In this document: positions 1 through 32,583 of the stretch, piece by piece
How the letters are laid out: each line of letters opens with the position of its first letter
Position numbering within the stretch: position 1 is the stretch's first letter
DNA from: an uncultured Candidatus Peribacteria bacterium
Lineage (GTDB): Bacteria; Patescibacteriota; Gracilibacteria; Peribacterales; Peribacteraceae
Reading direction: 5' to 3'
DNA length: 32,583 nt
NCBI GenBank assembly: GCA_964373225.1
Contig: CAYJTW010000001.1
Location: 1 to 32,583, forward strand
The notes under the pieces: model-generated
What the model was told of the DNA's origin: nothing
Databases searched by the model: none
The model's input: the letters and a program-made list of their open reading frames with translations, nothing else
Position numbers and translations under genes: made by a program

Positions 1-1779
1 CATTTGATCGCCAACCGCGTGCGGAGGCTCGGGGCGTATTCGGAGATTCGCGTTGCGGAGACGAAGGCGAAGGAACTCAAGGGCGCGGCGGGGATCATCC
101 TCAGTGGCGGGCCGCAGAGCGTGTACGAGAAGGGGAGTCCGCAGGCCGATCACGGGATTTTTGAGCTTGGCATTCCCATCCTCGGCCTCTGCTATGGGCA
201 CCAGTGGCTCGCGCACGCGCTCAATGGGAAGGTGAGTCCCGGCAAAACGAAGGAATATGGTCACACGATGATCGAACGGATGGGCGAATCCATGCTTTTC
301 AAAGGACTCCCACAGATCATGACTGTCTGGATGTCGCACGGGGACGAAGTCGCATCTCTTCCCAAAGGGTTTGTCTCCACGGCAAAGTCGTCGGTCTGCT
401 CTGTTGCGGCGATGGCCAATGAGAGCCGAAAAATCTACGGCATCCAGTTTCATATTGAGGTCACACATACCGAGCACGGCATGGAGATACTGAAAAAATT
501 TACGGAGATCTGCAAGCCGGCGCCATGGGGCATCACCTCGTACGCCGACCGCATCGGTGCGGAGATTAAGAAGGAAGTCGGGAAGAAAAAAGTCTTCATG
601 CTCGTCTCCGGCGGCGTCGATTCCACGGTCGCGTTCACGCTCTTGAACAGAGTCCTCGGTCCTTCACGGGTCCAAGGCATGCTCGTCGATACAGGTCTCA
701 TGCGGAAAGATGAGATCAAGCAGATTCAGGCCGCATTCAAGAAGTTGAAGATCAAGAACCTGCATATCGAAGATGCTTCCGAGGAATTCTTCAGGAATTT
801 GAAGGGCGCCACCGATCCGGAGCAGAAGCGAAAGATTATCGGCAGGACGTTCCTGAGTGTTCAGCAGCGGGTGAGTGAGAAGATGGGGCTGACGGGAATG
901 AAAAATGAAAAATTAAAAATGAAAAATGAGTGGTTACTTGGGCAGGGGACAATCTACCCGGATACGATCGAGACCGGAGGCTCAAGGCATGCGGATCAGA
1001 TCAAAACGCACCACAACCGTGTTCATGCCGTGCAGAAGATGATCGATGCGGGGCAGGTGATCGAGCCGCTCAAGGAGCTCTATAAGGATGAAGTCCGGAT
1101 GCTGGGGGAGGAGCTGGGGCTGCCGAAGGAACTCGTGTGGAGGCATCCGTTTCCGGGCCCGGGGCTGGGGGTGCGCATACTCTGCGTGGCCTCAGCGGGT
1201 TCACTGCGGGCGTCACCGTGTGACGCCCTTACCGTGCCGCACGTCGTGCTCCCCATTCGCTCCGTAGGAGTTCAGGGCGATGGTCGCACGTACCGGCATG
1301 CAGTTGCGCTCTTCTCGCGTCATCCATGCAAAGTGACACCCGAGCACAAGTCGCTCGCGACCTCGATCCCGAATACCAATAAGGAGATCAACCGCGTGCT
1401 GCTGTGCACGAGTCACCCTTCGACAGGCTCAGGGCAAGTTCCGGTGGAGTTCTCCGTGACGCCGGGGACGGTCACCCGCGAGCGCGCCGAACTCCTGCGC
1501 GAGGCCGATGCAATCGTTCAACAAGAGATGCGTGCGGCGGATCTCTACGGCGTCATCTGGCAATTCCCGGTCGTTCTGCTCCCGTTCGGTGCGAAGAAGG
1601 GGAATCAGTCGATTGTTCTGCGCCCGATCGTCTCGGTCGATGCGATGACGGCGAATGCGTATCTGGTCGAGCAGAGCGTACTGGAAACAATCACGCGGCG
1701 ACTGCTCGATCTCAAAGGCATTGATACGGTGTTCTTGGATCTGACCAATAAGCCCCCCGGGACGATTGAGTGGGAGTGA
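1..1779 (+). CDS. guaA: GMP synthase (glutamine-hydrolysing); 5' end truncated by window edge
   Basis: GATase motifs GLCYGHQ and QFHIEV, ATP-pyrophosphatase P-loop SGGVDSTV, KRKIIG...QGTIYPD, C-terminal PPGTIEWE. The frame is open to position 1, and the first residues align to about residue 15-20 of full-length GuaA. Confidence 0.95.
   Translation, partial: HLIANRVRRLGAYSEIRVAETKAKELKGAAGIILSGGPQSVYEKGSPQADHGIFELGIPILGLCYGHQWLAHALNGKVSPGKTKEYGHTMIERMGESMLFKGLPQIMTVWMSHGDEVASLPKGFVSTAKSSVCSVAAMANESRKIYGIQFHIEVTHTEHGMEILKKFTEICKPAPWGITSYADRIGAEIKKEVGKKKVFMLVSGGVDSTVAFTLLNRVLGPSRVQGMLVDTGLMRKDEIKQIQAAFKKLKIKNLHIEDASEEFFRNLKGATDPEQKRKIIGRTFLSVQQRVSEKMGLTGMKNEKLKMKNEWLLGQGTIYPDTIETGGSRHADQIKTHHNRVHAVQKMIDAGQVIEPLKELYKDEVRMLGEELGLPKELVWRHPFPGPGLGVRILCVASAGSLRASPCDALTVPHVVLPIRSVGVQGDGRTYRHAVALFSRHPCKVTPEHKSLATSIPNTNKEINRVLLCTSHPSTGSGQVPVEFSVTPGTVTRERAELLREADAIVQQEMRAADLYGVIWQFPVVLLPFGAKKGNQSIVLRPIVSVDAMTANAYLVEQSVLETITRRLLDLKGIDTVFLDLTNKPPGTIEWE
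897..930. repeat. Heptamer tandem array AATGAAA/AATGAAA/AATTAAA/AATGAAA/AATGAG, in-frame inside guaA
   Basis: Read directly from the sequence. Pure A/T/G tract in a GC-rich gene; encodes MKNEKLKMKNE. Confidence 0.9.
1416..1438. repeat. Copy 1 of a dispersed 23-nt element CCCTTCGACAGGCTCAGGGCAAG, in-frame in guaA
   Basis: Near-identical to 16706-16728 (CCCTTCGACAAGCTCAGGGTGAC). Encodes PSTGSGQ here. Confidence 0.8.
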
Positions 1780-1780
1780 G

Positions 1781-2389
1781 ATGGATGCGGAGATCGTCAA
1801 TGCTATACTGCGTTCTCTCATGCAGCAGCAATTACCGGAGAGCGAACTCCAGCGGCTCGTGGTCAAGGCGCAGAATGGCGATACCGATGCGTTCGAGACG
1901 CTATACCTGCAGTTTTTTCTCCCCATCTACCGCTACACGGCGTTCCGCGTCCCCTCCGAAATCGCGGAGGACATCGTCGCCGACGTATTCGTGAAGGCGT
2001 GGGAGAAGATTCATCAGTACAGGACGAAAAAAGGTGTGCCGTTCGGCGCGTGGTTGTTTCGTATCGCGCGACACACGGTGATCGACACCTACCGCCATGA
2101 GCGCAATTTCGAGGAAGTGTCCGAAGACCTCGCCGATCCCGACGTGCTCAACCGCGCCGATGCGCATGTGAAGAACCGCGACGTGCTGAGGATCGTCCGG
2201 GAAGCGCTGGAGAAGCTCCCCCGGCGCTACCGGGAAATTCTTGTCCTTTCGTACATTGCCGAGCTGCCCCACAACGAGGTTGCCCGAGTTCTGAAGATGA
2301 CCGAGGGGGGAGTGCGGATTCTGAAGTTCCGGGCGCTGCGCAAATTGGAGGCCCTCTTACCCCCCGATATCAACGACCGTTCATCATGA
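1781..2389 (+). CDS. ECF-type RNA polymerase sigma factor (sigma-70 family, regions 2 and 4)
   Basis: Region 2 DIVADVFVKAWEKIHQY..FGAWLFRIARH. Region 4 HTH LPRRYREILVLSYIAELPHNEVARVLKMTEGGVRILKFRALRKL. ATG at 1781 lies 2 nt after the guaA stop; the ORF track's TTG at 1766 overlaps guaA. Confidence 0.9.
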   Translation: MDAEIVNAILRSLMQQQLPESELQRLVVKAQNGDTDAFETLYLQFFLPIYRYTAFRVPSEIAEDIVADVFVKAWEKIHQYRTKKGVPFGAWLFRIARHTVIDTYRHERNFEEVSEDLADPDVLNRADAHVKNRDVLRIVREALEKLPRRYREILVLSYIAELPHNEVARVLKMTEGGVRILKFRALRKLEALLPPDINDRSS

Positions 2390-2444
2390 TCACCTTTTTA
2401 GCTCAATTTTGTGTAACACAAGGCAAAATTTCCCGTTTTAACTC

Positions 2445-4448
2445 ATGCATCCGGATAGAAAATCCATCATGAGATCCAACTCTCCATCTCCGGCACACGG
2501 ATCCGAGCATCTGCTCCGGCAGGCGGCATCGAATCTCACGCCGGACGCCGGCGCGCAAGCGCGCGTCAAGCGCATGATCCTCGCCCAACTCCGTGCTCCG
2601 CATCTGCTCAATCAGGTTCGCGAGGGACTGACGCCGTCGTCGGGACTCATCAAGGATCTATGGTCGCGCATTCTCTCGTCGATTGATCCGATCAGGCACC
2701 TCACGCTCTGGGAGCGTCTTCGCGAACATCTGAAGCCGGCTGCCGGAGCACGTGAACTTCTGTGGAGCAGATTCTCCGTCCGCCTCGAGCCGTCCTACGC
2801 GCGATATGCGGCGTCCGGTCCGGTCAAATGGGTCGCGGCATGCGCCATTGTTCTTGTTGCCGCCCGCGTGAGTCCGCTGCTCTTCCTCGCGCCCGCGTCC
2901 ATCGCGGAATCCCCGGTGACGCTCTTTGCGCGCGAAGGGCGGGTGGAAGTGCTTCTCGGATCGCTGTGGCAGCCGATCACCGGTGAAGTTTCCCTCAATT
3001 CCCCGACCCGCTTGCAAACCCAGAATGGCAAGGCGACGATCGTCACGCACGATGACGCGGTGTTCCGTTTTGCGCCCTACACGCGGGGCCAGCTGGTTGA
3101 TCTTTCCGACCGTCCGCAGTTCTCGGTGCAGGAGACGACGGTGGCGCTCGAAGAGGGAGAACTGTGGGTCCTCGGGCTTGTTCCCAAGCAGGTGCGCGCG
3201 ATCACGGTTCTCACCTCGCAGGGGCGCGTGTTCATCCACGAAGGCAGCGTTTCCATACAACAATCCCCCAGGAAAGTGGTGATTCGCGTGCTCGACCGCA
3301 GCGCCGTCGTGTCGCGTCACGGTCACCGGATATCGCTCGTCGCCGGAGAACAAACCGTGCTCAGCGGCGAGAATGAACCCGTTGCGACAAAAATGGATTC
3401 ATCGGTCTTCCAGGAGGCCTGGGTGGCCGGCAACCTCAGCCGCGACGCGGCCCACCAGCGCGAGATCGCACAGCTGCAGCAGGAGCGCCGCGCCGGAGCC
3501 GCCGGAATTTTGCCCGGTTCGCGCTTCTATCCTGTGAAGCGTCTGGCCGAAACGGTCGATGTGCTCTTCTCTCTCAGCGAAGAGGAACGCGCGCGTAAAC
3601 TCATCACGCAGGCCAACACGCGCCTCAACGAAGCCGCCGCGATGATTTCCAGTGGAGGGACGCAGGCCGCGGAGAATGCATTGCAAGAGTACAAGGATAC
3701 GCTCCTCCAGGTGGCCAGCGGCTCGGGAGGAAGTCCCGTTGTCCAATTACTGCTGCAGACGGAAGTCGTCGATGCCGGACCGGCCACGGTAGCCGCGGCG
3801 CTGCCGGGCGACCCGGGCTACGCACTCAAGCTGGCGGTCGATGACACCATCGCCGCACTGCCCGATACCGTCACGAAGCCCGATGTGGAAGGCGAGGCTC
3901 TCATTGACCAGTTGATCGTGGCCAAGCGCCAGGCGGAGCAGGGCGATACGCAGCTGGCGATGGAGACACTCTCCGGACTCCGCGATTCCATCGCGTCGCT
4001 GGACTCAACGGGCGCCCTCAATCTCGTGGCGGCCGATGTCCGGCATGAAGCCAAAGCAGTCGTGCAACAAGTGGCGGCTGCGGTCCAGGGTCCGGTGCTC
4101 GGCATCGGACTCGCGCTCGGCGTCCCCGAAAAAGATCTGGTGCTCCCGCAGCATCCCTCGCGCACGCTCCTCATCCGCCCGCTCACGCCCGAGCAGGTCA
4201 CCGCCAAGGCGCAGGAGATCCGTGGGCGCATCTTCGTCTACGGCACCAAGAAGGCCAGGTACGACGCTCTCGAAGACCGGATGCGGCTCCTGCTGAACCA
4301 TCCCGACCGCGGTCGCATTCTCCGCGAACTCGGCAAGTCTCTCCCGCGCGACGGGCTTGCGCAGCGCGTTACCCGCGAGATCCGGACGGTGACCGAGGAG
4401 GTGCGGCTGCAAGTCACAGCGAGCGGGGGAACGGCTGCAGCTCAATGA
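2445..4448 (+). CDS. Single-pass membrane protein, probable anti-sigma factor (FecR-like beta-rich domain plus long helical C-terminal domain)
   Basis: Immediately downstream of the ECF sigma gene. One TM segment (VKWVAACAIVLVAARVSPLLFLAPA). The extracytoplasmic beta-rich segment resembles FecR, and the helical part FYPVKRLAETVDVLFSLSEEERARKLI resembles DUF5667-type domains (recalled from memory). Confidence 0.6.
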   Translation: MHPDRKSIMRSNSPSPAHGSEHLLRQAASNLTPDAGAQARVKRMILAQLRAPHLLNQVREGLTPSSGLIKDLWSRILSSIDPIRHLTLWERLREHLKPAAGARELLWSRFSVRLEPSYARYAASGPVKWVAACAIVLVAARVSPLLFLAPASIAESPVTLFAREGRVEVLLGSLWQPITGEVSLNSPTRLQTQNGKATIVTHDDAVFRFAPYTRGQLVDLSDRPQFSVQETTVALEEGELWVLGLVPKQVRAITVLTSQGRVFIHEGSVSIQQSPRKVVIRVLDRSAVVSRHGHRISLVAGEQTVLSGENEPVATKMDSSVFQEAWVAGNLSRDAAHQREIAQLQQERRAGAAGILPGSRFYPVKRLAETVDVLFSLSEEERARKLITQANTRLNEAAAMISSGGTQAAENALQEYKDTLLQVASGSGGSPVVQLLLQTEVVDAGPATVAAALPGDPGYALKLAVDDTIAALPDTVTKPDVEGEALIDQLIVAKRQAEQGDTQLAMETLSGLRDSIASLDSTGALNLVAADVRHEAKAVVQQVAAAVQGPVLGIGLALGVPEKDLVLPQHPSRTLLIRPLTPEQVTAKAQEIRGRIFVYGTKKARYDALEDRMRLLLNHPDRGRILRELGKSLPRDGLAQRVTREIRTVTEEVRLQVTASGGTAAAQ

Positions 4449-4459
4449 CGCACGCGAAA

Positions 4460-4522
4460 CGTTAATTGGTTAATTCGTTCACTCGTATTCTGGTAAACGA
4501 ATTAACCAGTTAACGAATTAAC
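4460..4522. promoter_or_regulatory. AT-rich 20-bp inverted repeat (one T/C mismatch, G-U in RNA) with 16-nt loop, plus a third AACGAATTAAC copy, between the anti-sigma gene and efp
   Basis: CGTTAATTGGTTAATTCGTT (4460-4479) pairs with AACGAATTAACCAGTTAACG (4496-4515). AACGAATTAAC repeats at 4512-4522. There is no U-tract after the stem. Confidence 0.6.
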
Positions 4523-4578
4523 GAGCATGTTTGACCTTTCCTTGCGCAATTTCTCTTCCACCATTACCCTCGCATTCC

Positions 4579-5142
4579 ATGGCCATGTACACCATCACCG
4601 ACCTCAAACCCGGCCGCGCCGTCTCGATCGACGGCCAGCCGTACCTGGTGCTCACCTCGCAGTTTGGCCGCAAAAGCCAGAGCAAGGCGAACATGCAGTG
4701 CAAACTCAAGAATCTGCAGACCGGCGTGATCATGGCGCGCAACTTCCAGGGCAGCGAGAAAATCGAGCAGGCGGATGTGGGCTTCAAGAACGTGCAATAC
4801 CTGTATGGCGACCAGACCTCGTGTACGTTCATGGATCTCGAGACCTACGACCAGTTTGCGCTGCAGAAGAACGACATCGAAGATCTGGTCGGTTTCCTGA
4901 CCGACGGTCTCGAAGTCGATGCACTCATGTACGGCGAAAAGCCAATCAGCATCAAGTTACCGTCGACCGTCATCCTCACAGTCCTCGAAACGATTCCGGG
5001 CGTTAAAGGAGATACTGCGACGGGGGGAGGCAAGCCGGCGAAGCTCGACACAGGGCTCACCGTCACCGTGCCGCTCTTCATCAGCGAGGGCGACAAGATC
5101 ATCGTCAATACGGAGACGGGGGAGTATAAGGAGCGGGCATAA
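4579..5142 (+). CDS. efp: Elongation factor P
   Basis: KPGRAVSIDGQPYLV..., C-terminal GVKGDTATGGGKPAKLDTGLTVTVPLFISEGDKIIVNTETGEYKERA. The ATG at 4579 gives the typical 187 aa, so the ORF-track start at 4531 is probably too early. Confidence 0.93.
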   Translation: MAMYTITDLKPGRAVSIDGQPYLVLTSQFGRKSQSKANMQCKLKNLQTGVIMARNFQGSEKIEQADVGFKNVQYLYGDQTSCTFMDLETYDQFALQKNDIEDLVGFLTDGLEVDALMYGEKPISIKLPSTVILTVLETIPGVKGDTATGGGKPAKLDTGLTVTVPLFISEGDKIIVNTETGEYKERA

Positions 5143-5307
5143 GGGAATTTTGGCTGTAGGAAGGGCAAAGGGAGCGGGCCTTCGGCCCGCGTTCCACGGG
5201 GCCATGGAACTGAAATTATGTTTTCCTGAAGCCAAAAACTCCATTTTTCATTTTCAATCTTTTTTTCAGGGGCAGATTTCTCTTTGGGGAGGAAGCAGAG
5301 TGTAAAT

Positions 5308-5745
5308 ATGTTTCAGCGCCATCCCATTCAGAATGATGCCATTCTGTTTATCACAACGAATACCGCGAAGAGACGGAAGGTCTTCGGGGAATCTGTCAAT
5401 GCCAGAGAAGCCATAGAAACTCTTTACAGAGTTCAAGAGCTCCATCCATTTATTCTTTATGCATTTGTGATCATGCCGGATCATTGTCATTTACTCATGA
5501 GACCGATTCCTCCCATTCAAGTCTCTACCATCATGAGGGTATTCAAATCCGGTGTGAGTTTTAACTTGGGAATCGGTCCGATTTGGCAGACTCGCTTTCA
5601 TTTGAAGGAAGTTGAGAGTGTCACCAGAGTCATCCAATACATTCATAACAATCCTGTTCGGGCAGGCTTCGCTGAGAGTGCAGAGAAATATCCATGGTCA
5701 TCAGCAAGTGGGCGATGGGAAATCACTGAATGGGGATGCCTGTAG
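5308..5745 (+). CDS. REP-associated tyrosine transposase (RAYT; IS200/IS605-like Y1 HUH transposase)
   Basis: HUH motif in MPDHCHLLM; catalytic-Tyr motif IQYIHNNPVRAG..YPWSS; about 145 aa; flanked by REP hairpins. Confidence 0.85.
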   Translation: MFQRHPIQNDAILFITTNTAKRRKVFGESVNAREAIETLYRVQELHPFILYAFVIMPDHCHLLMRPIPPIQVSTIMRVFKSGVSFNLGIGPIWQTRFHLKEVESVTRVIQYIHNNPVRAGFAESAEKYPWSSASGRWEITEWGCL

Positions 5746-5760
5746 TGTTGCATTTCTTAC

Positions 5761-5827
5761 GCGGGCCGAAGGCCCGCTCCAATAAAAGGCCGAAGGCCCG
5801 CTCCCATGGAAAGCCGAAGGCCCGCTC
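5761..5827. repeat. Three tandem REP copies (core GGCCGAAGGCCCGCTC, 24-nt period); stems shorten from 7 to 4 to 3 bp
   Basis: Read directly: copies at 5761-5780, 5788-5804 and 5813-5827. They lie between the convergent RAYT and gatB genes. Confidence 0.9.
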
Positions 5828-5840
5828 TCTTGGAAGAATC

Positions 5841-7319
5841 TCAATTTTTCATCTTCTTCATCAATATCTCATTTACTTTTACAGGGTTTGCTTTCCCTTC
5901 CGATTTTTTCATGACCCAACCAACAATGGCACCCAAGGCAGACTTCTTACCGCTATTGAAATCTTCTACAGCTTTAGAATTTTCTGTAATTGCCTGATCG
6001 ACCCAGTATTCAATTTCGCTATCGTCAACTTTTCTTATGCCTTTTGTATCAATCAGATGATCAATCGTACCACCCTTTTGAACAATTGTATCCAAGAAAT
6101 CCTTGGCCTGATTTTTGTCGATAATTCCCTCATTCACTTTATCAATTATAGCGATAGTCTGCTCAAGCACTATTTTGAAATCCATTTCATCTGTGGGTCT
6201 GTTTTTCCTTTTTTCTTTATTTATGAAGCCTGCTATTTGCGTGAGAACCAAACTTCTTGTCCATTTTATGTCGTCGGTCTTGGCATGCACGGCATCAAAG
6301 AGCCCCCGCATCGCAGGCTGATCAATCAGCGTCGCTGCTTCGCTGTCATTCAATCCCATCGCGAGGTAGTGCTTCTTGCGCTCACGGGGCAGGACAACGG
6401 GTTCCGGTTGGATCTTTAACAGCATCTTCTCGTCGATCAACAGCGGAGGAATATCGGGCTCCGGGAAGTAGCGGTAGTCATCCGCGGTTTCCTTCTCGCG
6501 CAGGAGGCGCGTCTTCCCCTCGTCGTCCATCCATCCGACGGTGATGTCGCCTTTGAGCGGCCCTCCGGTCTCGTCCCATGACTTCCGTAGTCGCGCTTCT
6601 TCATACTGTAGCGCTCGTTCCAGTGCCTTGAAGGAGTTCAGATTCTTGATCTCGCTGCGGGGGTTCAGTTTTGCTGTTCCCTTCTCACGCAGGCTGATGC
6701 TCGCGTCGAAGCGCATCATCCCTTTGAACATGTCGGCCTCGGAGGCATTCACCGCGATCAGGATCCTCCGGAGCTCTTCGGCGAACGTGACGGCTTCATC
6801 GGCGGATCGCAAGTCCGGCTCCGTGACGATCTCCATCAGGGGGGTTCCCGCGCGGTTGTAGTCGCAGAGGGTCACCGATCCACGATGCGTCAGCTTTCCT
6901 GCGTCATTCTCCATGTGGAGGCGGGTGATGCGGCAGCGGCGAGAAGAAACCGAGGGAGCCGAAGAAACCGAGGAGTCCGAGGACCGGAGGTCAAACTCGA
7001 CTTCACCGTGTGAGGCCAATGGGAAGTCATACTGGGAGATTTGGAATCCCGACGGGAGGTCGGGGTAAAAGTAGTGCTTGCGGTCGAAATGACTATCCCT
7101 GTTGACCGTGCACTTGAGCGCCAGCGACATCTTCACCGCCTTGATGATCGCCTCGCGGTTCGGCACCGGTAGCGTCCCCGGATGGCCCATGCAGATCTCG
7201 CACACCGTCGTATTCGGTTCTTTGCCGAACGCGTCGTTGTCGCACCCGCAGAACATCTTTGTCTTCGTGTTCATCTGGGCGTGGACCTCCAGGCCAATGA
7301 TGGCTTCCAGTTGAGACAT
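5841..7319 (-). CDS. gatB: Asp-tRNA(Asn)/Glu-tRNA(Gln) amidotransferase subunit B
   Basis: IGLEVHAQMNTKTKMFCGC, GHPGTLPVPN, ITRLHMENDAGK, and a C-terminal GatB/YqeY-like domain. Confidence 0.95.
   Translation of the reverse strand: MSQLEAIIGLEVHAQMNTKTKMFCGCDNDAFGKEPNTTVCEICMGHPGTLPVPNREAIIKAVKMSLALKCTVNRDSHFDRKHYFYPDLPSGFQISQYDFPLASHGEVEFDLRSSDSSVSSAPSVSSRRCRITRLHMENDAGKLTHRGSVTLCDYNRAGTPLMEIVTEPDLRSADEAVTFAEELRRILIAVNASEADMFKGMMRFDASISLREKGTAKLNPRSEIKNLNSFKALERALQYEEARLRKSWDETGGPLKGDITVGWMDDEGKTRLLREKETADDYRYFPEPDIPPLLIDEKMLLKIQPEPVVLPRERKKHYLAMGLNDSEAATLIDQPAMRGLFDAVHAKTDDIKWTRSLVLTQIAGFINKEKRKNRPTDEMDFKIVLEQTIAIIDKVNEGIIDKNQAKDFLDTIVQKGGTIDHLIDTKGIRKVDDSEIEYWVDQAITENSKAVEDFNSGKKSALGAIVGWVMKKSEGKANPVKVNEILMKKMKN
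6943..6990. repeat. 18-nt tandem duplication (GAAGAAACCGAGGGAGCC / GAAGAAACCGAGGAGTCC, plus a partial unit), in-frame in gatB
   Basis: Read directly. Encodes the Ser-rich stretch SSDSSVSSAPSVSS just before the ITRLHMENDAGK motif. Confidence 0.85.
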
Positions 7320-7333
7320 GCCTGAACTGTAGC

Positions 7334-7362
7334 AGTTTTTAGTTTGTAGTTTGTAGTTTTTT
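7334..7362. repeat. Left arm: heptamer array AGTTTT-TAGTTTG-TAGTTTG-TAGTTTT upstream of the four-helix-bundle gene
   Basis: Its first 19 nt are the exact reverse complement of the end of the right arm (7765-7794). Confidence 0.85.
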
Positions 7363-7405
7363 CGTGACTTGCTCCTGCTTCTCGAAAGCCTTAGAGTAAC
7401 CTGCT

Positions 7406-7789
7406 ATGGGTTCACGCAGTTATAAAGACCTCATTGTGTGGCAGAAAGCTATCTTATTAGTGAAGGAAATCTATGCGATCACGGAGCATTTTCCCCGATC
7501 AGAAAATTTTGGTCTGACAACCCAAATGCAGCGTGCAGCAGTCTCCATTGCTTCCAATATCGCGGAAGGAAGCAAAAGGTCCACCAAAAAGGATTTCCGA
7601 AAATATGTTCATATTGCTTATGGATCTGGTGCGGAACTAGAGACTCAAATTGAAATTGCAAAACAGTTGCCGTTTACAGCGTCTCTGAATTTTCAACTTG
7701 CAGAATCTTTACTCGATGAAATCATGAGAATGCTCAACGGTCTTGCGGCAAGTTTAACTCCCTCAAAAACTCTAAAAACTACAAACTAA
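7406..7789 (+). CDS. Four-helix-bundle protein (23S rRNA intervening-sequence protein / Avd-like family)
   Basis: YKDLIVWQKA..LVKEIY..T..FP..E.FGLTTQMQRAAVSIASNIAEGS.R.T.KDF..Y..IAYGSGAELETQ is the family signature. Confidence 0.88.
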   Translation: MGSRSYKDLIVWQKAILLVKEIYAITEHFPRSENFGLTTQMQRAAVSIASNIAEGSKRSTKKDFRKYVHIAYGSGAELETQIEIAKQLPFTASLNFQLAESLLDEIMRMLNGLAASLTPSKTLKTTN

Positions 7790-7794
7790 AAACT
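7765..7794. repeat. Right arm: AAAAACTC-TAAAAAC-TACAAAC-TAAAAACT, inverted copy of the left arm
   Basis: Overlaps the last codons (KTLKTTN*) of the four-helix-bundle gene and ends 3 nt before the def stop codon. Confidence 0.85.
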
Positions 7795-7796
7795 CA

Positions 7797-8237
7797 TCAC
7801 GTATAATCCACAATCAACACCCCCTCCAGATGATCCACTTCGTGCTGGACGACTCTGGCGTCGAAGTTCTTCAGTTTCCGTTCCTGTTTCTTCCCCTTCA
7901 GGTCTGTATAGGTGAGCGCGATGTCGAGCGAGCGCGAGATCATCAACCAAACGTTTGGCAGACTCAAACATCCTTCTTGATCGATGTCGGTTTCCTTGCT
8001 GCGCTTCGTGATCACGGGATTGATCAGCGGCGTCACCTTCTTCCCGATCACCGCGATGCAGATGCGCTCGGTGCGGTTCACCTGCGGCGCCGCGAGCCCG
8101 ACGCCGCTGGCTTCCTTCATTGTTTCGATCATGTCCTTGATCAACTGCTTCACGTCTTTGGTGACCGCCGGGACCGGTTTGGTCTTCTTGCGGAGGATCG
8201 GATTATCGGGGCCGATGACGATAGGCAAGATAGCCAT
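7797..8237 (-). CDS. def: Peptide deformylase
   Basis: GVGLAAPQV, EGCLSLP and QHEVDHLEG motifs. Start taken at MAILPIV (ATG at 8237), because the longer ORF-track start runs into an intergenic palindromic repeat. Confidence 0.92.
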   Translation of the reverse strand: MAILPIVIGPDNPILRKKTKPVPAVTKDVKQLIKDMIETMKEASGVGLAAPQVNRTERICIAVIGKKVTPLINPVITKRSKETDIDQEGCLSLPNVWLMISRSLDIALTYTDLKGKKQERKLKNFDARVVQHEVDHLEGVLIVDYT

Positions 8238-8244
8238 GACAGGA

Positions 8245-8325
8245 AGAATACTAGAATAATAGAATACTAGGACCCTGAAAAATGAAGTATGTCCGTTCAA
8301 CATTCCTAATATTCTATTATTCTAG
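8245..8325. repeat. Palindromic element built from inverted octamer arrays (AGAATACT AGAATAAT AGAATACT AGGA ... TCCT AATATTCT ATTATTCT AG), 31-nt spacer
   Basis: 22-bp arms (8251-8272 and 8304-8325) with one mismatch. A second family member lies at 27815-27910. Confidence 0.85.
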
Positions 8326-8894
8326 CCCTTTACCACTCCTGCTTTTAACGATGCGCGCTTCTTCAGCTCATCAAAGGATGGAATCCTCTCGACCATCTTC
8401 TGTAACGCCTGCGCGGTCAGGATCACGTCGGCCAGCGCGCGATGGCGCTCCTCGGGCATCTCCAGGTTGAATTTTTTGATCAGGGCGTCGAGCGAATGCC
8501 GGAAGTCGGTCGGGTAAAGACTGCGTGCGAGCGTCACGGTGCAGAGGCACTCGGGCAGGTCGACAAATCCCCAGCAGTACTGCTTCTCGGCCTCGAGGAA
8601 ACCCATATCGAAGCTCGCATTGTGTGCGACGAGCATCGATCCCTTCGCGAATTCCAAAAACTGCGGCAGAACGAGATCAATCGTCGGGGCGCTCTTCACG
8701 TCCTCATCACTAATCTTGTTCACCTGCCGCGCATCCCACGGGATCTCGCGCTCCGGGTTCACGAACGTTACGAAATGTTCATCGAGGATCCGGTCGTTCT
8801 CCATTCTCACCGCCGCAATCTCCACGATCCTGTGTCCGCGCAAGGGGTCGAGGCCGGTCGTCTCAACGTCGAAGATCGTCAGGGGCGGGAGCAC
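8322..8894 (-). CDS. DEDDh 3'-5' exonuclease (DNA polymerase III epsilon-like)
   Basis: Exo motifs FDVETTGLDP, LVAHNASFDMGFL and HRALADV. Confidence 0.88.
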   Translation of the reverse strand: MLPPLTIFDVETTGLDPLRGHRIVEIAAVRMENDRILDEHFVTFVNPEREIPWDARQVNKISDEDVKSAPTIDLVLPQFLEFAKGSMLVAHNASFDMGFLEAEKQYCWGFVDLPECLCTVTLARSLYPTDFRHSLDALIKKFNLEMPEERHRALADVILTAQALQKMVERIPSFDELKKRASLKAGVVKG

Positions 8895-8943
8895 CGCGGA
8901 AATATAGTGAAGGTTTGTTCAAAGGGGAAATAGAAAGAGGGCT

Positions 8944-8988
8944 GAATGGTAAGATGGTGGACCATTCATCATGTCACCATCTTACCAT
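8944..8988 (+). promoter_or_regulatory. Two mutually exclusive hairpins around the nth start codon
   Basis: ATGGTAAGATGGTG (8946-8959) is the perfect inverse of CACCATCTTACCAT (8975-8988), with the ATG at 8971 in the loop. Alternative 7-bp stem: GAATGGT (8944-8950) with ACCATTC (8961-8967). Confidence 0.5.
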
Positions 8989-9639
8989 CCTTTGACGGCT
9001 TCGAGTGTCCTGCGACGGCTGGAAAAGCTGCATCACCCCCCGCGCACCTTCCTCCATTGGCGCACGCCACTCGACCTCCTCGTTGCGACGATCCTCAGCG
9101 CCCAGTGCACCGACGTGCGCGTGAATATCGTCACCAAAACGCTCTACAAGAAGTATCAGACGCCGCAGGACTATGTCAGCGCTTCGCGTCAGCATCTCGA
9201 GCGCGACATCCATTCCTGCGGGACGTACCGCAACAAAGCGCGGTTCATTCAGGAAATGTGCGCGCGGCTGATCAGTCATCACAAAGGGAAAGTCCCGCAG
9301 ACGATGGAGGAGTTGATTGAACTGCAGGGCGTCGGTCGCAAGACCGCGTCGATTATCCTCTGGGCGTGCTTTGGCAAGAACGAAGGCATCGCGGTCGATA
9401 CGCACGTCATCCGGGTCTCGCAGCGGCTCGGCCTGACGCGTCACAAAGATCCCAAGAGAATTGAACTGGATCTGATGCAGTCATTGCCTCGGAAAAAGTG
9501 GGGAGAATTCACCACACTCATCATCAGCCACGGGCGGGCGGTATGCACCGCGAGGAACCGGCAGTGTGAGAAATGTCCGTTCAAGAAGGAGTGTCCGTCA
9601 TCGCTTGTTTTGGGGAGAAAAGACTTGGCGAAGCCATAA
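8971..9639 (+). CDS. nth: Endonuclease III
   Basis: LVATILSAQCTD, HhH LQGVGRKTASIIL, DTHVIRV, and an Fe-S cluster motif C-x6-C-x2-C-x5-C (CTARNRQCEKCPFKKEC). Confidence 0.95.
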   Translation: MSPSYHPLTASSVLRRLEKLHHPPRTFLHWRTPLDLLVATILSAQCTDVRVNIVTKTLYKKYQTPQDYVSASRQHLERDIHSCGTYRNKARFIQEMCARLISHHKGKVPQTMEELIELQGVGRKTASIILWACFGKNEGIAVDTHVIRVSQRLGLTRHKDPKRIELDLMQSLPRKKWGEFTTLIISHGRAVCTARNRQCEKCPFKKECPSSLVLGRKDLAKP

Positions 9640-9646
9640 ACAGTAA

Positions 9647-9677
9647 TTGACAGAAATTATATATTACATAATAATAG
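9647..9677 (+). promoter_or_regulatory. Sigma-70-like promoter candidate (TTGACA, then a TAATAA/ATAATA -10 region at 16-17 nt)
   Basis: TTGACA at 9647-9652 in a very AT-rich stretch, about 25 nt upstream of the 9699 ATG. Confidence 0.45.
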
Positions 9678-9698
9678 TTCCTTTAGCCCAATCTCCCT

Positions 9699-10499
9699 AT
9701 GGCCTCCCGAGAAGCAGTCGACTTGACCACAGTTCATGGGATTTTGAAGCAAAACGATATCCAAAGTCCGAAGCTCGGGAAGGTGATGGCAGACATGCGC
9801 AGACTCTTCATTGCACGCGCGGGAACGAAATTAGACTGGAAGCAGCAGTACGAATCCGCCTGCGCAACGTTGGCGTCGTCCGGCGGCGCAAAATTTACGC
9901 CGTCGTTCCAGGCGACGCAGGGAGCATTTGCGTCTGAGCAACAGGAGTTGGCATTGCTCCTCCGTGATCCCAAGCTCCTCCTTGTTCCCAAACGAGATTT
10001 TCTCGCACTGCTCGAGGCAATTCGCAGCAGCGGCCTTGTCACACGAACCGAAATCAACAGGCCGATCGAGCTTGCACTGAGAGGTCATCGCGGAAAGAAG
10101 TCTCTGGCAACAAGTGTTCGTCCCGTCATGATTGAAGGTGCCCTATGCATAGAACCATTTACCACTGATGATGAGCACAAGCAGATTGCTGAGCGTGCAA
10201 AGATGATCGCCGCCATTCGCCAGCCGTTTTCGATGGGCGGAATGACAAAAGAGCAGTATGCGATGTTTGTATTGGATGGTTACAGAATGCAGATGCCGGT
10301 GGATACGGAGACAATGACGATTCTCGATGACGAACCACCCATCAAGAATGATATTCTCTATGCATCCGCGCATGTGGACGAGGGAATGGGATCCATACCG
10401 GAACAGCGTCACCTATCCTTTGGCACGTTGCCTGGTATAGCAGCGCGCACCCGGGCCCGGTTCCGTTCCACCATCAGCGGGAAGGAGATCGCGATGTAA
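9699..10499 (+). CDS. Hypothetical protein (266 aa); no motif recognised
   Basis: Long ORF in a lower-GC segment with its own promoter-like sequence. No signal peptide or TM segment seen. Confidence 0.6.
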   Translation: MASREAVDLTTVHGILKQNDIQSPKLGKVMADMRRLFIARAGTKLDWKQQYESACATLASSGGAKFTPSFQATQGAFASEQQELALLLRDPKLLLVPKRDFLALLEAIRSSGLVTRTEINRPIELALRGHRGKKSLATSVRPVMIEGALCIEPFTTDDEHKQIAERAKMIAAIRQPFSMGGMTKEQYAMFVLDGYRMQMPVDTETMTILDDEPPIKNDILYASAHVDEGMGSIPEQRHLSFGTLPGIAARTRARFRSTISGKEIAM

Positions 10500-10523
10500 A
10501 AGTATCGGCTATACTGATCGCCG

Positions 10524-11559
10524 ATGACGGTATTTCTGGCACTCTTCCTCGCCAGCCTCATCACGATCCTCCTCCCGTGCATTCTCCCGCTCATCCCGGT
10601 CGTCTTGGGCGTGAGCATCGCGGGGAAGAGCAAGCTCCGGCCACTCGTGATGATCGGGGGAATGGTGTTGTCGTTTGATCGTCGCCGTCCTCGGCGGCAA
10701 TCCGTTCCCTCTTCTATGACGCTCCCCACCCTCCCAAAAATTATGCGAGCTCCTGAATTCCGTGGCCTCGGCCCCTGGCATAACTCGCAGCCGTTCACGC
10801 TTGCCTCACTCAAGGGCAAAGTCGTGCTCGTGGATTTTTGGACGTACAGCTGCATCAATTGCATCCGGACGCTGCCATGCCGCCATCAAGCGCCACGGTC
10901 TCACGTACCCGACCGCGCAGGATAACGACTACGGGACGTGGAATGCGTTTGCCAATCGCTACTGGACTGCGAAGTACCTCATCGACGCGCAGGGCTACAT
11001 TCGCTACACGCACTTCGGGGAGGGGGGATACGAAGAAACGGATCTTGCCATTCAGAGCTTGTTGAATGAAATCGGGGCGACGGCGCAAGGGCCGATGATC
11101 GGTACGGATGCCACCGGCGGCAGCGGCCGCGGCCGCGAGACGTCGCCCGAGACGTACGTCGGCTCCCGCAACTGGCCCGCCTTCGCAAATGCTACGGCGG
11201 GCAAGCCGGACACCGCAGTCCATTCCTACGTGATGTCGGCGACTGTTCCCCTCAATCAATACGCTCTCTCCGGTGACTGGCAGCTGTCGGCTGATGAGGA
11301 GAGTCAGATACTGCGGAGCGCCGAAGGGGTAATCCGGTATCACGCGATGGGATCCGAAGTGAATCTGGTCCTGGGTCTCGCAGAAGAATCAACGCCCGTT
11401 TCCGCCGATATCTTCATCGATGGAAAGAAGACGAAGACGATCACGATCCAGGCGCATGATCTCTACAATCTCTTCACCGGTCCGTATGGCGAGCATGATG
11501 TCACGCTCAAGATTCATGGGAGGGGCGTGGAGGCGTATGCGTATACGTTTGGGTCCTAA
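10524..11559 (+). pseudogene. dipZ: Decayed DipZ-like gene (CcdA/DsbD membrane domain, thioredoxin-like domain, C-terminal DipZ domain), with frameshifts and internal deletions
   Basis: Frame 0 reads CcdA TM1 (LLPCILPLIPVV) and later the Trx motif VVLVDFWTYSCINCIRTLP, then stops at 10925. The continuation AIKRHGLTYPTAQDNDYGTWNAFANRYWTAKYLIDAQGYIRYTHFGEGGY lies in frame +1 (ORF 10762-11559). The TM domain is cut to about 50 aa, and a hydrophobic continuation (LIVAVLGGNPFPLL*) is visible in another frame near 10677. Confidence 0.75.
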
Positions 11560-11562
11560 AAA

Positions 11563-11592
11563 ACCGGCCCCGCGAGGAGCCGGTCTTTTTTT
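11563..11592. terminator. Bidirectional rho-independent terminator between the convergent dipZ remnant and amtB
   Basis: AAAAACCGGC-cccgcgagga-GCCGGTCTTTTTTT: a GC stem flanked by an A-run and a T-run. Confidence 0.8.
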
Positions 11593-11599
11593 AGTTCTG

Positions 11600-12979
11600 T
11601 TATTTACGGGCCAATGCCGCGGTCTTCTCCGCGACGATCCGATTCATTGACGGTGCGCTTGCCATTGCCAGGTCGCAGACCGGAGCGGGCGCGAAGTCCC
11701 CGGAATAGTCGAGCACGTAGGCGGGCATGCCGTGCTCGCCCTCGTCCAGGCCTTCCATTTCCTCCACCGCGCCGACGCGCAGTCCCATGACAGCCTTAAT
11801 CGCGAGCCAGGCGATCGACGAAGCAACCGCGACGAATGCTCCGACGGAGACGACGCCAATCGCCTGCGTCGTCAGCAGGGCCATTCCGCCTCCGTAGAGC
11901 AATCCGTTTGCACCTGTGAAGACGGAACCCGAAGTTGTTGCAAAGAGACCGACCGCGAGCGTCCCCCATATCCCATTCACGAGGTGGACCGAGAGTGCGC
12001 CGACAGGATCGTCCACGCGCAATTTCTCAAACATGAAGACCGCGAGGACCACGAGGATTCCCGCAATGCCACCGATGGCAATCGCGCCGGTCATCGAGAC
12101 GGCGTCGCTGGGAGCCGTGATTGCAACGAGCCCCGCGAGCGTGCCATTCACGATCATGCTCAGGTCGGGTTTCTTCTGCATGTACCACGACGTGAGGAGA
12201 GCGGCCAGCGTTCCCGTTGCGGCGGCGAGGTTCGTCGTGAGCGCGATGTGCGCGATCGCGCGGCCGTCGGCCGCCATGGTACTGCCCGGATTGAACCCGA
12301 ACCAGCCGAGCCAGAGAATGAGCCCGCCGAGCGTGACGCTCGTCATGCTGTGGCCGCGGATCGTCTGCGGCTTCCCCTCGGCGTCGTAGCGTCCAAGCCG
12401 GGGTCCGAGCATGAGAGCGCCCGTGAGCGCGGCCCATCCCCCGATGGAGTGCACCACCGTCGAGCCCGCGAAGTCATGCATGGGCGTTGCGAGTGTCGAG
12501 AGGAATCCGCCGCCCCAGATCCAGTGTCCCGCGACGGGGTAGAGGAAGGCCGTCATCACCACGGAGAACACAACGAATGAGCCGAATTTGATCCGCTCGG
12601 CCACGGCGCCCGAGACGATCGTTGCGGCGGTGCCGGCGAAGACGAGCTGGAAGAAGAACTTCGCCGCCATCGGCACCGATGTCCACTCCAGAGCGCTGAA
12701 CGACGAGGAGCCGTTGATGAGGGCAGGCATGAAGCCGGTGAGGCCGACGAATGCATTGCCGTTGCCGAACATCAGAGCGAAGCCGATCAGCCAGAACGCG
12801 AGGGTCGACACCGCGAAGACGACGTAGTTCTTGGCCAGCACGTTGACGCAGTTCTTGGCGCGGCACAGACCGGATTCCACGAGCGCGAATCCCGCGTTCA
12901 TGAAGAAGACGAGGAAGGCAGCGACAAGCACCCAGACGGTATCGAGGGCGATCTTGAGATCGGGGAGGGCGATTTCCAT
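11600..12979 (-). CDS. amtB: Ammonium transporter
   Basis: FFMNAGFALVESGLCRAKN, DFAGSTVVHSIGGW, and multiple TM segments. Start taken at MEIALPD (12979), because the longer ORF overlaps the glnA stop and the repeat array. Confidence 0.93.
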   Translation of the reverse strand: MEIALPDLKIALDTVWVLVAAFLVFFMNAGFALVESGLCRAKNCVNVLAKNYVVFAVSTLAFWLIGFALMFGNGNAFVGLTGFMPALINGSSSFSALEWTSVPMAAKFFFQLVFAGTAATIVSGAVAERIKFGSFVVFSVVMTAFLYPVAGHWIWGGGFLSTLATPMHDFAGSTVVHSIGGWAALTGALMLGPRLGRYDAEGKPQTIRGHSMTSVTLGGLILWLGWFGFNPGSTMAADGRAIAHIALTTNLAAATGTLAALLTSWYMQKKPDLSMIVNGTLAGLVAITAPSDAVSMTGAIAIGGIAGILVVLAVFMFEKLRVDDPVGALSVHLVNGIWGTLAVGLFATTSGSVFTGANGLLYGGGMALLTTQAIGVVSVGAFVAVASSIAWLAIKAVMGLRVGAVEEMEGLDEGEHGMPAYVLDYSGDFAPAPVCDLAMASAPSMNRIVAEKTAALARK

Positions 12980-12995
12980 GGGGGAGGGGGAACGA

Positions 12996-13027
12996 AATGG
13001 AGAATGGAAAATTGAGAATGGAGAATT
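12996..13027. repeat. Heptamer tandem array AATGGAG/AATGGAA/AATTGAG/AATGGAG/AATT in the glnA-amtB spacer
   Basis: Read directly. It has the same unit pattern (ATG, ATG, ATT, ATG) as the in-frame array in guaA at 897-930. Confidence 0.9.
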
Positions 13028-14555
13028 AAACGTCGTAGTAGCGGAAGAATTCGGATGCGGTCGGACGTTTGGCTTCATCTGCCACGTCGCCGCGCTTCCA
13101 GGCGATGAAGTTCTCGAGGAACGCCTTGGAGAAGACGCCGCCCTTCAGCAGGAATTCGTGATCTTGTTCCAAAGAATCCAGCGCTTCACCGAGGGAAGAC
13201 GGCGCGTGCTTGATCTTGATCAGTTCCGCGGGAGCCATGTCGTAGAGGTTGCCGTCCGTGTGGTCGCCGGGCAGCAGCCCTCGCTCGATGCCGTCCATCC
13301 CCGCGAGGAGCAGCGCGGAGAAGGCGAGGTAGGGGTTGCAGGCGGGGTCGGGCATGCGGAACTCCACGCGCTTGGCCCTGGGATTGTTGCTGTACATCGG
13401 GATGCGGATCGCCGCACTGCGGTTGCGCGCCGAATAGATGAGGTTCACCGGTGCCTCAAAGCCCGGGACGAGACGCTTGTAGCTGTTGGTCGTCGGGTTA
13501 CAGATCGCACAGAGGGCTTTGGCGTGATGGAGGAGACCGGCGATGTAGTGGATGGCCATCTTGCTCAGCCCCGCGTATTCGTTCCCTGCGAAGAGCGGCT
13601 TGCCCTCCTTCCACAAACTCATGTGCACGTGCATGCCGCTGCCGTTATCGCCGAAGAGGGGCTTCGGCATAAACGTCGCGGTCTTGCCGTACCGGTACGC
13701 GACGTTGCGAACGATGTACTTGTAGCGCATGAGTTTATCGGCCATCGTCAGCAGCTCGTCGCGCTCCATGTCGATCTCGGCCTGGCCGGCCGTGGCGACT
13801 TCGTGGTGGAAGGTTTCGATCTTGATGCCCGCGCGCTCCATCTCGCGAACCATCGTCGAGCGCAGGTCCTGCTGGGTATCCATCGGGGAGACCGGGAAGT
13901 AGCCTTCCTTGTGGCGGATCTTGTACCCGAGGTTCCCCCCTTCGCCAAGGCTTCGGGGGGCAGGGCCCGAAAGCTCGTCACGGCCCGTATTCCAGATGCC
14001 TTCATTGGAGTCGACGTCGTACATCGCGCCATGTGCGCTCGTGTCGTACTTGACCGAATCGAAGATGAAGAACTCCGCTTCGGGGCCGAAGTAACCGCTG
14101 TCGGCCACGCTGCTGTTGCGCAAGTACTCCATCGCACGCATCGCCACCGTGCGGGGGCTGCTGTCATAGAACTCGCCCGTGATCGGATCTTTGACGTTGC
14201 AGAGGACCGACACCGTCTGCTCGGTCTTGAAGGCATCGAGGATCGCGGTCGCGGGGTCCGGAACGAGGAGCATGTCGGACTCCTGAATCTGGCGGAACCC
14301 GCGGATGGAACTCCCGTCGAAGCCCGCAGCGGTCTTCAGCACATCCTCAAGCTCGTGGATCGGCTTGCTCGTGTGCTGGAGCGTGCCGGGAACATCGACG
14401 AACGTCAGATCGAGCACGGTGCACTCATGCTTCCTGGCAAATGCCATCACATCTTCCGCGGTCTTCATCTTGGGCGTGAACGAGAGGTCTTCGCCCATGT
14501 GCGGGCGCGGGATTTTCAGTAATTCCTTTTCGAGGGTTCCGGCAGCGGGATTCAT
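13026..14555 (-). CDS. glnA: Glutamine synthetase, type I
   Basis: KPLFGDNGSGMHVHMSLW, SARNRSAAIRIP, RVEFRMPDPACNPYLA, NLYD. The start is uncertain: ATG at 14555, 14498 or 14468. Confidence 0.93.
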   Translation of the reverse strand: MNPAAGTLEKELLKIPRPHMGEDLSFTPKMKTAEDVMAFARKHECTVLDLTFVDVPGTLQHTSKPIHELEDVLKTAAGFDGSSIRGFRQIQESDMLLVPDPATAILDAFKTEQTVSVLCNVKDPITGEFYDSSPRTVAMRAMEYLRNSSVADSGYFGPEAEFFIFDSVKYDTSAHGAMYDVDSNEGIWNTGRDELSGPAPRSLGEGGNLGYKIRHKEGYFPVSPMDTQQDLRSTMVREMERAGIKIETFHHEVATAGQAEIDMERDELLTMADKLMRYKYIVRNVAYRYGKTATFMPKPLFGDNGSGMHVHMSLWKEGKPLFAGNEYAGLSKMAIHYIAGLLHHAKALCAICNPTTNSYKRLVPGFEAPVNLIYSARNRSAAIRIPMYSNNPRAKRVEFRMPDPACNPYLAFSALLLAGMDGIERGLLPGDHTDGNLYDMAPAELIKIKHAPSSLGEALDSLEQDHEFLLKGGVFSKAFLENFIAWKRGDVADEAKRPTASEFFRYYDV

Positions 14556-14664
14556 AGAAGGAAGGGGAAGAAGAAGTTACATGAAAAGCGAAAAATTCAC
14601 GCAAAGGAAGTGAACAGGCAACACGGAGTCATTCCAACCATTCGAGTGAACACAATGTTTTTTC

Positions 14665-14681
14665 TGTTATTATTTTGAACA
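14665..14681. promoter_or_regulatory. 17-bp palindromic box TGTTATTATTTTGAACA in the glnA / TrmB-regulator divergent intergenic region
   Basis: Matches TGTNA-N7-TNACA (the Bacillus GlnR/TnrA operator consensus) at all but one defined position. Lies about 110 nt upstream of the glnA ATG at 14555. Confidence 0.35.
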
Positions 14682-14784
14682 ACAGAGCGTCATCGTGTAT
14701 CTTCCTCTCCTGTCCGTTATTCGCGGAGATTTCCCATTCCCGTGTTCAGCCTGATTACACATTGCGGTCCGCCCCCCTTCCCGT

Positions 14785-15531
14785 ATGACTAAAGATCTCA
14801 TTCGCGTCCTCTCCTCCGCCGGACTCACCGACGCGCAAGCGCAGCTCTACTACGCCGGTCTCAAACTGGCATCGGCTCCAGCGTCCGACTATGCCAAAAA
14901 GACCGGCTTCAACCGGATCACCGCGTACAACATGCTGGAGGAAATGGTCCGGCAGGGGCGGTTCACTCTCGTGAAGAAAACCCGTGGCAAGTGGTATTCG
15001 CCGATTGCTCCCGAGTATCTGGCGGTGGATGCGCGCAAGAATGCCGACGCACTGGAGCGCAGTCTTCCCGAACTCCGTTCTCTGCAGGGGCCGAAGGAGC
15101 GAAAACCGCGTGTCCGGTTCTTTGAGGGATGGGACGGTGTGCGGCGCGTGTACGAGGAGACACTCACCGCGCATGGGGAGATCCTGAACTTCGCCAACTC
15201 CGCGGTCGTCCGCAAATACTGGCCCGCCTACGACGAAGAGTACGTCGCCGAGCGGGTGAGGCGAGGAGTCCACCTGCGCGGCATCGCTCCCGATGATGAG
15301 ACGGGCAGGCGCGTGCACGGCGAAGACCGCAAGAAACTCCGCGAGATCCGCCTGGTCCCCGCCAGGGATTTCGACTTCACCAACGAGATCAACATCTACG
15401 ATCACAAAGTCGCGATCTGCTCCTTCGCCAGCTCACCGCAGATGTTCGGAGTGATCATTGAGAGCAGAGAAGTAGCGGAGACGCAGCGGCAGATTTTTGA
15501 GATGGCTTGGCGGTTCGCAGCCAAGCCATGA
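14785..15531 (+). CDS. TrmB-family HTH transcriptional regulator
   Basis: N-terminal w[53 protein letters not shown], typical of the TrmB N-terminal domain, plus a TrmB-like C-terminal domain. Confidence 0.75.
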
Positions 15532-15589
15532 CCTTGTAATCCCGAGTAGCTCCGAAGGAGCGTATCGAGGGGTGAGATGGCTTGGCGGT
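15498..15589 (+). promoter_or_regulatory. 17-nt perfect direct repeat (TGAGATGGCTTGGCGGT, two copies) with a 10-bp hairpin on the first copy, plus a GCTCCGAAGGAGC mini-hairpin, upstream of thyA
   Basis: Repeat copies at 15498-15514 and 15573-15589. Hairpin ATGGCTTGGC (15502-15511) with GCCAAGCCAT (15520-15529) spans the regulator stop codon. GAA-loop hairpin at 15549-15561. Confidence 0.6.
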
Positions 15590-15625
15590 ATGCGGGACGG
15601 AAATAGCCCGCTATACTTCCTTCCC

Positions 15626-16453
15626 ATGCGCCAGTACATCGACCTCCTCCGTCATATTCTCGACCACGGCGTCAAAAAAGACGATCGGACGGGGGTCGGA
15701 ACTCTCAGTACGTTCGGCAACCAGATGCGGTTCAATCTGCAGGACGGCTTTCCGCTCCTCACGACCAAGAAGCTCCACACACGGTCGATCTTCCACGAAC
15801 TCCTGTGGTTCCTCAAAGGCGATACAAATATCAAGTATCTCCACGACAATCAGGTGACGATCTGGGACGAGTGGGCGGATAAAGACGGCAATCTTGGGCC
15901 GGTGTACGGAAAGCAATGGAGGAAATGGGAGGGGGCGGATGGGAAGGTCTACGATCAGATTGCGTGGGTGATCAACGAGATCAAGACGAATCCAAACTCC
16001 CGCCGCCTGATCGTCAACGCCTGGAACGTCGCGGATGTATCCAAAATGGCACTGCCGCCGTGTCATGTATTGTTTCAATTCTATGTTTCACCACCTGACG
16101 CGGGCAGAATGCCCGCTTCCTCATCCGGGAAATTGAGTTGCATGTTGTACCAGCGCAGCTGCGATGTCTTCCTCGGCGTTCCCTTCAATATCGCCTCGTA
16201 CGCGCTCCTCACGCATATGATCGCGCAGGTCTGCGATCTTCAAGTCGGCGAGTTTGTCCACACGCTCGGCGACACGCACCTGTACCTCAATCATTTGGAT
16301 CAGGCGAAGGAGCAGCTGAGCCGCGAACCGCGCTCACTTCCTCAGTTGAAACTCAATCCGACGGTCAAAAACATCGATGACTTCAAATTCGAGGATATTG
16401 AAATTGTCGGCTATGACCCCCATCCTGCGATTAAAGCTCCGATAGCGGTGTAA
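15626..16453 (+). CDS. thyA: Thymidylate synthase (ThyA type)
   Basis: [65 protein letters not shown]. Start taken at the ATG at 15626. Confidence 0.95.
16100..16116. repeat. REP hairpin GCGGGCA-GAA-TGCCCGC, in-frame inside thyA
   Basis: 15 of 17 positions match the RAYT-flanking REP GCGGGCC-GAA-GGCCCGC. The two differences are a compensatory C:G to A:T change in the stem. Confidence 0.8.
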
Positions 16454-16456
16454 CAT

Positions 16457-16678
16457 ATGTTTATGAATGAGAGTAGAGCTAAATCACTAGCGATCTCGAT
16501 CTTGCGAGGTTTGGATCAAATGGAAGACGAGTCGCTCTATTCTTGTACCTTGCCTTTATACATGCGTGATGAAGGAGTGCGACAGACGATTGAGCGATAT
16601 CGCAAATCGGAGTTTCGCATTCTGACCCATGGGGGAGCTCTGCATGTTTTGGCTCCACTTTCTCTTCCATTTGAATGA
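16457..16678 (+). CDS. Small hypothetical protein (73 aa) between thyA and folA
   Basis: ATG lies 3 nt after the thyA stop. AT-richer than its neighbours; no recognisable motif. Confidence 0.4.
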   Translation: MFMNESRAKSLAISILRGLDQMEDESLYSCTLPLYMRDEGVRQTIERYRKSEFRILTHGGALHVLAPLSLPFE

Positions 16679-16705
16679 TCATTTCGATCATCGCCGCCGC
16701 ATCCG

Positions 16706-16728
16706 CCCTTCGACAAGCTCAGGGTGAC
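16706..16728. repeat. Copy 2 of the dispersed element CCCTTCGACAAGCTCAGGGTGAC (intergenic, upstream of folA)
   Basis: Matches 1416-1438. This is the sequence class that reads PFDKLR / SPELVEG / LSLSKG in spurious ORFs (the antisense ORF here reads HPELVEGR). Confidence 0.8.
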
Positions 16729-16751
16729 ACGGCAGTGCTTCCTTCTCTCTT

Positions 16752-17234
16752 ATGATCAGTATTATCGCTGCCGTGTCGGACAACAACGTCATTGGAAACA
16801 AGGGACAGCTCCCGTGGCACCTCCATGCCGACATGCAGCGCATGAAAGAGCTCACCATGGGCCATCCGCTGATCATGGGACGCAAAACGCATGAATCGAT
16901 CGGGCGGGCGCTGCCCGGACGTCGCAATATCGTCATCACGCATCAGAACATGAGTTATCCGGGCTGCGAAGTCGCCACCTCACTCGATGAAGCTCTGGAG
17001 TCCGTCGCAAAAGAGGAGGAAGCATTCATCTTCGGCGGCGGAGAAATCTACAAGCAGGCGATGGAGAAGGCGGACAGGATGTACCTCACGCGTGTGCATG
17101 CAACAGTCGATGGCGACGTGTACTTTCCCGAAATCGATCCGGAGCAGTGGAAAGAGGTCGCGCGGGAGGATCATCCCGCGGATGCGGAGAATCAGTATCC
17201 GTATTCGTTCATGACGTATGCGCGTGTTCGATAG
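16752..17234 (+). CDS. folA: Dihydrofolate reductase
   Basis: ISIIAAVSDNNVIGNKGQLPWHL, MGRKTHESIGRALPGRRNIVIT, FIFGGGEIY. Confidence 0.93.
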   Translation: MISIIAAVSDNNVIGNKGQLPWHLHADMQRMKELTMGHPLIMGRKTHESIGRALPGRRNIVITHQNMSYPGCEVATSLDEALESVAKEEEAFIFGGGEIYKQAMEKADRMYLTRVHATVDGDVYFPEIDPEQWKEVAREDHPADAENQYPYSFMTYARVR

Positions 17235-17337
17235 ACATCATCAACATCGAGTTTTTGGCGTCTATAAGAGGAAAATCGAAGCATAGGAATTTTCCCGCTC
17301 ATCTCTTCGCGCATGCAGTCGCAGGGGGTGTAACACT

Positions 17338-18072
17338 GTGGCCATGGCACCCGAGGCACTCGCCGCCGGCATCTACCACGACACCGTTCATGAGCTTGAT
17401 GGAAAGCGAACGACGGATGTTGAGACGGCACTACGGAAGAAAGCAGATGCTCTGGAGGACATGCGTCCCGACCCGGAGACGCAGGCAAAAGCCAAAGAGA
17501 CCGTCGGGGAATTATCTGCCGATGCGAAGGGAGATCTTGCAAAGATTCTCGATGAGAAGGGCGGAGAAGTATCGGATCAGGATGTTGTACAAACGCAGGA
17601 AGATTTGCGGGAAGCGGCTGACATCGTGGGTGACTATGACGAGAAAGTGGTGGAGAAAGATGGAGATACAGTCGCCGATGCGCAGGTCTCCGTGCGCGGG
17701 AGTGCAGAATTCGATTTGCAGAAGACTGCGGGGGCAAATGGCCTGCCCGACGCAGAACAGATGCGCGCTGTTGTCATTCATGAAAAGGGAGAAGACCCGA
17801 CGGAAGGACACGAGAACCAGGTTCAGCCGGATGCGAATGCGGTCAAAAAGGGTGATCAGGTCATCACACAGACGGCATTCGTGGAAGTGGCGCCGATCAT
17901 CGCTCAGGTCGATAAGGTTCCCAAGAGCCTGCATACCCTTTCCAATCAGTATCGCACGGAATACTACGCGGACATGCTTCAGCTGATGCCGGATCGCAAG
18001 CGCCTGAAAGAACTCTCGATGAGCGGTCAATTCCAGCAGTTTGCCAGGGAAGTGGGAGGCGTCGCAACGTGA
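17338..18072 (+). CDS. Hypothetical acidic protein (about 242 aa)
   Basis: Asp/Glu-rich ORF between folA and folE; first ATG at 17344. The competing frame (17147-17986) is Arg-rich and overlaps folA, so I judge it spurious. Confidence 0.5.
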   Translation: MAMAPEALAAGIYHDTVHELDGKRTTDVETALRKKADALEDMRPDPETQAKAKETVGELSADAKGDLAKILDEKGGEVSDQDVVQTQEDLREAADIVGDYDEKVVEKDGDTVADAQVSVRGSAEFDLQKTAGANGLPDAEQMRAVVIHEKGEDPTEGHENQVQPDANAVKKGDQVITQTAFVEVAPIIAQVDKVPKSLHTLSNQYRTEYYADMLQLMPDRKRLKELSMSGQFQQFAREVGGVAT

Positions 18073-18078
18073 CCAGAC

Positions 18079-18621
18079 TCACGATCGAATGAGTGTCATG
18101 AACTCCTCCCGCGTCTTCGGATCTTCTTTAAACAGCCCTTGGACCGTGCTCGTCACGGCCGTCGAATGCTGCTTCTGCACGCCGCGCATCATCATGCAGA
18201 GGTGGCTGCATTCGATGACGACGCCGATGCCTTTCGGTTTGAGGATTTTCTCCAATGCATCGCAGATCTGCTGGCCCATCCGTTCCTGCACCTGGAGCCG
18301 GCGCGCGTACATATCGACGATGCGGGGGATTTTGCTGAGGCCGATCACGTGCTTGCGTGGGATGTAGCCCACATGCACTTTGCCGAAGAAGGGGAGCAGG
18401 TGGTGTTCGCAGAGGGAATAGACTTCAATATCCTTCACGATGACCATGCCCTCAGTATCCACGGGCATCAGCGCATTGTTGACGATCTTTTCCAGATTCT
18501 GGTCGTAGCCGGATGTCAAAAACTCATATGCCTCGCGCACGCGGCGCGGTGTTCCCTTCAGACCCGGGCGCTTGGGGTCTTCGCCGAGGGCTTCGATAAA
18601 CTTCTGGATGAGGGCGTCCAT
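18079..18621 (-). CDS. folE: GTP cyclohydrolase I
   Basis: [54 protein letters not shown]. Confidence 0.95.
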
Positions 18622-18664
18622 GGGACGAGCAGTATGCCTTGTTTCCCGCTCTGCGCGAATACCA

Positions 18665-19258
18665 TTAGAGACGAACGATCAGTTTGTTCGCCTTTTGATC
18701 GAGCGTTTTGTCCAATAATTCTTTCCAGGTCTTCCCGATGACCGGATGGATACCGGTCGGATCAAGGAGTTCGATCAGTGGTTCCAGGACGAACCGGCGT
18801 TCATGCATGCGCGGATGCGGGACAACGAGTGGGTAGTGAGTAGTGGGTAGTGAGTAGCCACCAACGGAGTCTCCATAGAGCAAGAGGTCCAAATCGATCG
18901 TCCGCGGGCCGAAGCGGAACGGAGGATTCTTCTTCAAATGCCGTTCAATGTGGGTCAAAAATTCATAGATCTCATCGGGAGTCAGATCGGCATCGAGCCT
19001 GGCGACGGCATTGAGGAAGTCATCCTGTTCCTCGTGATGGAGCGGCGCGCTGCGGTAGACGGAGGAGAAGCGGATGGCAGGGTGGCGCTTGCGGAGCATC
19101 GTCGCAGCGGCCTTCAGATTATCCTCCGGGTCGATGTTACTGCCGAGGGCGATGAAAATTAAGGGCACAAAGGAGGCAAAAGAGACAAAAGAGGCAAAGG
19201 GGATGTCATTGTGATCGCCTGACGGTGAGTGCGACGCAGCCGGATTCCGGAATCGCAT
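18665..19258 (-). CDS. folK: 2-amino-4-hydroxy-6-hydroxymethyldihydropteridine pyrophosphokinase (HPPK)
   Basis: [39 protein letters not shown]. The ATG at 19258 overlaps folB by 53 nt. An alternative GTG at 19168 sits immediately before the conserved IALGSN. Confidence 0.85.
18827..18857. repeat. Heptamer tandem array (GAGT GGGTAGT GAGTAGT GGGTAGT GAGTAG), in-frame inside folK
   Basis: Read directly. Encodes [10 protein letters not shown] just before the conserved VPHPRM motif. Confidence 0.85.
19164..19205. repeat. Roughly 9-nt tandem array (GGCACAAAGGA GGCAAAAGA GACAAAAGA GGCAAAGGGGA) at the folB/folK junction
   Basis: Read directly. Lies between the folB stop (19206) and the alternative folK GTG (19168). 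It translates as [11 protein letters not shown] if the long folK start is used. Confidence 0.8.
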
Positions 19259-19556
19259 ATTTCTTCACCGTGACGGTCACTCCAGACGCTCCGTGCTTCT
19301 TGAGTATTATCTGCGCAGCGTCCTCGGCAAATCGTTCTATGGTCTTACGTTCAGTCAACGCAAGTTTCTTCAGATCTTCCGTCACATCGAAGTAGTTGAT
19401 CGATTTCTTGACGTCATCGGTCTTCGCGGCGGCTTTGATATCAAGAGTCATCTCCACGGTGACGAGCAAGCGTTGCTCAGTTTTGCGTTCCTCGGCGGAG
19501 ACGCCGATACGGGTCCAGAGCTCGAGGTCGGTGATGGTGAGCAGATCATGAGACAT
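19206..19556 (-). CDS. folB: Dihydroneopterin aldolase
   Basis: ITDLELWTRIGVSAEERKTEQRLLVTVEM...INYFDV, about 116 aa, directly upstream of folK. Confidence 0.85.
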   Translation of the reverse strand: MSHDLLTITDLELWTRIGVSAEERKTEQRLLVTVEMTLDIKAAAKTDDVKKSINYFDVTEDLKKLALTERKTIERFAEDAAQIILKKHGASGVTVTVKKYAIPESGCVALTVRRSQ

Positions 19557-21982
19557 TATTCATGATGCAGTGTCTTCACTCCAAACAATTCGGGCCTCTC
19601 CGCGAGTGGCGTTTCCGCCAGTCTTCTCAGGAGCCATCGGGTGACGGTGACCGCCGTGAAGAGCGAGAGGAGCACGCCCATGCCGAGGGTGACCGCGAAG
19701 CCGCGGACGATGGAGGATCCGGCCATGAAGAGAATCGTGCAGGTGATGAGGGTCGCGATATTGCCGTCCCGGATGGCCGGCCACGCGTGTTTGAAGCTGC
19801 TTTCGATGGCGGTCTTCACAAGTTTGCCTTTGCGGATTTCTTCCTTCATCCGTTCGAACACGAGCACGTTGGCATCCACGGCCATACCGATGCTCAGGAT
19901 GATACCGGCCATGCCCGCGAGCGTGAGAACGATGTAGTTGCCGGTGAAGAGGAGCAGCGGGAGTTTGAGAATTGCAAAGAGGAGGAGGGCGTAGAAGCCG
20001 AGCGCGAGATCGGCCATCACGCCGAGGATCCGGTACACGACGATCATGTAGAGCATCAGGATGATTGTGCCGAGCAGCGCTGCGAGGAGCGACGTGTGGA
20101 GGGCCGCGGCGCCGAGCGTGGCTTCCACCGTGTACTGCCCCACCAGATAGATGGGCGCCGGGATGGCGCCGGTGTTGAGGTCCTGGGCGAGTTTGCGCGC
20201 TTCGTTAAAATCTCCGCTGCCGGTGATGACGGCGATGCCTCCGGCGATCTCCTGCTGCACGCGCGGGGCCGAGATCATCTCGCCACCGACGAAGATCGCG
20301 ATCTGCTTGCCGACGTTGCGCTTGGTGAGTTCCTGGAAGAGCTTGCCGCCCTCGGCATCGAAGATGATCTGCACCACCGGAATATTCGTGACTGAATCGG
20401 CCGTCACGTTCGCGGCCCGGAAATGTTTACCGTCCAGCGCGGTGTCCTTCCATCCCGTCGGTTCGAGCGAGAAGAAGAGAAGGCGCAGGGTGATGGCGGA
20501 CTCGCGCGATGTCACCTGTCCCGTCTGGAGACGCAGAGCGATGTCGGTGGCGCGCTTCCCGGCGTCCACGCCGGAAATGATCAGCTCGTCGTAGGTCGCG
20601 GTATCGGGCGTCGCGGTCACGGCTTTGTCGAGACGGATGATGTGGTAGCCGAACTGTGTTTCGACGATGCCGGTGATCTCGCCGGGCTTCTTGAGAGCAA
20701 AGACAGCTTCTTCAAACGCGGGAGCCATCACGCCGCGGCCGAAAGAGCCGAGGCTGCCACCATCACTCTTCGACGGGCCGTCGGACTGCGTCCTGGCCAG
20801 CTGCGTGAAGCTGGCGCCGCGGTCGAGACTGGCCTTGAGCGTGGCGGCTTTCTGCAACGCCTGTTCCTTTGTTCTGGTGACTGGGGTCTCTGCACCCGTC
20901 GCCCCCGCGTAACTGACCAGAATATGACTCGCGGCAATTTGCTCCCCGCCGCGGACGAAGGCATTCAAAAAGACGATGCGCGAGGTCGCATCGGTCTGGA
21001 CCTGCCTGAGCGTCCCCGGCTGGGCGCTCCGCAGTGCCGCGGCGACGCGTGCGTCAACGTTGGCATCGACCGGCGCCTTCTCGTGATGCACAGTCGTGGT
21101 TGTTGCTTCGGTCTTCGCGAGGAGCGCGAATGCCCTGGTCGCTTCGCTCACGATACGACCGGTCTCGGTGGGTCCGCGCAGGACTTCGGCCAGAAAGACT
21201 CCGGGAACCTGCTGCCCGGTCTCACTGCCGTCGGCATTTTGTTTCGGCTGCGCGATGCCCCCCTCGCGGAGGACCACGTTGCCCGGTTGCATCGTCCAGA
21301 GATCCTCAAGACCTTTGGGAACCTGGTCACGGAACAGCGTCTTCTGCGGCTGGAACGCCACGCCGAGCTCGCTGCCCATATCCTGGCCTTCCTTCACCAG
21401 CGTCGAACCACTCTGGGCGATCCGCCGGAGCGTCGCCTGCGCCTTTTGCCGGACCCCCCTGGTGAATTCGGCGGTCACTTCGGTGAACGGCTCTTTAAAT
21501 TCCAGCTGGATGGTTTTGCCGACGACTGCAATGCACTCCTGTACGTCGACAACGCCGGGGCATTCCACGAGCAGGTGGCGCTCATTACCGACGTATGACG
21601 GCGTGATGGTCGCTTCGCTGACGCCCAGCGAATTGATGCGGCGTTCGAGAACGGTGCGGATGGCCTCGACGAGATTTGCCTGCTGTTCGGTGATGCTCTG
21701 CTTCTGCGCGCGTGCGAGGTTCACATCCTGCGCGGACGCGCCGCTCTTTTCCAGGCGCGCGATTTCGGCGTTGATATCGTCGAGCTGGGTAGAGATCTCT
21801 TCCTCCGAAATACGAAAGTCGAGCTGCGTTCCTCCGGCCAGGTCCAGTCCCAAGTGGAGCGCGGGGTTCCGGAGGAATCCCGGCGCCCAGGATTTCCACT
21901 GTTGCGGCGCCACGATGAAGACTGCGAACATGCCGATGGCGGCAACGACGAGGGGCCAGGTGAGGGAACGCTTTTGGGTCAT
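19556..21982 (-). CDS. secD: Protein translocase subunit SecD with an embedded parvulin (PpiC-type) PPIase domain
   Basis: N-terminal TM plus LGLDLAGGTQLDF, RRINSLGVSEATI, P1 head GKQIAIFVGGEMISAPRVQQEIAGGIAVITG, and a C-terminal 5-TM bundle (MAVDANVLVFERMKEE). Residues about 347-455 read ASHILV...GGSLGSFGRGVMAPAFEEAVF...FGYHIIRL. Confidence 0.9.
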   Translation of the reverse strand: MTQKRSLTWPLVVAAIGMFAVFIVAPQQWKSWAPGFLRNPALHLGLDLAGGTQLDFRISEEEISTQLDDINAEIARLEKSGASAQDVNLARAQKQSITEQQANLVEAIRTVLERRINSLGVSEATITPSYVGNERHLLVECPGVVDVQECIAVVGKTIQLEFKEPFTEVTAEFTRGVRQKAQATLRRIAQSGSTLVKEGQDMGSELGVAFQPQKTLFRDQVPKGLEDLWTMQPGNVVLREGGIAQPKQNADGSETGQQVPGVFLAEVLRGPTETGRIVSEATRAFALLAKTEATTTTVHHEKAPVDANVDARVAAALRSAQPGTLRQVQTDATSRIVFLNAFVRGGEQIAASHILVSYAGATGAETPVTRTKEQALQKAATLKASLDRGASFTQLARTQSDGPSKSDGGSLGSFGRGVMAPAFEEAVFALKKPGEITGIVETQFGYHIIRLDKAVTATPDTATYDELIISGVDAGKRATDIALRLQTGQVTSRESAITLRLLFFSLEPTGWKDTALDGKHFRAANVTADSVTNIPVVQIIFDAEGGKLFQELTKRNVGKQIAIFVGGEMISAPRVQQEIAGGIAVITGSGDFNEARKLAQDLNTGAIPAPIYLVGQYTVEATLGAAALHTSLLAALLGTIILMLYMIVVYRILGVMADLALGFYALLLFAILKLPLLLFTGNYIVLTLAGMAGIILSIGMAVDANVLVFERMKEEIRKGKLVKTAIESSFKHAWPAIRDGNIATLITCTILFMAGSSIVRGFAVTLGMGVLLSLFTAVTVTRWLLRRLAETPLAERPELFGVKTLHHE

Positions 21983-22644
21983 GGCGCCGCCGTAAATTTC
22001 ACATGCAATCCCACATTGACGTCATCCGCAAATGCCGCTGCGAGGGTCGCACTCGGGATGCCTTCAATCGAAATGGAGGTCTGCCTGTCGGTCGCATCAA
22101 TGGTTTTTTTGCTCATTAATTGACCACGGACGAAGATGCCGATCACGCTGCCGCGATTTTTGGCAAATATGTCCTTGAGGAGCGTCTCGCCCTCTTTGGT
22201 GAACTGGATGACGACGGCGCCCTGCTCCGTCCCCGTCGCCTTCGTCGTGCCGGCCGTGACCCAGTCGATGTGCTTTGTGACGATGCCCGTCTCCTTAAAT
22301 TCGCCGTACTTCTGGCTGACAATGTCGCCCCGTCCGGCGTCCACCTGCTTCATGACCGACATGGTAAAAGGGACCGTGAGGGAGTCCTGCAGAACCTTCG
22401 CGATTTCATCATCTTGTACCGTCACCTCCAGCATCGTCGTATCGCCGTCTTTGCGGATATTCCGGGAAATGAGCTTCTTCTGCTTCGCCAGCACCCGCCC
22501 TTCAACAGTCCGTTGAACGGCTTCGGTGAGCTTCGTCACCCGCTCGGCATCGTTTGTATCGAATGTCAGCGAAAAGCGAACGGTGTTCCCTCCGCAGGCG
22601 GTGAGGAGGAGGGTGAGGGTAAGAATTCCGAGGAGACGTTTCAT
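21979..22644 (-). CDS. Lipoprotein with a SecD-P1-head-like C-terminal domain
   Basis: Lipobox LLLTAC after MKRLLGILTLT. The C-terminus VVIQFTKEGETLLKDIFAKNRGSVIGIFVRGQLMS...ISIEG aligns by eye with SecD VVQIIFDAEGGKLFQELTKRNVGKQIAIFVGGEMIS...AVITG. Its stop overlaps the secD ATG (ATGA). Confidence 0.7.
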   Translation of the reverse strand: MKRLLGILTLTLLLTACGGNTVRFSLTFDTNDAERVTKLTEAVQRTVEGRVLAKQKKLISRNIRKDGDTTMLEVTVQDDEIAKVLQDSLTVPFTMSVMKQVDAGRGDIVSQKYGEFKETGIVTKHIDWVTAGTTKATGTEQGAVVIQFTKEGETLLKDIFAKNRGSVIGIFVRGQLMSKKTIDATDRQTSISIEGIPSATLAAAFADDVNVGLHVKFTAAP

Positions 22645-22721
22645 AGCTGGGGGAGTATAGAGGAAGGATTCCGGGGATTCCAAAGAGTCCAAGGACCGGT
22701 TTTTGTCAGGAGAACGCGCAT

Positions 22722-23705
22722 TCACCTCACAGTCAACCGCGTCCCCGCTCTGAGCATTTGCTTCTGCAGATCAATTCTCTGAAGGACGCAGCCCTCGTCA
22801 ATCACGCAGTCTCTGAGAGTGCAGTCGCGGATCGTCACATTGTCGAAGATCATGCAGTCGGTCAGTGCACTTCCTTCAATCACGCAATTGCGCCCGACCG
22901 TGACGCTCCCGCTGAGTTCCGTTCCTTCCACCGTCGCTGTGGGATCAATCAACGCCTTTTCTCCAATGAGTTCCTTGTGCGCATGCAGGTAACTCCCGAA
23001 TGAGCCGATGTCCATCCACGGCCCGGTGAAGGTGAAGCAGTCGACGGGGATCTCCCTCCGCAGCAATTCTTCAAAAATGCCGCCGAGGTTGTCAGGTTTC
23101 ACCGCGGCGAATTCAACGAGGATGGAGAGAGTGGACTTGGGAAGGATGACGCAACCAGTGCTGACGAGCGTGGAGTTTGGGGATTTCGGCTTCTCTTCAA
23201 ATCTTTTCACCCGTGTTCCTTCTACTATAACGACGCCAAATGCCTTCGCCCTCTCCAGATCCCCCACGTCATGTGCAGCCAGCAGGGGATTGCCTGTCCG
23301 AACGGCTCGGCCGGGCGGGCCGTTGAAGGCCGTCAGAAATTTCTCCAGGGAAAATCCCAGAAAGTTGTCCCCCGTCAAAATCAACAGATCATCATCAACT
23401 CTCTCCGCCTTCACCCACTCAGCAATCGAACCGAGCGCACCGAGTTTGTGATCATCGCGTTGCGTTCCTTCAACAACCAATTCCATGCCGGGTCGTTCCA
23501 TTTCATCCATCCATCTCTTGAATCCATCGGCGAACGCTGCGTTCGTGCTCACCGTCACCGGCATCCCCGCGGGAATCTTCTCCACGAGATGCGTGATGAT
23601 CGGTTTGCCGATGAGCGGGAGCAGGGGTTTGGCCCGCTTTTCGGTGAGAGGCCAGAGTCTTGTGGCGAAGCCACCGGCGAGGATGAAGGCTTTCATTTGT
23701 CCCAT
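22722..23705 (-). CDS. Sugar-phosphate nucleotidyltransferase (NDP-sugar pyrophosphorylase) with C-terminal left-handed beta-helix
   Basis: MKAFILAGGFATRLWPLTEKRAKPLLPL signature, plus hexapeptide-repeat-like C-terminal third. Confidence 0.85.
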   Translation of the reverse strand: MGQMKAFILAGGFATRLWPLTEKRAKPLLPLIGKPIITHLVEKIPAGMPVTVSTNAAFADGFKRWMDEMERPGMELVVEGTQRDDHKLGALGSIAEWVKAERVDDDLLILTGDNFLGFSLEKFLTAFNGPPGRAVRTGNPLLAAHDVGDLERAKAFGVVIVEGTRVKRFEEKPKSPNSTLVSTGCVILPKSTLSILVEFAAVKPDNLGGIFEELLRREIPVDCFTFTGPWMDIGSFGSYLHAHKELIGEKALIDPTATVEGTELSGSVTVGRNCVIEGSALTDCMIFDNVTIRDCTLRDCVIDEGCVLQRIDLQKQMLRAGTRLTVR

Positions 23706-23811
23706 TGTACTGTCTTTTTTCTTTTAGGTTGGATTTTGGACCTTTCGATTTTGTCTACTTTTTAGCATGTCAAAAAGGAAATGAACAAAACTCAAACAAA
23801 ATTCAAAGCGT

Positions 23812-24615
23812 CTACCGGAAGAACCAATTCCACCACCCGCTTTCGGGGCTCACCACCGTCACCGCCTTGCCTTCCAGCGACTCCACCCGTTCATCCTTTT
23901 CGACGATCCCGAGCACCGAGGGCAGCAGCATGTACGTGATGCCCCGCGTGCGGCAGGCGCTCAGCAGATTGATCGACTGCTCCAGATCGCTGCACTGGAT
24001 GATGTGGGTGATATGGAAGTCGCGGAGAATCTCTTCGAGCTTGTCGAGCTTGCCTTTGACCGGAACACCTTTGATCTCCTTCTCTCTGATACCCGAGGCA
24101 TCAAGGATCGCGACGGGCCTAAGGACGCTCCGGCGTTTCTGCAGGAGTTCGATCAAGTGCCGCGACTCGCGCGTGACGCCGACGATGAGCGTGGGGAAGC
24201 TGGGCGAGCCGCTCCTGAGCATCATGCGCATCAGCAATCCAAAGACCATGTGCCAGGCCCACGTCGCAAATGTACTCAGAAGGAAGGCCGTTAGCAGCAG
24301 CTCGCGGCTGAAGACCTTTTGGAAGAGAAAGAAGTACACGGTCGTCACCAGTGCGACGCCGATGACCGACGCATAGGCGATGTAGGCGGCATTGCGCGGT
24401 GTGCGCTGCCTGCGCGTCAGGCTGAACGTCCGCGTCATTACGAGTCCGCCGAGCCACGGGATTCCGCTCAGCGCCACCGCGGTCATATAGTCATGAAAAG
24501 GAAGATCACTTGAGAAAATCCAATCGACACGTAAGAAGTATGCGAGAGCGTACGACCCCAAGAAGATGGCGTAGTCGGAGAGGAGCCAGAGGAGGAGCAA
24601 GAATGGACGTCGCAT
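23812..24615 (-). CDS. N-terminal (TM plus CoA_binding_3-like) part of a polyprenyl glycosylphosphotransferase; catalytic Bac_transf domain absent (truncated, possible pseudogene)
   Basis: LLSDYAIFLGSYALAYFLR TM block, then PTLIVGVTRESRHLIELL...ILDASG...GVPVKGKLDKLEEIL..HITHIIQ. The ORF stops where the catalytic domain normally begins. Start taken at MRRPFLL (24615). Confidence 0.65.
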   Translation of the reverse strand: MRRPFLLLLWLLSDYAIFLGSYALAYFLRVDWIFSSDLPFHDYMTAVALSGIPWLGGLVMTRTFSLTRRQRTPRNAAYIAYASVIGVALVTTVYFFLFQKVFSRELLLTAFLLSTFATWAWHMVFGLLMRMMLRSGSPSFPTLIVGVTRESRHLIELLQKRRSVLRPVAILDASGIREKEIKGVPVKGKLDKLEEILRDFHITHIIQCSDLEQSINLLSACRTRGITYMLLPSVLGIVEKDERVESLEGKAVTVVSPESGWWNWFFR

Positions 24616-24661
24616 AACAAACACATTCTGCGAATACCTTACATTCCCGCTGCTGCTTCCA

Positions 24662-25318
24662 CTAGGCGGTGGTCTTGGCAGGAACCCCTCGTCTTTCGGA
24701 AGCGACAAAGAAGCCTCTCAATGCTCTTCTGCCGTTCGGATATCTCTCAAATGCCTCTTCGTACGTGAGTATTGCACAGGAAGGATTTTCCAACGATCGA
24801 CTCGCTGAAATTATCACGCCTCCGCTGAAATCTTTTTGCGACGCCAAGCTCCCTTTGCCTTCAAAGACAATGCGCTGCCATGCATCGCCGTTTTTGCGCC
24901 ATCCTATTCTCAAATATTGTGTCAGCGGCCCTGGCATTGTGATTTCTTCTCCGCCGAGTCCTATGTATGGGATATCTCCATCAGTTATTTGGACTGCATC
25001 AACATCATAAAAAATCCCCCGCGAAGTTTCGATGTAGTTTCCCGTGGCAGTCCGATTGCCCAACAATCTTGTGGCATCAAATTCTTGTGAAGGAGGATCC
25101 AATGCCTGCAGTAAAAAATGCAACCTATCCGTTCGAACGCCAGCAGCTTTTAAGATGTCTTCTTTCTGGCCAACATCCGTCATGCGTTGATGAAGAGTGT
25201 CGGGAGCACTGATCGTCACCATGTCGGCCGTATGGCCTCCTTCTGGATTGAGAATCTTCGCCATGTATTCAGCGATCTGCGCGTCATCGCCGTAGTCTTT
25301 TGGAGCAGCAATTGCCAT
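24662..25318 (-). CDS. Hypothetical protein (218 aa)
   Basis: Long ORF in a lower-GC segment, co-directional with its neighbours. No motif recognised. Confidence 0.55.
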   Translation of the reverse strand: MAIAAPKDYGDDAQIAEYMAKILNPEGGHTADMVTISAPDTLHQRMTDVGQKEDILKAAGVRTDRLHFLLQALDPPSQEFDATRLLGNRTATGNYIETSRGIFYDVDAVQITDGDIPYIGLGGEEITMPGPLTQYLRIGWRKNGDAWQRIVFEGKGSLASQKDFSGGVIISASRSLENPSCAILTYEEAFERYPNGRRALRGFFVASERRGVPAKTTA

Positions 25319-25394
25319 AATGAAGATGAAATGAAGAAGGAGAGATCATGCTCTTTCTCGCGTATATGTCAAGATCACGATGGGGCGCACTTCG

Positions 25395-26381
25395 CTATTT
25401 CACCTCAGCAACCTTCATCCCGCCTTCCCAGACAAAAGATAACTTCGTCGCGTCCCACGCAATTTTCCCATCCCAGGAATTGCCTTCGGCGACACTGCTC
25501 TTCTTCGGCATGTACGTCTCCAGCCACTGGAGCTTCTTGGCGAGAACCGGATTGCTCGCGGCTCGCAGGCGGAAGGACTGCTCCTGGGTAACAAAATAGG
25601 TGACGCTCTCGGCGAGGTCTTCGAAGTTGTCGCTCTCGTACGCGTAGCCCGTGACGAACTGTCGTCTTGCCGCTGTCGGTTTCCTCTTCTTTTCGCTCTC
25701 CCACGAAATGCGGTAGAACTCCACGCTCGGATCGTCGTTGTAAAGAAGATCGTCGCCATCACGGAAGGCGCTCACGCCGCTCTTCTCGTCACCCGTCAGG
25801 CAGGTGATGTCGCGGAAGTGGCCGAGACCTTCGTGCATCAGGAGTCCGATGAACTCCTGGTCGGGGACGGTGCCGGAAACGAGGATCACGCCACGGCCGG
25901 CGAGGCCGCGGTGTTTGGGGTTGTCGTAGAGGACGGAAAAGGTCTGCAGTTTTTCGAGACACGCAGGATCCAGCAGACTCAGGACCGCCTCGGCGAGCGG
26001 GCGCTGCGCTGCGCGGGCTCCGGACTCATCCAGCAGCGTCTGCAGACGCGATTTCGGTGTGGGTACATCAAGTAGGGGTTGTTCGCGAACAACCCCTACG
26101 TCGGCTGCGGGGGTCGTCACCGTCTCCGTGACGGGACGCTGACGAACCTGATGGCGGCGCGGGCCGTAGATGACGCGGGCGGAAACGATTTTTTCGGATG
26201 TGGTCTGCGGCGCAGTCTGCTGCGCCCTTGCGGCAGCGCGCAGTTGTGCTACACTGGGATAGAGATACAGTGCGACAGAGAAGATCATCACGATCAGGAG
26301 CAGAGCCAATGGCTGGAGAGCGTTCTTCTGCACGTGTTTCCCGAAGTGGTACTTTATATCATATTTATCGTTAGATGTCAA
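25395..26381 (-). CDS. Membrane-anchored putative zinc metallopeptidase (HExxH)
   Basis: N-terminal TM LQPLALLLIVMIFSVALYLY, HExxH in GLLMHEGLGHF, and a downstream acidic NFEDLAES. The start is uncertain: TTG at 26381 overlaps divergent rlmD by 7 nt, and there is an alternative GTG at 26333. Confidence 0.6.
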   Translation of the reverse strand: MTSNDKYDIKYHFGKHVQKNALQPLALLLIVMIFSVALYLYPSVAQLRAAARAQQTAPQTTSEKIVSARVIYGPRRHQVRQRPVTETVTTPAADVGVVREQPLLDVPTPKSRLQTLLDESGARAAQRPLAEAVLSLLDPACLEKLQTFSVLYDNPKHRGLAGRGVILVSGTVPDQEFIGLLMHEGLGHFRDITCLTGDEKSGVSAFRDGDDLLYNDDPSVEFYRISWESEKKRKPTAARRQFVTGYAYESDNFEDLAESVTYFVTQEQSFRLRAASNPVLAKKLQWLETYMPKKSSVAEGNSWDGKIAWDATKLSFVWEGGMKVAEVK

Positions 26382-27817
26382 TACCCGTCACTATAGAGAA
26401 ACTCACCTTCGGAGGTGCAGGTTTGACCCATGTCGACGGTTTGACGGTGTTCGTCCCGGACACGATTCCGGGCCAGCAGGTCGAGATCGAAATCACCAAA
26501 AAGAAGGATACGTTTGCGGAGGCGAAGGTCGTCAAAGTCCTGCGCCGCGCCAAGGACGAAATCCCCGCGCGCTGCACACACTTCCACGACTGCGGCGGGT
26601 GCATCTGGCAGAACCTCCCGTACGACAAGCAGATCTCGTACAAGGAAGACATCGTCCGCGAGACGCTCAGTCACCTGACACCCGCGGACGAGAACGTCCG
26701 CTCCCATCTTGCAGGGCGGGTGCTCAACATCATCCCGAGCCCGCAGATCTACCACTACCGCAACAAACTCGAGTTCAGCTTCGGTTTCCAATCCATGCGG
26801 ACCGAGGAGAAAGCCGGTCGCCGCCTCTACTTCGACGAAGGGCCCAGCATCGGATTCCACCAGCCCGGCCAGTGGTCCACGATCCTTCCCATCACCGAGT
26901 GTCACCTCTACGACGAGCAGGTCGGCGTGCTCCTCGCGGATGTGAAACGCTTCATGGAACAGACGAAGTTGCCGGTGTTCAATCCCAAGACGAATCGCGG
27001 CATGCTCCGTAACCTCTTGCTCCGCAGAGGCGTCCACACGGGCGAGCAGATGATCTGCTTTTTGCTCCACGCGCGGAAAAAAGAACTCGAGCCGCTCTTC
27101 CAGCAATTCCTCCGCGCGTTCGGCGGCCGCCCGCATTTGGCGTCACTCCTCATCGTCGAGCATATGGGTGTGCACGAAAAGCCCGAGTTCCCCAGGGTCC
27201 ACACGCTCATCGGCAAGCCGACGATCACCGAGCGTCTCTTTGATCTCAGTTTCGAAATTTCGCCATTCTCGTTCTTCCAGACGAACACTTTGGCGGCCGA
27301 GAAGCTCTACCAGGCGATCGCGCAGGCCGCGCAGCTGACAAGCCGCGACACCGTACTCGACGCCTACTGCGGCATGGGCACGATCGGTCAGTACCTTGCA
27401 CGATACTGCCAGCGCGTCGTCGGCGTCGAGAGCCATCCCTCCGCCGTCGATGACGCGCTCAAGAGCGCGGGCCGCAACCGCATCGGCAACATCAGCTTCT
27501 ATAAAGGACGCGCCGAGCAGGTGCTCCTCGATCAACTCAAACCCCCGAAGGGGGGCCCTTCGGGCCCCGGCGGCAAATACAAGTTTGACGTCGTCATTCT
27601 TGATCCCCCCCGCGCGGGGCTCCATCCCAAAGCGCGCGATGCCGTTCTCGCGCATGCACCCGAGAAGATCGTCTATGTCTCGTGCAACACCGCGACGTTC
27701 GCCCGCGACCTCGGGGAGTTCTTGAAAGGGGGGTACGACCTCAGAACGGTTCAGCCCGTCGATCTCTTCCCGCATACGGCGCATATTGAGACGGTGGCGC
27801 TGCTGCAAAAGAAGTAG
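26375..27817 (+). CDS. rlmD: 23S rRNA (uracil-5-)-methyltransferase, RlmD/RumA (TrmA) family
   Basis: N-terminal TRAM-like domain, Fe-S cysteines C..HF.DCGGCIWQ, SAM motif LDAYCGMGTIG, DPPRAGL, VYVSCN. Confidence 0.88.
   Translation: MSIPVTIEKLTFGGAGLTHVDGLTVFVPDTIPGQQVEIEITKKKDTFAEAKVVKVLRRAKDEIPARCTHFHDCGGCIWQNLPYDKQISYKEDIVRETLSHLTPADENVRSHLAGRVLNIIPSPQIYHYRNKLEFSFGFQSMRTEEKAGRRLYFDEGPSIGFHQPGQWSTILPITECHLYDEQVGVLLADVKRFMEQTKLPVFNPKTNRGMLRNLLLRRGVHTGEQMICFLLHARKKELEPLFQQFLRAFGGRPHLASLLIVEHMGVHEKPEFPRVHTLIGKPTITERLFDLSFEISPFSFFQTNTLAAEKLYQAIAQAAQLTSRDTVLDAYCGMGTIGQYLARYCQRVVGVESHPSAVDDALKSAGRNRIGNISFYKGRAEQVLLDQLKPPKGGPSGPGGKYKFDVVILDPPRAGLHPKARDAVLAHAPEKIVYVSCNTATFARDLGEFLKGGYDLRTVQPVDLFPHTAHIETVALLQKK
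27542..27568. repeat. Two abutting REP-like triloop hairpins, CCCCC-GAA-GGGGG and GGGGCCC-TTC-GGGCCCC, in-frame in rlmD
   Basis: Read directly. Encodes PPKGGPSGPGG just upstream of the conserved FDVVILDPPRAG. Confidence 0.75.
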
Positions 27818-27910
27818 AGCTAGAGTACTAGAATGTTAGAGTATTAGGGACCTCAGACAGTTCAGACTTCATTACACCGGAGTCCTAGTATTCTAGTACT
27901 CTAGTATTCT
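27815..27910. repeat. Second member of the inverted octamer-array palindromic element family (AGAGTACT AGAATGTT AGAGTATT AGGGA ... TCCT AGTATTCT AGTACTCT AGTATTCT)
   Basis: Same unit (AGARTRYT), same AGGR/YCCT junctions and a similar spacer of about 32 nt as 8245-8325. Lies between rlmD and rlmH. Confidence 0.8.
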
Positions 27911-27917
27911 CTTTCCT

Positions 27918-28382
27918 ATGCAAAAAATAACTTTGCTCACCGTCGGCCGCATCAAGTTCTCCTGGATCGCTCAGGGCTGTTCAGAGTACCTCGAGCGTCT
28001 GCGCCCCTCCATCAAACTCACCGTCACCGAAATCCCGCCGAGCCGGCAGAAAGATGCCGAGAAGCAGAAGCAGGAAGAGAGCGAGCAGATTCTGCATGCG
28101 CTCGAGAAGGAGAAGGGCGATGTCTTCCTTCTCGATGAAGCGGGCGAGCCGATGACCAGTAAGCAGTTCAGCGTCTTCTTGAGTAAGGCCGAGGACATGG
28201 GCATTCCACTCACCTTCATCCTCGGCGGCGCGTACGGCGTCAGTGATCAGGTCAAATCCATCGTGCGCGGATCCATCCGGCTGAGCGACATGACGCTCAC
28301 GCACGAAATGGCGCGGCTCTTCCTCCTTGAGCAGCTCTACCGGGCAGTCGAAATCAAGAAGGGGAGCGGGTATCACCACTGA
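27918..28382 (+). CDS. rlmH: 23S rRNA (pseudouridine1915-N3)-methyltransferase RlmH (SPOUT)
   Basis: About 154 aa, YLERL, FILGGAYGVSD, IRLSDMTLTHEMARL. Confidence 0.9.
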   Translation: MQKITLLTVGRIKFSWIAQGCSEYLERLRPSIKLTVTEIPPSRQKDAEKQKQEESEQILHALEKEKGDVFLLDEAGEPMTSKQFSVFLSKAEDMGIPLTFILGGAYGVSDQVKSIVRGSIRLSDMTLTHEMARLFLLEQLYRAVEIKKGSGYHH

Positions 28383-28388
28383 TTGGCA

Positions 28389-28919
28389 TCACCACCAGAC
28401 TTTCTTCATCCCAAGGAAATAGCCGATCACGTTCACAGCGAAATGCAGCAGGGGAGTGGCGATCACGATCACCGCGATGTGCGCGATATCCATCGGGTAG
28501 AACGGCAGGACGAAGAGCAGCGCGCCGGCGACGAAGTCCAATTGATCGAAGGGCACCCACGGCGCGCCCGGGGGTTTGCCCAGCCGCCGCTTGAAGAAGG
28601 ATTTGAGGAGGTCACCGAGCACCGCGCCTCCTCCCAGAAGCAGCGTCAGCTGCCACAGGCTTTCCGCGTTGTAGTCGGTCATTCTCCACGCATCCGCGAT
28701 CCCGTAGCTCTGCAAAATCTGCTGCATCATCACGGTCACGAACGCTCCGGCTACTCCAGCGAGGAGTCCGCGGAGAGTTTTATGGTTCCCAAAAAGCGGT
28801 GTTGATAACGGCTCACCCAGCGGCAAATGCAATGACCCGGCAATCGTCGGGCACATGTTGGCGACGTACGCCGGTAAAAAGAAGTACAGGCTCGAGGCGA
28901 TGAGGGTCAGCCACGTCAT
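28389..28919 (-). CDS. carS: CDP-archaeol synthase-like protein (CarS / DUF46 family)
   Basis: FFLPAYVANMCP, FGNHKTLRGLLAG, GDLLKSFFKRRLGKPPGAPWVPFDQLDFV, H..VN.IGYFLG: the pattern recalled for the CarS family. Multi-TM, 176 aa. Confidence 0.65.
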   Translation of the reverse strand: MTWLTLIASSLYFFLPAYVANMCPTIAGSLHLPLGEPLSTPLFGNHKTLRGLLAGVAGAFVTVMMQQILQSYGIADAWRMTDYNAESLWQLTLLLGGGAVLGDLLKSFFKRRLGKPPGAPWVPFDQLDFVAGALLFVLPFYPMDIAHIAVIVIATPLLHFAVNVIGYFLGMKKVWW

Positions 28920-28945
28920 ACGCAGATGCTAACACTCTCCGCTCG

Positions 28946-29470
28946 TCACCGTGAGTGCAGTTGCTTCCATCCCGCAGCGGCATAATCGATCACGCTCCAG
29001 ACCGCGCAGAGTCCGAGGATCCAGAGCGAGAGCGGGAGCAAGGTCCACTGATGTGCAAGCAACAGGAAGAGCGCGCAGAACTGGAAGAACGTCACCACTT
29101 TTCCGCTCCACCGCGACTGGAGGCTCACCGACTTGATGTGACCGGTCATGAGCAATCCCATTGATGCGGGGACTGTGAAGAGATCGCGCAGAAAGAACGC
29201 GAACAGGCCCCAGAGCGGAAGGAGGTTCTGCGCATATCCGTAGAGCACGATCGTGCCCACGAAGATTTTGTCGGTTGCGGGGTCCAGCAGCGCGCCGATA
29301 CCCGATCCCTTCCCAAAGCCACGCGCCACGCATCCATCCAGCCAGTCCGTCAGCGCCGCAAGTCCGAAGAAGAGGTAGCGCGCGGGATGATCGAACGTCA
29401 GGACCACGGCGGCTGCGAGCGGCAGGCGCAGGAGGGAGAGGACGTTGGCGATCACGTTGGGGCTCTTCAT
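28946..29470 (-). CDS. CDP-alcohol phosphatidyltransferase family protein
   Basis: DWLDGCVARGFGKGSGIGALLDPATDK fits D-G-x2-A-R-x8-G-x3-D-x3-D. Start taken at MKSPNV (29470), because the longer ORF would overlap the tRNA gene. Confidence 0.88.
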   Translation of the reverse strand: MKSPNVIANVLSLLRLPLAAAVVLTFDHPARYLFFGLAALTDWLDGCVARGFGKGSGIGALLDPATDKIFVGTIVLYGYAQNLLPLWGLFAFFLRDLFTVPASMGLLMTGHIKSVSLQSRWSGKVVTFFQFCALFLLLAHQWTLLPLSLWILGLCAVWSVIDYAAAGWKQLHSR

Positions 29471-29576
29471 CCGGAGCCATGATAGACTGAAACCATATAT
29501 CTCACCTACGGCGCTCCGGTGCGGGGCGGGAATACCGTTGCTCTTTTCATTTCTTACAATCATCCTCTTCCTTCGT

Positions 29577-29651
29577 GGCCTCATCGTCTAACGGTTAGGA
29601 CAGCAGGTTCTCATCCTGCAAATCGGGGTTCGATTCCCCGTGGGGCTGCCA
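29577..29651 (+). tRNA. tRNA-Glu (anticodon CTC), CCA encoded
   Basis: Folded by hand: acceptor GGCCTCA/TGGGGCT (two G-U pairs), D arm GTCT-AACGGTTA-GGAC, anticodon arm GCAGG-TTCTCAT-CCTGC, T arm CGGGG-TTCGATT-CCCCG, discriminator G, then CCA. A TACAAT box at 29555-29560 sits upstream. Confidence 0.9.
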
Positions 29652-29690
29652 CTACGCGCATGTGACCGTTGTGCTTATGCATTACACATT

Positions 29691-29717
29691 CTGGATTTTA
29701 TACATATTAAAATCCAG
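29691..29717. other. Perfect 10-bp AT-rich hairpin CTGGATTTTA-tacatat-TAAAATCCAG downstream of the tRNA
   Basis: Read directly. No T-tract follows, so the function is unknown (tRNA 3' processing, terminator, or island boundary). Confidence 0.5.
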
Positions 29718-29858
29718 TAGCATTGCAAAATTATGTCGATGATCCATGCACATCCTGCTCCTCAGGTACCGAACGATTGCCGCGTTTGATCCGCTCACAA
29801 AGCCACGAAGAGAATGTTCTTGCAAGATCACGGAAAGAAGAGTACAAGCTGATAGCCT

Positions 29859-31424
29859 GTGGGTTCTCGACCTGAAACACCGGGCAATCACAACACGAAA
29901 ATCGGCGCCGTGCAGGTAAATATGGTCGATTACAAGTTCGGCATGGGTGTGGATGAGAATGATCTGAAGGAGACGAGAGACGCAGTACGCAAGCTCCTCG
30001 ATTCGCTGCGCAAGCATACGACGTTCATTCCTCTGGGAAAGGACAAGACCGTCGCGAACATTGACCTCACACACTGCGACATCGGAACGACGCTGCCCCT
30101 GACCTTGCGTTTCGGGAAGCCGGACGACGCGTACCTCAAACCGTTCGAACTGCCACTGCCTCCGCAGTTCCGCGGGAAGAAGGTTCGCGACTTACACGAT
30201 GCCCTGCAGCAAATGTCGCGTATGGACCCCGGTGGCAACGTCCCGAACATGATTCGCAACTTGGCACACATTATGGGATCCCCGTCCGCTCCGCGTGGCA
30301 TGACGATTGACCTCTACTCCACCGATGAGCCGCTGTTTCAAGTGTGGTTCAGTTCCCTCTCTCAGCAGACGCGCGATCGCATCCGTCTCACGCTCATCGA
30401 TGTCCCGGCGCGCAAAGGCCTGCACCTGCCCTACTCCTCGGACGATCCGAGCAAGCATGGGACACTGGGCATCGGGACTCCGCTGCACTCCACTATCCAT
30501 TCCATGGAAGAGCACTTTCCGCGGCTTATCACGTGCAATCACGTTCTGGTGTCGGAGAGTCTCCATTCACTCGTGAAGAAGAAGGCAGACAAGGAGCAGT
30601 ACCACGAGTTCCAGGATCCCTCCACGGCGTTCCGTGAGCAATGCGCCATCGAGAGCTACAACCACATGCTGAACGGCGGCATGCACATGCCGGTCGTGAC
30701 GATGAACGACGAGGAGATGATCGAGTATTTGACCAGCCTCGAAAAGCGCCGTGACGCTCCGCTCTCCGTGAACCAACCTCTCACGTTCGCGGCGCCGTTC
30801 GACGGGCAACGCCAATTGAATGATGTGACCATGCAACAGGTGAGCAACACGTTTGAGCGGTATTTTGCCTGCGTCACTCCACGACCACACACCACGCTCC
30901 ACTTCCCCCTCAATGTGAGCTGCGGAAGTAGGGGTGGCTACCACATCGCCTGCACCCCAAAGGGCACGCGTTTCGCAATCTTCTCGTCGACACCGCGCAG
31001 TACGGAGGGAGCACAGCGCATGCTCTCCACCATCGGCAAGAACGACGACATCTCTCTGGAGAAAAGTTACGTCATGGGCGCGGGGGATGCCGTGGCGACC
31101 GTCCTCTCGCTTGCGCATCTCTGGGATATCCCGGAGATGCTTCGGACGCACGCGAACAAGACGCATCCGCTGGATGCCCGCTTCATCGAAACAGCGTCCA
31201 TCATCTTCGTGAGTCTGCTCAGCAGATTCGTCGGCGAAATGGTCTTTCACTCCGATCGATGCGACTGGACCAGTGTTCCTCAGGAACTGTTTCCGGATAT
31301 CGTCCGACGCGTCGCCGAGAAGAGTCTGGACGCTGCCACCCATGTCTGGGGCCGCACCGAGAAGCCCCAACAGGTGCGGGAGAACGAATGGGACATGGAT
31401 ATCGCAATTTGGGAACTGCAGTAA
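29859..31424 (+). CDS. Hypothetical protein (about 500-521 aa) with faint ribokinase-superfamily-like motifs
   Basis: PGGNVPNMIRNLAHIMG (about residue 125) and YVMGAGDAVATVLSL (about residue 407) resemble the GG and GxGD motifs of PfkB / ADP-dependent sugar kinases. GTG at 29859; first ATG at 29922. Confidence 0.55.
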   Translation: MGSRPETPGNHNTKIGAVQVNMVDYKFGMGVDENDLKETRDAVRKLLDSLRKHTTFIPLGKDKTVANIDLTHCDIGTTLPLTLRFGKPDDAYLKPFELPLPPQFRGKKVRDLHDALQQMSRMDPGGNVPNMIRNLAHIMGSPSAPRGMTIDLYSTDEPLFQVWFSSLSQQTRDRIRLTLIDVPARKGLHLPYSSDDPSKHGTLGIGTPLHSTIHSMEEHFPRLITCNHVLVSESLHSLVKKKADKEQYHEFQDPSTAFREQCAIESYNHMLNGGMHMPVVTMNDEEMIEYLTSLEKRRDAPLSVNQPLTFAAPFDGQRQLNDVTMQQVSNTFERYFACVTPRPHTTLHFPLNVSCGSRGGYHIACTPKGTRFAIFSSTPRSTEGAQRMLSTIGKNDDISLEKSYVMGAGDAVATVLSLAHLWDIPEMLRTHANKTHPLDARFIETASIIFVSLLSRFVGEMVFHSDRCDWTSVPQELFPDIVRRVAEKSLDAATHVWGRTEKPQQVRENEWDMDIAIWELQ

Positions 31425-31472
31425 TACCATGCATCGCCAGAGTGGTATCCCACAGATTTGACACAATAGAAA

Positions 31473-32021
31473 TTGCAGTGGAGAATGCTCAACCCACCCA
31501 TGACGAAGAAGATCCCGCTTGCGGTCGTGTCCTACCCGTTCGGAGTGGAGCGCATCGTTGACCTCGATGGCAAGGTCTACCGCATCCCGAATGTTGTGAT
31601 GGAATACAGTCCGGAATTTGCGAGGAAGGAGGTCGAGCAGTACCGCCTGTTCCCACGCAGGGAGAAACGCAGACTCAGCACCATCCGCTTTGCGGAACGG
31701 TACGACTTTTTCGACGATCCGATGCGCAGGAGCATCGATACACTCCGTAGCAAGGTCAGGAGTTACATGAGGCCGGTCGGCTCCATCTCGCAGATGATGA
31801 TGAAGGTGATCCTGGAATCGTGCGACGTGTTCCTGACGAAACGACGTGAACCGATTGATTACTTCGACTACCTCGCCCCGGCGAAGATCATTCGGGACTT
31901 GGGAGGGCACGTCACGGATCTCGAGGGGAAGGTCCTCGGGGATGTGGAACGGGTCGAGGGCCTCATCGTCGCCTCGCGCAAGCGAACGCACACGACATTC
32001 ATGAAAACGCTTCATGTGTAG
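31473..32021 (+). CDS. Hypothetical protein (about 175-182 aa) with an IMPase-like C-terminal motif
   Basis: FDYLAPAKIIRDLGGHVTDLEGKVL resembles the WDxAAGxxIxxEAGGxVTDxxG motif of inositol-monophosphatase-fold proteins. The N-terminal DPIDGT metal site was not seen. ATG options at 31485 and 31500. Confidence 0.5.
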   Translation: MQWRMLNPPMTKKIPLAVVSYPFGVERIVDLDGKVYRIPNVVMEYSPEFARKEVEQYRLFPRREKRRLSTIRFAERYDFFDDPMRRSIDTLRSKVRSYMRPVGSISQMMMKVILESCDVFLTKRREPIDYFDYLAPAKIIRDLGGHVTDLEGKVLGDVERVEGLIVASRKRTHTTFMKTLHV

Positions 32022-32150
32022 ATTGCGATGAATGGAGGCGGCATTCACCGTGACACGGAGCCGGGTGGCGAAAAAAAAGAACGTAAAAACGCCGAGAATC
32101 GCCCTATGGACGCTTAAATCGGGTGTTATGCACAGGTTCCGAAAATGAAT

Positions 32151-32178
32151 TTGACATATATTTAAAATAGTGTACAAT
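32151..32178 (+). promoter_or_regulatory. Near-consensus sigma-70 promoter TTGACA-N16-TACAAT
   Basis: TTGACA at 32151-32156 and TACAAT at 32173-32178, about 35 nt upstream of the ATG at 32213. Confidence 0.6.
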
Positions 32179-32212
32179 ATTCACAACATCCAATTCTTTC
32201 CCCACACGTTGT

Positions 32213-32583
32213 ATGCGTCGCAATTCCTTTACCCCCTTTATAGTCGCGGGAGCCGTCGCGCTTGCCGTCTCCGGCGTCGTATCGTCCGCATCGAGCGGTC
32301 GTATTCTTCGCATAGCGCAGTTCGAAGGCACTCCTCCGGCCATGCAAGGTACGCCCCCTCCGGGAATGACTCCTGGTATGGGCGTTGGTTCGCAAGGTGC
32401 GGGGCAGGAGAAGCTGGGCATCATCATACACAGCGATAGTACGCAGGGTGGCATCGGTACCCAAGGCGGTACTCCCGGCGGTATGGGCATGCCCGGCGGG
32501 ATGATGGAGCAGATGCGCCAGAACTTCATGAATAACGGTGGGCCGACGGGTGGTACCGGTCCCGACTTCAGAAATCCGAACAG
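32213..32583 (+). CDS. Secreted Gly/Pro/Met-rich low-complexity protein; 3' end beyond the window
   Basis: My own translation from the ATG at 32213: MRRNSFTPFIVAGAVALAVSGVVSSASS (signal-peptide-like), then GTPPAMQGTPPPGMTPGMGVGSQGAG...GGTPGGMGMPGGMMEQMRQNF. The frame is open to the window end, which is why it is missing from the ORF track. Confidence 0.55.
   Translation, partial: MRRNSFTPFIVAGAVALAVSGVVSSASSGRILRIAQFEGTPPAMQGTPPPGMTPGMGVGSQGAGQEKLGIIIHSDSTQGGIGTQGGTPGGMGMPGGMMEQMRQNFMNNGGPTGGTGPDFRNPN

Follow-up and report, generated by a model that had tools for sequence, protein, structure and literature searches.

In the window, a stretch of 32,583 nucleotides of DNA from an uncultured Candidatus Peribacteria bacterium, the guaA gene carries a short heptanucleotide array that is read in frame as part of the enzyme. 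We think it reasonably probable that this array is an inherited in-frame copy of a dispersed heptanucleotide family of about 4.5 units, that the family spreads by copying between loci combined with slippage, and that the protein tolerates the array as a passenger. The copying mechanism and the neutrality of the guaA array are the parts of this account that we infer. The features of guaA on which it draws are as follows.

Positions 4 to 1779, plus strand: guaA, encoding glutamine-hydrolysing GMP synthase (Pfam GATase, NAD_synthase and GMP_synt_C; PDB matches 5tw7 and 1gpm).
Positions 897 to 929, plus strand: heptanucleotide array in guaA, 4.7 copies of AATGAAA with AATTAAA as unit 3 (Tandem Repeats Finder).
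Positions 1417 to 1440, plus strand: second small in-frame insertion in guaA, carrying a dispersed 17–18 nt core, CCTTCGACAGGCTCAGGG (plus CAAGTT).

The letters at 897–930 are AATGAAA AATGAAA AATTAAA AATGAAA AATGAG, to which Tandem Repeats Finder assigned a period of 7, 4.7 copies and 92% matches over 897–929. Their in-frame reading is MKNEKLKMKN(E), residues 299–309 of the GuaA ORF of the window, preceded by KRKIIGR and followed by LLGQGTIYPD; GLTGMKNEKLKMKNEWLLGQGTIYPDTIETGGSR is the peptide stretch of the array-bearing GuaA. The letters, Tandem Repeats Finder and the ORF reading thus all uphold the claim of the sequence-only reading that a real array lies in frame in guaA between the KRKIIGR and QGTIYPD blocks. 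Its description as “AT-only” was mistaken, as four G are present (A23 T6 G4 C0, or about 12% GC vs. about 57% for the window). An array made up purely of AATGAAA meets a stop codon in every frame, and hence only TTA-type variants can persist within a gene; indeed, unselected arrays of the A type are often all-ATG and are therefore closed in every frame. The ATT of unit 3 reads as the change that turns an in-frame TGA stop into TTA (Leu), a codon that accounts for 1% of the Leu codons in the window’s genes. The RNA of the array segment was predicted to be fully unpaired (z = +1.4), and an Rfam search at the gathering score found no family overlapping the array, the sole match being a tRNA at 29577–29648.

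Could such a sequence be a product of assembly? Low-complexity sequence invites assembly or chimera artefacts; the 33-nt stretch is matched by many other contigs of the same metagenomes, and the depth there rises about tenfold. However, Logan contigs from three independent runs cover the array in its guaA context with no gaps, indels or other differences (X1, 733–1300; X2, 600–985; X3, 603–1070), and relatives from other studies carry homologous arrays at these very codon positions. No indel was present at the array in assembled contigs of four runs, from which rare length variants are lost. An artefact, raised as a concern to be settled with raw reads and examined here on assembled contigs, was rejected because the three independent assemblies span the array unchanged; we assign it a vanishingly small probability.

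The GuaA of the window, whose N-terminus is cut off by the window start, is a long form in which about 95 residues (394–487) are extra compared with the E. coli enzyme. At the array, its loop is longer by 12 residues than that of E. coli GuaA and by 8 than the usual Peribacteria loop; 1GPM shows a gap of 11–12 residues, in agreement with the comparison made in the sequence-only reading. The extra sequence is not a clean insertion, in that 13 residues (TGMKNEKLKMKNE) stand in place of the usual five (R-I-E-D-G), and the A-rich units are unrelated to the usual loop sequence, which in L007 is CGGATCGAAGACGGC. In an AF2 model, a helix (272–293) leads to a coil with pLDDT below 50 (299–307) and then to a strand (310–313). 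From this model and the alignment with PDB chains, the array is predicted to sit in a disordered surface loop of the ATP-pyrophosphatase domain, between the KRKIIG helix and the QGTIYPD strand, as the suggested mapping onto a structure was meant to establish. The 11-residue Lys/Asn/Glu-rich stretch is probably disordered; the array probably has no catalytic role and is a tolerated passenger, assumed neutral and harmless to the enzyme. The second insertion adds a net 18 nt; it encodes PSTGSGQV, and the relatives show DR at that place.

We compared the window’s GuaA with 120 Peribacteria homologues (121 proteins in all); a single-protein scan of genome contigs had yielded only five Peribacteria loci. 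An expanded loop is found at the array site in 33 of the 121, and those that were sequenced are heptamer arrays; the majority of Peribacteria GuaA proteins are without any loop extension. L001 (86% amino acid identity) has AGTGAAA AGTGA[18-nt core]ATTAAA AGTGAAA AGTGAC at the same site, and L003 (78%) has AATTAAA AGTGATA AATTAAA AGTGAAA AATGAAA. In relatives, the homologous array is in frame every time. Judged by these alignments, the array is inherited and homologous among close relatives, which overturns the expectation of a lineage-specific 11-residue insertion. The broader proposal of an in-frame insertion or expansion survives insofar as the sequence is extra relative to both E. coli and the usual Peribacteria loop and keeps the frame; the array is neither private to this genome nor recent. 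Other heptamers occupy the loop elsewhere: GGATCAG in seven copies in L134, CCAGCAA/CCAGCTAA in L135, and GCCAAAA/GCCAATG in L256 and L257. The loop contents of P0002, P0003 and P0004 (79–83% identity) are unrelated to one another, and P0010 is nearly without a loop. Fitch parsimony on the Peribacteria GuaA tree required at least 20 changes of state (expansion or reset of the loop), and on such evidence the loop position is a recurrent hotspot.

Further arrays and hairpins are present in the window.

Positions 4460 to 4524, no strand assigned: intergenic hairpin formed by period-8 arrays in inverted orientation, CGTTAATT / AACGAATT, with a DUF5667 gene and efp as neighbours; RNA fold −28.6 kcal/mol, z = −6.2.
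Positions 5239 to 5259, minus strand: third AATKRRR array, GATTGAA AATGAAA AATGGAG, in the interval from the left REP hairpin to the RAYT gene start.
Positions 8245 to 8325, no strand assigned: intergenic hairpin formed by period-8 arrays in inverted orientation, AGAATACT / CTAATATT, with def and an RNase T-like gene as neighbours; z = −6.35.
Positions 12996 to 13027, plus strand: solo array of the AATGGAG type, AATGGAG AATGGAA AATTGAG AATGGAG AATTAA.
Positions 18828 to 18857, minus strand: second in-frame heptamer array of the window, in folK (HPPK); CTACTCA/CTACCCA, 4.3 copies on the coding strand.
Positions 27820 to 27910, no strand assigned: intergenic hairpin formed by period-8 arrays in inverted orientation, TAGAGTAT / CTAGTATT, with genes for a tRNA U5-methyltransferase-like protein and a SPOUT methyltransferase as neighbours; z = −3.9.

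The pattern AATGRRR in three copies, with up to two mismatches, matched seven times in the window, at three loci (897; 5239 on the minus strand; 12996), vs. 0.03 matches in the shuffled window. The proposed kinship of the guaA array with intergenic ones is therefore sound: two intergenic arrays of the window share its AATKRRR family. The array at 12996–13027 lies in the spacer from the glnA stop (13026–13028) to the ammonium-transporter start (12979). Both genes are on the minus strand, so that the transcript bears the pyrimidine-rich complement of the array just upstream of that start codon; as RNA, the array is unstructured. It matches the guaA array at 25 of 34 positions, and seven of the nine differences are A/G changes at the RRR positions. 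The two arrays do have the four-unit order (ATG, ATG, ATT, ATG) that had been noted, but this order says little for a special link, because the ATT in guaA merely makes TGA into TTA and unselected arrays show every order of G and T. In an unbiased viral scan, the unit orders included TTTT (73), GGGG (22) and GGTG (2) among 144, and secondary arrays at the same metagenome loci also showed all orders. A 21-nt super-period (ATG, ATG, ATT) was rejected as a family signature, as the search pattern had imposed the order in the metagenome matches; a preferred size of 33–35 nt among the viral matches is likewise uninformative, its lower bound having been fixed by the search pattern.

Peribacteria contigs totalling 147 kb contain 32 period-7 arrays of at least three copies (0.2 expected), vs. 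2, 5, 7 and 4 arrays of periods 4, 6, 8 and 9. Their copy number peaks at 4.3–4.9 (Tandem Repeats Finder), which is better evidence of a preferred size than the viral matches. A larger sample held 50 arrays in 170 kb, and the density in Peribacteria contigs is one per 3.4 kb. About two thirds of the sampled arrays are in frame within called genes, in a sample biased to the neighbourhood of guaA; the label “intergenic-type” is thus at odds with the sampled contigs, where heptamer arrays lie mostly inside coding sequences. The genic sites include up to three guaA loops, several positions in a Wzy_C-like gene, wecB, folK and RNase T. In other metagenomes, the 31-nt grammar of the guaA array also occurs in frame in enzymes unrelated to one another (GlpK, a MiaB-like protein, GH3, BipA and MalQ).

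How might these arrays have spread? Identical units were found in 10.4% of within-genome array pairs vs. 1.4% of pairs between genomes (permutation p ~0.004), and an identical 44-nt segment is present in both guaA and a Wzy_C-like gene of L001. This sharing of units and the 44-nt segment point to copying between loci plus slippage. The sequences sampled show that period-7 arrays are genome-wide, that units are common within genomes and that identical segments occur in different genes. L256 and L257, whose DNA is 83–89% identical, have unrelated arrays at guaA loop 2, yet either contig has its own flavour again at other places. Under copying plus slippage, heptamer arrays of Peribacteria would be scattered over intergenic spacers (often as inverted pairs folding to hairpins) and tolerant protein loops. 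Array-bearing loci of one genome would be copied onto each other by ectopic conversion or templated insertion, whole units would be gained or lost by slippage (L020 and L130 are exactly one unit apart at one locus), and selection would retain only stop-free in-frame arrays at permissive sites. We found no enzyme or transposition signature for the heptamer arrays; the guaA array has neither an inverted partner nor a clear target-site duplication, and it lacks a clean empty site. The core TTCGACARGCTCAGG (17–24 nt) has two sites in the window and six in L006, and is also present in L001, L003 and L008. It interrupts the guaA-loop heptamer array of L001 and that of L256; L256 and L257 form a 24-nt filled/empty pair with an AAGCC direct repeat. 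The sharing of units within genomes could also reflect a common mutational bias plus slippage.

A purely local origin, in which slippage extended a short seed within a tolerant loop and the other arrays arose likewise without transfer between loci, would suit tandem arrays whose units are alike within each array. It would also suit the difference of exactly one unit between L020 and L130 at the same locus, the different units in the same loop of different lineages, and the over-representation of heptamer repeats in many bacteria (PMC4692102). We nevertheless consider it unlikely: the A-rich units do not resemble the usual loop sequence, several loci of one genome have a unit flavour in common, far more so than loci of different genomes, and the 44-nt composite of the two L001 genes and the exchange of entire arrays between relatives as close as L256 and L257 also speak against it. 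Copying between loci plus slippage, our preferred reading, better fits these data.

A selected function, with a Lys-rich loop of the protein or an unstructured A-rich stretch of the mRNA recruited for, e.g., partner binding, translation regulation or surface variability, seems rather improbable. The array does persist to 78% protein identity as an AT-rich, hydrophilic segment in a GC-rich genome, and its mRNA is predicted to be unpaired; such a role is hard to reconcile with hypervariability of the loop even in close relatives, with the many Peribacteria GuaA proteins that have no extension, and with like arrays in many unrelated proteins and spacers. As 7 nt is not divisible by 3, a unit gained or lost could in principle switch the guaA frame on and off as in a phase-variable contingency locus, and unit number is polymorphic at another locus of the repeat family. 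We regard this as highly improbable, since just two adjacent units are identical and the imperfection of the others disfavours slippage, since the assembled contigs of the four runs lack indels (with the loss of rare variants stated above), and since the homologous arrays of relatives are all in frame.

The window also holds a candidate mobiliser.

Positions 5171 to 5835 (ORF 5308 to 5745): RAYT gene with flanking REP hairpins (98.9 bits for NCBIfam NF047646, where the cut-off is 80; also Pfam Y1_Tnp).

The flanking REP hairpins are GC-rich (GGGCCTTCGGCCC, also given as GGAGCGGGCCTTCGGCCCGCGT) and have no similarity to the guaA array. A tblastn search located RAYT homologues at just 2 of some 135 further loci, with no enrichment on array-bearing contigs. 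A role of RAYT as mobiliser of the arrays is accordingly unsupported.

That heptanucleotide repeats are over-represented in bacteria is a long-standing observation; no origin or role of theirs is accepted, and they are described as keeping out of coding sequence. In the present CPR lineage, they are dense and sit for the most part in frame in internal loops of conserved enzymes, where the same loops are struck repeatedly and their content is swapped among close relatives. A paper on Peribacteria genomes makes no mention of heptamer repeats (PMC4736985). With their orthologous loops, filled/empty pairs and genome-specific flavours, the Peribacteria loops offer a tractable system for studying how repeats are generated and copied. 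They also carry a warning for annotation, in that low-complexity stretches in CPR proteins may be passengers of DNA repeats and not functional motifs; the arrays also explain some of the differences in length among CPR proteins. Should there be a dedicated copying mechanism, the arrays would rank with the smallest known mobile elements. More speculatively, and with considerable doubt on our part, mini-arrays of about 30 nt might be a distinct class of tiny copy-and-paste elements across phyla and viruses, moved or converted among fixed tolerant loops and intergenic hairpins; in CPR, many housekeeping and envelope proteins would thereby have surface loops that can be replaced rapidly, with the TTCGACARGCTCAGG core as a second element that targets arrays.

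Several known systems invite comparison. Rickettsia palindromic elements (RPEs), reportedly described by Ogata and colleagues in Science in 2000 as selfish DNA within protein-coding genes, are palindromes of 100–150 bp with conserved sequence. The likeness lies in dispersed repeats that stand in frame in essential genes at surface-exposed positions and are tolerated by the protein; in GuaA, the in-frame loop position is indicated by the 120 homologues, the PDB chains and the AF2 model. Paired purine-array and pyrimidine-array copies in Wzy_C-like genes are also palindromic. In contrast to an RPE, the guaA element is 33 nt long and non-palindromic, with no inverted partner or hairpin, and its 7-nt units differ between loci. 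The small dispersed repeats (SDRs) of Nostoc, about 20–27 nt long, are said by Elhai and colleagues (2008) to be tied to hairpins and tandem heptamer repeats. The TTCGACARGCTCAGG core, and it alone, behaves similarly, with many loci, positions inside heptamer arrays and the filled/empty pair in L256 and L257; its sequence and phylum are different, and the Peribacteria insertions are in frame in coding sequences. The STRR heptanucleotide repeats of cyanobacteria were reportedly described by Mazel and colleagues in 1990. Like STRRs, the guaA array has head-to-tail 7-nt units in at least three copies, and Peribacteria contigs hold many dispersed arrays with period 7 dominant; these arrays are not mainly intergenic in contigs sampled with a bias towards guaA. 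REP/REPIN elements are mobilised by RAYT (PMC3116915) and are short dispersed repeats as well, and the window has a RAYT gene with REP flanks; however, the heptamer arrays are not copies of those REPs, and the guaA array forms no hairpin. GGGNATC heptanucleotide repeats occur in Xanthomonas and Nostoc (PMC4692102), and TAACTGA repeats in Beggiatoaceae, Cyanobacteria and Bacteroidetes (PMC4679880). Compared with these, the units of the Peribacteria, a CPR lineage, have other sequences, vary by locus and are genome-specific, and most of the sampled arrays occupy internal loops of housekeeping enzymes, in frame.

The heptamer array at window 897-929 reads AATGAAA AATGAAA AATTAAA AATGAAA AATGA (period 7, 4.7 copies, 92% matches in Tandem Repeats Finder, TRF) and lies within the gene for GMP synthase:

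4-1779, plus strand: guaA (Pfam GATase, NAD_synthase and GMP_synt_C; PDB GMP synthases at E = 1e-104 to 1e-108)

Its codons in this ORF, ATG AAA AAT GAA AAA TTA AAA ATG AAA AAT GAG, bear out the peptide MKNEKLKMKNE proposed in the sequence-only reading. The accompanying label "AT-only" was inexact, since four of the bases are G (A23 T6 G4 C0); at about 12% GC against about 57% for the window, the array stands out. That it is an artefact of assembly is practically out of the question: independently assembled contigs from three public runs cross it in its guaA context without differences. In the metagenomes holding the window, many other contigs match the 33 nt with unrelated flanks, and the depth of matching contigs rises about tenfold at 888-935. 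Within the window, a loose pattern of three AATGRRR units gave seven matches at three loci (0.03 expected).

The 120 best homologues of the window protein are all GMP synthases (63-86% identity), and those with a named source are Candidatus Peribacteria/Peregrinibacteria (CPR). Between KRKIIG and QGTIYPD, most have 25 residues (loop ...MGL-R-IE-DG-WMLG), compared to 33 in the window protein. The E. coli sequence quoted in the sequence-only reading was correct (it matches 1GPM), as was its shortfall: the 1GPM alignment gap is 11-12 residues. In another GMP synthase chain (PDB 7mo6), the loop is nearly as long as the window's and unrelated in sequence. An AlphaFold2 model (61 sequences, mean pLDDT 84, pTM 0.83) has a helix at 272-293, coil at 294-309 and a strand at 310-313, with pLDDT below 50 at exactly residues 299-307. 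The array, mapped onto structure as had been proposed, thus falls in predicted coil and probably encodes a disordered stretch of a helix-to-strand loop. The window GuaA is also a long form: E. coli GuaA has no equivalent of the roughly 95 residues (394-487; window 1180-1470) that separate its ATP-pyrophosphatase core from the C-terminal dimerisation domain.

The nearest relatives carry arrays at the same codons. In locus L001 (86% amino-acid identity) these read AGTGAAA AGTGA[TCCTTCGTCAGGCTCAGG]ATTAAA AGTGAAA AGTGAC, and in L003 (78%) AATTAAA AGTGATA AATTAAA AGTGAAA AATGAAA; both are clearly homologous to the window array, though diverged. Thus, the earlier inference that an intergenic-type repeat was inserted or expanded within an essential gene is partly right: the in-frame repeat stands, but it has homologues at the same codons in these relatives. 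At this site, L134 has about seven GGATCAG/GAGTCAG units, L135 has CCAGCAA/CCAGCTAA, L256 and L257 have GCCAAAA/GCCAATG, and many further homologues have 7-residue periodic peptides. On a neighbour-joining tree of 121 GuaA sequences, built with the loop left out, the 33 with an expanded loop imply at least 20 state changes (Fitch parsimony). These comparisons show an old array in a loop that is a hotspot. Other parts of GuaA are also occupied: the homologue P0056 carries two arrays, AATTGAA AATGGAA AATTGAA AATTGAA (KIENGKLKIEN) in its amidotransferase domain and another near residue 431, and L001 and L008 have arrays in a loop near residues 395-421.

The order of units (ATG, ATG, ATT, ATG) can be understood from the reading frame. 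A pure AATGAAA array meets TGA in each frame within three units; in the ATG-start frame the stop falls in the third, where ATT yields TTA (Leu), a codon used here yet making up 1% of Leu codons in window genes (9/609). This order is thus the smallest alteration that permits read-through. The intergenic array at 12996-13027 does share this order, as had been noted (25/34 identical), which is not proof of a direct link. There, G follows the T/G position, and TGG is no stop, so the order is not needed. Every G/T order was seen in unselected arrays, both in secondary arrays of metagenome loci and in an unbiased scan of viral contigs, which gave TTTT 73, GGGG 22 and GGTG 2 times among 144. The shared order supports family membership, not a direct donor-recipient relationship. 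The plus strand of the 12996 array also reads as a 10-codon mini-ORF (MENGKLRMEN*). The neighbouring amt start codon lacks a Shine-Dalgarno sequence (12979-13028); on the transcript it is preceded by CCCCCUCCCCC and the pyrimidine-rich complement of the array, whose first base falls at the stop codon of glnA.

Such arrays are numerous. TRF found 32 period-7 arrays of at least three copies in 147 kb of Peribacteria contigs, where first-order Markov shuffles gave 0.2; periods 4, 6, 8 and 9 yielded 2, 5, 7 and 4. Copy number clusters at 4.3-4.9, and with two contigs added the count was 50 in 170 kb. The majority are in frame inside called genes, whereas those in spacers are often inverted pairs folding into long hairpins:

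guaA: in frame
Wzy_C-like membrane protein gene: three or four sites, in frame
wecB: in frame
RNase T gene: in frame
18828-18857, minus strand: folK (HPPK), in frame, CTACTCA/CTACCCA x4.3, encoding 11 residues
4460-4524: intergenic inverted-array hairpin, z within -4 to -6
8245-8325: intergenic inverted-array hairpin, z within -4 to -6
27820-27910: intergenic inverted-array hairpin, z within -4 to -6

The Wzy_C-like arrays are often paired, a purine-rich array preceding its pyrimidine-rich inverse, which is read as an F/S/L/I-rich peptide; neither the guaA array nor the solo ones at 12996 and 5239 show any pairing. Rfam has no family for any of these arrays or hairpins. The folK array sits between the LLYGD and VPHP motifs, and a period-9 array (CAAAAGAGG x3.4, 19168-19198) occupies the folB/folK junction directly upstream of the likely folK start. 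Nearby, an 808-aa SecD-like protein (19556-21982, minus) is an unusual fusion in which a PpiC-type peptidyl-prolyl isomerase (rotamase) domain separates SecD_1st from the P1 head domain.

The pattern AATGRRR AATGRRR AATTRRR AATGRRR AAT was also found in public metagenome contigs, at 120 or more loci (GC 0.29-0.66). Among the 120 distinct matches listed, 36 had an inverted partner nearby and 28 fell within a long ORF in the ATG frame, with peptides such as MRNEKLEMRN, MENGELKMEN and MKNEELRMKN; judging by flanking motifs, the host proteins look like GlpK, a MiaB-like enzyme, a GH3 glycosidase, BipA and MalQ. Several of these ORFs continue in the same frame through the inverse arm (HSSFLIPHSSF), so that the entire hairpin element would be read as protein. 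AATKRRR arrays are also frequent among viral contigs (IMG/VR, L137-L216), including giant-virus MAGs of very low GC; AATT units predominate, and some arrays reach 117 nt.

A second small element is a 17-18 nt core, CCTTCGACAGGCTCAGG(G), with copies at several sites. At its copy in the window guaA (1417-1434, within 1417-1440), relatives encode DR and the window gene encodes PSTGSGQV, having gained a net 18 nt in frame; the core (CCTTCGACAGGCTCAGGG) recurs at 16707-16724, upstream of folA. It lies within heptamer arrays of L001 and L003, and L006 has six copies, one with an 8-bp stem. L256 and L257 form a clean filled/empty pair for a 24-nt insert, AAGCCCATTCGACAAGCTCAGGAC, inside the guaA loop array; the AAGCC direct repeat at its ends may have arisen by target duplication or may belong to the element itself. 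This 18-24 nt core resembles the small dispersed repeats reported from Nostoc (cited in PMC3116915).

Two further features of the window are:

5171-5835: complete REP-associated tyrosine transposase (RAYT) unit, inserted between efp and gatB
5308-5745: RAYT gene (NCBIfam NF047646, 98.9 bits against a cut-off of 80)
7334-7794: "23S rRNA intervening sequence protein"/four-helix-bundle gene, 127 aa, between gatB and def (PF05635; weak Avd-like match)

The RAYT unit is flanked by a REP hairpin (GGAGCGGGCCTTCGGCCCGCGT, 5171-5192) and by three inverted REP copies at 24-nt spacing (5759-5835), all unrelated to the heptamer arrays. L001, L136 and L256 lack RAYT in this interval, L008 has one (68% identical) elsewhere, and RAYT homologues were not enriched on array-bearing contigs. 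The PF05635 gene is bounded by inverted heptamer arrays (AGTTTGT... / ...ACAAACT; 29 nt, 90% complementary), and L136 has just 72 nt between gatB and def, with no such gene; it therefore looks like an array-bounded cassette.

How did the arrays spread? L001 carries an identical 44-nt segment (array, 18-nt core, array) in its guaA loop and in a Wzy_C-like gene 3.4 kb off. Units are genome-specific: an identical unit was found in 10.4% of within-genome array pairs vs. 1.4% between genomes (permutation p about 0.004; rotation and either strand allowed, neighbours closer than 200 nt excluded). L256 and L257 (83-89% DNA identity) share their guaA loop-1 array and carry unrelated arrays in loop 2 (TAGGACA-type and CTTCAAG-type). 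Each of these flavours turns up again elsewhere on the contig concerned: L257 has AGCTTCA at 1-30, and L256 has GGACTTA inside a 132-nt intergenic insert. GAATGTA is found at three L256 sites, one within RNase T. These data led us to conclude that copying between loci, a mechanism we infer, would have spread and homogenised the arrays, with slippage on top. Slippage does occur: of L020 and L130, one locus in two samples, one has exactly one unit more than the other. That local slippage alone produced the guaA array is nevertheless unlikely. A selected function is more doubtful still, and a phase switch very improbable. The most likely reading, which we hold to be probable, is that the guaA array is a tolerated, inherited passenger of a dispersed heptamer-array family in a permissive loop.

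Rickettsia palindromic elements are the classic in-frame repeats within essential genes; they are larger than the guaA array, and palindromic. The metagenome elements L028, L105, L108 and L129 (purine array, 12-16 codon loop and inverse array in frame, MRNEKLEMRN...HSSFLIPHSSF, in long ORFs) resemble them at about half the size. Heptamer repeats are over-represented in many bacteria, e.g., GGGNATC in Xanthomonas and Nostoc, where four units are preferred (PMC4692102), and TAACTGA in Beggiatoaceae, Cyanobacteria and Bacteroidetes (PMC4679880); both are described as chiefly intergenic, and within genes as either rare or confined to protein ends (PMC4692102, PMC4679880). The arrays found here go unmentioned in the published account of complete Peribacteria genomes (PMC4736985). 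What is new here is best filed as heptanucleotide arrays that, in a CPR lineage, mostly occupy protein loops in frame and would turn over by copying.

Follow-up and report, generated by a model that had tools for sequence, protein, structure and literature searches.

How does a hairpin of the kind that flanks a gene for a REP-associated tyrosine transposase (RAYT) come to lie in frame inside thyA, and why has it stayed there? The question is raised by a stretch of 32,583 nt from an uncultured Candidatus Peribacteria bacterium (GCA_964373225.1, contig CAYJTW010000001.1, forward strand, positions 1–32,583), which we analysed as a whole and refer to as the window. For comparison, we used DNA of relatives on syntenic contigs with the order glnA-trmB-thyA-folA...folE-folK-folB-secDF; labels such as L166–L171, L081–L084 and L001 denote the loci or contigs of the relatives compared with the window.

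A hairpin in the reading frame of thyA

The features of the thyA locus are the following:
15626–16453, forward strand: thyA, thymidylate synthase (TS), 275 aa, an intact ORF, identified by PF00303 and by end-to-end alignment to E. coli TS
16091–16123, forward strand: in-frame insert of 33 nt (11 codons) relative to the canonical 4-residue turn, recognised as the only gap to E. coli TS
16098–16120, forward strand: REP unit AC-GCGGGCA-GAA-TGCCCGC-TTCC in thyA, recognised by its likeness to the RAYT-flanking REPs and to a copy in L082
16752–17234, forward strand: folA (DHFR), the operon partner of thyA (PF00186, E = 5e-64; order kept in relatives)

In a profile search, ThyA matches PF00303 over positions 1–266 of 266 (E = 7e-129), and the stretches DRTG, HELLWF, WDEW, SRR, PCH, YQRS, DVFLG, PFN and GDTHLY are unchanged in the alignment with E. 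coli TS; we take these conserved stretches to have catalytic roles, with the catalytic Cys in PCH and an Arg in YQRS among them. The sole gap against the E. coli TS chains is one of 11 residues, FQFYVs[[11 protein letters not shown]]sGKLSC as compared with FQFYVA-DGKLSC. A preliminary description of this DNA had claimed an 11-aa (33-nt) in-frame insertion centred on a hairpin, and this is what the alignment returns, with the hairpin at the centre of 16091–16123. The hairpin proper, GCGGGCAGAATGCCCGC (16100–16116, forward strand), is preceded by GAC and followed by TTCC, and consists of a perfect 7-bp stem and a 3-nt loop, GCGGGCA-GAA-TGCCCGC, exactly as that description had placed it. Its codons, which encode AGRMPA, are embedded in the context TTC TAT GTT TCA CCA CCT GAC (hairpin codons) TCC TCA TCC GGG AAA TTG AGT TGC.

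Folded as single-stranded DNA, the hairpin reaches -9.3 kcal/mol (z = -4.5); for the insert as a whole, the MFE falls within the lowest 4% of the coding background. The palindrome is GC-rich and, on direct reading, contains no stop codon in any frame. It is thus a short GC-rich palindrome with a stable stem-loop, as expected of a REP of 20–40 nt, but REPs are by definition extragenic and the copy at 16100–16116 lies inside the thyA ORF, an exception of a documented kind. Furthermore, the REP unit of ~23 nt accounts for only part of the 33-nt insert, which counts against reading the insert as a REP copy.

The thyA sequence is 100% identical to the window in two independent public assemblies (runs ERR3478686 and ERR4904391), over 2.7–4.3 kb, which makes a chimeric assembly very unlikely; the preliminary description had named chimerism as grounds for withdrawing its claim, and no sign of it was found. 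We therefore assign a negligible probability to an assembly chimera or sequencing artefact that put REP sequence into thyA: the window does derive from a metagenome, with no supporting sign of an artefact, but the assemblies from different runs agree, the thyA reading frame is unbroken, and orthologues from many samples have inserts at the same site.

The spacers on both sides of thyA have features of their own. The thyA-folA spacer (16454–16751) is 298 nt long in the window, compared with 0–81 nt in most relatives, and contains a 73-aa ORF (16457–16678) with no family match; in one relative, a RelB-like gene lies between thyA and folA. The trmB-thyA spacers of the window (15549–15561) and L082 (8057–8073) contain homologous hairpins that share the flanks CGAGTA...GTATCGAG and a GAA loop and differ in their stems, GCTCC/GGAGC being that of the window and GTCCGCC/GGCGGAC that of L082.

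The RAYT gene and its hairpin family

The RAYT gene and the hairpins around it occupy these positions:
5284–5745, forward strand: RAYT gene, with the likely start at the ATG at 5308
5174–5190, reverse strand: REP copy upstream of the RAYT gene, GCGGGCCTTCGGCCCGC, inverted, with a TTC loop on the forward strand
5761–5777, forward strand: REP copy downstream of the RAYT gene, GCGGGCCGAAGGCCCGC followed by TCC, with a GAA loop
5788–5825, forward strand: two 5'-truncated REP copies, GGCCGAAGGCCCGCTCC and GCCGAAGGCCCGCTCT, with a 24-nt period

The product of the ORF at 5284–5745 scores 98.7 bits against the NCBIfam equivalog NF047646 (cutoff 80) and matches Pfam Y1_Tnp with E = 5e-11, and its translation shows the H-x-H motif (DHCHLL) as well as YIHNNPVRAG, so that both the curated threshold and the H-x-H and catalytic Tyr motifs identify it as a RAYT. 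Homologues with 50–66% identity are widespread in Peregrinibacteria/Peribacteria and are named RayT or transposase in Peregrinibacteria. On the syntenic contigs L168 and L083, there is no RAYT gene between efp and gatB, which abut each other, and hence the RAYT gene and its hairpins are an insertion specific to the lineage of the window. Another Peribacteria genome, L171, encodes a RAYT with 64% identity in a different context, between dinB and valS, where it is flanked, in inverted orientation, by GGA-GCGGGCGTTCGGCCCGC and GCGGGCCGAACGCCCGC-TCC, members of the same hairpin family. The arrangement of inverted REPs around a RAYT gene is thus found both in the window (5174, reverse; 5761, forward) and in L171. 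The L171 contig also contains two intergenic copies of another hairpin family, GGGGTGGTCCGCC-NNN-GGCGGACCGGGGAG, at 3176–3194 and 13772–13790.

The thyA hairpin is identical to the RAYT-flanking REPs at 15 of 17 positions, and the only differences, C7>A and G11>T, turn the innermost C:G pair into A:T. Comparison with the copy at 5761–5777 bears out the preliminary description on this point, namely, that there are just two differences and that the 7-bp stem is kept. The REP pattern with at most two mismatches occurs three times in the window against 0.03 expected, a count reached in 0 of 100 shuffles. Altogether, the 32.6-kb window contains three full and two truncated copies, of which the one in thyA is the sole copy away from the RAYT gene, and the status of the hairpin as repetitive therefore rests on the relatives, in which there are one to three additional copies per 15–20 kb.

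Two of these relatives are particularly informative. In the amt-glnA intergenic region of L082, the family forms a doublet, GGA-GCGGGCATTCTGCCCAC-GTGAC-GCAGGCAAGAATGCCTGC-TCC, which folds into a REPIN-like long hairpin (-17.8 kcal/mol, z = -5.1); one half of it (5499) is identical to the thyA hairpin of the window at 16 of 17 positions, and also has the AC...TCC flanks. At L171 4579, an intergenic copy reads GCGGGCA-CAGA-TGCCCGC-TCC, with the stem of the thyA variant. Judging from these copies, the A:T hairpin is an ordinary variant circulating in the REP family, and since it is found between genes in L082 and L171, the compensatory change need not have arisen within thyA. Of the "compensatory stem change" described earlier, the compensated pair itself stands, whereas its origin inside thyA does not follow. 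The more general claim, that a member of the RAYT-flanking REP family lies in frame in thyA, is supported by the NF047646 match, the L171 RAYT and the L082 and L171 copies.

The site in orthologous genes

Close ThyA relatives (75–88% identity) are 264–284 aa long, and all of the length variation falls in the turn that contains the insert. Several of them have hairpins there:
window: GCG GGC AGA ATG CCC GCT, AGRMPA
L166: GCG GGC ATA CAG CCC GCT, AGIQPA
L169 and L001: GCG GCC AGA AAG GCC GC-, AARKAA
L170: GAC GGC AGA AAG CCG TCG, DGRKPS
L083: GCT GGC CGG AGG CCG GCG, AGRRPA
L081: GCA GGT CTT CGA CCC GCG, AGLRPA
L082: GCGGGTC-(18 nt)-GACCCGC

The hairpins of the orthologues share one codon register at the same beta-turn; the peptides differ and the stem persists. 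In alignment A2, 92.9% of the stem cells are paired and 5 of the 7 pairs are changed on both sides, as compared with 23–46% pairing in slid controls; none of 500 shuffles reaches the observed value on four of the five measures, and one of 500 does so for pairs changed on both sides. The hairpin segments entering this count were picked by hand, which makes the figures lean towards structure, whereas the register was set by orthologous codons. The closest genome, L081 (GlnA 91% and SecDF 90% identical), has a thyA hairpin with the loop reversed, which matches the minus-strand REP at 14 of 17 positions.

Other occupants are found at the same site as well. In place of the REP hairpin, L167 holds CGTCCTTCGACGAGCTCAGGACGACACGCG, from a second repeat family, and L084 has a long palindrome of 21 aa, whereas L168 and several other orthologues have the canonical 4-residue turn (for example, SRGR or SNGK). 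The insert-less orthologues retain the canonical x-G-K/R turn, and in a weakly resolved NJ tree of ThyA they are interleaved with the insert-bearing ones. A single private insertion in thyA is at odds with the hairpins of the orthologues, which share both its site and its codon register. The alignment of ThyA orthologues that had been suggested as a check thus gave a mixed outcome, with hairpins of differing stems in some lineages, other repeats in L167 and L084, and the canonical turn in L168.

The hairpins are conserved to a degree that the surrounding gene is not. Third codon positions of thyA are only 47–57% identical among the lineages, but the hairpins are identical at 12–17 of 17 positions in several pairs: at all 17 between L001 and L169, and at 14, including every one of the six third positions, in the comparison of the window with L166. 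Such conservation is not what one would expect of a decaying neutral relic. Hairpins that stay alike where synonymous divergence is saturated might also be under selection for a function.

Match to the repeats of each genome

In two relatives, the thyA hairpin has a counterpart elsewhere in the same genome. In L170, a second copy of the genome's own thyA hairpin lies 16 nt past the folA stop, with 20 nt exact (GACGGCAGAAAGCCGTCGCT) and ~36 nt similar. The thyA stem variant of L082, GCGGGTC, recurs at L082 2807, in the variable linker of a DsbD-like gene. Given these two cases, the thyA copies look like members of the repeat population of each genome, a match that may stem from recurrent insertion at a hotspot, from gene conversion or from a self-correction of the palindrome that uses one arm as template for the other. 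The post-folA hairpin of L170 (3226–3270) is followed by TATGTTTTCTCTTC and a T-rich tail and looks like an operon terminator, or a REP serving as one.

Consequences for the protein

In the AF2 model of ThyA (mean pLDDT 85.6; TM 0.89–0.93 to E. coli TS), the insert forms a loop between strands 147–155 and 169–180, with pLDDT < 50 at residues 160–165. Structure modelling, which had been proposed as a way of finding out whether the insert is a surface loop, thus places it in a low-confidence loop at the tip of a beta-hairpin. Among TS chains in the PDB, 2aaz and 1ci7, which are presumably fungal enzymes, have extra residues at exactly the same beta-turn after the FQFYV strand (9 and 5 residues, respectively; 2aaz reads FFVSLPPADSPGSKPKLSC), which shows that crystallised TS can accommodate an insert at this position; their inserts are unrelated to REP DNA. 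We also considered PDB 7ta9, a longer ThyA, which has no insert at this turn. Among 160 sampled ThyA genes from many phyla, 139 have the 4-residue turn and 21 have an insert there. ThyA most likely works normally, and the model suggests that the 11 extra residues form a disordered surface loop at the beta-hairpin tip; an active enzyme with a tolerated loop is suggested by the unchanged active-site stretches, the presence of folA next in the operon, the AF2 model and the inserts in other TS.

Other repeats and inserts in the window

A second short repeat family, CCCTTCGACAAGCTCAGGG, is represented in the thyA-folA spacer of the window (16704–16733) and in frame in guaA (1416–1434; HPSTGSGQVP). 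This repeat fills the thyA insert of L167 and is nested in the loop of the thyA hairpin of L082; a copy is also present in a Nitrosomonadales contig (L052). Depending on the frame, it reads PFDKLR or PSTSSG, and on the reverse strand PELVEG. A literature search on the CCTTCGACAAGCTCAGG repeat (PELVEG / FDKLR / PSTSSG) found no paper. When GuaA was aligned to PDB chains, the ambiguity was too great for the guaA repeat to be classed as an insertion.

Besides thyA, the window has four lineage-specific in-frame inserts with a hairpin fold; for three of these, the MFE is among the lowest 4% of the coding background. The TRAM/U5-methyltransferase gene (26375–27817) has an 8-aa in-frame insert, PPKGGPSG (27545–27568), that has no counterpart in the orthologue of L083. 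The insert is made up of overlapping GC-rich hairpins, one of which, GGGGCCC-TTC-GGGCCCC, is two compensated pairs away from the REP, and its MFE is in the lowest 0.8%. The other three, which are specific to the window in comparison with 2–4 relatives, lie in glnA (13941–13976), an NTP-transferase gene (23292–23330) and a hypothetical gene (26070–26135), add 8, 9 and 18 aa, and have MFE percentiles of 15%, 3.6% and 0.6%, respectively. The 18-aa insert, in the hypothetical gene at 25395–26381, contains a perfect 12-bp palindrome, AGGGGTTGTTCG/CGAACAACCCCT. A REP-like hairpin in the TRAM methyltransferase gene (26684–26701, GCGGACG-AGAA-CGTCCGC-TCCCAT) was rejected as an insertion, the orthologue having no indel there, and a permissive scan for family-like hairpins (one arm mismatch, one unpaired position) yielded mostly noise, too much for counting genic against intergenic copies.

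Window-specific in-frame inserts in folK (18824–18874) and gatB (6936–6974) consist of short direct repeats (CTACTCACTACCCA... and TCGGTTTCTTC..., respectively) and are not palindromic. The DsbD-TM/thioredoxin gene is a single ORF of 621 aa in L082; in the window (10524–11559), it is represented by two overlapping ORFs (133 and 265 aa) without most of the membrane domain, and is either a pseudogene or the result of an assembly frameshift.

Origin and maintenance of the hairpin

We consider it likely that the thyA hairpin is a copy from the REP family of the lineage's RAYT, lying in frame at the tip of a beta-hairpin as a tolerated passenger that tracks the REPs of its genome, although the family does not have the GTAG tag of classical RAYT-associated REPs. 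It presumably arrived as single-stranded hairpin DNA, whether the RAYT put it there or another copy was the source in template switching or gene conversion. It could survive in thyA because it adds a whole number of codons, the palindrome is stop-free in every frame and the turn tolerates additional residues. The turn appears to have been occupied for long, or repeatedly, in Peribacteria, and as the resident remains a hairpin and resembles the repeat variant of its own genome, concerted evolution with the REP population of the genome (by re-seeding, conversion or palindrome self-correction) is favoured over a function specific to thyA. The hairpin is, then, most likely a tolerated selfish passenger.

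Could selection instead be keeping a structured element, whether a hairpin in mRNA or DNA or a peptide loop, at this point of thyA? Possible roles include translational pausing, autoregulation of TS through its own mRNA and a protein-binding DNA site, and the covariation of the stem across orthologues, with 5 of 7 pairs compensated, the nucleotide conservation in the face of 47–57% third-position identity, and the fact that the two stem pairs departing from Watson-Crick pairing are both G-T when read on the sense strand are all consistent with it. We nevertheless regard such a function as quite improbable, given that close orthologues have no insert and keep the canonical turn, unrelated repeats occupy the site in L167 and L084, the sequence and orientation of the loop vary, and the same hairpins are found between genes and beside the RAYT gene; there is no Rfam match to the hairpin either, an Rfam scan of the window having returned one tRNA and nothing else. 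The hairpin might also have been produced locally, by snap-back or microhomology-driven template switching without a transposase, for instance from a nearby terminator-like hairpin, in which case the likeness to REPs would reflect shared stable GAA-loop hairpins. L170, where a donor-like copy directly follows folA, only ~850 bp away, and where GACGGCA, the left arm, is similar to canonical Asp-Gly-Lys codons, fits this scenario, as does L084, where the 21-aa thyA insert (3360–3395) starts with an inverted copy of the upstream codons, the native 5' flank being repeated as a perfect 10-bp inverted copy, GGGTTTCACC-GAA-GGTGAAACCC; the L084 sequence suggests snap-back template switching at the same turn. 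For the window, local template switching is unlikely, because neither arm is native to thyA and both match the RAYT-flanking family, flanks included, no similar hairpin follows folA, and the hairpin family is associated with a RAYT in two genomes.

Ordinary lineage-specific expansion of the loop, with the palindrome and the REP likeness arising by coincidence from GC-rich Ala/Gly/Arg/Pro codons, draws on the turn being a general indel hotspot of ThyA in many phyla, on perfect 7-bp hairpins not being rare (~10 distinct ones in this window of 57% GC) and on the insert's MFE being only within the lowest 4% noted above. It is already strongly disfavoured, and we give it very little credence, in view of the 15/17 identity with shared flanks against 0.03 matches expected, the 16/17 identity to the intergenic copy of a relative (L082), the 20-nt exact duplicate in L170 and the stem covariation. 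The reading of the hairpin as a REP-family passenger can be extended further: tentatively, the ThyA beta-turn of Peribacteria might be a fixed docking site for palindromic repeats, at which the resident copy is repeatedly replaced or converted and thereby follows the repeat population of its genome, or else the hairpin itself might be selected. The occupants of such a conjectural docking site would be the REP family, the CCTTCGACAAGCTCAGG family and a longer palindrome.

Significance

These observations extend RAYT/REP systems and intragenic REPs to a CPR lineage and to an essential, well-studied enzyme, although they reveal no new kind of element or mechanism. What is new is the CPR lineage, the host gene thyA and the evidence for a codon-exact site at which family hairpins, tracking the variant of their own genome, are found across deeply diverged orthologues. 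With its states of no insert, varied hairpins and other repeats, the thyA locus is a natural experiment on how palindromes get into coding DNA, stay there and become homogenised, and it also informs on how much loop insertion TS tolerates. If either the docking-site reading or that of a selected hairpin holds, the turnover of REPs, the flipping of their loops and the self-correction of palindromes could be measured over deep time at one codon-exact locus shared by orthologues, and palindromic repeats would be a regular source of in-frame loop variation in small CPR genomes.

Comparison with known systems

Among known in-frame palindromes, the Rickettsia palindromic elements (RPEs) come to mind. 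RPE-1 is ~100–150 nt long and adds tens of residues, and we know of no transposase assigned to it. The Peribacteria element, with an insert of 33 nt and a REP unit of ~23 nt as against 100–150 nt, does not have the size of an RPE and belongs to a RAYT-flanking family. The likeness lies in an in-frame palindromic repeat within a gene that is probably still functional, as the genes containing RPEs are described to be in secondary accounts (Ogata et al. 2000, via PMC3733652 and PMC3184786). Repeats fused into coding sequences have been reviewed by Delihas 2011.

The REP/REPIN-RAYT systems of Pseudomonas and Enterobacteria (Nunvar 2010, PMC2817692; Bertels and Rainey 2011, PMC3116915) resemble the Peribacteria system in the inverted REPs around the RAYT gene, in the folding of an inverted doublet (here, that of L082) into a long hairpin and in REPs that look genome-specific. 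Classical REPs and REPINs lie almost entirely outside genes and reach hundreds of copies per genome, whereas the copy number looks low in the DNA analysed here, and the thyA copy is an intragenic singlet. A look for REPs in a Peribacteria genome paper found nothing.

The closest parallel is with intragenic REPs. The preliminary description knew of no account of RAYT-type REPs within genes; however, a catalogue by Di Nocera, De Gregorio and Rocco 2013 (PMC3733652) lists REPs located wholly within known ORFs, both from the RAYT-associated GTAG super-family and from the CGTC super-family. Many of these encode short peptide inserts, which were argued to be neutral, and different REPs are found at about the same recB site in two Xanthomonas species (PMC3733652). 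The thyA hairpin is like them in being a short GC-rich stem-loop inside an ORF that adds a few residues, probably as a neutral decoration. Membership in the named super-families was considered and rejected. The 5' flanks of the Peribacteria copies are TTAC, GAAC, TGAC and TCAC, with GTAG at neither end. CGTC REPs have a terminal CGTC, an 8–9 bp stem with A/T in the first two pairs, a 4–5 nt loop and a CCA tail (PMC3733652), whereas the thyA hairpin has a 7-bp stem starting with G-C and C-G, without A/T pairs at the first two positions, a 3-nt loop and a TCC/GGA tail. The minus strand of the thyA copy does contain ...GCGTC, and the RAYT-flanking copies read CGTA and CGTT. On its sequence features, the hairpin family is outside the GTAG and CGTC super-families, yet behaves like them. 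The Peribacteria family thus differs from the catalogued REPs in having neither a GTAG nor a CGTC tag, with AC and TCC flanks instead, in its CPR host and in the gene concerned, thyA, and in a codon-exact site that is occupied, with stem covariation, across many diverged orthologues.

Follow-up and report, generated by a model that had tools for sequence, protein, structure and literature searches.

How SecDF handles its substrates outside the membrane, and how a chain is handed over from translocation to folding, is still debated, and the evidence that ties foldases to the translocon has so far been recent and non-covalent. In Mycoplasma pneumoniae, SecYEG–SecDF lies inside a dome of the PrsA-like lipoproteins Mdp436/444/489 (bioRxiv 10.1101/2025.04.25.650208), and contacts of PpiD/YfgM and SurA with the translocon are cited in the same preprint. 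The PrsA-like dome around SecDF in Mycoplasma and the association of PpiD–YfgM with SecYEG in Escherichia coli are the closest precedents, both non-covalent, for the gene described here, from a Peregrinibacteria-like bacterium, in which a parvulin-type peptidyl-prolyl isomerase (PPIase) domain is embedded in SecD itself. The SecD and parvulin families are both known; of the embedding of one in the other, full-text literature searches returned no description, in agreement with an earlier reading of this DNA from its sequence alone (hereafter, the sequence-only reading), which knew of no characterised foldase–SecD fusion. The architecture is directly observed; as to function, we consider it likely that this SecD carries a built-in, membrane-tethered, PrsA-like foldase.

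In the window (that is, the whole 32.6-kb stretch of DNA that was analysed), secD and the gene directly upstream of it comprise the following features.

19556–21982, minus strand: secD open reading frame (808 aa, stop codon included in the coordinates), encoding a SecD whose P1 domain carries an insertion that includes a parvulin.
21896–21970, minus strand: TM1, the N-terminal membrane anchor (aa 5–29; Kyte–Doolittle scan; AF2 helix 7–23).
21491–21667, minus strand: P1 base, N-terminal part (SecD_1st; aa 106–164; Pfam PF21760, E = 3e-12).
20945–21490, minus strand: insert segment A (aa 165–346), a conserved alpha/beta segment without recognisable relative.
20627–20944, minus strand: parvulin (PpiC-type) PPIase domain (aa 347–452; Pfam PF13616 and PF00639).
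20450–20626, minus strand: insert segment B (aa 453–511), strand, helix and long strand, followed by the P1 head.
20156–20449, minus strand: P1 head subdomain (aa 512–609; Pfam PF22599, E = 3.8e-26, profile positions 17–114).
19628–20134, minus strand: SecD C-terminal transmembrane domain (SecD_SecF_C; aa 617–785; Pfam PF02355 and MMPL; TIGR00916).
21979–22644, minus strand: lipoprotein gene (MKRLLGILTLTLLLTAC...) with a SecD P1-head-like domain, directly upstream of secD.

The product of 19556–21982 is a true SecD (the accessory subunit of the Sec translocon that is powered by the proton-motive force). In a Pfam search of the 808-aa protein, SecD_1st, Rotamase, SecDF_P1_head and SecD_SecF_C follow one another in a single frame, with PF21760, PF22599 and PF02355 each exceeding its own gathering score, and in NCBIfam both TIGR01129 (secD; 315.4 bits against a cutoff of 244.4) and TIGR00916 (187.5 bits against 148.6) are matched. 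Searched against the PDB with phmmer, the protein finds Thermus thermophilus SecDF 3aqp (E = 1.3e-56) and E. coli SecD 5mg3_D (E = 1.4e-43); its P1 head aligns to the Thermus SecDF P1 head (3aqo and 3aqp) and its C-terminal transmembrane domain to Thermus SecDF 176–429, and the P1 base is 90% conserved among Peregrinibacteria-type SecD homologues. Hydropathy, AF2 helices and structure alignment together give a topology in which a single N-terminal transmembrane helix is followed by a large P1 domain outside the cytoplasm and then by five C-terminal helices, which form a bundle at about 623–781 in the hydropathy profile; by homology to SecD structures, the residues from the end of TM1 up to about aa 615 are predicted to be extracytoplasmic. 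Asp703 in GMAVDANVL, which corresponds to the conserved TM4 (proton-path) Asp of the AVDANV motif, is invariant among 64 homologues (in the alignment of invariant columns, residues are numbered as the true residue minus 1), and the transporter part of the protein therefore looks functional. The claim of the sequence-only reading that one uninterrupted 808-aa frame carries canonical SecD elements is borne out by the open-reading-frame list, by Pfam and NCBIfam, and by the motifs LGLDLAGG, RRINSLGVSEATI, GKQIAIFVGGEMISAPRV..GGIAVITG and TQFGYHII, all of which were found in it, as are by hydropathy the N-terminal helix and C-terminal bundle that it had described.

Compared with both reference proteins, the chain is expanded in the connector that joins the P1 base strand to the P1 head. 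In the PDB phmmer alignments, the P1 base corresponds to Thermus SecDF 59–136 (query 105–179) and E. coli SecD 5mg3 225–297 (query 96–171), and the match resumes at query 533–792 with Thermus 176–429 and at query 511–786 with E. coli 323–609, so that about 340 residues stand where Thermus and E. coli have 26–40. An insertion in P1 is thus present as had been proposed, but at about 340 aa it is far larger than the roughly 110 aa that the proposal implied; the parvulin (about 105 aa) makes up one third of it, and segments A and B the remaining two thirds. The parvulin core is, in other words, nested between two conserved flanks of unassigned fold and function. Segment A aligns without gaps across the 64 homologues and has a pLDDT of 80–90 in the full AF2 model and of 86.9 when modelled alone, and segment B is modelled as a strand (460–468), a helix (473–485) and a second strand (490–504). 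Segments A (165–346) and B (453–530) gave nothing credible against Pfam at E ≤ 10 (a MurT_C match at 0.18 is attributable to chance), and the lone AF2 model of segment A had no PDB match with E below 0.3 in Foldseek. Internal duplication was not found with hhalign: probabilities stayed below 4% when segment A was compared with the P1 head, the P1 base or segment B, and when segment B was compared with the P1 base; when segment A was considered as a degenerate first parvulin, hhalign chose the expected register, but the E value of 0.16 is not significant. In short-form SecD parvulins from the candidate phyla radiation (CPR), the trailing strand that bears the His is the counterpart, by alignment, of the segment B strand ‘ITLRLLFFS’.

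The parvulin itself is recognised with high significance by both Rotamase_3 (PF13616; 347–451, E = 3e-26, 92.7 bits against a cutoff of 22.5) and Rotamase (PF00639; 353–452, E = 1.4e-23, 84.1 bits against 21.7), and it lies between SecD_1st and SecDF_P1_head, that is, in the extracytoplasmic P1 part where it had been placed from the sequence; residues 347–455, earlier read as a full parvulin signature, do constitute one and map exactly to nucleotides 20944–20618. Its PDB relatives in phmmer include Pin1At (1j6y, E = 1e-15), PrsA, Par10 and SurA. In the AF2 model the domain has a pLDDT of 84–93, and this predicted structure, which has the parvulin fold (a four-stranded sheet with helices around it), superposes on the Pin1 PPIase domain with an RMSD of 1.4–1.6 Å over 111 residues (TM score of 0.87–0.88; Foldseek). 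The full SecD model, whose inter-domain geometry is unreliable (pTM of 0.44), recovered only SecDF and parvulins in Foldseek, and PrsA and SurA chains gave a meaningful RMSD to it over the parvulin only.

Alignment to Pin1At, PrsA1 and Par10 places the catalytic and pocket residues at His353, Asp401, Met419, Phe423, Thr442 and His447. Gly402 occupies the position of the catalytic Cys of Pin1 and Par10, and the adjacent Asp401 is the putative catalytic acid, as judged from a PrsA/SurA-style alignment rather than from geometry. The Pin1 phosphate-binding residues K63, R68 and R69 correspond in the Pin1At alignment to Ser357, Thr362 and Gly363, and the 64 sequences have no conserved Arg–Arg pair at residues 359 and 363; given the absence of this basic triad, the SecD parvulin appears to be general rather than phospho-specific, and assignment as a Pin1-type phospho-specific parvulin was rejected. 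Among the 64 homologues, Gly445 is invariant (64/64), His447 is found in 63, His353, Asp401 and Thr442 in 62 each, and Phe423 in 61, and we predict the domain to be catalytically competent but not phosphate-specific.

An alternative is that the parvulin acts only as a chaperone or clamp, an extra binding surface that widens the grip of the P1 head and for which prolyl isomerisation is irrelevant. The parvulin of PpiD is inactive, the chaperone functions of PrsA and SurA are largely independent of PPIase activity, and there are SurA P1, PpiD and PrsA variants in which PPIase activity is dispensable; the nesting of the domain between segments A and B recalls the PrsA and SurA parvulins nested in a chaperone scaffold, and some short-form relatives (for example, P0177, which reads ‘ARQIVI’) have lost the first His. 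However, the catalytic set and the Met419/Phe423 proline pocket are 95–100% conserved in the Peregrinibacteria family (a figure that covers His353, Asp401, Phe423, Thr442 and His447), which would not be expected under selection for a binding surface alone, and the flanks have no likeness in Pfam or Foldseek to the chaperone domains of SurA, PrsA or trigger factor. We therefore regard a purely holding role as unlikely.

The position of the insertion, exactly in the base-to-head connector that is the hinge region in Thermus SecDF structures, also brings up a role in cis, in which the parvulin acts on or docks to SecD itself (for example, at the invariant Pro-rich ‘TGAIPAPI’ after the P1 head) or serves as a hinge strut that tunes the swing between the F-form and the I-form. 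The P1 head does end in an invariant A-I-P-A-P-I, yet similar motifs also occur in parvulin-free SecDs (‘LPVPL’ in Thermus and ‘LIAPI’ in E. coli), no precedent is known and a dedicated enzyme for a single intramolecular bond would be unusual, and we judge such a role to be very improbable.

The parvulin-in-SecD design is widespread in CPR bacteria, as judged from the sequences compared. Related genomes, to which the earlier reading had pointed, hold it in hundreds of independently assembled homologues, drawn from NCBI, JGI, ENA and Logan assemblies with contigs of >1 Mb among them. All of the best 120 homologues (57–90% identity; 797–859 aa), which are named as SecD of Peregrinibacteria, Peribacteria or Peribacteraceae and come from many independent assemblies, share the SecD–parvulin Pfam set, and a published complete Peribacteria genome encodes an 813-aa SecD with the same architecture. 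At greater distance, the parvulin lies between base and head in half (75) of the best 150 cluster representatives at 50% identity; ten distant representatives were verified by Pfam, and the architecture was verified in SecD or SecDF of Uhrbacteria, Komeilibacteria, Moranbacteria and Parcubacteria among the matches listed, the taxonomy of these distant SecDs coming from a contig scan with the parvulin motif alone as a DNA pattern and therefore being a sample rather than a census. In one Peribacterales protein, P0121, SecD and SecF are fused. The scope had been understated, in that the architecture is lineage-wide and not a one-off. That mis-assembly, a frameshift from sequencing or contig chimerism fused a PrsA-like foldase gene to secD, the refutation that had been foreseen, is a negligible prospect: its sole support is that the architecture is rare among textbook organisms, whereas the parvulin is internal with P1 segments on both sides in the same frame, and the identical architecture in at least 120 close homologues, in at least 75 distant cluster representatives and in the complete genome already refutes it, recurrence in independently assembled homologues excluding mis-assembly and frameshift alike.

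No second SecD/SecF-like or parvulin-like open reading frame was found in the 32.6-kb window (phmmer on six-frame open reading frames, Pfam on long ones), and the earlier statement that no secF follows secD there is correct. In relatives, secF could be placed elsewhere in the genome: in Peribacteria and Peregrinibacteria it is a stand-alone gene of about 300 aa that adjoins the trigger factor gene, and in the complete Peribacteria genome it lies 86 kb from secD, unlinked to it. The KO table of this complete genome, a relative, lists no prsA, ppiC or surA; its only ppiD match, at 11 bits, falls short of the threshold of 127. CPR classes have been said to encode PrsA on the basis of gene annotation (PMC9166423, Supplementary Table S5), a statement in which the SecD-embedded domain may or may not have been counted.

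The lipoprotein gene, the stop codon of which overlaps the secD start (ATGA), is kept directly upstream of secD in relatives and corresponds to gene _785 in supplement 2 of PMC4736985. Its product matches SecDF_P1_head at 8e-5, below the Pfam cutoff, and in an hhalign comparison of four orthologues with the SecD family, residues 113–213 align to SecD 508–606 with a probability of 97.4% (E = 1.4e-11). The lipoprotein is probably a partner or accessory of the parvulin-bearing SecD.

We suggest that the parvulin of SecD probably folds proteins that leave the export channel. SecD would pair with its separately encoded SecF beside SecYEG; the unfolded chain emerging from the channel would be captured by the P1 head, and the covalently attached parvulin at the base/head hinge would bind the same chain and isomerise its Xaa-Pro bonds. 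The module may thereby take on the job of the lipoprotein PrsA of ordinary monoderms and of PpiD in E. coli, with SecD serving as tether in place of a lipid or transmembrane anchor and keeping the foldase at the exit site in a 1:1 ratio in these CPR bacteria, which have small genomes and, as their published gene content suggests, a Gram-positive-type envelope without an outer membrane. That the domain is enzymatically active, that it acts on Sec substrates and that it replaces PrsA is what we infer here, and the earlier proposal that a tethered foldase would couple translocation to folding is strengthened because the catalytic residues are conserved, because the modelled fold is Pin1-like, because no stand-alone prsA, ppiC or surA is listed in the annotation of the complete Peribacteria genome, and because a non-covalent SecDF/PrsA-like assembly was described in Mycoplasma in a 2025 preprint.

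A more far-reaching version, possible but doubtful, would make the P1 head and the parvulin one proton-motive-force-powered ‘pull-and-fold’ machine, in which the swinging head feeds chains into an active site fixed at the hinge. Most CPR/Patescibacteria would then have this fused module as their ancestral and sole parvulin foldase outside the cytoplasm, in place of PrsA; the family would preserve a trace of its own evolution (with short forms that are circularly permuted, a form with tandem parvulins in Uhrbacteria and, in Peregrinibacteria, the long nested form), and the co-transcribed P1-only lipoprotein would be an extra substrate-holding arm.

For the preferred reading of a SecD-tethered foldase, the in-frame fusion of an apparently active parvulin in the SecD P1 hinge across a large part of the CPR constitutes ‘Rosetta-stone’ evidence: such a conserved natural fusion points to SecD and PrsA-type foldases working at one site on a common substrate. 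The fusion protein is a single polypeptide in which the coupling of pulling to folding can be studied structurally and biochemically. It may also explain how CPR cells, which are tiny and probably monoderm and export many large cysteine-rich surface proteins (PMC4736985), get by when no PrsA is recognisable in them. For annotation, such fusions are now labelled ‘SecD’ only, and in KO-based surveys the foldase may go unnoticed or be wrongly counted as PrsA.

Compared with known systems, the protein shares with canonical SecD and SecDF (T. thermophilus 3AQP/5YHF; E. coli 5MG3) TM1, the P1 base, the P1 head and the five-helix bundle with its conserved Asp, as well as a separate SecF partner in the lineage and the presumed pulling of substrate by the proton-motive force, but it differs in having about 340 extra residues, a secF that is unlinked in the complete relative genome and an upstream gene for a P1-like lipoprotein. 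With the parvulins Pin1 and Par10 it has in common the fold (RMSD of 1.4–1.6 Å to Pin1), the long beta1–alpha1 loop with a ‘TRTKE’ motif of Pin1 and the ‘TQFGYHII’ strand of Par10, whereas it has Gly at the Cys113/Cys40 position and an adjacent Asp, as do PrsA and SurA, lacks the Pin1 basic triad, and lies outside the cytoplasm as part of a membrane protein. Like PrsA (the Bacillota lipoprotein; 4WO7, 5HTF and 6VJ4), the SecD fusion has a parvulin that is tethered to the outside of the membrane, bears the His/Asp/His set, is nested between N- and C-terminal flanks and, in cells that lack an outer membrane, would be expected to work on proteins as they exit SecYEG; it has, however, neither a lipobox nor the helical NC (trigger-factor/SurA-like) chaperone domain, and its anchor is SecD itself. 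Identity as a PrsA lipoprotein was accordingly rejected: the NCBIfam scores are far below cutoff (NF002827, 57.1 bits against 343; NF002846, 47.5 against 361), the parvulin alone aligns, the flanks are unmatched and the N terminus is TM1. PpiD–YfgM at the SecYEG lateral gate or exit of E. coli is similarly a membrane-anchored parvulin factor positioned to receive emerging chains, but PpiD is a separate polypeptide with an inactive parvulin and a SurA-like chaperone domain, whereas the SecD fusion keeps the catalytic residues, has no SurA_N-family match in Pfam and scores 32.6 bits against 394 for the SurA equivalog, so that PpiD/SurA identity was also rejected. The closest functional precedent is the dome of M. 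pneumoniae, in which SecDF and PpiC-domain foldases are coupled in a genome-reduced organism without an outer membrane; there the assembly is non-covalent, built from three large lipoproteins and restricted to Mycoplasma, whereas in the CPR the foldase is carried in frame within the P1 domain of SecD.

The gene at 19556..21982 (−) is a single unbroken ORF of 808 codons, by ORF list and translation, with these Pfam matches:

aa 106–164, SecD_1st, E 3e-12
aa 347–451, Rotamase_3, E 3e-26
aa 353–452, Rotamase, E 1.4e-23
aa 512–609, SecDF_P1_head, E 3.8e-26
aa 617–785, SecD_SecF_C, E 1.3e-07

The sequence-only reading, which had claimed one SecD ORF bearing a parvulin at aa 347–455, is therefore correct, far beyond chance: the domains follow one another without interruption (SecD_1st, Rotamase, P1 head, SecD_SecF_C), and aa 347–455 correspond exactly to nucleotides 20944..20618. 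The protein is a SecD (TIGR01129, the NCBIfam SecD model, 315 bits versus a cutoff of 244) whose proton-path Asp ('AVDANV') is invariant in the homologue alignment; given SecD topology, with TM1 at aa 5–29 and a C-terminal TM bundle by hydropathy, aa ~30–615 are extracytoplasmic.

PDB alignments (phmmer) match query residues 105–179 and 533–792 to 59–136 and 176–429 of T. thermophilus SecDF (3aqp), and 96–171 and 511–786 to 225–297 and 323–609 of E. coli SecD (5mg3_D), so that ~340 residues (~172–511) are inserted where Thermus and E. coli have 26–40, in the connector from the P1 base strand ('TIQLEFKE') to the first P1 head strands. The parvulin forms only the middle third of this insertion, between segments A (165–346) and B (453–511), which across 64 homologues are free of gaps and about as conserved as the parvulin. 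Neither segment has a Pfam match or recognizable relative, hhalign shows no internal duplication in the insert segments, and segment A modelled alone (pLDDT 86.9, that is, confident) has no Foldseek match. AF2 modelling of the whole protein (pTM 0.44; pLDDT 78 on average, 80–93 in the insert) gives segment A extra strands that are absent when A is modelled alone, which suggests that A and B together may form a scaffold nesting the parvulin.

The insert is itself a member of the parvulin family. Its best PDB match (phmmer) is Pin1At (1j6y, 1e-15), followed by PrsA, Ess1, Par10 and SurA, and its model superposes on Pin1 catalytic domains at an RMSD of 1.4–1.6 Å over 111 residues (TM 0.87–0.88). 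Alignment identifies the canonical residues as His353, Asp401, Met419, Phe423, Thr442 and His447. Among 64 family members (numbering in that alignment is the true residue minus 1), His353, Asp401 and Thr442 are each conserved in 62 of 64, Phe423 in 61 and His447 in 63, and Gly445 is invariant. Gly402 occupies the Pin1/Par10 Cys position, with the PrsA/SurA-type Asp adjacent. The Pin1 phosphate-binding triad aligns with Ser357, Thr362 and Gly363; phospho-specificity is therefore not expected, and a Pin1-type phospho-specific enzyme was rejected. Identity as PrsA, PpiD or SurA was likewise rejected on equivalog scores, lipobox and chaperone domain: the NCBIfam PrsA, PpiC and SurA models match the parvulin stretch only, far below their cutoffs.

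The fusion is neither an artefact nor a one-off. All 120 best database homologues (57–90% identity, 797–859 aa) carry Rotamase and SecD domains, and the named ones are 'SecD' of Candidatus Peregrinibacteria, Peribacteria or Peribacteraceae; parvulin-bearing proteins are called simply SecD in the databases. That these homologues derive from NCBI, JGI, ENA and Logan assemblies, Mb-sized contigs among them, excludes an artefactual fusion. An exhaustive HMMER search across 1.84 billion cluster representatives extended the family to many full-length relatives that are more distant (38–46% identity). In 75 of the best 150 representatives, local phmmer located a parvulin flanked by the P1 base and the P1 head. 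The proposed search of related genomes recovered the architecture in both sets. Ten distant representatives with this arrangement were Pfam-verified; the smallest is a short form of 586 aa and the largest has 1119 aa. Two of them, P0121 (Peribacterales, 1119 aa) and P0203 (905 aa), join SecD(parvulin) and SecF in a single chain, as do several 1015–1099-aa representatives (for example, P0131, P0139 and P0143).

In GTDB species genomes, scanned as a sample and not a census, parvulin and P1 head share one frame, among the matches listed, in Peregrinibacteria, Uhrbacteria, Komeilibacteria, Moranbacteria, Parcubacteria, a 'Patescibacteria group' genome and one MAG labelled Bdellovibrionales (Pfam confirmation at five loci, L006, L007, L008, L013 and L023; ORF reading only at L005 and L009). 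The following are short-form SecDs (~560–590 aa) of the candidate phyla radiation (CPR):

L007 5515–7215
L008 5545–7257
L009 5491–7179
L013 5554–7266
L023 757–2520

In these, judged by sequence and alignment, the parvulin appears to be circularly permuted: the Pfam match begins at profile position 8–14, no His-bearing β1 strand stands ahead of helix α1, and, immediately ahead of the P1 head, the 'GYHII' strand is succeeded by an 'A(R/S)HILI' strand. The window strand 'ITLRLLFFS' (aa 497–505) aligns with this trailing His strand. P0177 and P0203 are also of the short-form type with a seemingly permuted parvulin. The Bdellovibrionales short form (L013, CAZTYU010000004.1, uncultured, GC 0.56), 54% identical to Moranbacteria and Parcubacteria proteins, could be a mis-binned CPR contig or horizontal transfer beyond the CPR. 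A 673-aa SecD of Candidatus Uhrbacteria UBA9568 (L006 5230–7248) contains two parvulin-like units in succession (Pfam marks a pair of Rotamase stretches), the first degenerate; this tandem form could be an evolutionary intermediate from permuted short form to nested long form.

The secD neighbourhood consists of ordinary housekeeping genes syntenic with Peribacteria contigs and lends support to the window's taxonomic assignment:

18079..19556 (−) and 15497..16453 (+), folate/housekeeping neighbourhood
21979..22644 (−), ~220-aa lipoprotein gene directly upstream of secD, lipobox LLLTAC
L001 9218–9931, L003 9302–9967 and L086 3284–3976, its counterparts in relatives

Directly 3' of secD, with a 1-nt overlap, lie folB, folK and folE, with thyA, glnA and an ammonium transporter nearby. 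Elsewhere in the window, a 667-aa ORF at 2445..4448 (+) has DUF5667 as its sole match (E 3e-18). Every relative examined shares the order NTP-transferase, ~220–250-aa protein, secD; in the window and two of three relatives, folB-folK-folE comes next, either immediately or separated from secD by one to two small ORFs. Overlaps of the upstream stop with the secD start (ATGA) and of the secD stop with the folB start (TAATG) in the window suggest that the upstream gene, secD and folB may be one transcription unit. The lipoprotein gene is kept in every relative examined, and its product, which matches the SecD family over the P1 head (hhalign, probability 97.4%, E 1.4e-11), is predicted to be a copy of the SecD P1 region without the membrane domain; in its N-terminal part it is reminiscent of the 'ERRV..G' base motif. 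We are not aware of any earlier description of a free-standing SecD paralogue consisting of P1 alone. In the 2016 table for the published complete Peribacteria genome RIFOXYC2_FULL_PER-ii_58_32 (PER-ii), the gene ahead of secD (_785, 220 aa) is entered as a 'hypothetical protein' and hits the SecD KO weakly (PMC4736985 supplement 2).

Neither a secF, as the sequence-only reading had observed, nor a second parvulin occurs elsewhere among the window ORFs. In the lineage, secF is present, split and unlinked: searching with the SecF half of P0121 found SecF proteins of ~300 aa whose names place them in Peribacteria and Peregrinibacteria, one such secF adjoins trigger factor and relA, and in PER-ii secF (gene _705, then tig) lies 86 kb from secD (gene _786, 813 aa) (PMC4736985 supplement 2). 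On a Peribacteria-like contig, a 319-aa ORF without Pfam match (L085 3026–3985) ends 16 nt ahead of secF and might encode a further lineage-specific Sec accessory; PER-ii has a 470-aa hypothetical gene at the corresponding position (PMC4736985 supplement 2). The PER-ii KO table lists no K07533 (prsA), K03769 (ppiC) or K03771 (surA), its sole ppiD hit scores 11 bits versus a threshold of 127, and it includes a cyclophilin and trigger factor (PMC4736985 supplement 2). On this annotation, the complete relative's genome has no parvulin other than the SecD-embedded domain.

SecD–SecF is driven by the proton-motive force; the SecDF P1 head binds the unfolded chain as it emerges, and its swing pivots on the hinge between base and head. 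We think it probable that the SecD-embedded parvulin folds emerging Sec chains in a PrsA/PpiD-like manner: fixed at this hinge, it would meet the same chain as the P1 head and catalyse its Xaa-Pro isomerization, segments A and B possibly supplying holdase activity, and it would fill the role of lipid-anchored PrsA (monoderms) or TM-anchored PpiD (E. coli), covalent insertion giving anchoring, 1:1 stoichiometry and co-localization in small genomes. The main rival, a chaperone or clamp role of the module that needs no catalysis, seems to us rather unlikely, and a cis-regulatory role of the parvulin at the hinge, which is without precedent, very improbable. Peribacteria reportedly export numerous large, cysteine-rich surface proteins and carry sortase A, which the same paper calls a Gram-positive enzyme (PMC4736985).

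The parvulin-SecD is real, conserved and plausibly functional. Full-text literature on SecD/SecDF with parvulin, PrsA or CPR yielded no paper describing the architecture, which joins familiar parts covalently in a way not described before; for Sec specialists it is a useful natural experiment and not a shock, with added value in how widely it occurs across the CPR and in its internal variants. PrsA and PpiD are presumably closest in function to the SecD module, yet their associations are non-covalent, whereas here the foldase lies in-frame within SecD. A close counterpart is found in M. pneumoniae, in which SecYEG–SecDF belongs integrally to a dome made up of PrsA-like lipoproteins with PpiC domains (preprint, 10.1101/2025.04.25.650208); there the foldase is non-covalent, and here it is built in-frame into SecD itself.

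What the first reader, a model, noticed from the sequence alone, without database searches (positions are those of the whole stretch)
28389..29470. Archaeal-type CDP-archaeol-synthase-like gene paired with a CDP-alcohol phosphatidyltransferase in a bacterium
Seen in sequence: a two-gene minus-strand operon with a 26-nt gap. The upstream gene has the D-G-x2-A-R-x8-G-x3-D-x3-D transferase motif. The downstream 176-aa membrane protein carries PAYVAN, HKTLRG and GDLLKSFFKRRLG...PFDQLDF, which I recognise as the CarS (DUF46) pattern rather than bacterial CdsA. Established knowledge: in archaea, CarS makes CDP-archaeol, and CDP-alcohol transferases then add the head group. CarS-like genes have been reported sporadically in uncultivated bacteria. 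Inference: this organism may activate its lipid precursor with a CarS-type enzyme, which raises the question of which glycerol-phosphate backbone and which chains it uses.
Basis: partly seen in the sequence, partly recalled or inferred. Interest (0 to 1): 0.6.

Follow-up and report, generated by a model that had tools for sequence, protein, structure and literature searches.

The report
CarS-type lipid head-group cassette in CPR bacterium
A tiny-genome groundwater-type bacterium (Peribacteria, Candidate Phyla Radiation) that cannot build lipids itself carries a two-gene cassette, an archaeal-family CarS enzyme plus a PgsA-like head-group transferase, that most likely re-activates and re-heads lipids taken from other cells. 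The genes are real and conserved, public databases already annotate them, and this scan has seen them many times.

Summary
ORF 28389-28919(-) is a full-length CarS-family protein: PF01864 at 125 bits, a CarS fold, and every family-invariant residue kept. ORF 28946-29470(-), 26 nt upstream, is a CDP-alcohol phosphatidyltransferase with the complete catalytic motif; its best match is PgsA.

The genome is 1.07 Mb and 86% complete. Its nearest relative is a Ca. Peribacteria MAG. I found no CdsA, PlsY, PlsC, GGGPS, UbiA-type prenyltransferase or G1PDH-type gene. It does have a DgkA-type kinase and a two-HKD PLD/Cls-type gene.

In 100 high-quality genomes of the same order:
- None has a true CdsA.
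- 22 have a CarS-like gene, and all of those also have a CDP-alcohol transferase, usually directly upstream.

Across 300 Patescibacteria, 58 have a CarS-like gene and 7 have CdsA. Within the order, CarS clades track the class of the partner transferase (PgsA-type or inositol-phosphate-type), so the pair behaves as an exchangeable cassette.

Best reading: the pair CDP-activates and re-heads scavenged lipid phosphate, probably PA -> CDP-DAG -> PGP. De novo archaeal lipid synthesis is not supported. Salvage of archaeal lipids is not excluded.

Public databases already name these proteins 'CDP-archaeol synthase', and this scan found the same theme before on other DNA (39 notes, at least 38 genomes). 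I found no biochemical study.

The parts
28389..28919 (-). CarS-family CTP:lipid-phosphate cytidylyltransferase (176 aa, 5-TM type), the downstream gene of the pair
   Evidence: PF01864 at 125 bits, full length. NCBIfam NF003114 at 141.2 bits, just under its cutoff of 148. ApCarS 5GUF by sequence, E 2.5e-17. AF2 model pLDDT 95.3, with Foldseek 5GUF TM 0.67/0.74. Invariant K47 T48 G51 G102 D103 S107 K110 R111 D125 Q126 D128 are all kept.
28920..28945 (-). 26-nt intergenic spacer between the transferase stop and the CarS start. It contains GGAGAG about 15 nt before the ATG.
   Evidence: Read directly from the sequence. No terminator-like site lies between the two genes.
28946..29470 (-). CDP-alcohol phosphatidyltransferase (174 aa), a divergent PgsA-like protein and the upstream gene of the pair
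   Evidence: PF01066 at 78 bits. Best NCBIfam match is pgsA TIGR00560 at 72.5 bits over its full length, below the cutoff of 109.1, followed by ClsA-type at 57 bits. Motif D42-x2-D45-G46-x2-A49-R50-x8-G59-x3-D63-x3-D67 is invariant in 24 order homologues. S. aureus PgsA 7DRJ is the only PDB sequence hit.
29577..29651 (+). tRNA-Glu(CUC). It bounds the cassette on its upstream side and is not part of the module.
   Evidence: ARAGORN. An identical tRNA lies 3.4 kb from the cassette in the same-genus genome G096, and next to RlmH without the cassette in G051.
27918..28382 (+). RlmH (SPOUT methyltransferase), a convergent neighbour 6 nt from the CarS stop. It bounds the cassette and is not part of the module.
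   Evidence: PF02590 at 148 bits. TrmA-RlmH synteny is kept in 7 genomes of the genus, but only this one has the cassette beside it.

Best explanation
The two genes form one operon that attaches a new polar head group to a pre-formed, scavenged membrane-lipid phosphate. Step 1 (CarS-like enzyme): CTP + lipid phosphate -> CDP-lipid + PPi. The lipid phosphate is most likely diacyl phosphatidate taken from a host or neighbour, or regenerated from scavenged diacylglycerol or phospholipid by the genome's DgkA-type kinase or PLD-type enzyme. Step 2 (CDP-alcohol transferase): CDP-lipid + an alcohol -> lipid-P-alcohol + CMP. Here the alcohol is most likely glycerol phosphate, giving PGP and then PG. 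In this lineage the CarS-family enzyme takes the place that CdsA holds in ordinary bacteria. What is shown: family membership, fold, retained catalytic residues, operon structure, strict co-occurrence of the two genes, and failure to find CdsA or any lipid-core synthesis gene. What is inferred: the substrates, the source of the lipid phosphate, and the head group.
For: Family and competence:
- PF01864 matched over its full length.
- Fold equals ApCarS.
- All 11 family-invariant polar or glycine residues are kept.
- The transferase has the complete CAPT catalytic motif.

Need for this enzyme:
- The only PF01148 signal in the genome is this same gene.
- None of 100 high-quality genomes of the order has a separate CdsA.
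- Only 7 of 300 phylum genomes have a full-length CdsA, against 58 with a CarS-like gene.

Functional coupling:
- All 23 CarS-positive genomes of the order sample (G000 included) also have PF01066.
- In 21 of the 22 other than G000 it lies on the same contig, mostly directly upstream on the same strand.
- CarS clades co-vary with the class of the partner transferase.

No de novo core synthesis:
- PF01884, PF01040, PF13685, PF01553 and PF02660 were not found in the 86%-complete genome.
- No full-length GGGPS in 100 order genomes.

Possible suppliers of PA:
- A DgkA-type gene (72 bits).
- A two-HKD PLD/Cls-type gene.

Some CarS-adjacent transferases in the order pass the bacterial PgsA equivalog cutoff (116-126 bits).

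Literature:
- CPR bacteria lack complete lipid synthesis yet have normal membranes, so their lipids probably come from other community members (PMC7242380).
- A head-group salvage route through a 'putative phosphatidate cytidylyltransferase' was proposed for a Saccharibacterium (PMC6031116).
Against: - The characterised family members argue against a diacyl substrate. AfCarS strongly prefers DGGGP over phosphatidate and could not complement an E. coli cdsA mutant (review PMC9385802).
- Both proteins score below NCBI's equivalog cutoffs (141.2 vs 148; 72.5 vs 109.1).
- No source of glycerol-3-phosphate was found. The 'GpsA' hit is a UDP-glucose dehydrogenase, and there is no GDPD.
- DgkA-type proteins can be undecaprenol kinases, and neither DgkA nor PLD tracks CarS across the order.
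- 78 of 100 order genomes manage without the cassette, so it is accessory rather than essential.
- The genome is incomplete (85.7%).
Confidence: 0.62

Rival explanations
1. Salvage of archaeal lipids. The enzyme keeps the family's isoprenoid preference and activates archaetidic acid or DGGGP taken from an archaeal host to CDP-archaeol. The partner transferase then makes archaetidylglycerophosphate, so the bacterium carries archaeal-type or mixed membrane lipids.
For: Characterised CarS enzymes prefer isoprenoid substrates (PMC9385802). The protein is a full-length, catalytically intact CarS with the ApCarS fold. In the tree, bacterial and archaeal sequences, including DPANN Woesearchaeota at 40-44% identity, are interleaved rather than separated. 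PgsA-type transferases are homologous to the archaeal AGP synthases, so the partner does not discriminate.
Against: Nothing points to an archaeal host. Lipid surveys attribute ordinary fatty-acid lipids and lysolipids to CPR cells (PMC7242380). Some CarS-adjacent partners pass the bacterial PgsA equivalog threshold. The family is present in about one fifth of all sampled Patescibacteria, including Saccharibacteria, whose cultured members grow on bacterial hosts (PMC8080830).
Confidence: 0.13
2. De novo archaeal-type ether lipid synthesis. The gene is the CDP-archaeol step of a complete archaeal pathway encoded elsewhere in the genome.
For: Family name and near-threshold match to the CarS equivalog model. 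The genome is only 85.7% complete. Per an unchecked scan note (e1-2565915), one Patescibacteria family elsewhere carries GGGPS and DGGGPS.
Against: No PcrB/GGGPS, no UbiA-family prenyltransferase and no Fe-ADH_2/G1PDH in the genome. In 100 high-quality genomes of the order, only weak partial PF01884 cross-hits (18-26 bits, C-terminal third of the profile) and none full length.
Confidence: 0.03
3. A role outside bulk membrane phospholipid. The CarS-like protein acts on another lipid phosphate or alcohol (polyprenyl phosphate, lyso-lipid, or as a CTP-dependent kinase like the related dolichol and phytol kinases). The pair then builds an envelope or anchor molecule rather than a bulk phospholipid.
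For: The CTP-transferase superfamily includes CTP-dependent polyprenol kinases (my own knowledge of the PF01148 clan, not tested here). The cassette is accessory: 22 of 100 in the order, present or absent within one genus, and located in a variable tRNA-adjacent region. An earlier scan note on another CPR clade argued for an envelope or pilus-linked role (e1-828227, unchecked). Cultured Xanthomonadales have a CarS-like gene, and as free-living Proteobacteria they would be expected to have CdsA as well (not checked here), so in them it may do something else.
Against: All CarS-invariant residues, including the D-Q-x-D metal site and the S-F-x-K-R motif, are kept. The 23 of 23 co-occurrence and adjacency with a CDP-alcohol transferase is what a CDP-lipid donor and its user would show. 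The partners are PgsA-type or inositol-phosphate-type phospholipid synthases.
Confidence: 0.15
4. A recently acquired or decaying passenger with no current function.
For: Patchy distribution (14 of 55 genera) and a different genomic position in the same-genus genome G096. CarS is only 61% identical between G000 and G096, while CAPT, RlmH and TrmA are 84-94% identical.
Against: Both frames are intact, all catalytic residues are kept, composition is native, and the pair is conserved as a pair across many genera.
Confidence: 0.05

Closest known systems
Archaeal CDP-archaeol synthase CarS (Pfam PF01864; A. pernix ApCarS, PDB 5GUF; A. fulgidus AfCarS)
   Same: Same family, length (about 175 aa), five-helix membrane fold (TM 0.67/0.74 to 5GUF) and invariant residues. 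Same expected chemistry: CMP transfer from CTP to a lipid phosphate.
   Different: The host is a bacterium with no GGGPS, DGGGPS or G1PDH. The score is just under NCBI's CarS equivalog cutoff. The substrate is untested and is probably not made by the cell itself. Characterised CarS enzymes reject phosphatidate, which this enzyme would have to accept under the best explanation.
Bacterial CDP-diacylglycerol synthase CdsA (PF01148; T. maritima TmCdsA, PDB 4Q2E/4Q2G)
   Same: Same superfamily and catalytic core. The proposed cellular role (making the CDP-lipid donor for PgsA-type enzymes) is the CdsA role, and no CdsA was found in this genome or in 100 relatives.
   Different: Only a 24-bit partial match to PF01148, on residues 46-114. 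About 100 residues shorter, and by CarS-family precedent without the dimerisation domain that CdsA has (ApCarS lacks it, PMC7018664). Structural match to CdsA is weaker (TM about 0.5/0.36) than to CarS.
[quoted passage not shown]
   Same: The upstream gene has the complete CAPT motif and a full-length alignment to the PgsA model. Several orthologous-position partners in the same order pass the PgsA cutoff.
   Different: The window's copy is divergent (72.5 bits vs cutoff 109.1). In other genera of the order, and in one genome of the same genus (G092), the partner is instead inositol-phosphate-synthase-like.
Head-group salvage route proposed for Saccharibacteria (Starr et al. 2018, PMC6031116), and CPR lipid scavenging (Probst et al. 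2020, PMC7242380)
   Same: The same logic: a lipid-auxotrophic CPR cell takes up phosphatidate or phospholipid and re-heads it through a cytidylyltransferase plus CDP-alcohol transferases.
   Different: Those papers do not identify the cytidylyltransferase as a CarS-family protein, and do not describe the conserved two-gene cassette or its distribution.
Archaeal-like ether-lipid gene sets in FCB-group bacteria (Villanueva et al. 2020, PMC7852524)
   Same: Archaeal-family lipid genes in bacteria.
   Different: It is the opposite gene complement. Those bacteria have GGGPS and DGGGPS but no CarS and are thought to use CdsA. This genome has CarS but no GGGPS, DGGGPS or CdsA.

Membership tests
CarS / CDP-archaeol synthase family (PF01864) | Full-length match to the family HMM above the gathering score, and better than to CdsA | tested here: met
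   125.1 bits against a cutoff of 22, covering profile positions 2-175 of 175. PF01148 gives only 24.4 bits and a partial match.
CarS / CDP-archaeol synthase family (PF01864) | Five-helix intramembrane fold of ApCarS | tested here: met
   AF2 pLDDT 95.3, pTM 0.89. Foldseek top hit is 5GUF, probability 1.0, TM 0.67/0.74, ahead of TmCdsA at about 0.5/0.36.
CarS / CDP-archaeol synthase family (PF01864) | Invariant catalytic and binding residues (G-x2-K-T-x2-G; G-D-x3-S-F-x-K-R; D-Q-L-D) | tested here: met
   K47 T48 G51 G102 D103 S107 K110 R111 D125 Q126 D128 are conserved in 99-100% of 79 bacterial and archaeal homologues and are present here.
CarS equivalog (NCBIfam NF003114, CDP-2,3-bis-(O-geranylgeranyl)-sn-glycerol synthase) | Score at or above the curated equivalog cutoff | tested here: not met
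   141.2 bits against a cutoff of 148. This is a near miss, so same-function assignment is not licensed by NCBI's own rule.
CarS equivalog (functional CDP-archaeol synthase) | Uses DGGGP or archaetidic acid as substrate | not testable with these tools
   Needs an enzyme assay.
Archaeal ether-lipid pathway | Co-occurrence with G1PDH, GGGPS and DGGGPS | tested here: not met
   PF13685, PF01884 and PF01040 not found in the 85.7%-complete genome. No full-length PF01884 in 100 order genomes.
CdsA (PF01148, phosphatidate cytidylyltransferase) | Full-length match to the CdsA model, about 260-290 aa with the N-terminal and dimerisation region | tested here: not met
   Only profile positions 169-229 of 264 match, at 24 bits, and the protein is 176 aa.
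CDP-alcohol phosphatidyltransferase (PF01066) | HMM match above cutoff and the D-x2-D-G-x2-A-R-x8-G-x3-D-x3-D motif | tested here: met
   78.2 bits against a cutoff of 22. The motif is read in the sequence and is invariant in 24 order homologues.
PgsA equivalog (TIGR00560) | Score at or above the curated cutoff | tested here: not met
   72.5 bits against 109.1. It is the best-scoring model and aligns over its full length, so the protein is 'PgsA-like' only. Partners in G003, G061 and G084 do pass, at 116-126 bits.

The most novel reading that the evidence does not exclude
The CarS-family enzyme keeps an isoprenoid preference, and this bacterium, like other CarS-bearing Patescibacteria, takes up archaeal diether lipid phosphate from an archaeal partner, converts it to CDP-archaeol and re-heads it. 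It would then live with archaeal-type or mixed (heterochiral) membrane lipids that it does not synthesise.
Probability: 0.1. Interest if true: 0.8.

Novelty: new member of a known kind. Interest (0 to 1): 0.4.

Why it matters
CPR/Patescibacteria are a large part of bacterial diversity. They are thought to be unable to make lipids, and how they build and tailor their membranes is open. The counts here point to one answer for the step that makes the activated lipid donor: no CdsA in 100 relatives, CarS-like genes outnumbering CdsA 58 to 7 across the phylum sample, and strict pairing with a head-group transferase. Where that step exists in this group, it is done by the archaeal family of the enzyme.

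If that enzyme accepts diacyl phosphatidate, the accepted view that CarS and CdsA 'uphold the lipid divide' needs qualifying. If it accepts only isoprenoid lipids, these bacteria would have to use archaeal lipids. Either outcome can be tested directly with a 176-aa protein and standard assays.

For this particular window the result is one more, well-documented member of a pattern that public annotation and this scan already hold.

Tried and rejected
- **Gene fusions.** Long stop-to-stop frames around CarS-like genes in high-GC bacteria (L030, L038, L062, L068, L072, L078, L050) carry no extra Pfam domain, so they are not fusions.
- **The neighbouring 521-aa ORF (GAGD motif, no Pfam hit even at E 10) and the IMPase-like 182-aa ORF as part of an inositol-lipid module.** Neither is found within 5 kb of CarS in any of the 80 related loci, including the same-genus locus L005 (= G096). 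I rejected them as module members.
- **Glycerol-3-phosphate source.** The PF01210 hit is a UDP-glucose/GDP-mannose dehydrogenase, and PF03009 was not found.
- **DgkA and PLD as markers of the pathway.** Both are widespread in the order (64 and 65 of 100) and do not track CarS. They are compatible with the model but not diagnostic.
- **Context in cultured Xanthomonadales (Dokdonella L063).** The neighbours are a GGDEF protein, an FBPase_3 fragment and a phosphorylase-like ORF, which say nothing about function.
- **Deep phylogeny.** The proteins are short, and the deep nodes of the quick trees are unresolved. I name no donor or direction of transfer.
- **Expression.** No RNA holder is listed among the public runs. 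Seven DNA metagenome runs from two studies hold the stretch. I did not lay reads.
- **Literature.** In the open-access library searched I found no paper describing CarS homologues in CPR. Coleman et al. 2019 do not treat CarS. The ApCarS structure paper (Ren et al. 2017) is not held, so I could not compare lipid-groove residues.

Full report
**What is in the sequence**

ORF 28389-28919 encodes 176 aa and ORF 28946-29470 encodes 174 aa. They are separated by 26 nt, with no terminator-like site between them. A longer reading of the upstream frame, to 29584, would overlap tRNA-Glu(CUC) at 29577-29651, so the ATG at 29470 is the sensible start.

The downstream protein matches Pfam CarS-like (PF01864) over the whole profile. 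The score is 125 bits, E 3.9e-36. The CdsA model PF01148 gives only a 24-bit partial match to the shared catalytic loop. NCBI's CarS equivalog model NF003114 gives 141.2 bits, just under its cutoff of 148.

The upstream protein matches PF01066 at 78 bits. It carries the complete D-x2-D-G-x2-A-R-x8-G-x3-D-x3-D motif. Its best NCBIfam model is PgsA, with a full-length alignment at 72.5 bits, below the cutoff of 109.1.

**Is the CarS-like protein a plausible enzyme?**

Three results say yes:
- The only solved relative by sequence is A. pernix CarS, 5GUF (E 2.5e-17).
- An AlphaFold2 model built on 33 homologues is very confident (pLDDT 95.3, pTM 0.89). Its best structural match is 5GUF (TM 0.67/0.74, probability 1.0), ahead of T. 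maritima CdsA at about 0.5/0.36.
- In an alignment of 79 bacterial and archaeal homologues, eleven positions are 99-100% conserved in both domains: K47, T48, G51, G102, D103, S107, K110, R111, D125, Q126, D128. All are present here.

**Whose genome is it, and what else does it hold?**

The assembly is 1.07 Mb in 131 contigs and 85.7% complete. The closest CarS-like and transferase genes are in a Candidatus Peribacteria MAG, L005, which is the same-genus genome G096. After that come Peregrinibacteria, Parcubacteria and Gracilibacteria. The window itself carries ordinary bacterial genes (RlmH, a TRAM/U5 methyltransferase, SecDF), and the cassette has the window's GC content.

Searches of the whole genome gave these results:

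| Gene family | Result in own genome |
|---|---|
| CdsA (PF01148) | none other than this same gene |
| PcrB/GGGPS (PF01884) | not found |
| UbiA-family prenyltransferase (PF01040) | not found |
| Fe-ADH_2/G1PDH (PF13685) | not found |
| PlsC-type acyltransferase (PF01553) | not found |
| PlsY (PF02660) | not found |
| CDP-alcohol transferase (PF01066) | this gene only |
| DgkA-type kinase (PF01219) | present |
| Two-HKD PLD/cardiolipin-synthase-type (PF13091) | present |
| GpsA (PF01210) | none; the hit is a UDP-glucose dehydrogenase |
| GDPD (PF03009) | not found |

So neither the bacterial nor the archaeal route to a lipid core was found. [quoted passage not shown]

**Distribution**

I sampled 100 high-quality genomes of the same order, which fall in a single family:
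- 22 have a CarS-like gene, in 14 of 55 genera.
- Every PF01148 hit in these genomes is that same CarS gene, so no genome has a separate CdsA.
- 32 have PF01066. That set includes all 22 CarS-positive genomes and G000 as well, so co-occurrence is 23 of 23.
- In 21 of the 22, the transferase is on the same contig, and in most it lies directly upstream on the same strand within about 100 nt.
- No full-length GGGPS appears in these 100 genomes, only weak partial cross-hits.

In an even sample of 300 Patescibacteria, 58 have a CarS-like gene, in 51 of 248 genera. Only 7 have a full-length CdsA.

Outside the phylum, the family occurs in MAGs labelled Nitrospirota, Rokubacteria, Gemmatimonadota and Bdellovibrionota. 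It also occurs in cultured Xanthomonadales (Pseudoxanthomonas sacheonensis, Dokdonella immobilis, Tahibacter caeni) and, as expected, in archaea.

Public records already name the CPR proteins 'CDP-archaeol synthase'.

**The pair behaves as a cassette**

I fetched the CarS-adjacent transferases of 20 order genomes. They fall into two classes:
- PgsA-type. G003, G061 and G084 pass the PgsA equivalog cutoff at 116-126 bits.
- Weakly archaetidylinositol- or phosphatidylinositol-phosphate-synthase-like: G092, G100, G062, G025, G069 and G083.

A tree that includes the order's CarS-like proteins puts them in at least three separate, well-supported groups:
- One clade (99*) goes with the inositol-type partner in 6 of 7 cases.
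- A second clade (99*) goes with PgsA-type partners.
- The window plus G096 (97*) lies in a broader CPR group with divergent PgsA-like partners.

Even within the genus the module differs, because G092 has the inositol-type pair.

Synteny in the genus shows presence and absence at a single site. TrmA-RlmH is conserved in seven genomes, but only this genome has the cassette between RlmH and tRNA-Glu. G051 has RlmH, then 890 bp, then tRNA-Glu, with no cassette. G096 has the cassette 3.4 kb from an identical tRNA-Glu.

Deep nodes of the trees are unresolved, and bacteria and archaea are interleaved. I therefore do not name a donor.

**How it most likely works**

The chemistry of both families is established. 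A CTP:lipid-phosphate cytidylyltransferase makes a CDP-lipid, and a CDP-alcohol transferase moves the lipid phosphate onto an alcohol.

The strict co-occurrence and adjacency shown here fit a donor-maker and a donor-user. Since no core-synthesis genes were found, the lipid phosphate most likely comes from outside, or from scavenged lipid reworked by the DgkA-type or PLD-type enzymes. That last step is inferred.

The most economical reading is PA -> CDP-DAG -> PGP (-> PG), with CarS standing in for CdsA. A similar salvage scheme was proposed for a Saccharibacterium, without identifying the enzyme family (PMC6031116).

The main argument against is biochemical precedent. AfCarS prefers DGGGP to phosphatidate and does not rescue an E. 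coli cdsA mutant (PMC9385802). The rival that these cells re-head archaeal lipids therefore stays open, and I put it at about 0.13. De novo archaeal lipid synthesis is nearly excluded. A non-phospholipid role is possible but fits the partner enzymes less well.

**Comparison and novelty**

By every sequence and structure test, the gene is a member of the CarS family. It is not licensed as a CarS equivalog: it narrowly misses the cutoff, its pathway partners are missing, and the substrate is untested. The role proposed for it is the CdsA role, but it is not a CdsA.

The gene complement is the reverse of the FCB-group bacteria of Villanueva et al. Those have GGGPS and DGGGPS but no CarS (PMC7852524).

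In the open-access library I found no paper that describes CarS homologues in CPR. However, the annotation is public, and this scan has noted the theme 39 times in at least 38 other genomes. Those notes include the same 'activation pair' reading and inositol-type clusters. One note, checked later, stated that CarS-like genes are common in the phylum without GGGPS.

What this window adds:
- order-level and phylum-level counts;
- the finding that the CarS clade and the partner class co-vary;
- the presence or absence of the cassette at one tRNA-adjacent site within a genus.

**Verdict**

This is a real, intact and conserved two-gene head-group cassette in a lipid-auxotrophic CPR bacterium. It is a new member of a known kind. 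The open and testable question is its substrate.

Noticed in passing
window 29859-32021 (+): Just beyond tRNA-Glu lie two co-directional ORFs in the same frame, separated by a TAA stop and 48 nt. The first is 521 aa, has a ribokinase-like 'MGAGDAV' motif and gives no Pfam hit even at E 10. The second is 182 aa and matches only the C-terminal 110 positions of the inositol monophosphatase family (34.6 bits). Neither occurs near CarS in the 80 related loci. A 536-aa ORF on the opposite strand overlaps them and has no Pfam hit either.
   Followed up: partly
L071, L072, L074, L078, L079 (CarS-like at about 4329-5495 in the 10-kb loci): Nearly identical CarS-like proteins (terminal branch lengths 0.01-0.08) sit in MAGs labelled Gemmatimonadetes, Syntrophales, Hyphomicrobiales, Gallionellaceae and Rhodoferax. 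This looks like one organism or element binned into several unrelated MAGs, or a very recent transfer.
   Followed up: no
L012, L013, L015 ('Nitrospirota' MAG contigs): Their CarS-like genes nest inside the CPR clade next to a Gracilibacteria sequence (L017), at 95-98 SH-aLRT support. Either CPR contigs were mis-binned or there was a CPR-to-Nitrospirota transfer.
   Followed up: no
L063:4343-4963 (-), Dokdonella immobilis: An ORF divergent from, and slightly overlapping, the CarS-like gene matches only the first 136 of 361 positions of the archaeal-type FBP aldolase/phosphatase family (PF01950, 176 bits). It is followed by a GGDEF gene, so it may be a truncated gene. That makes two 'archaeal-type' genes side by side in a cultured gammaproteobacterium.
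   Followed up: no
window 27918-28382 (+); L033, L045, L047, L080: RlmH lies within about 0.7-1.3 kb downstream of the CarS-like gene in four Saccharibacteria loci as well as here (on the opposite, convergent strand in three of the four), although same-genus relatives of the window lack the arrangement. This is either chance or an old CPR linkage.
   Followed up: no
window 28389-29470 vs L005/L086 (G096): Divergence between the two same-genus genomes is uneven: CarS 61% amino-acid identity, but the adjacent transferase 84%, RlmH 88% and TrmA-like 94%. The CarS gene is either evolving much faster or was replaced inside the cassette.
   Followed up: partly
window 19556-21982 (-): An 808-aa SecD/SecF-type protein carries a PPIC-type peptidyl-prolyl isomerase domain (residues about 347-452, 93 bits) inserted between its SecD N-terminal and P1-head domains. 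The next ORF (21979-22725) has a second weak SecDF P1-head match.
   Followed up: no
G259:C1:26982-27437, G347:C2:77564-78010, G346:C5:2295-2900 (phylum sample): Some Patescibacteria have a second, about 220-240-aa protein that matches the middle of the CdsA profile at about 32 bits. It is neither CarS-like nor full-length CdsA, and may be a third CTP-transferase or polyprenol-kinase-like subfamily.
   Followed up: no
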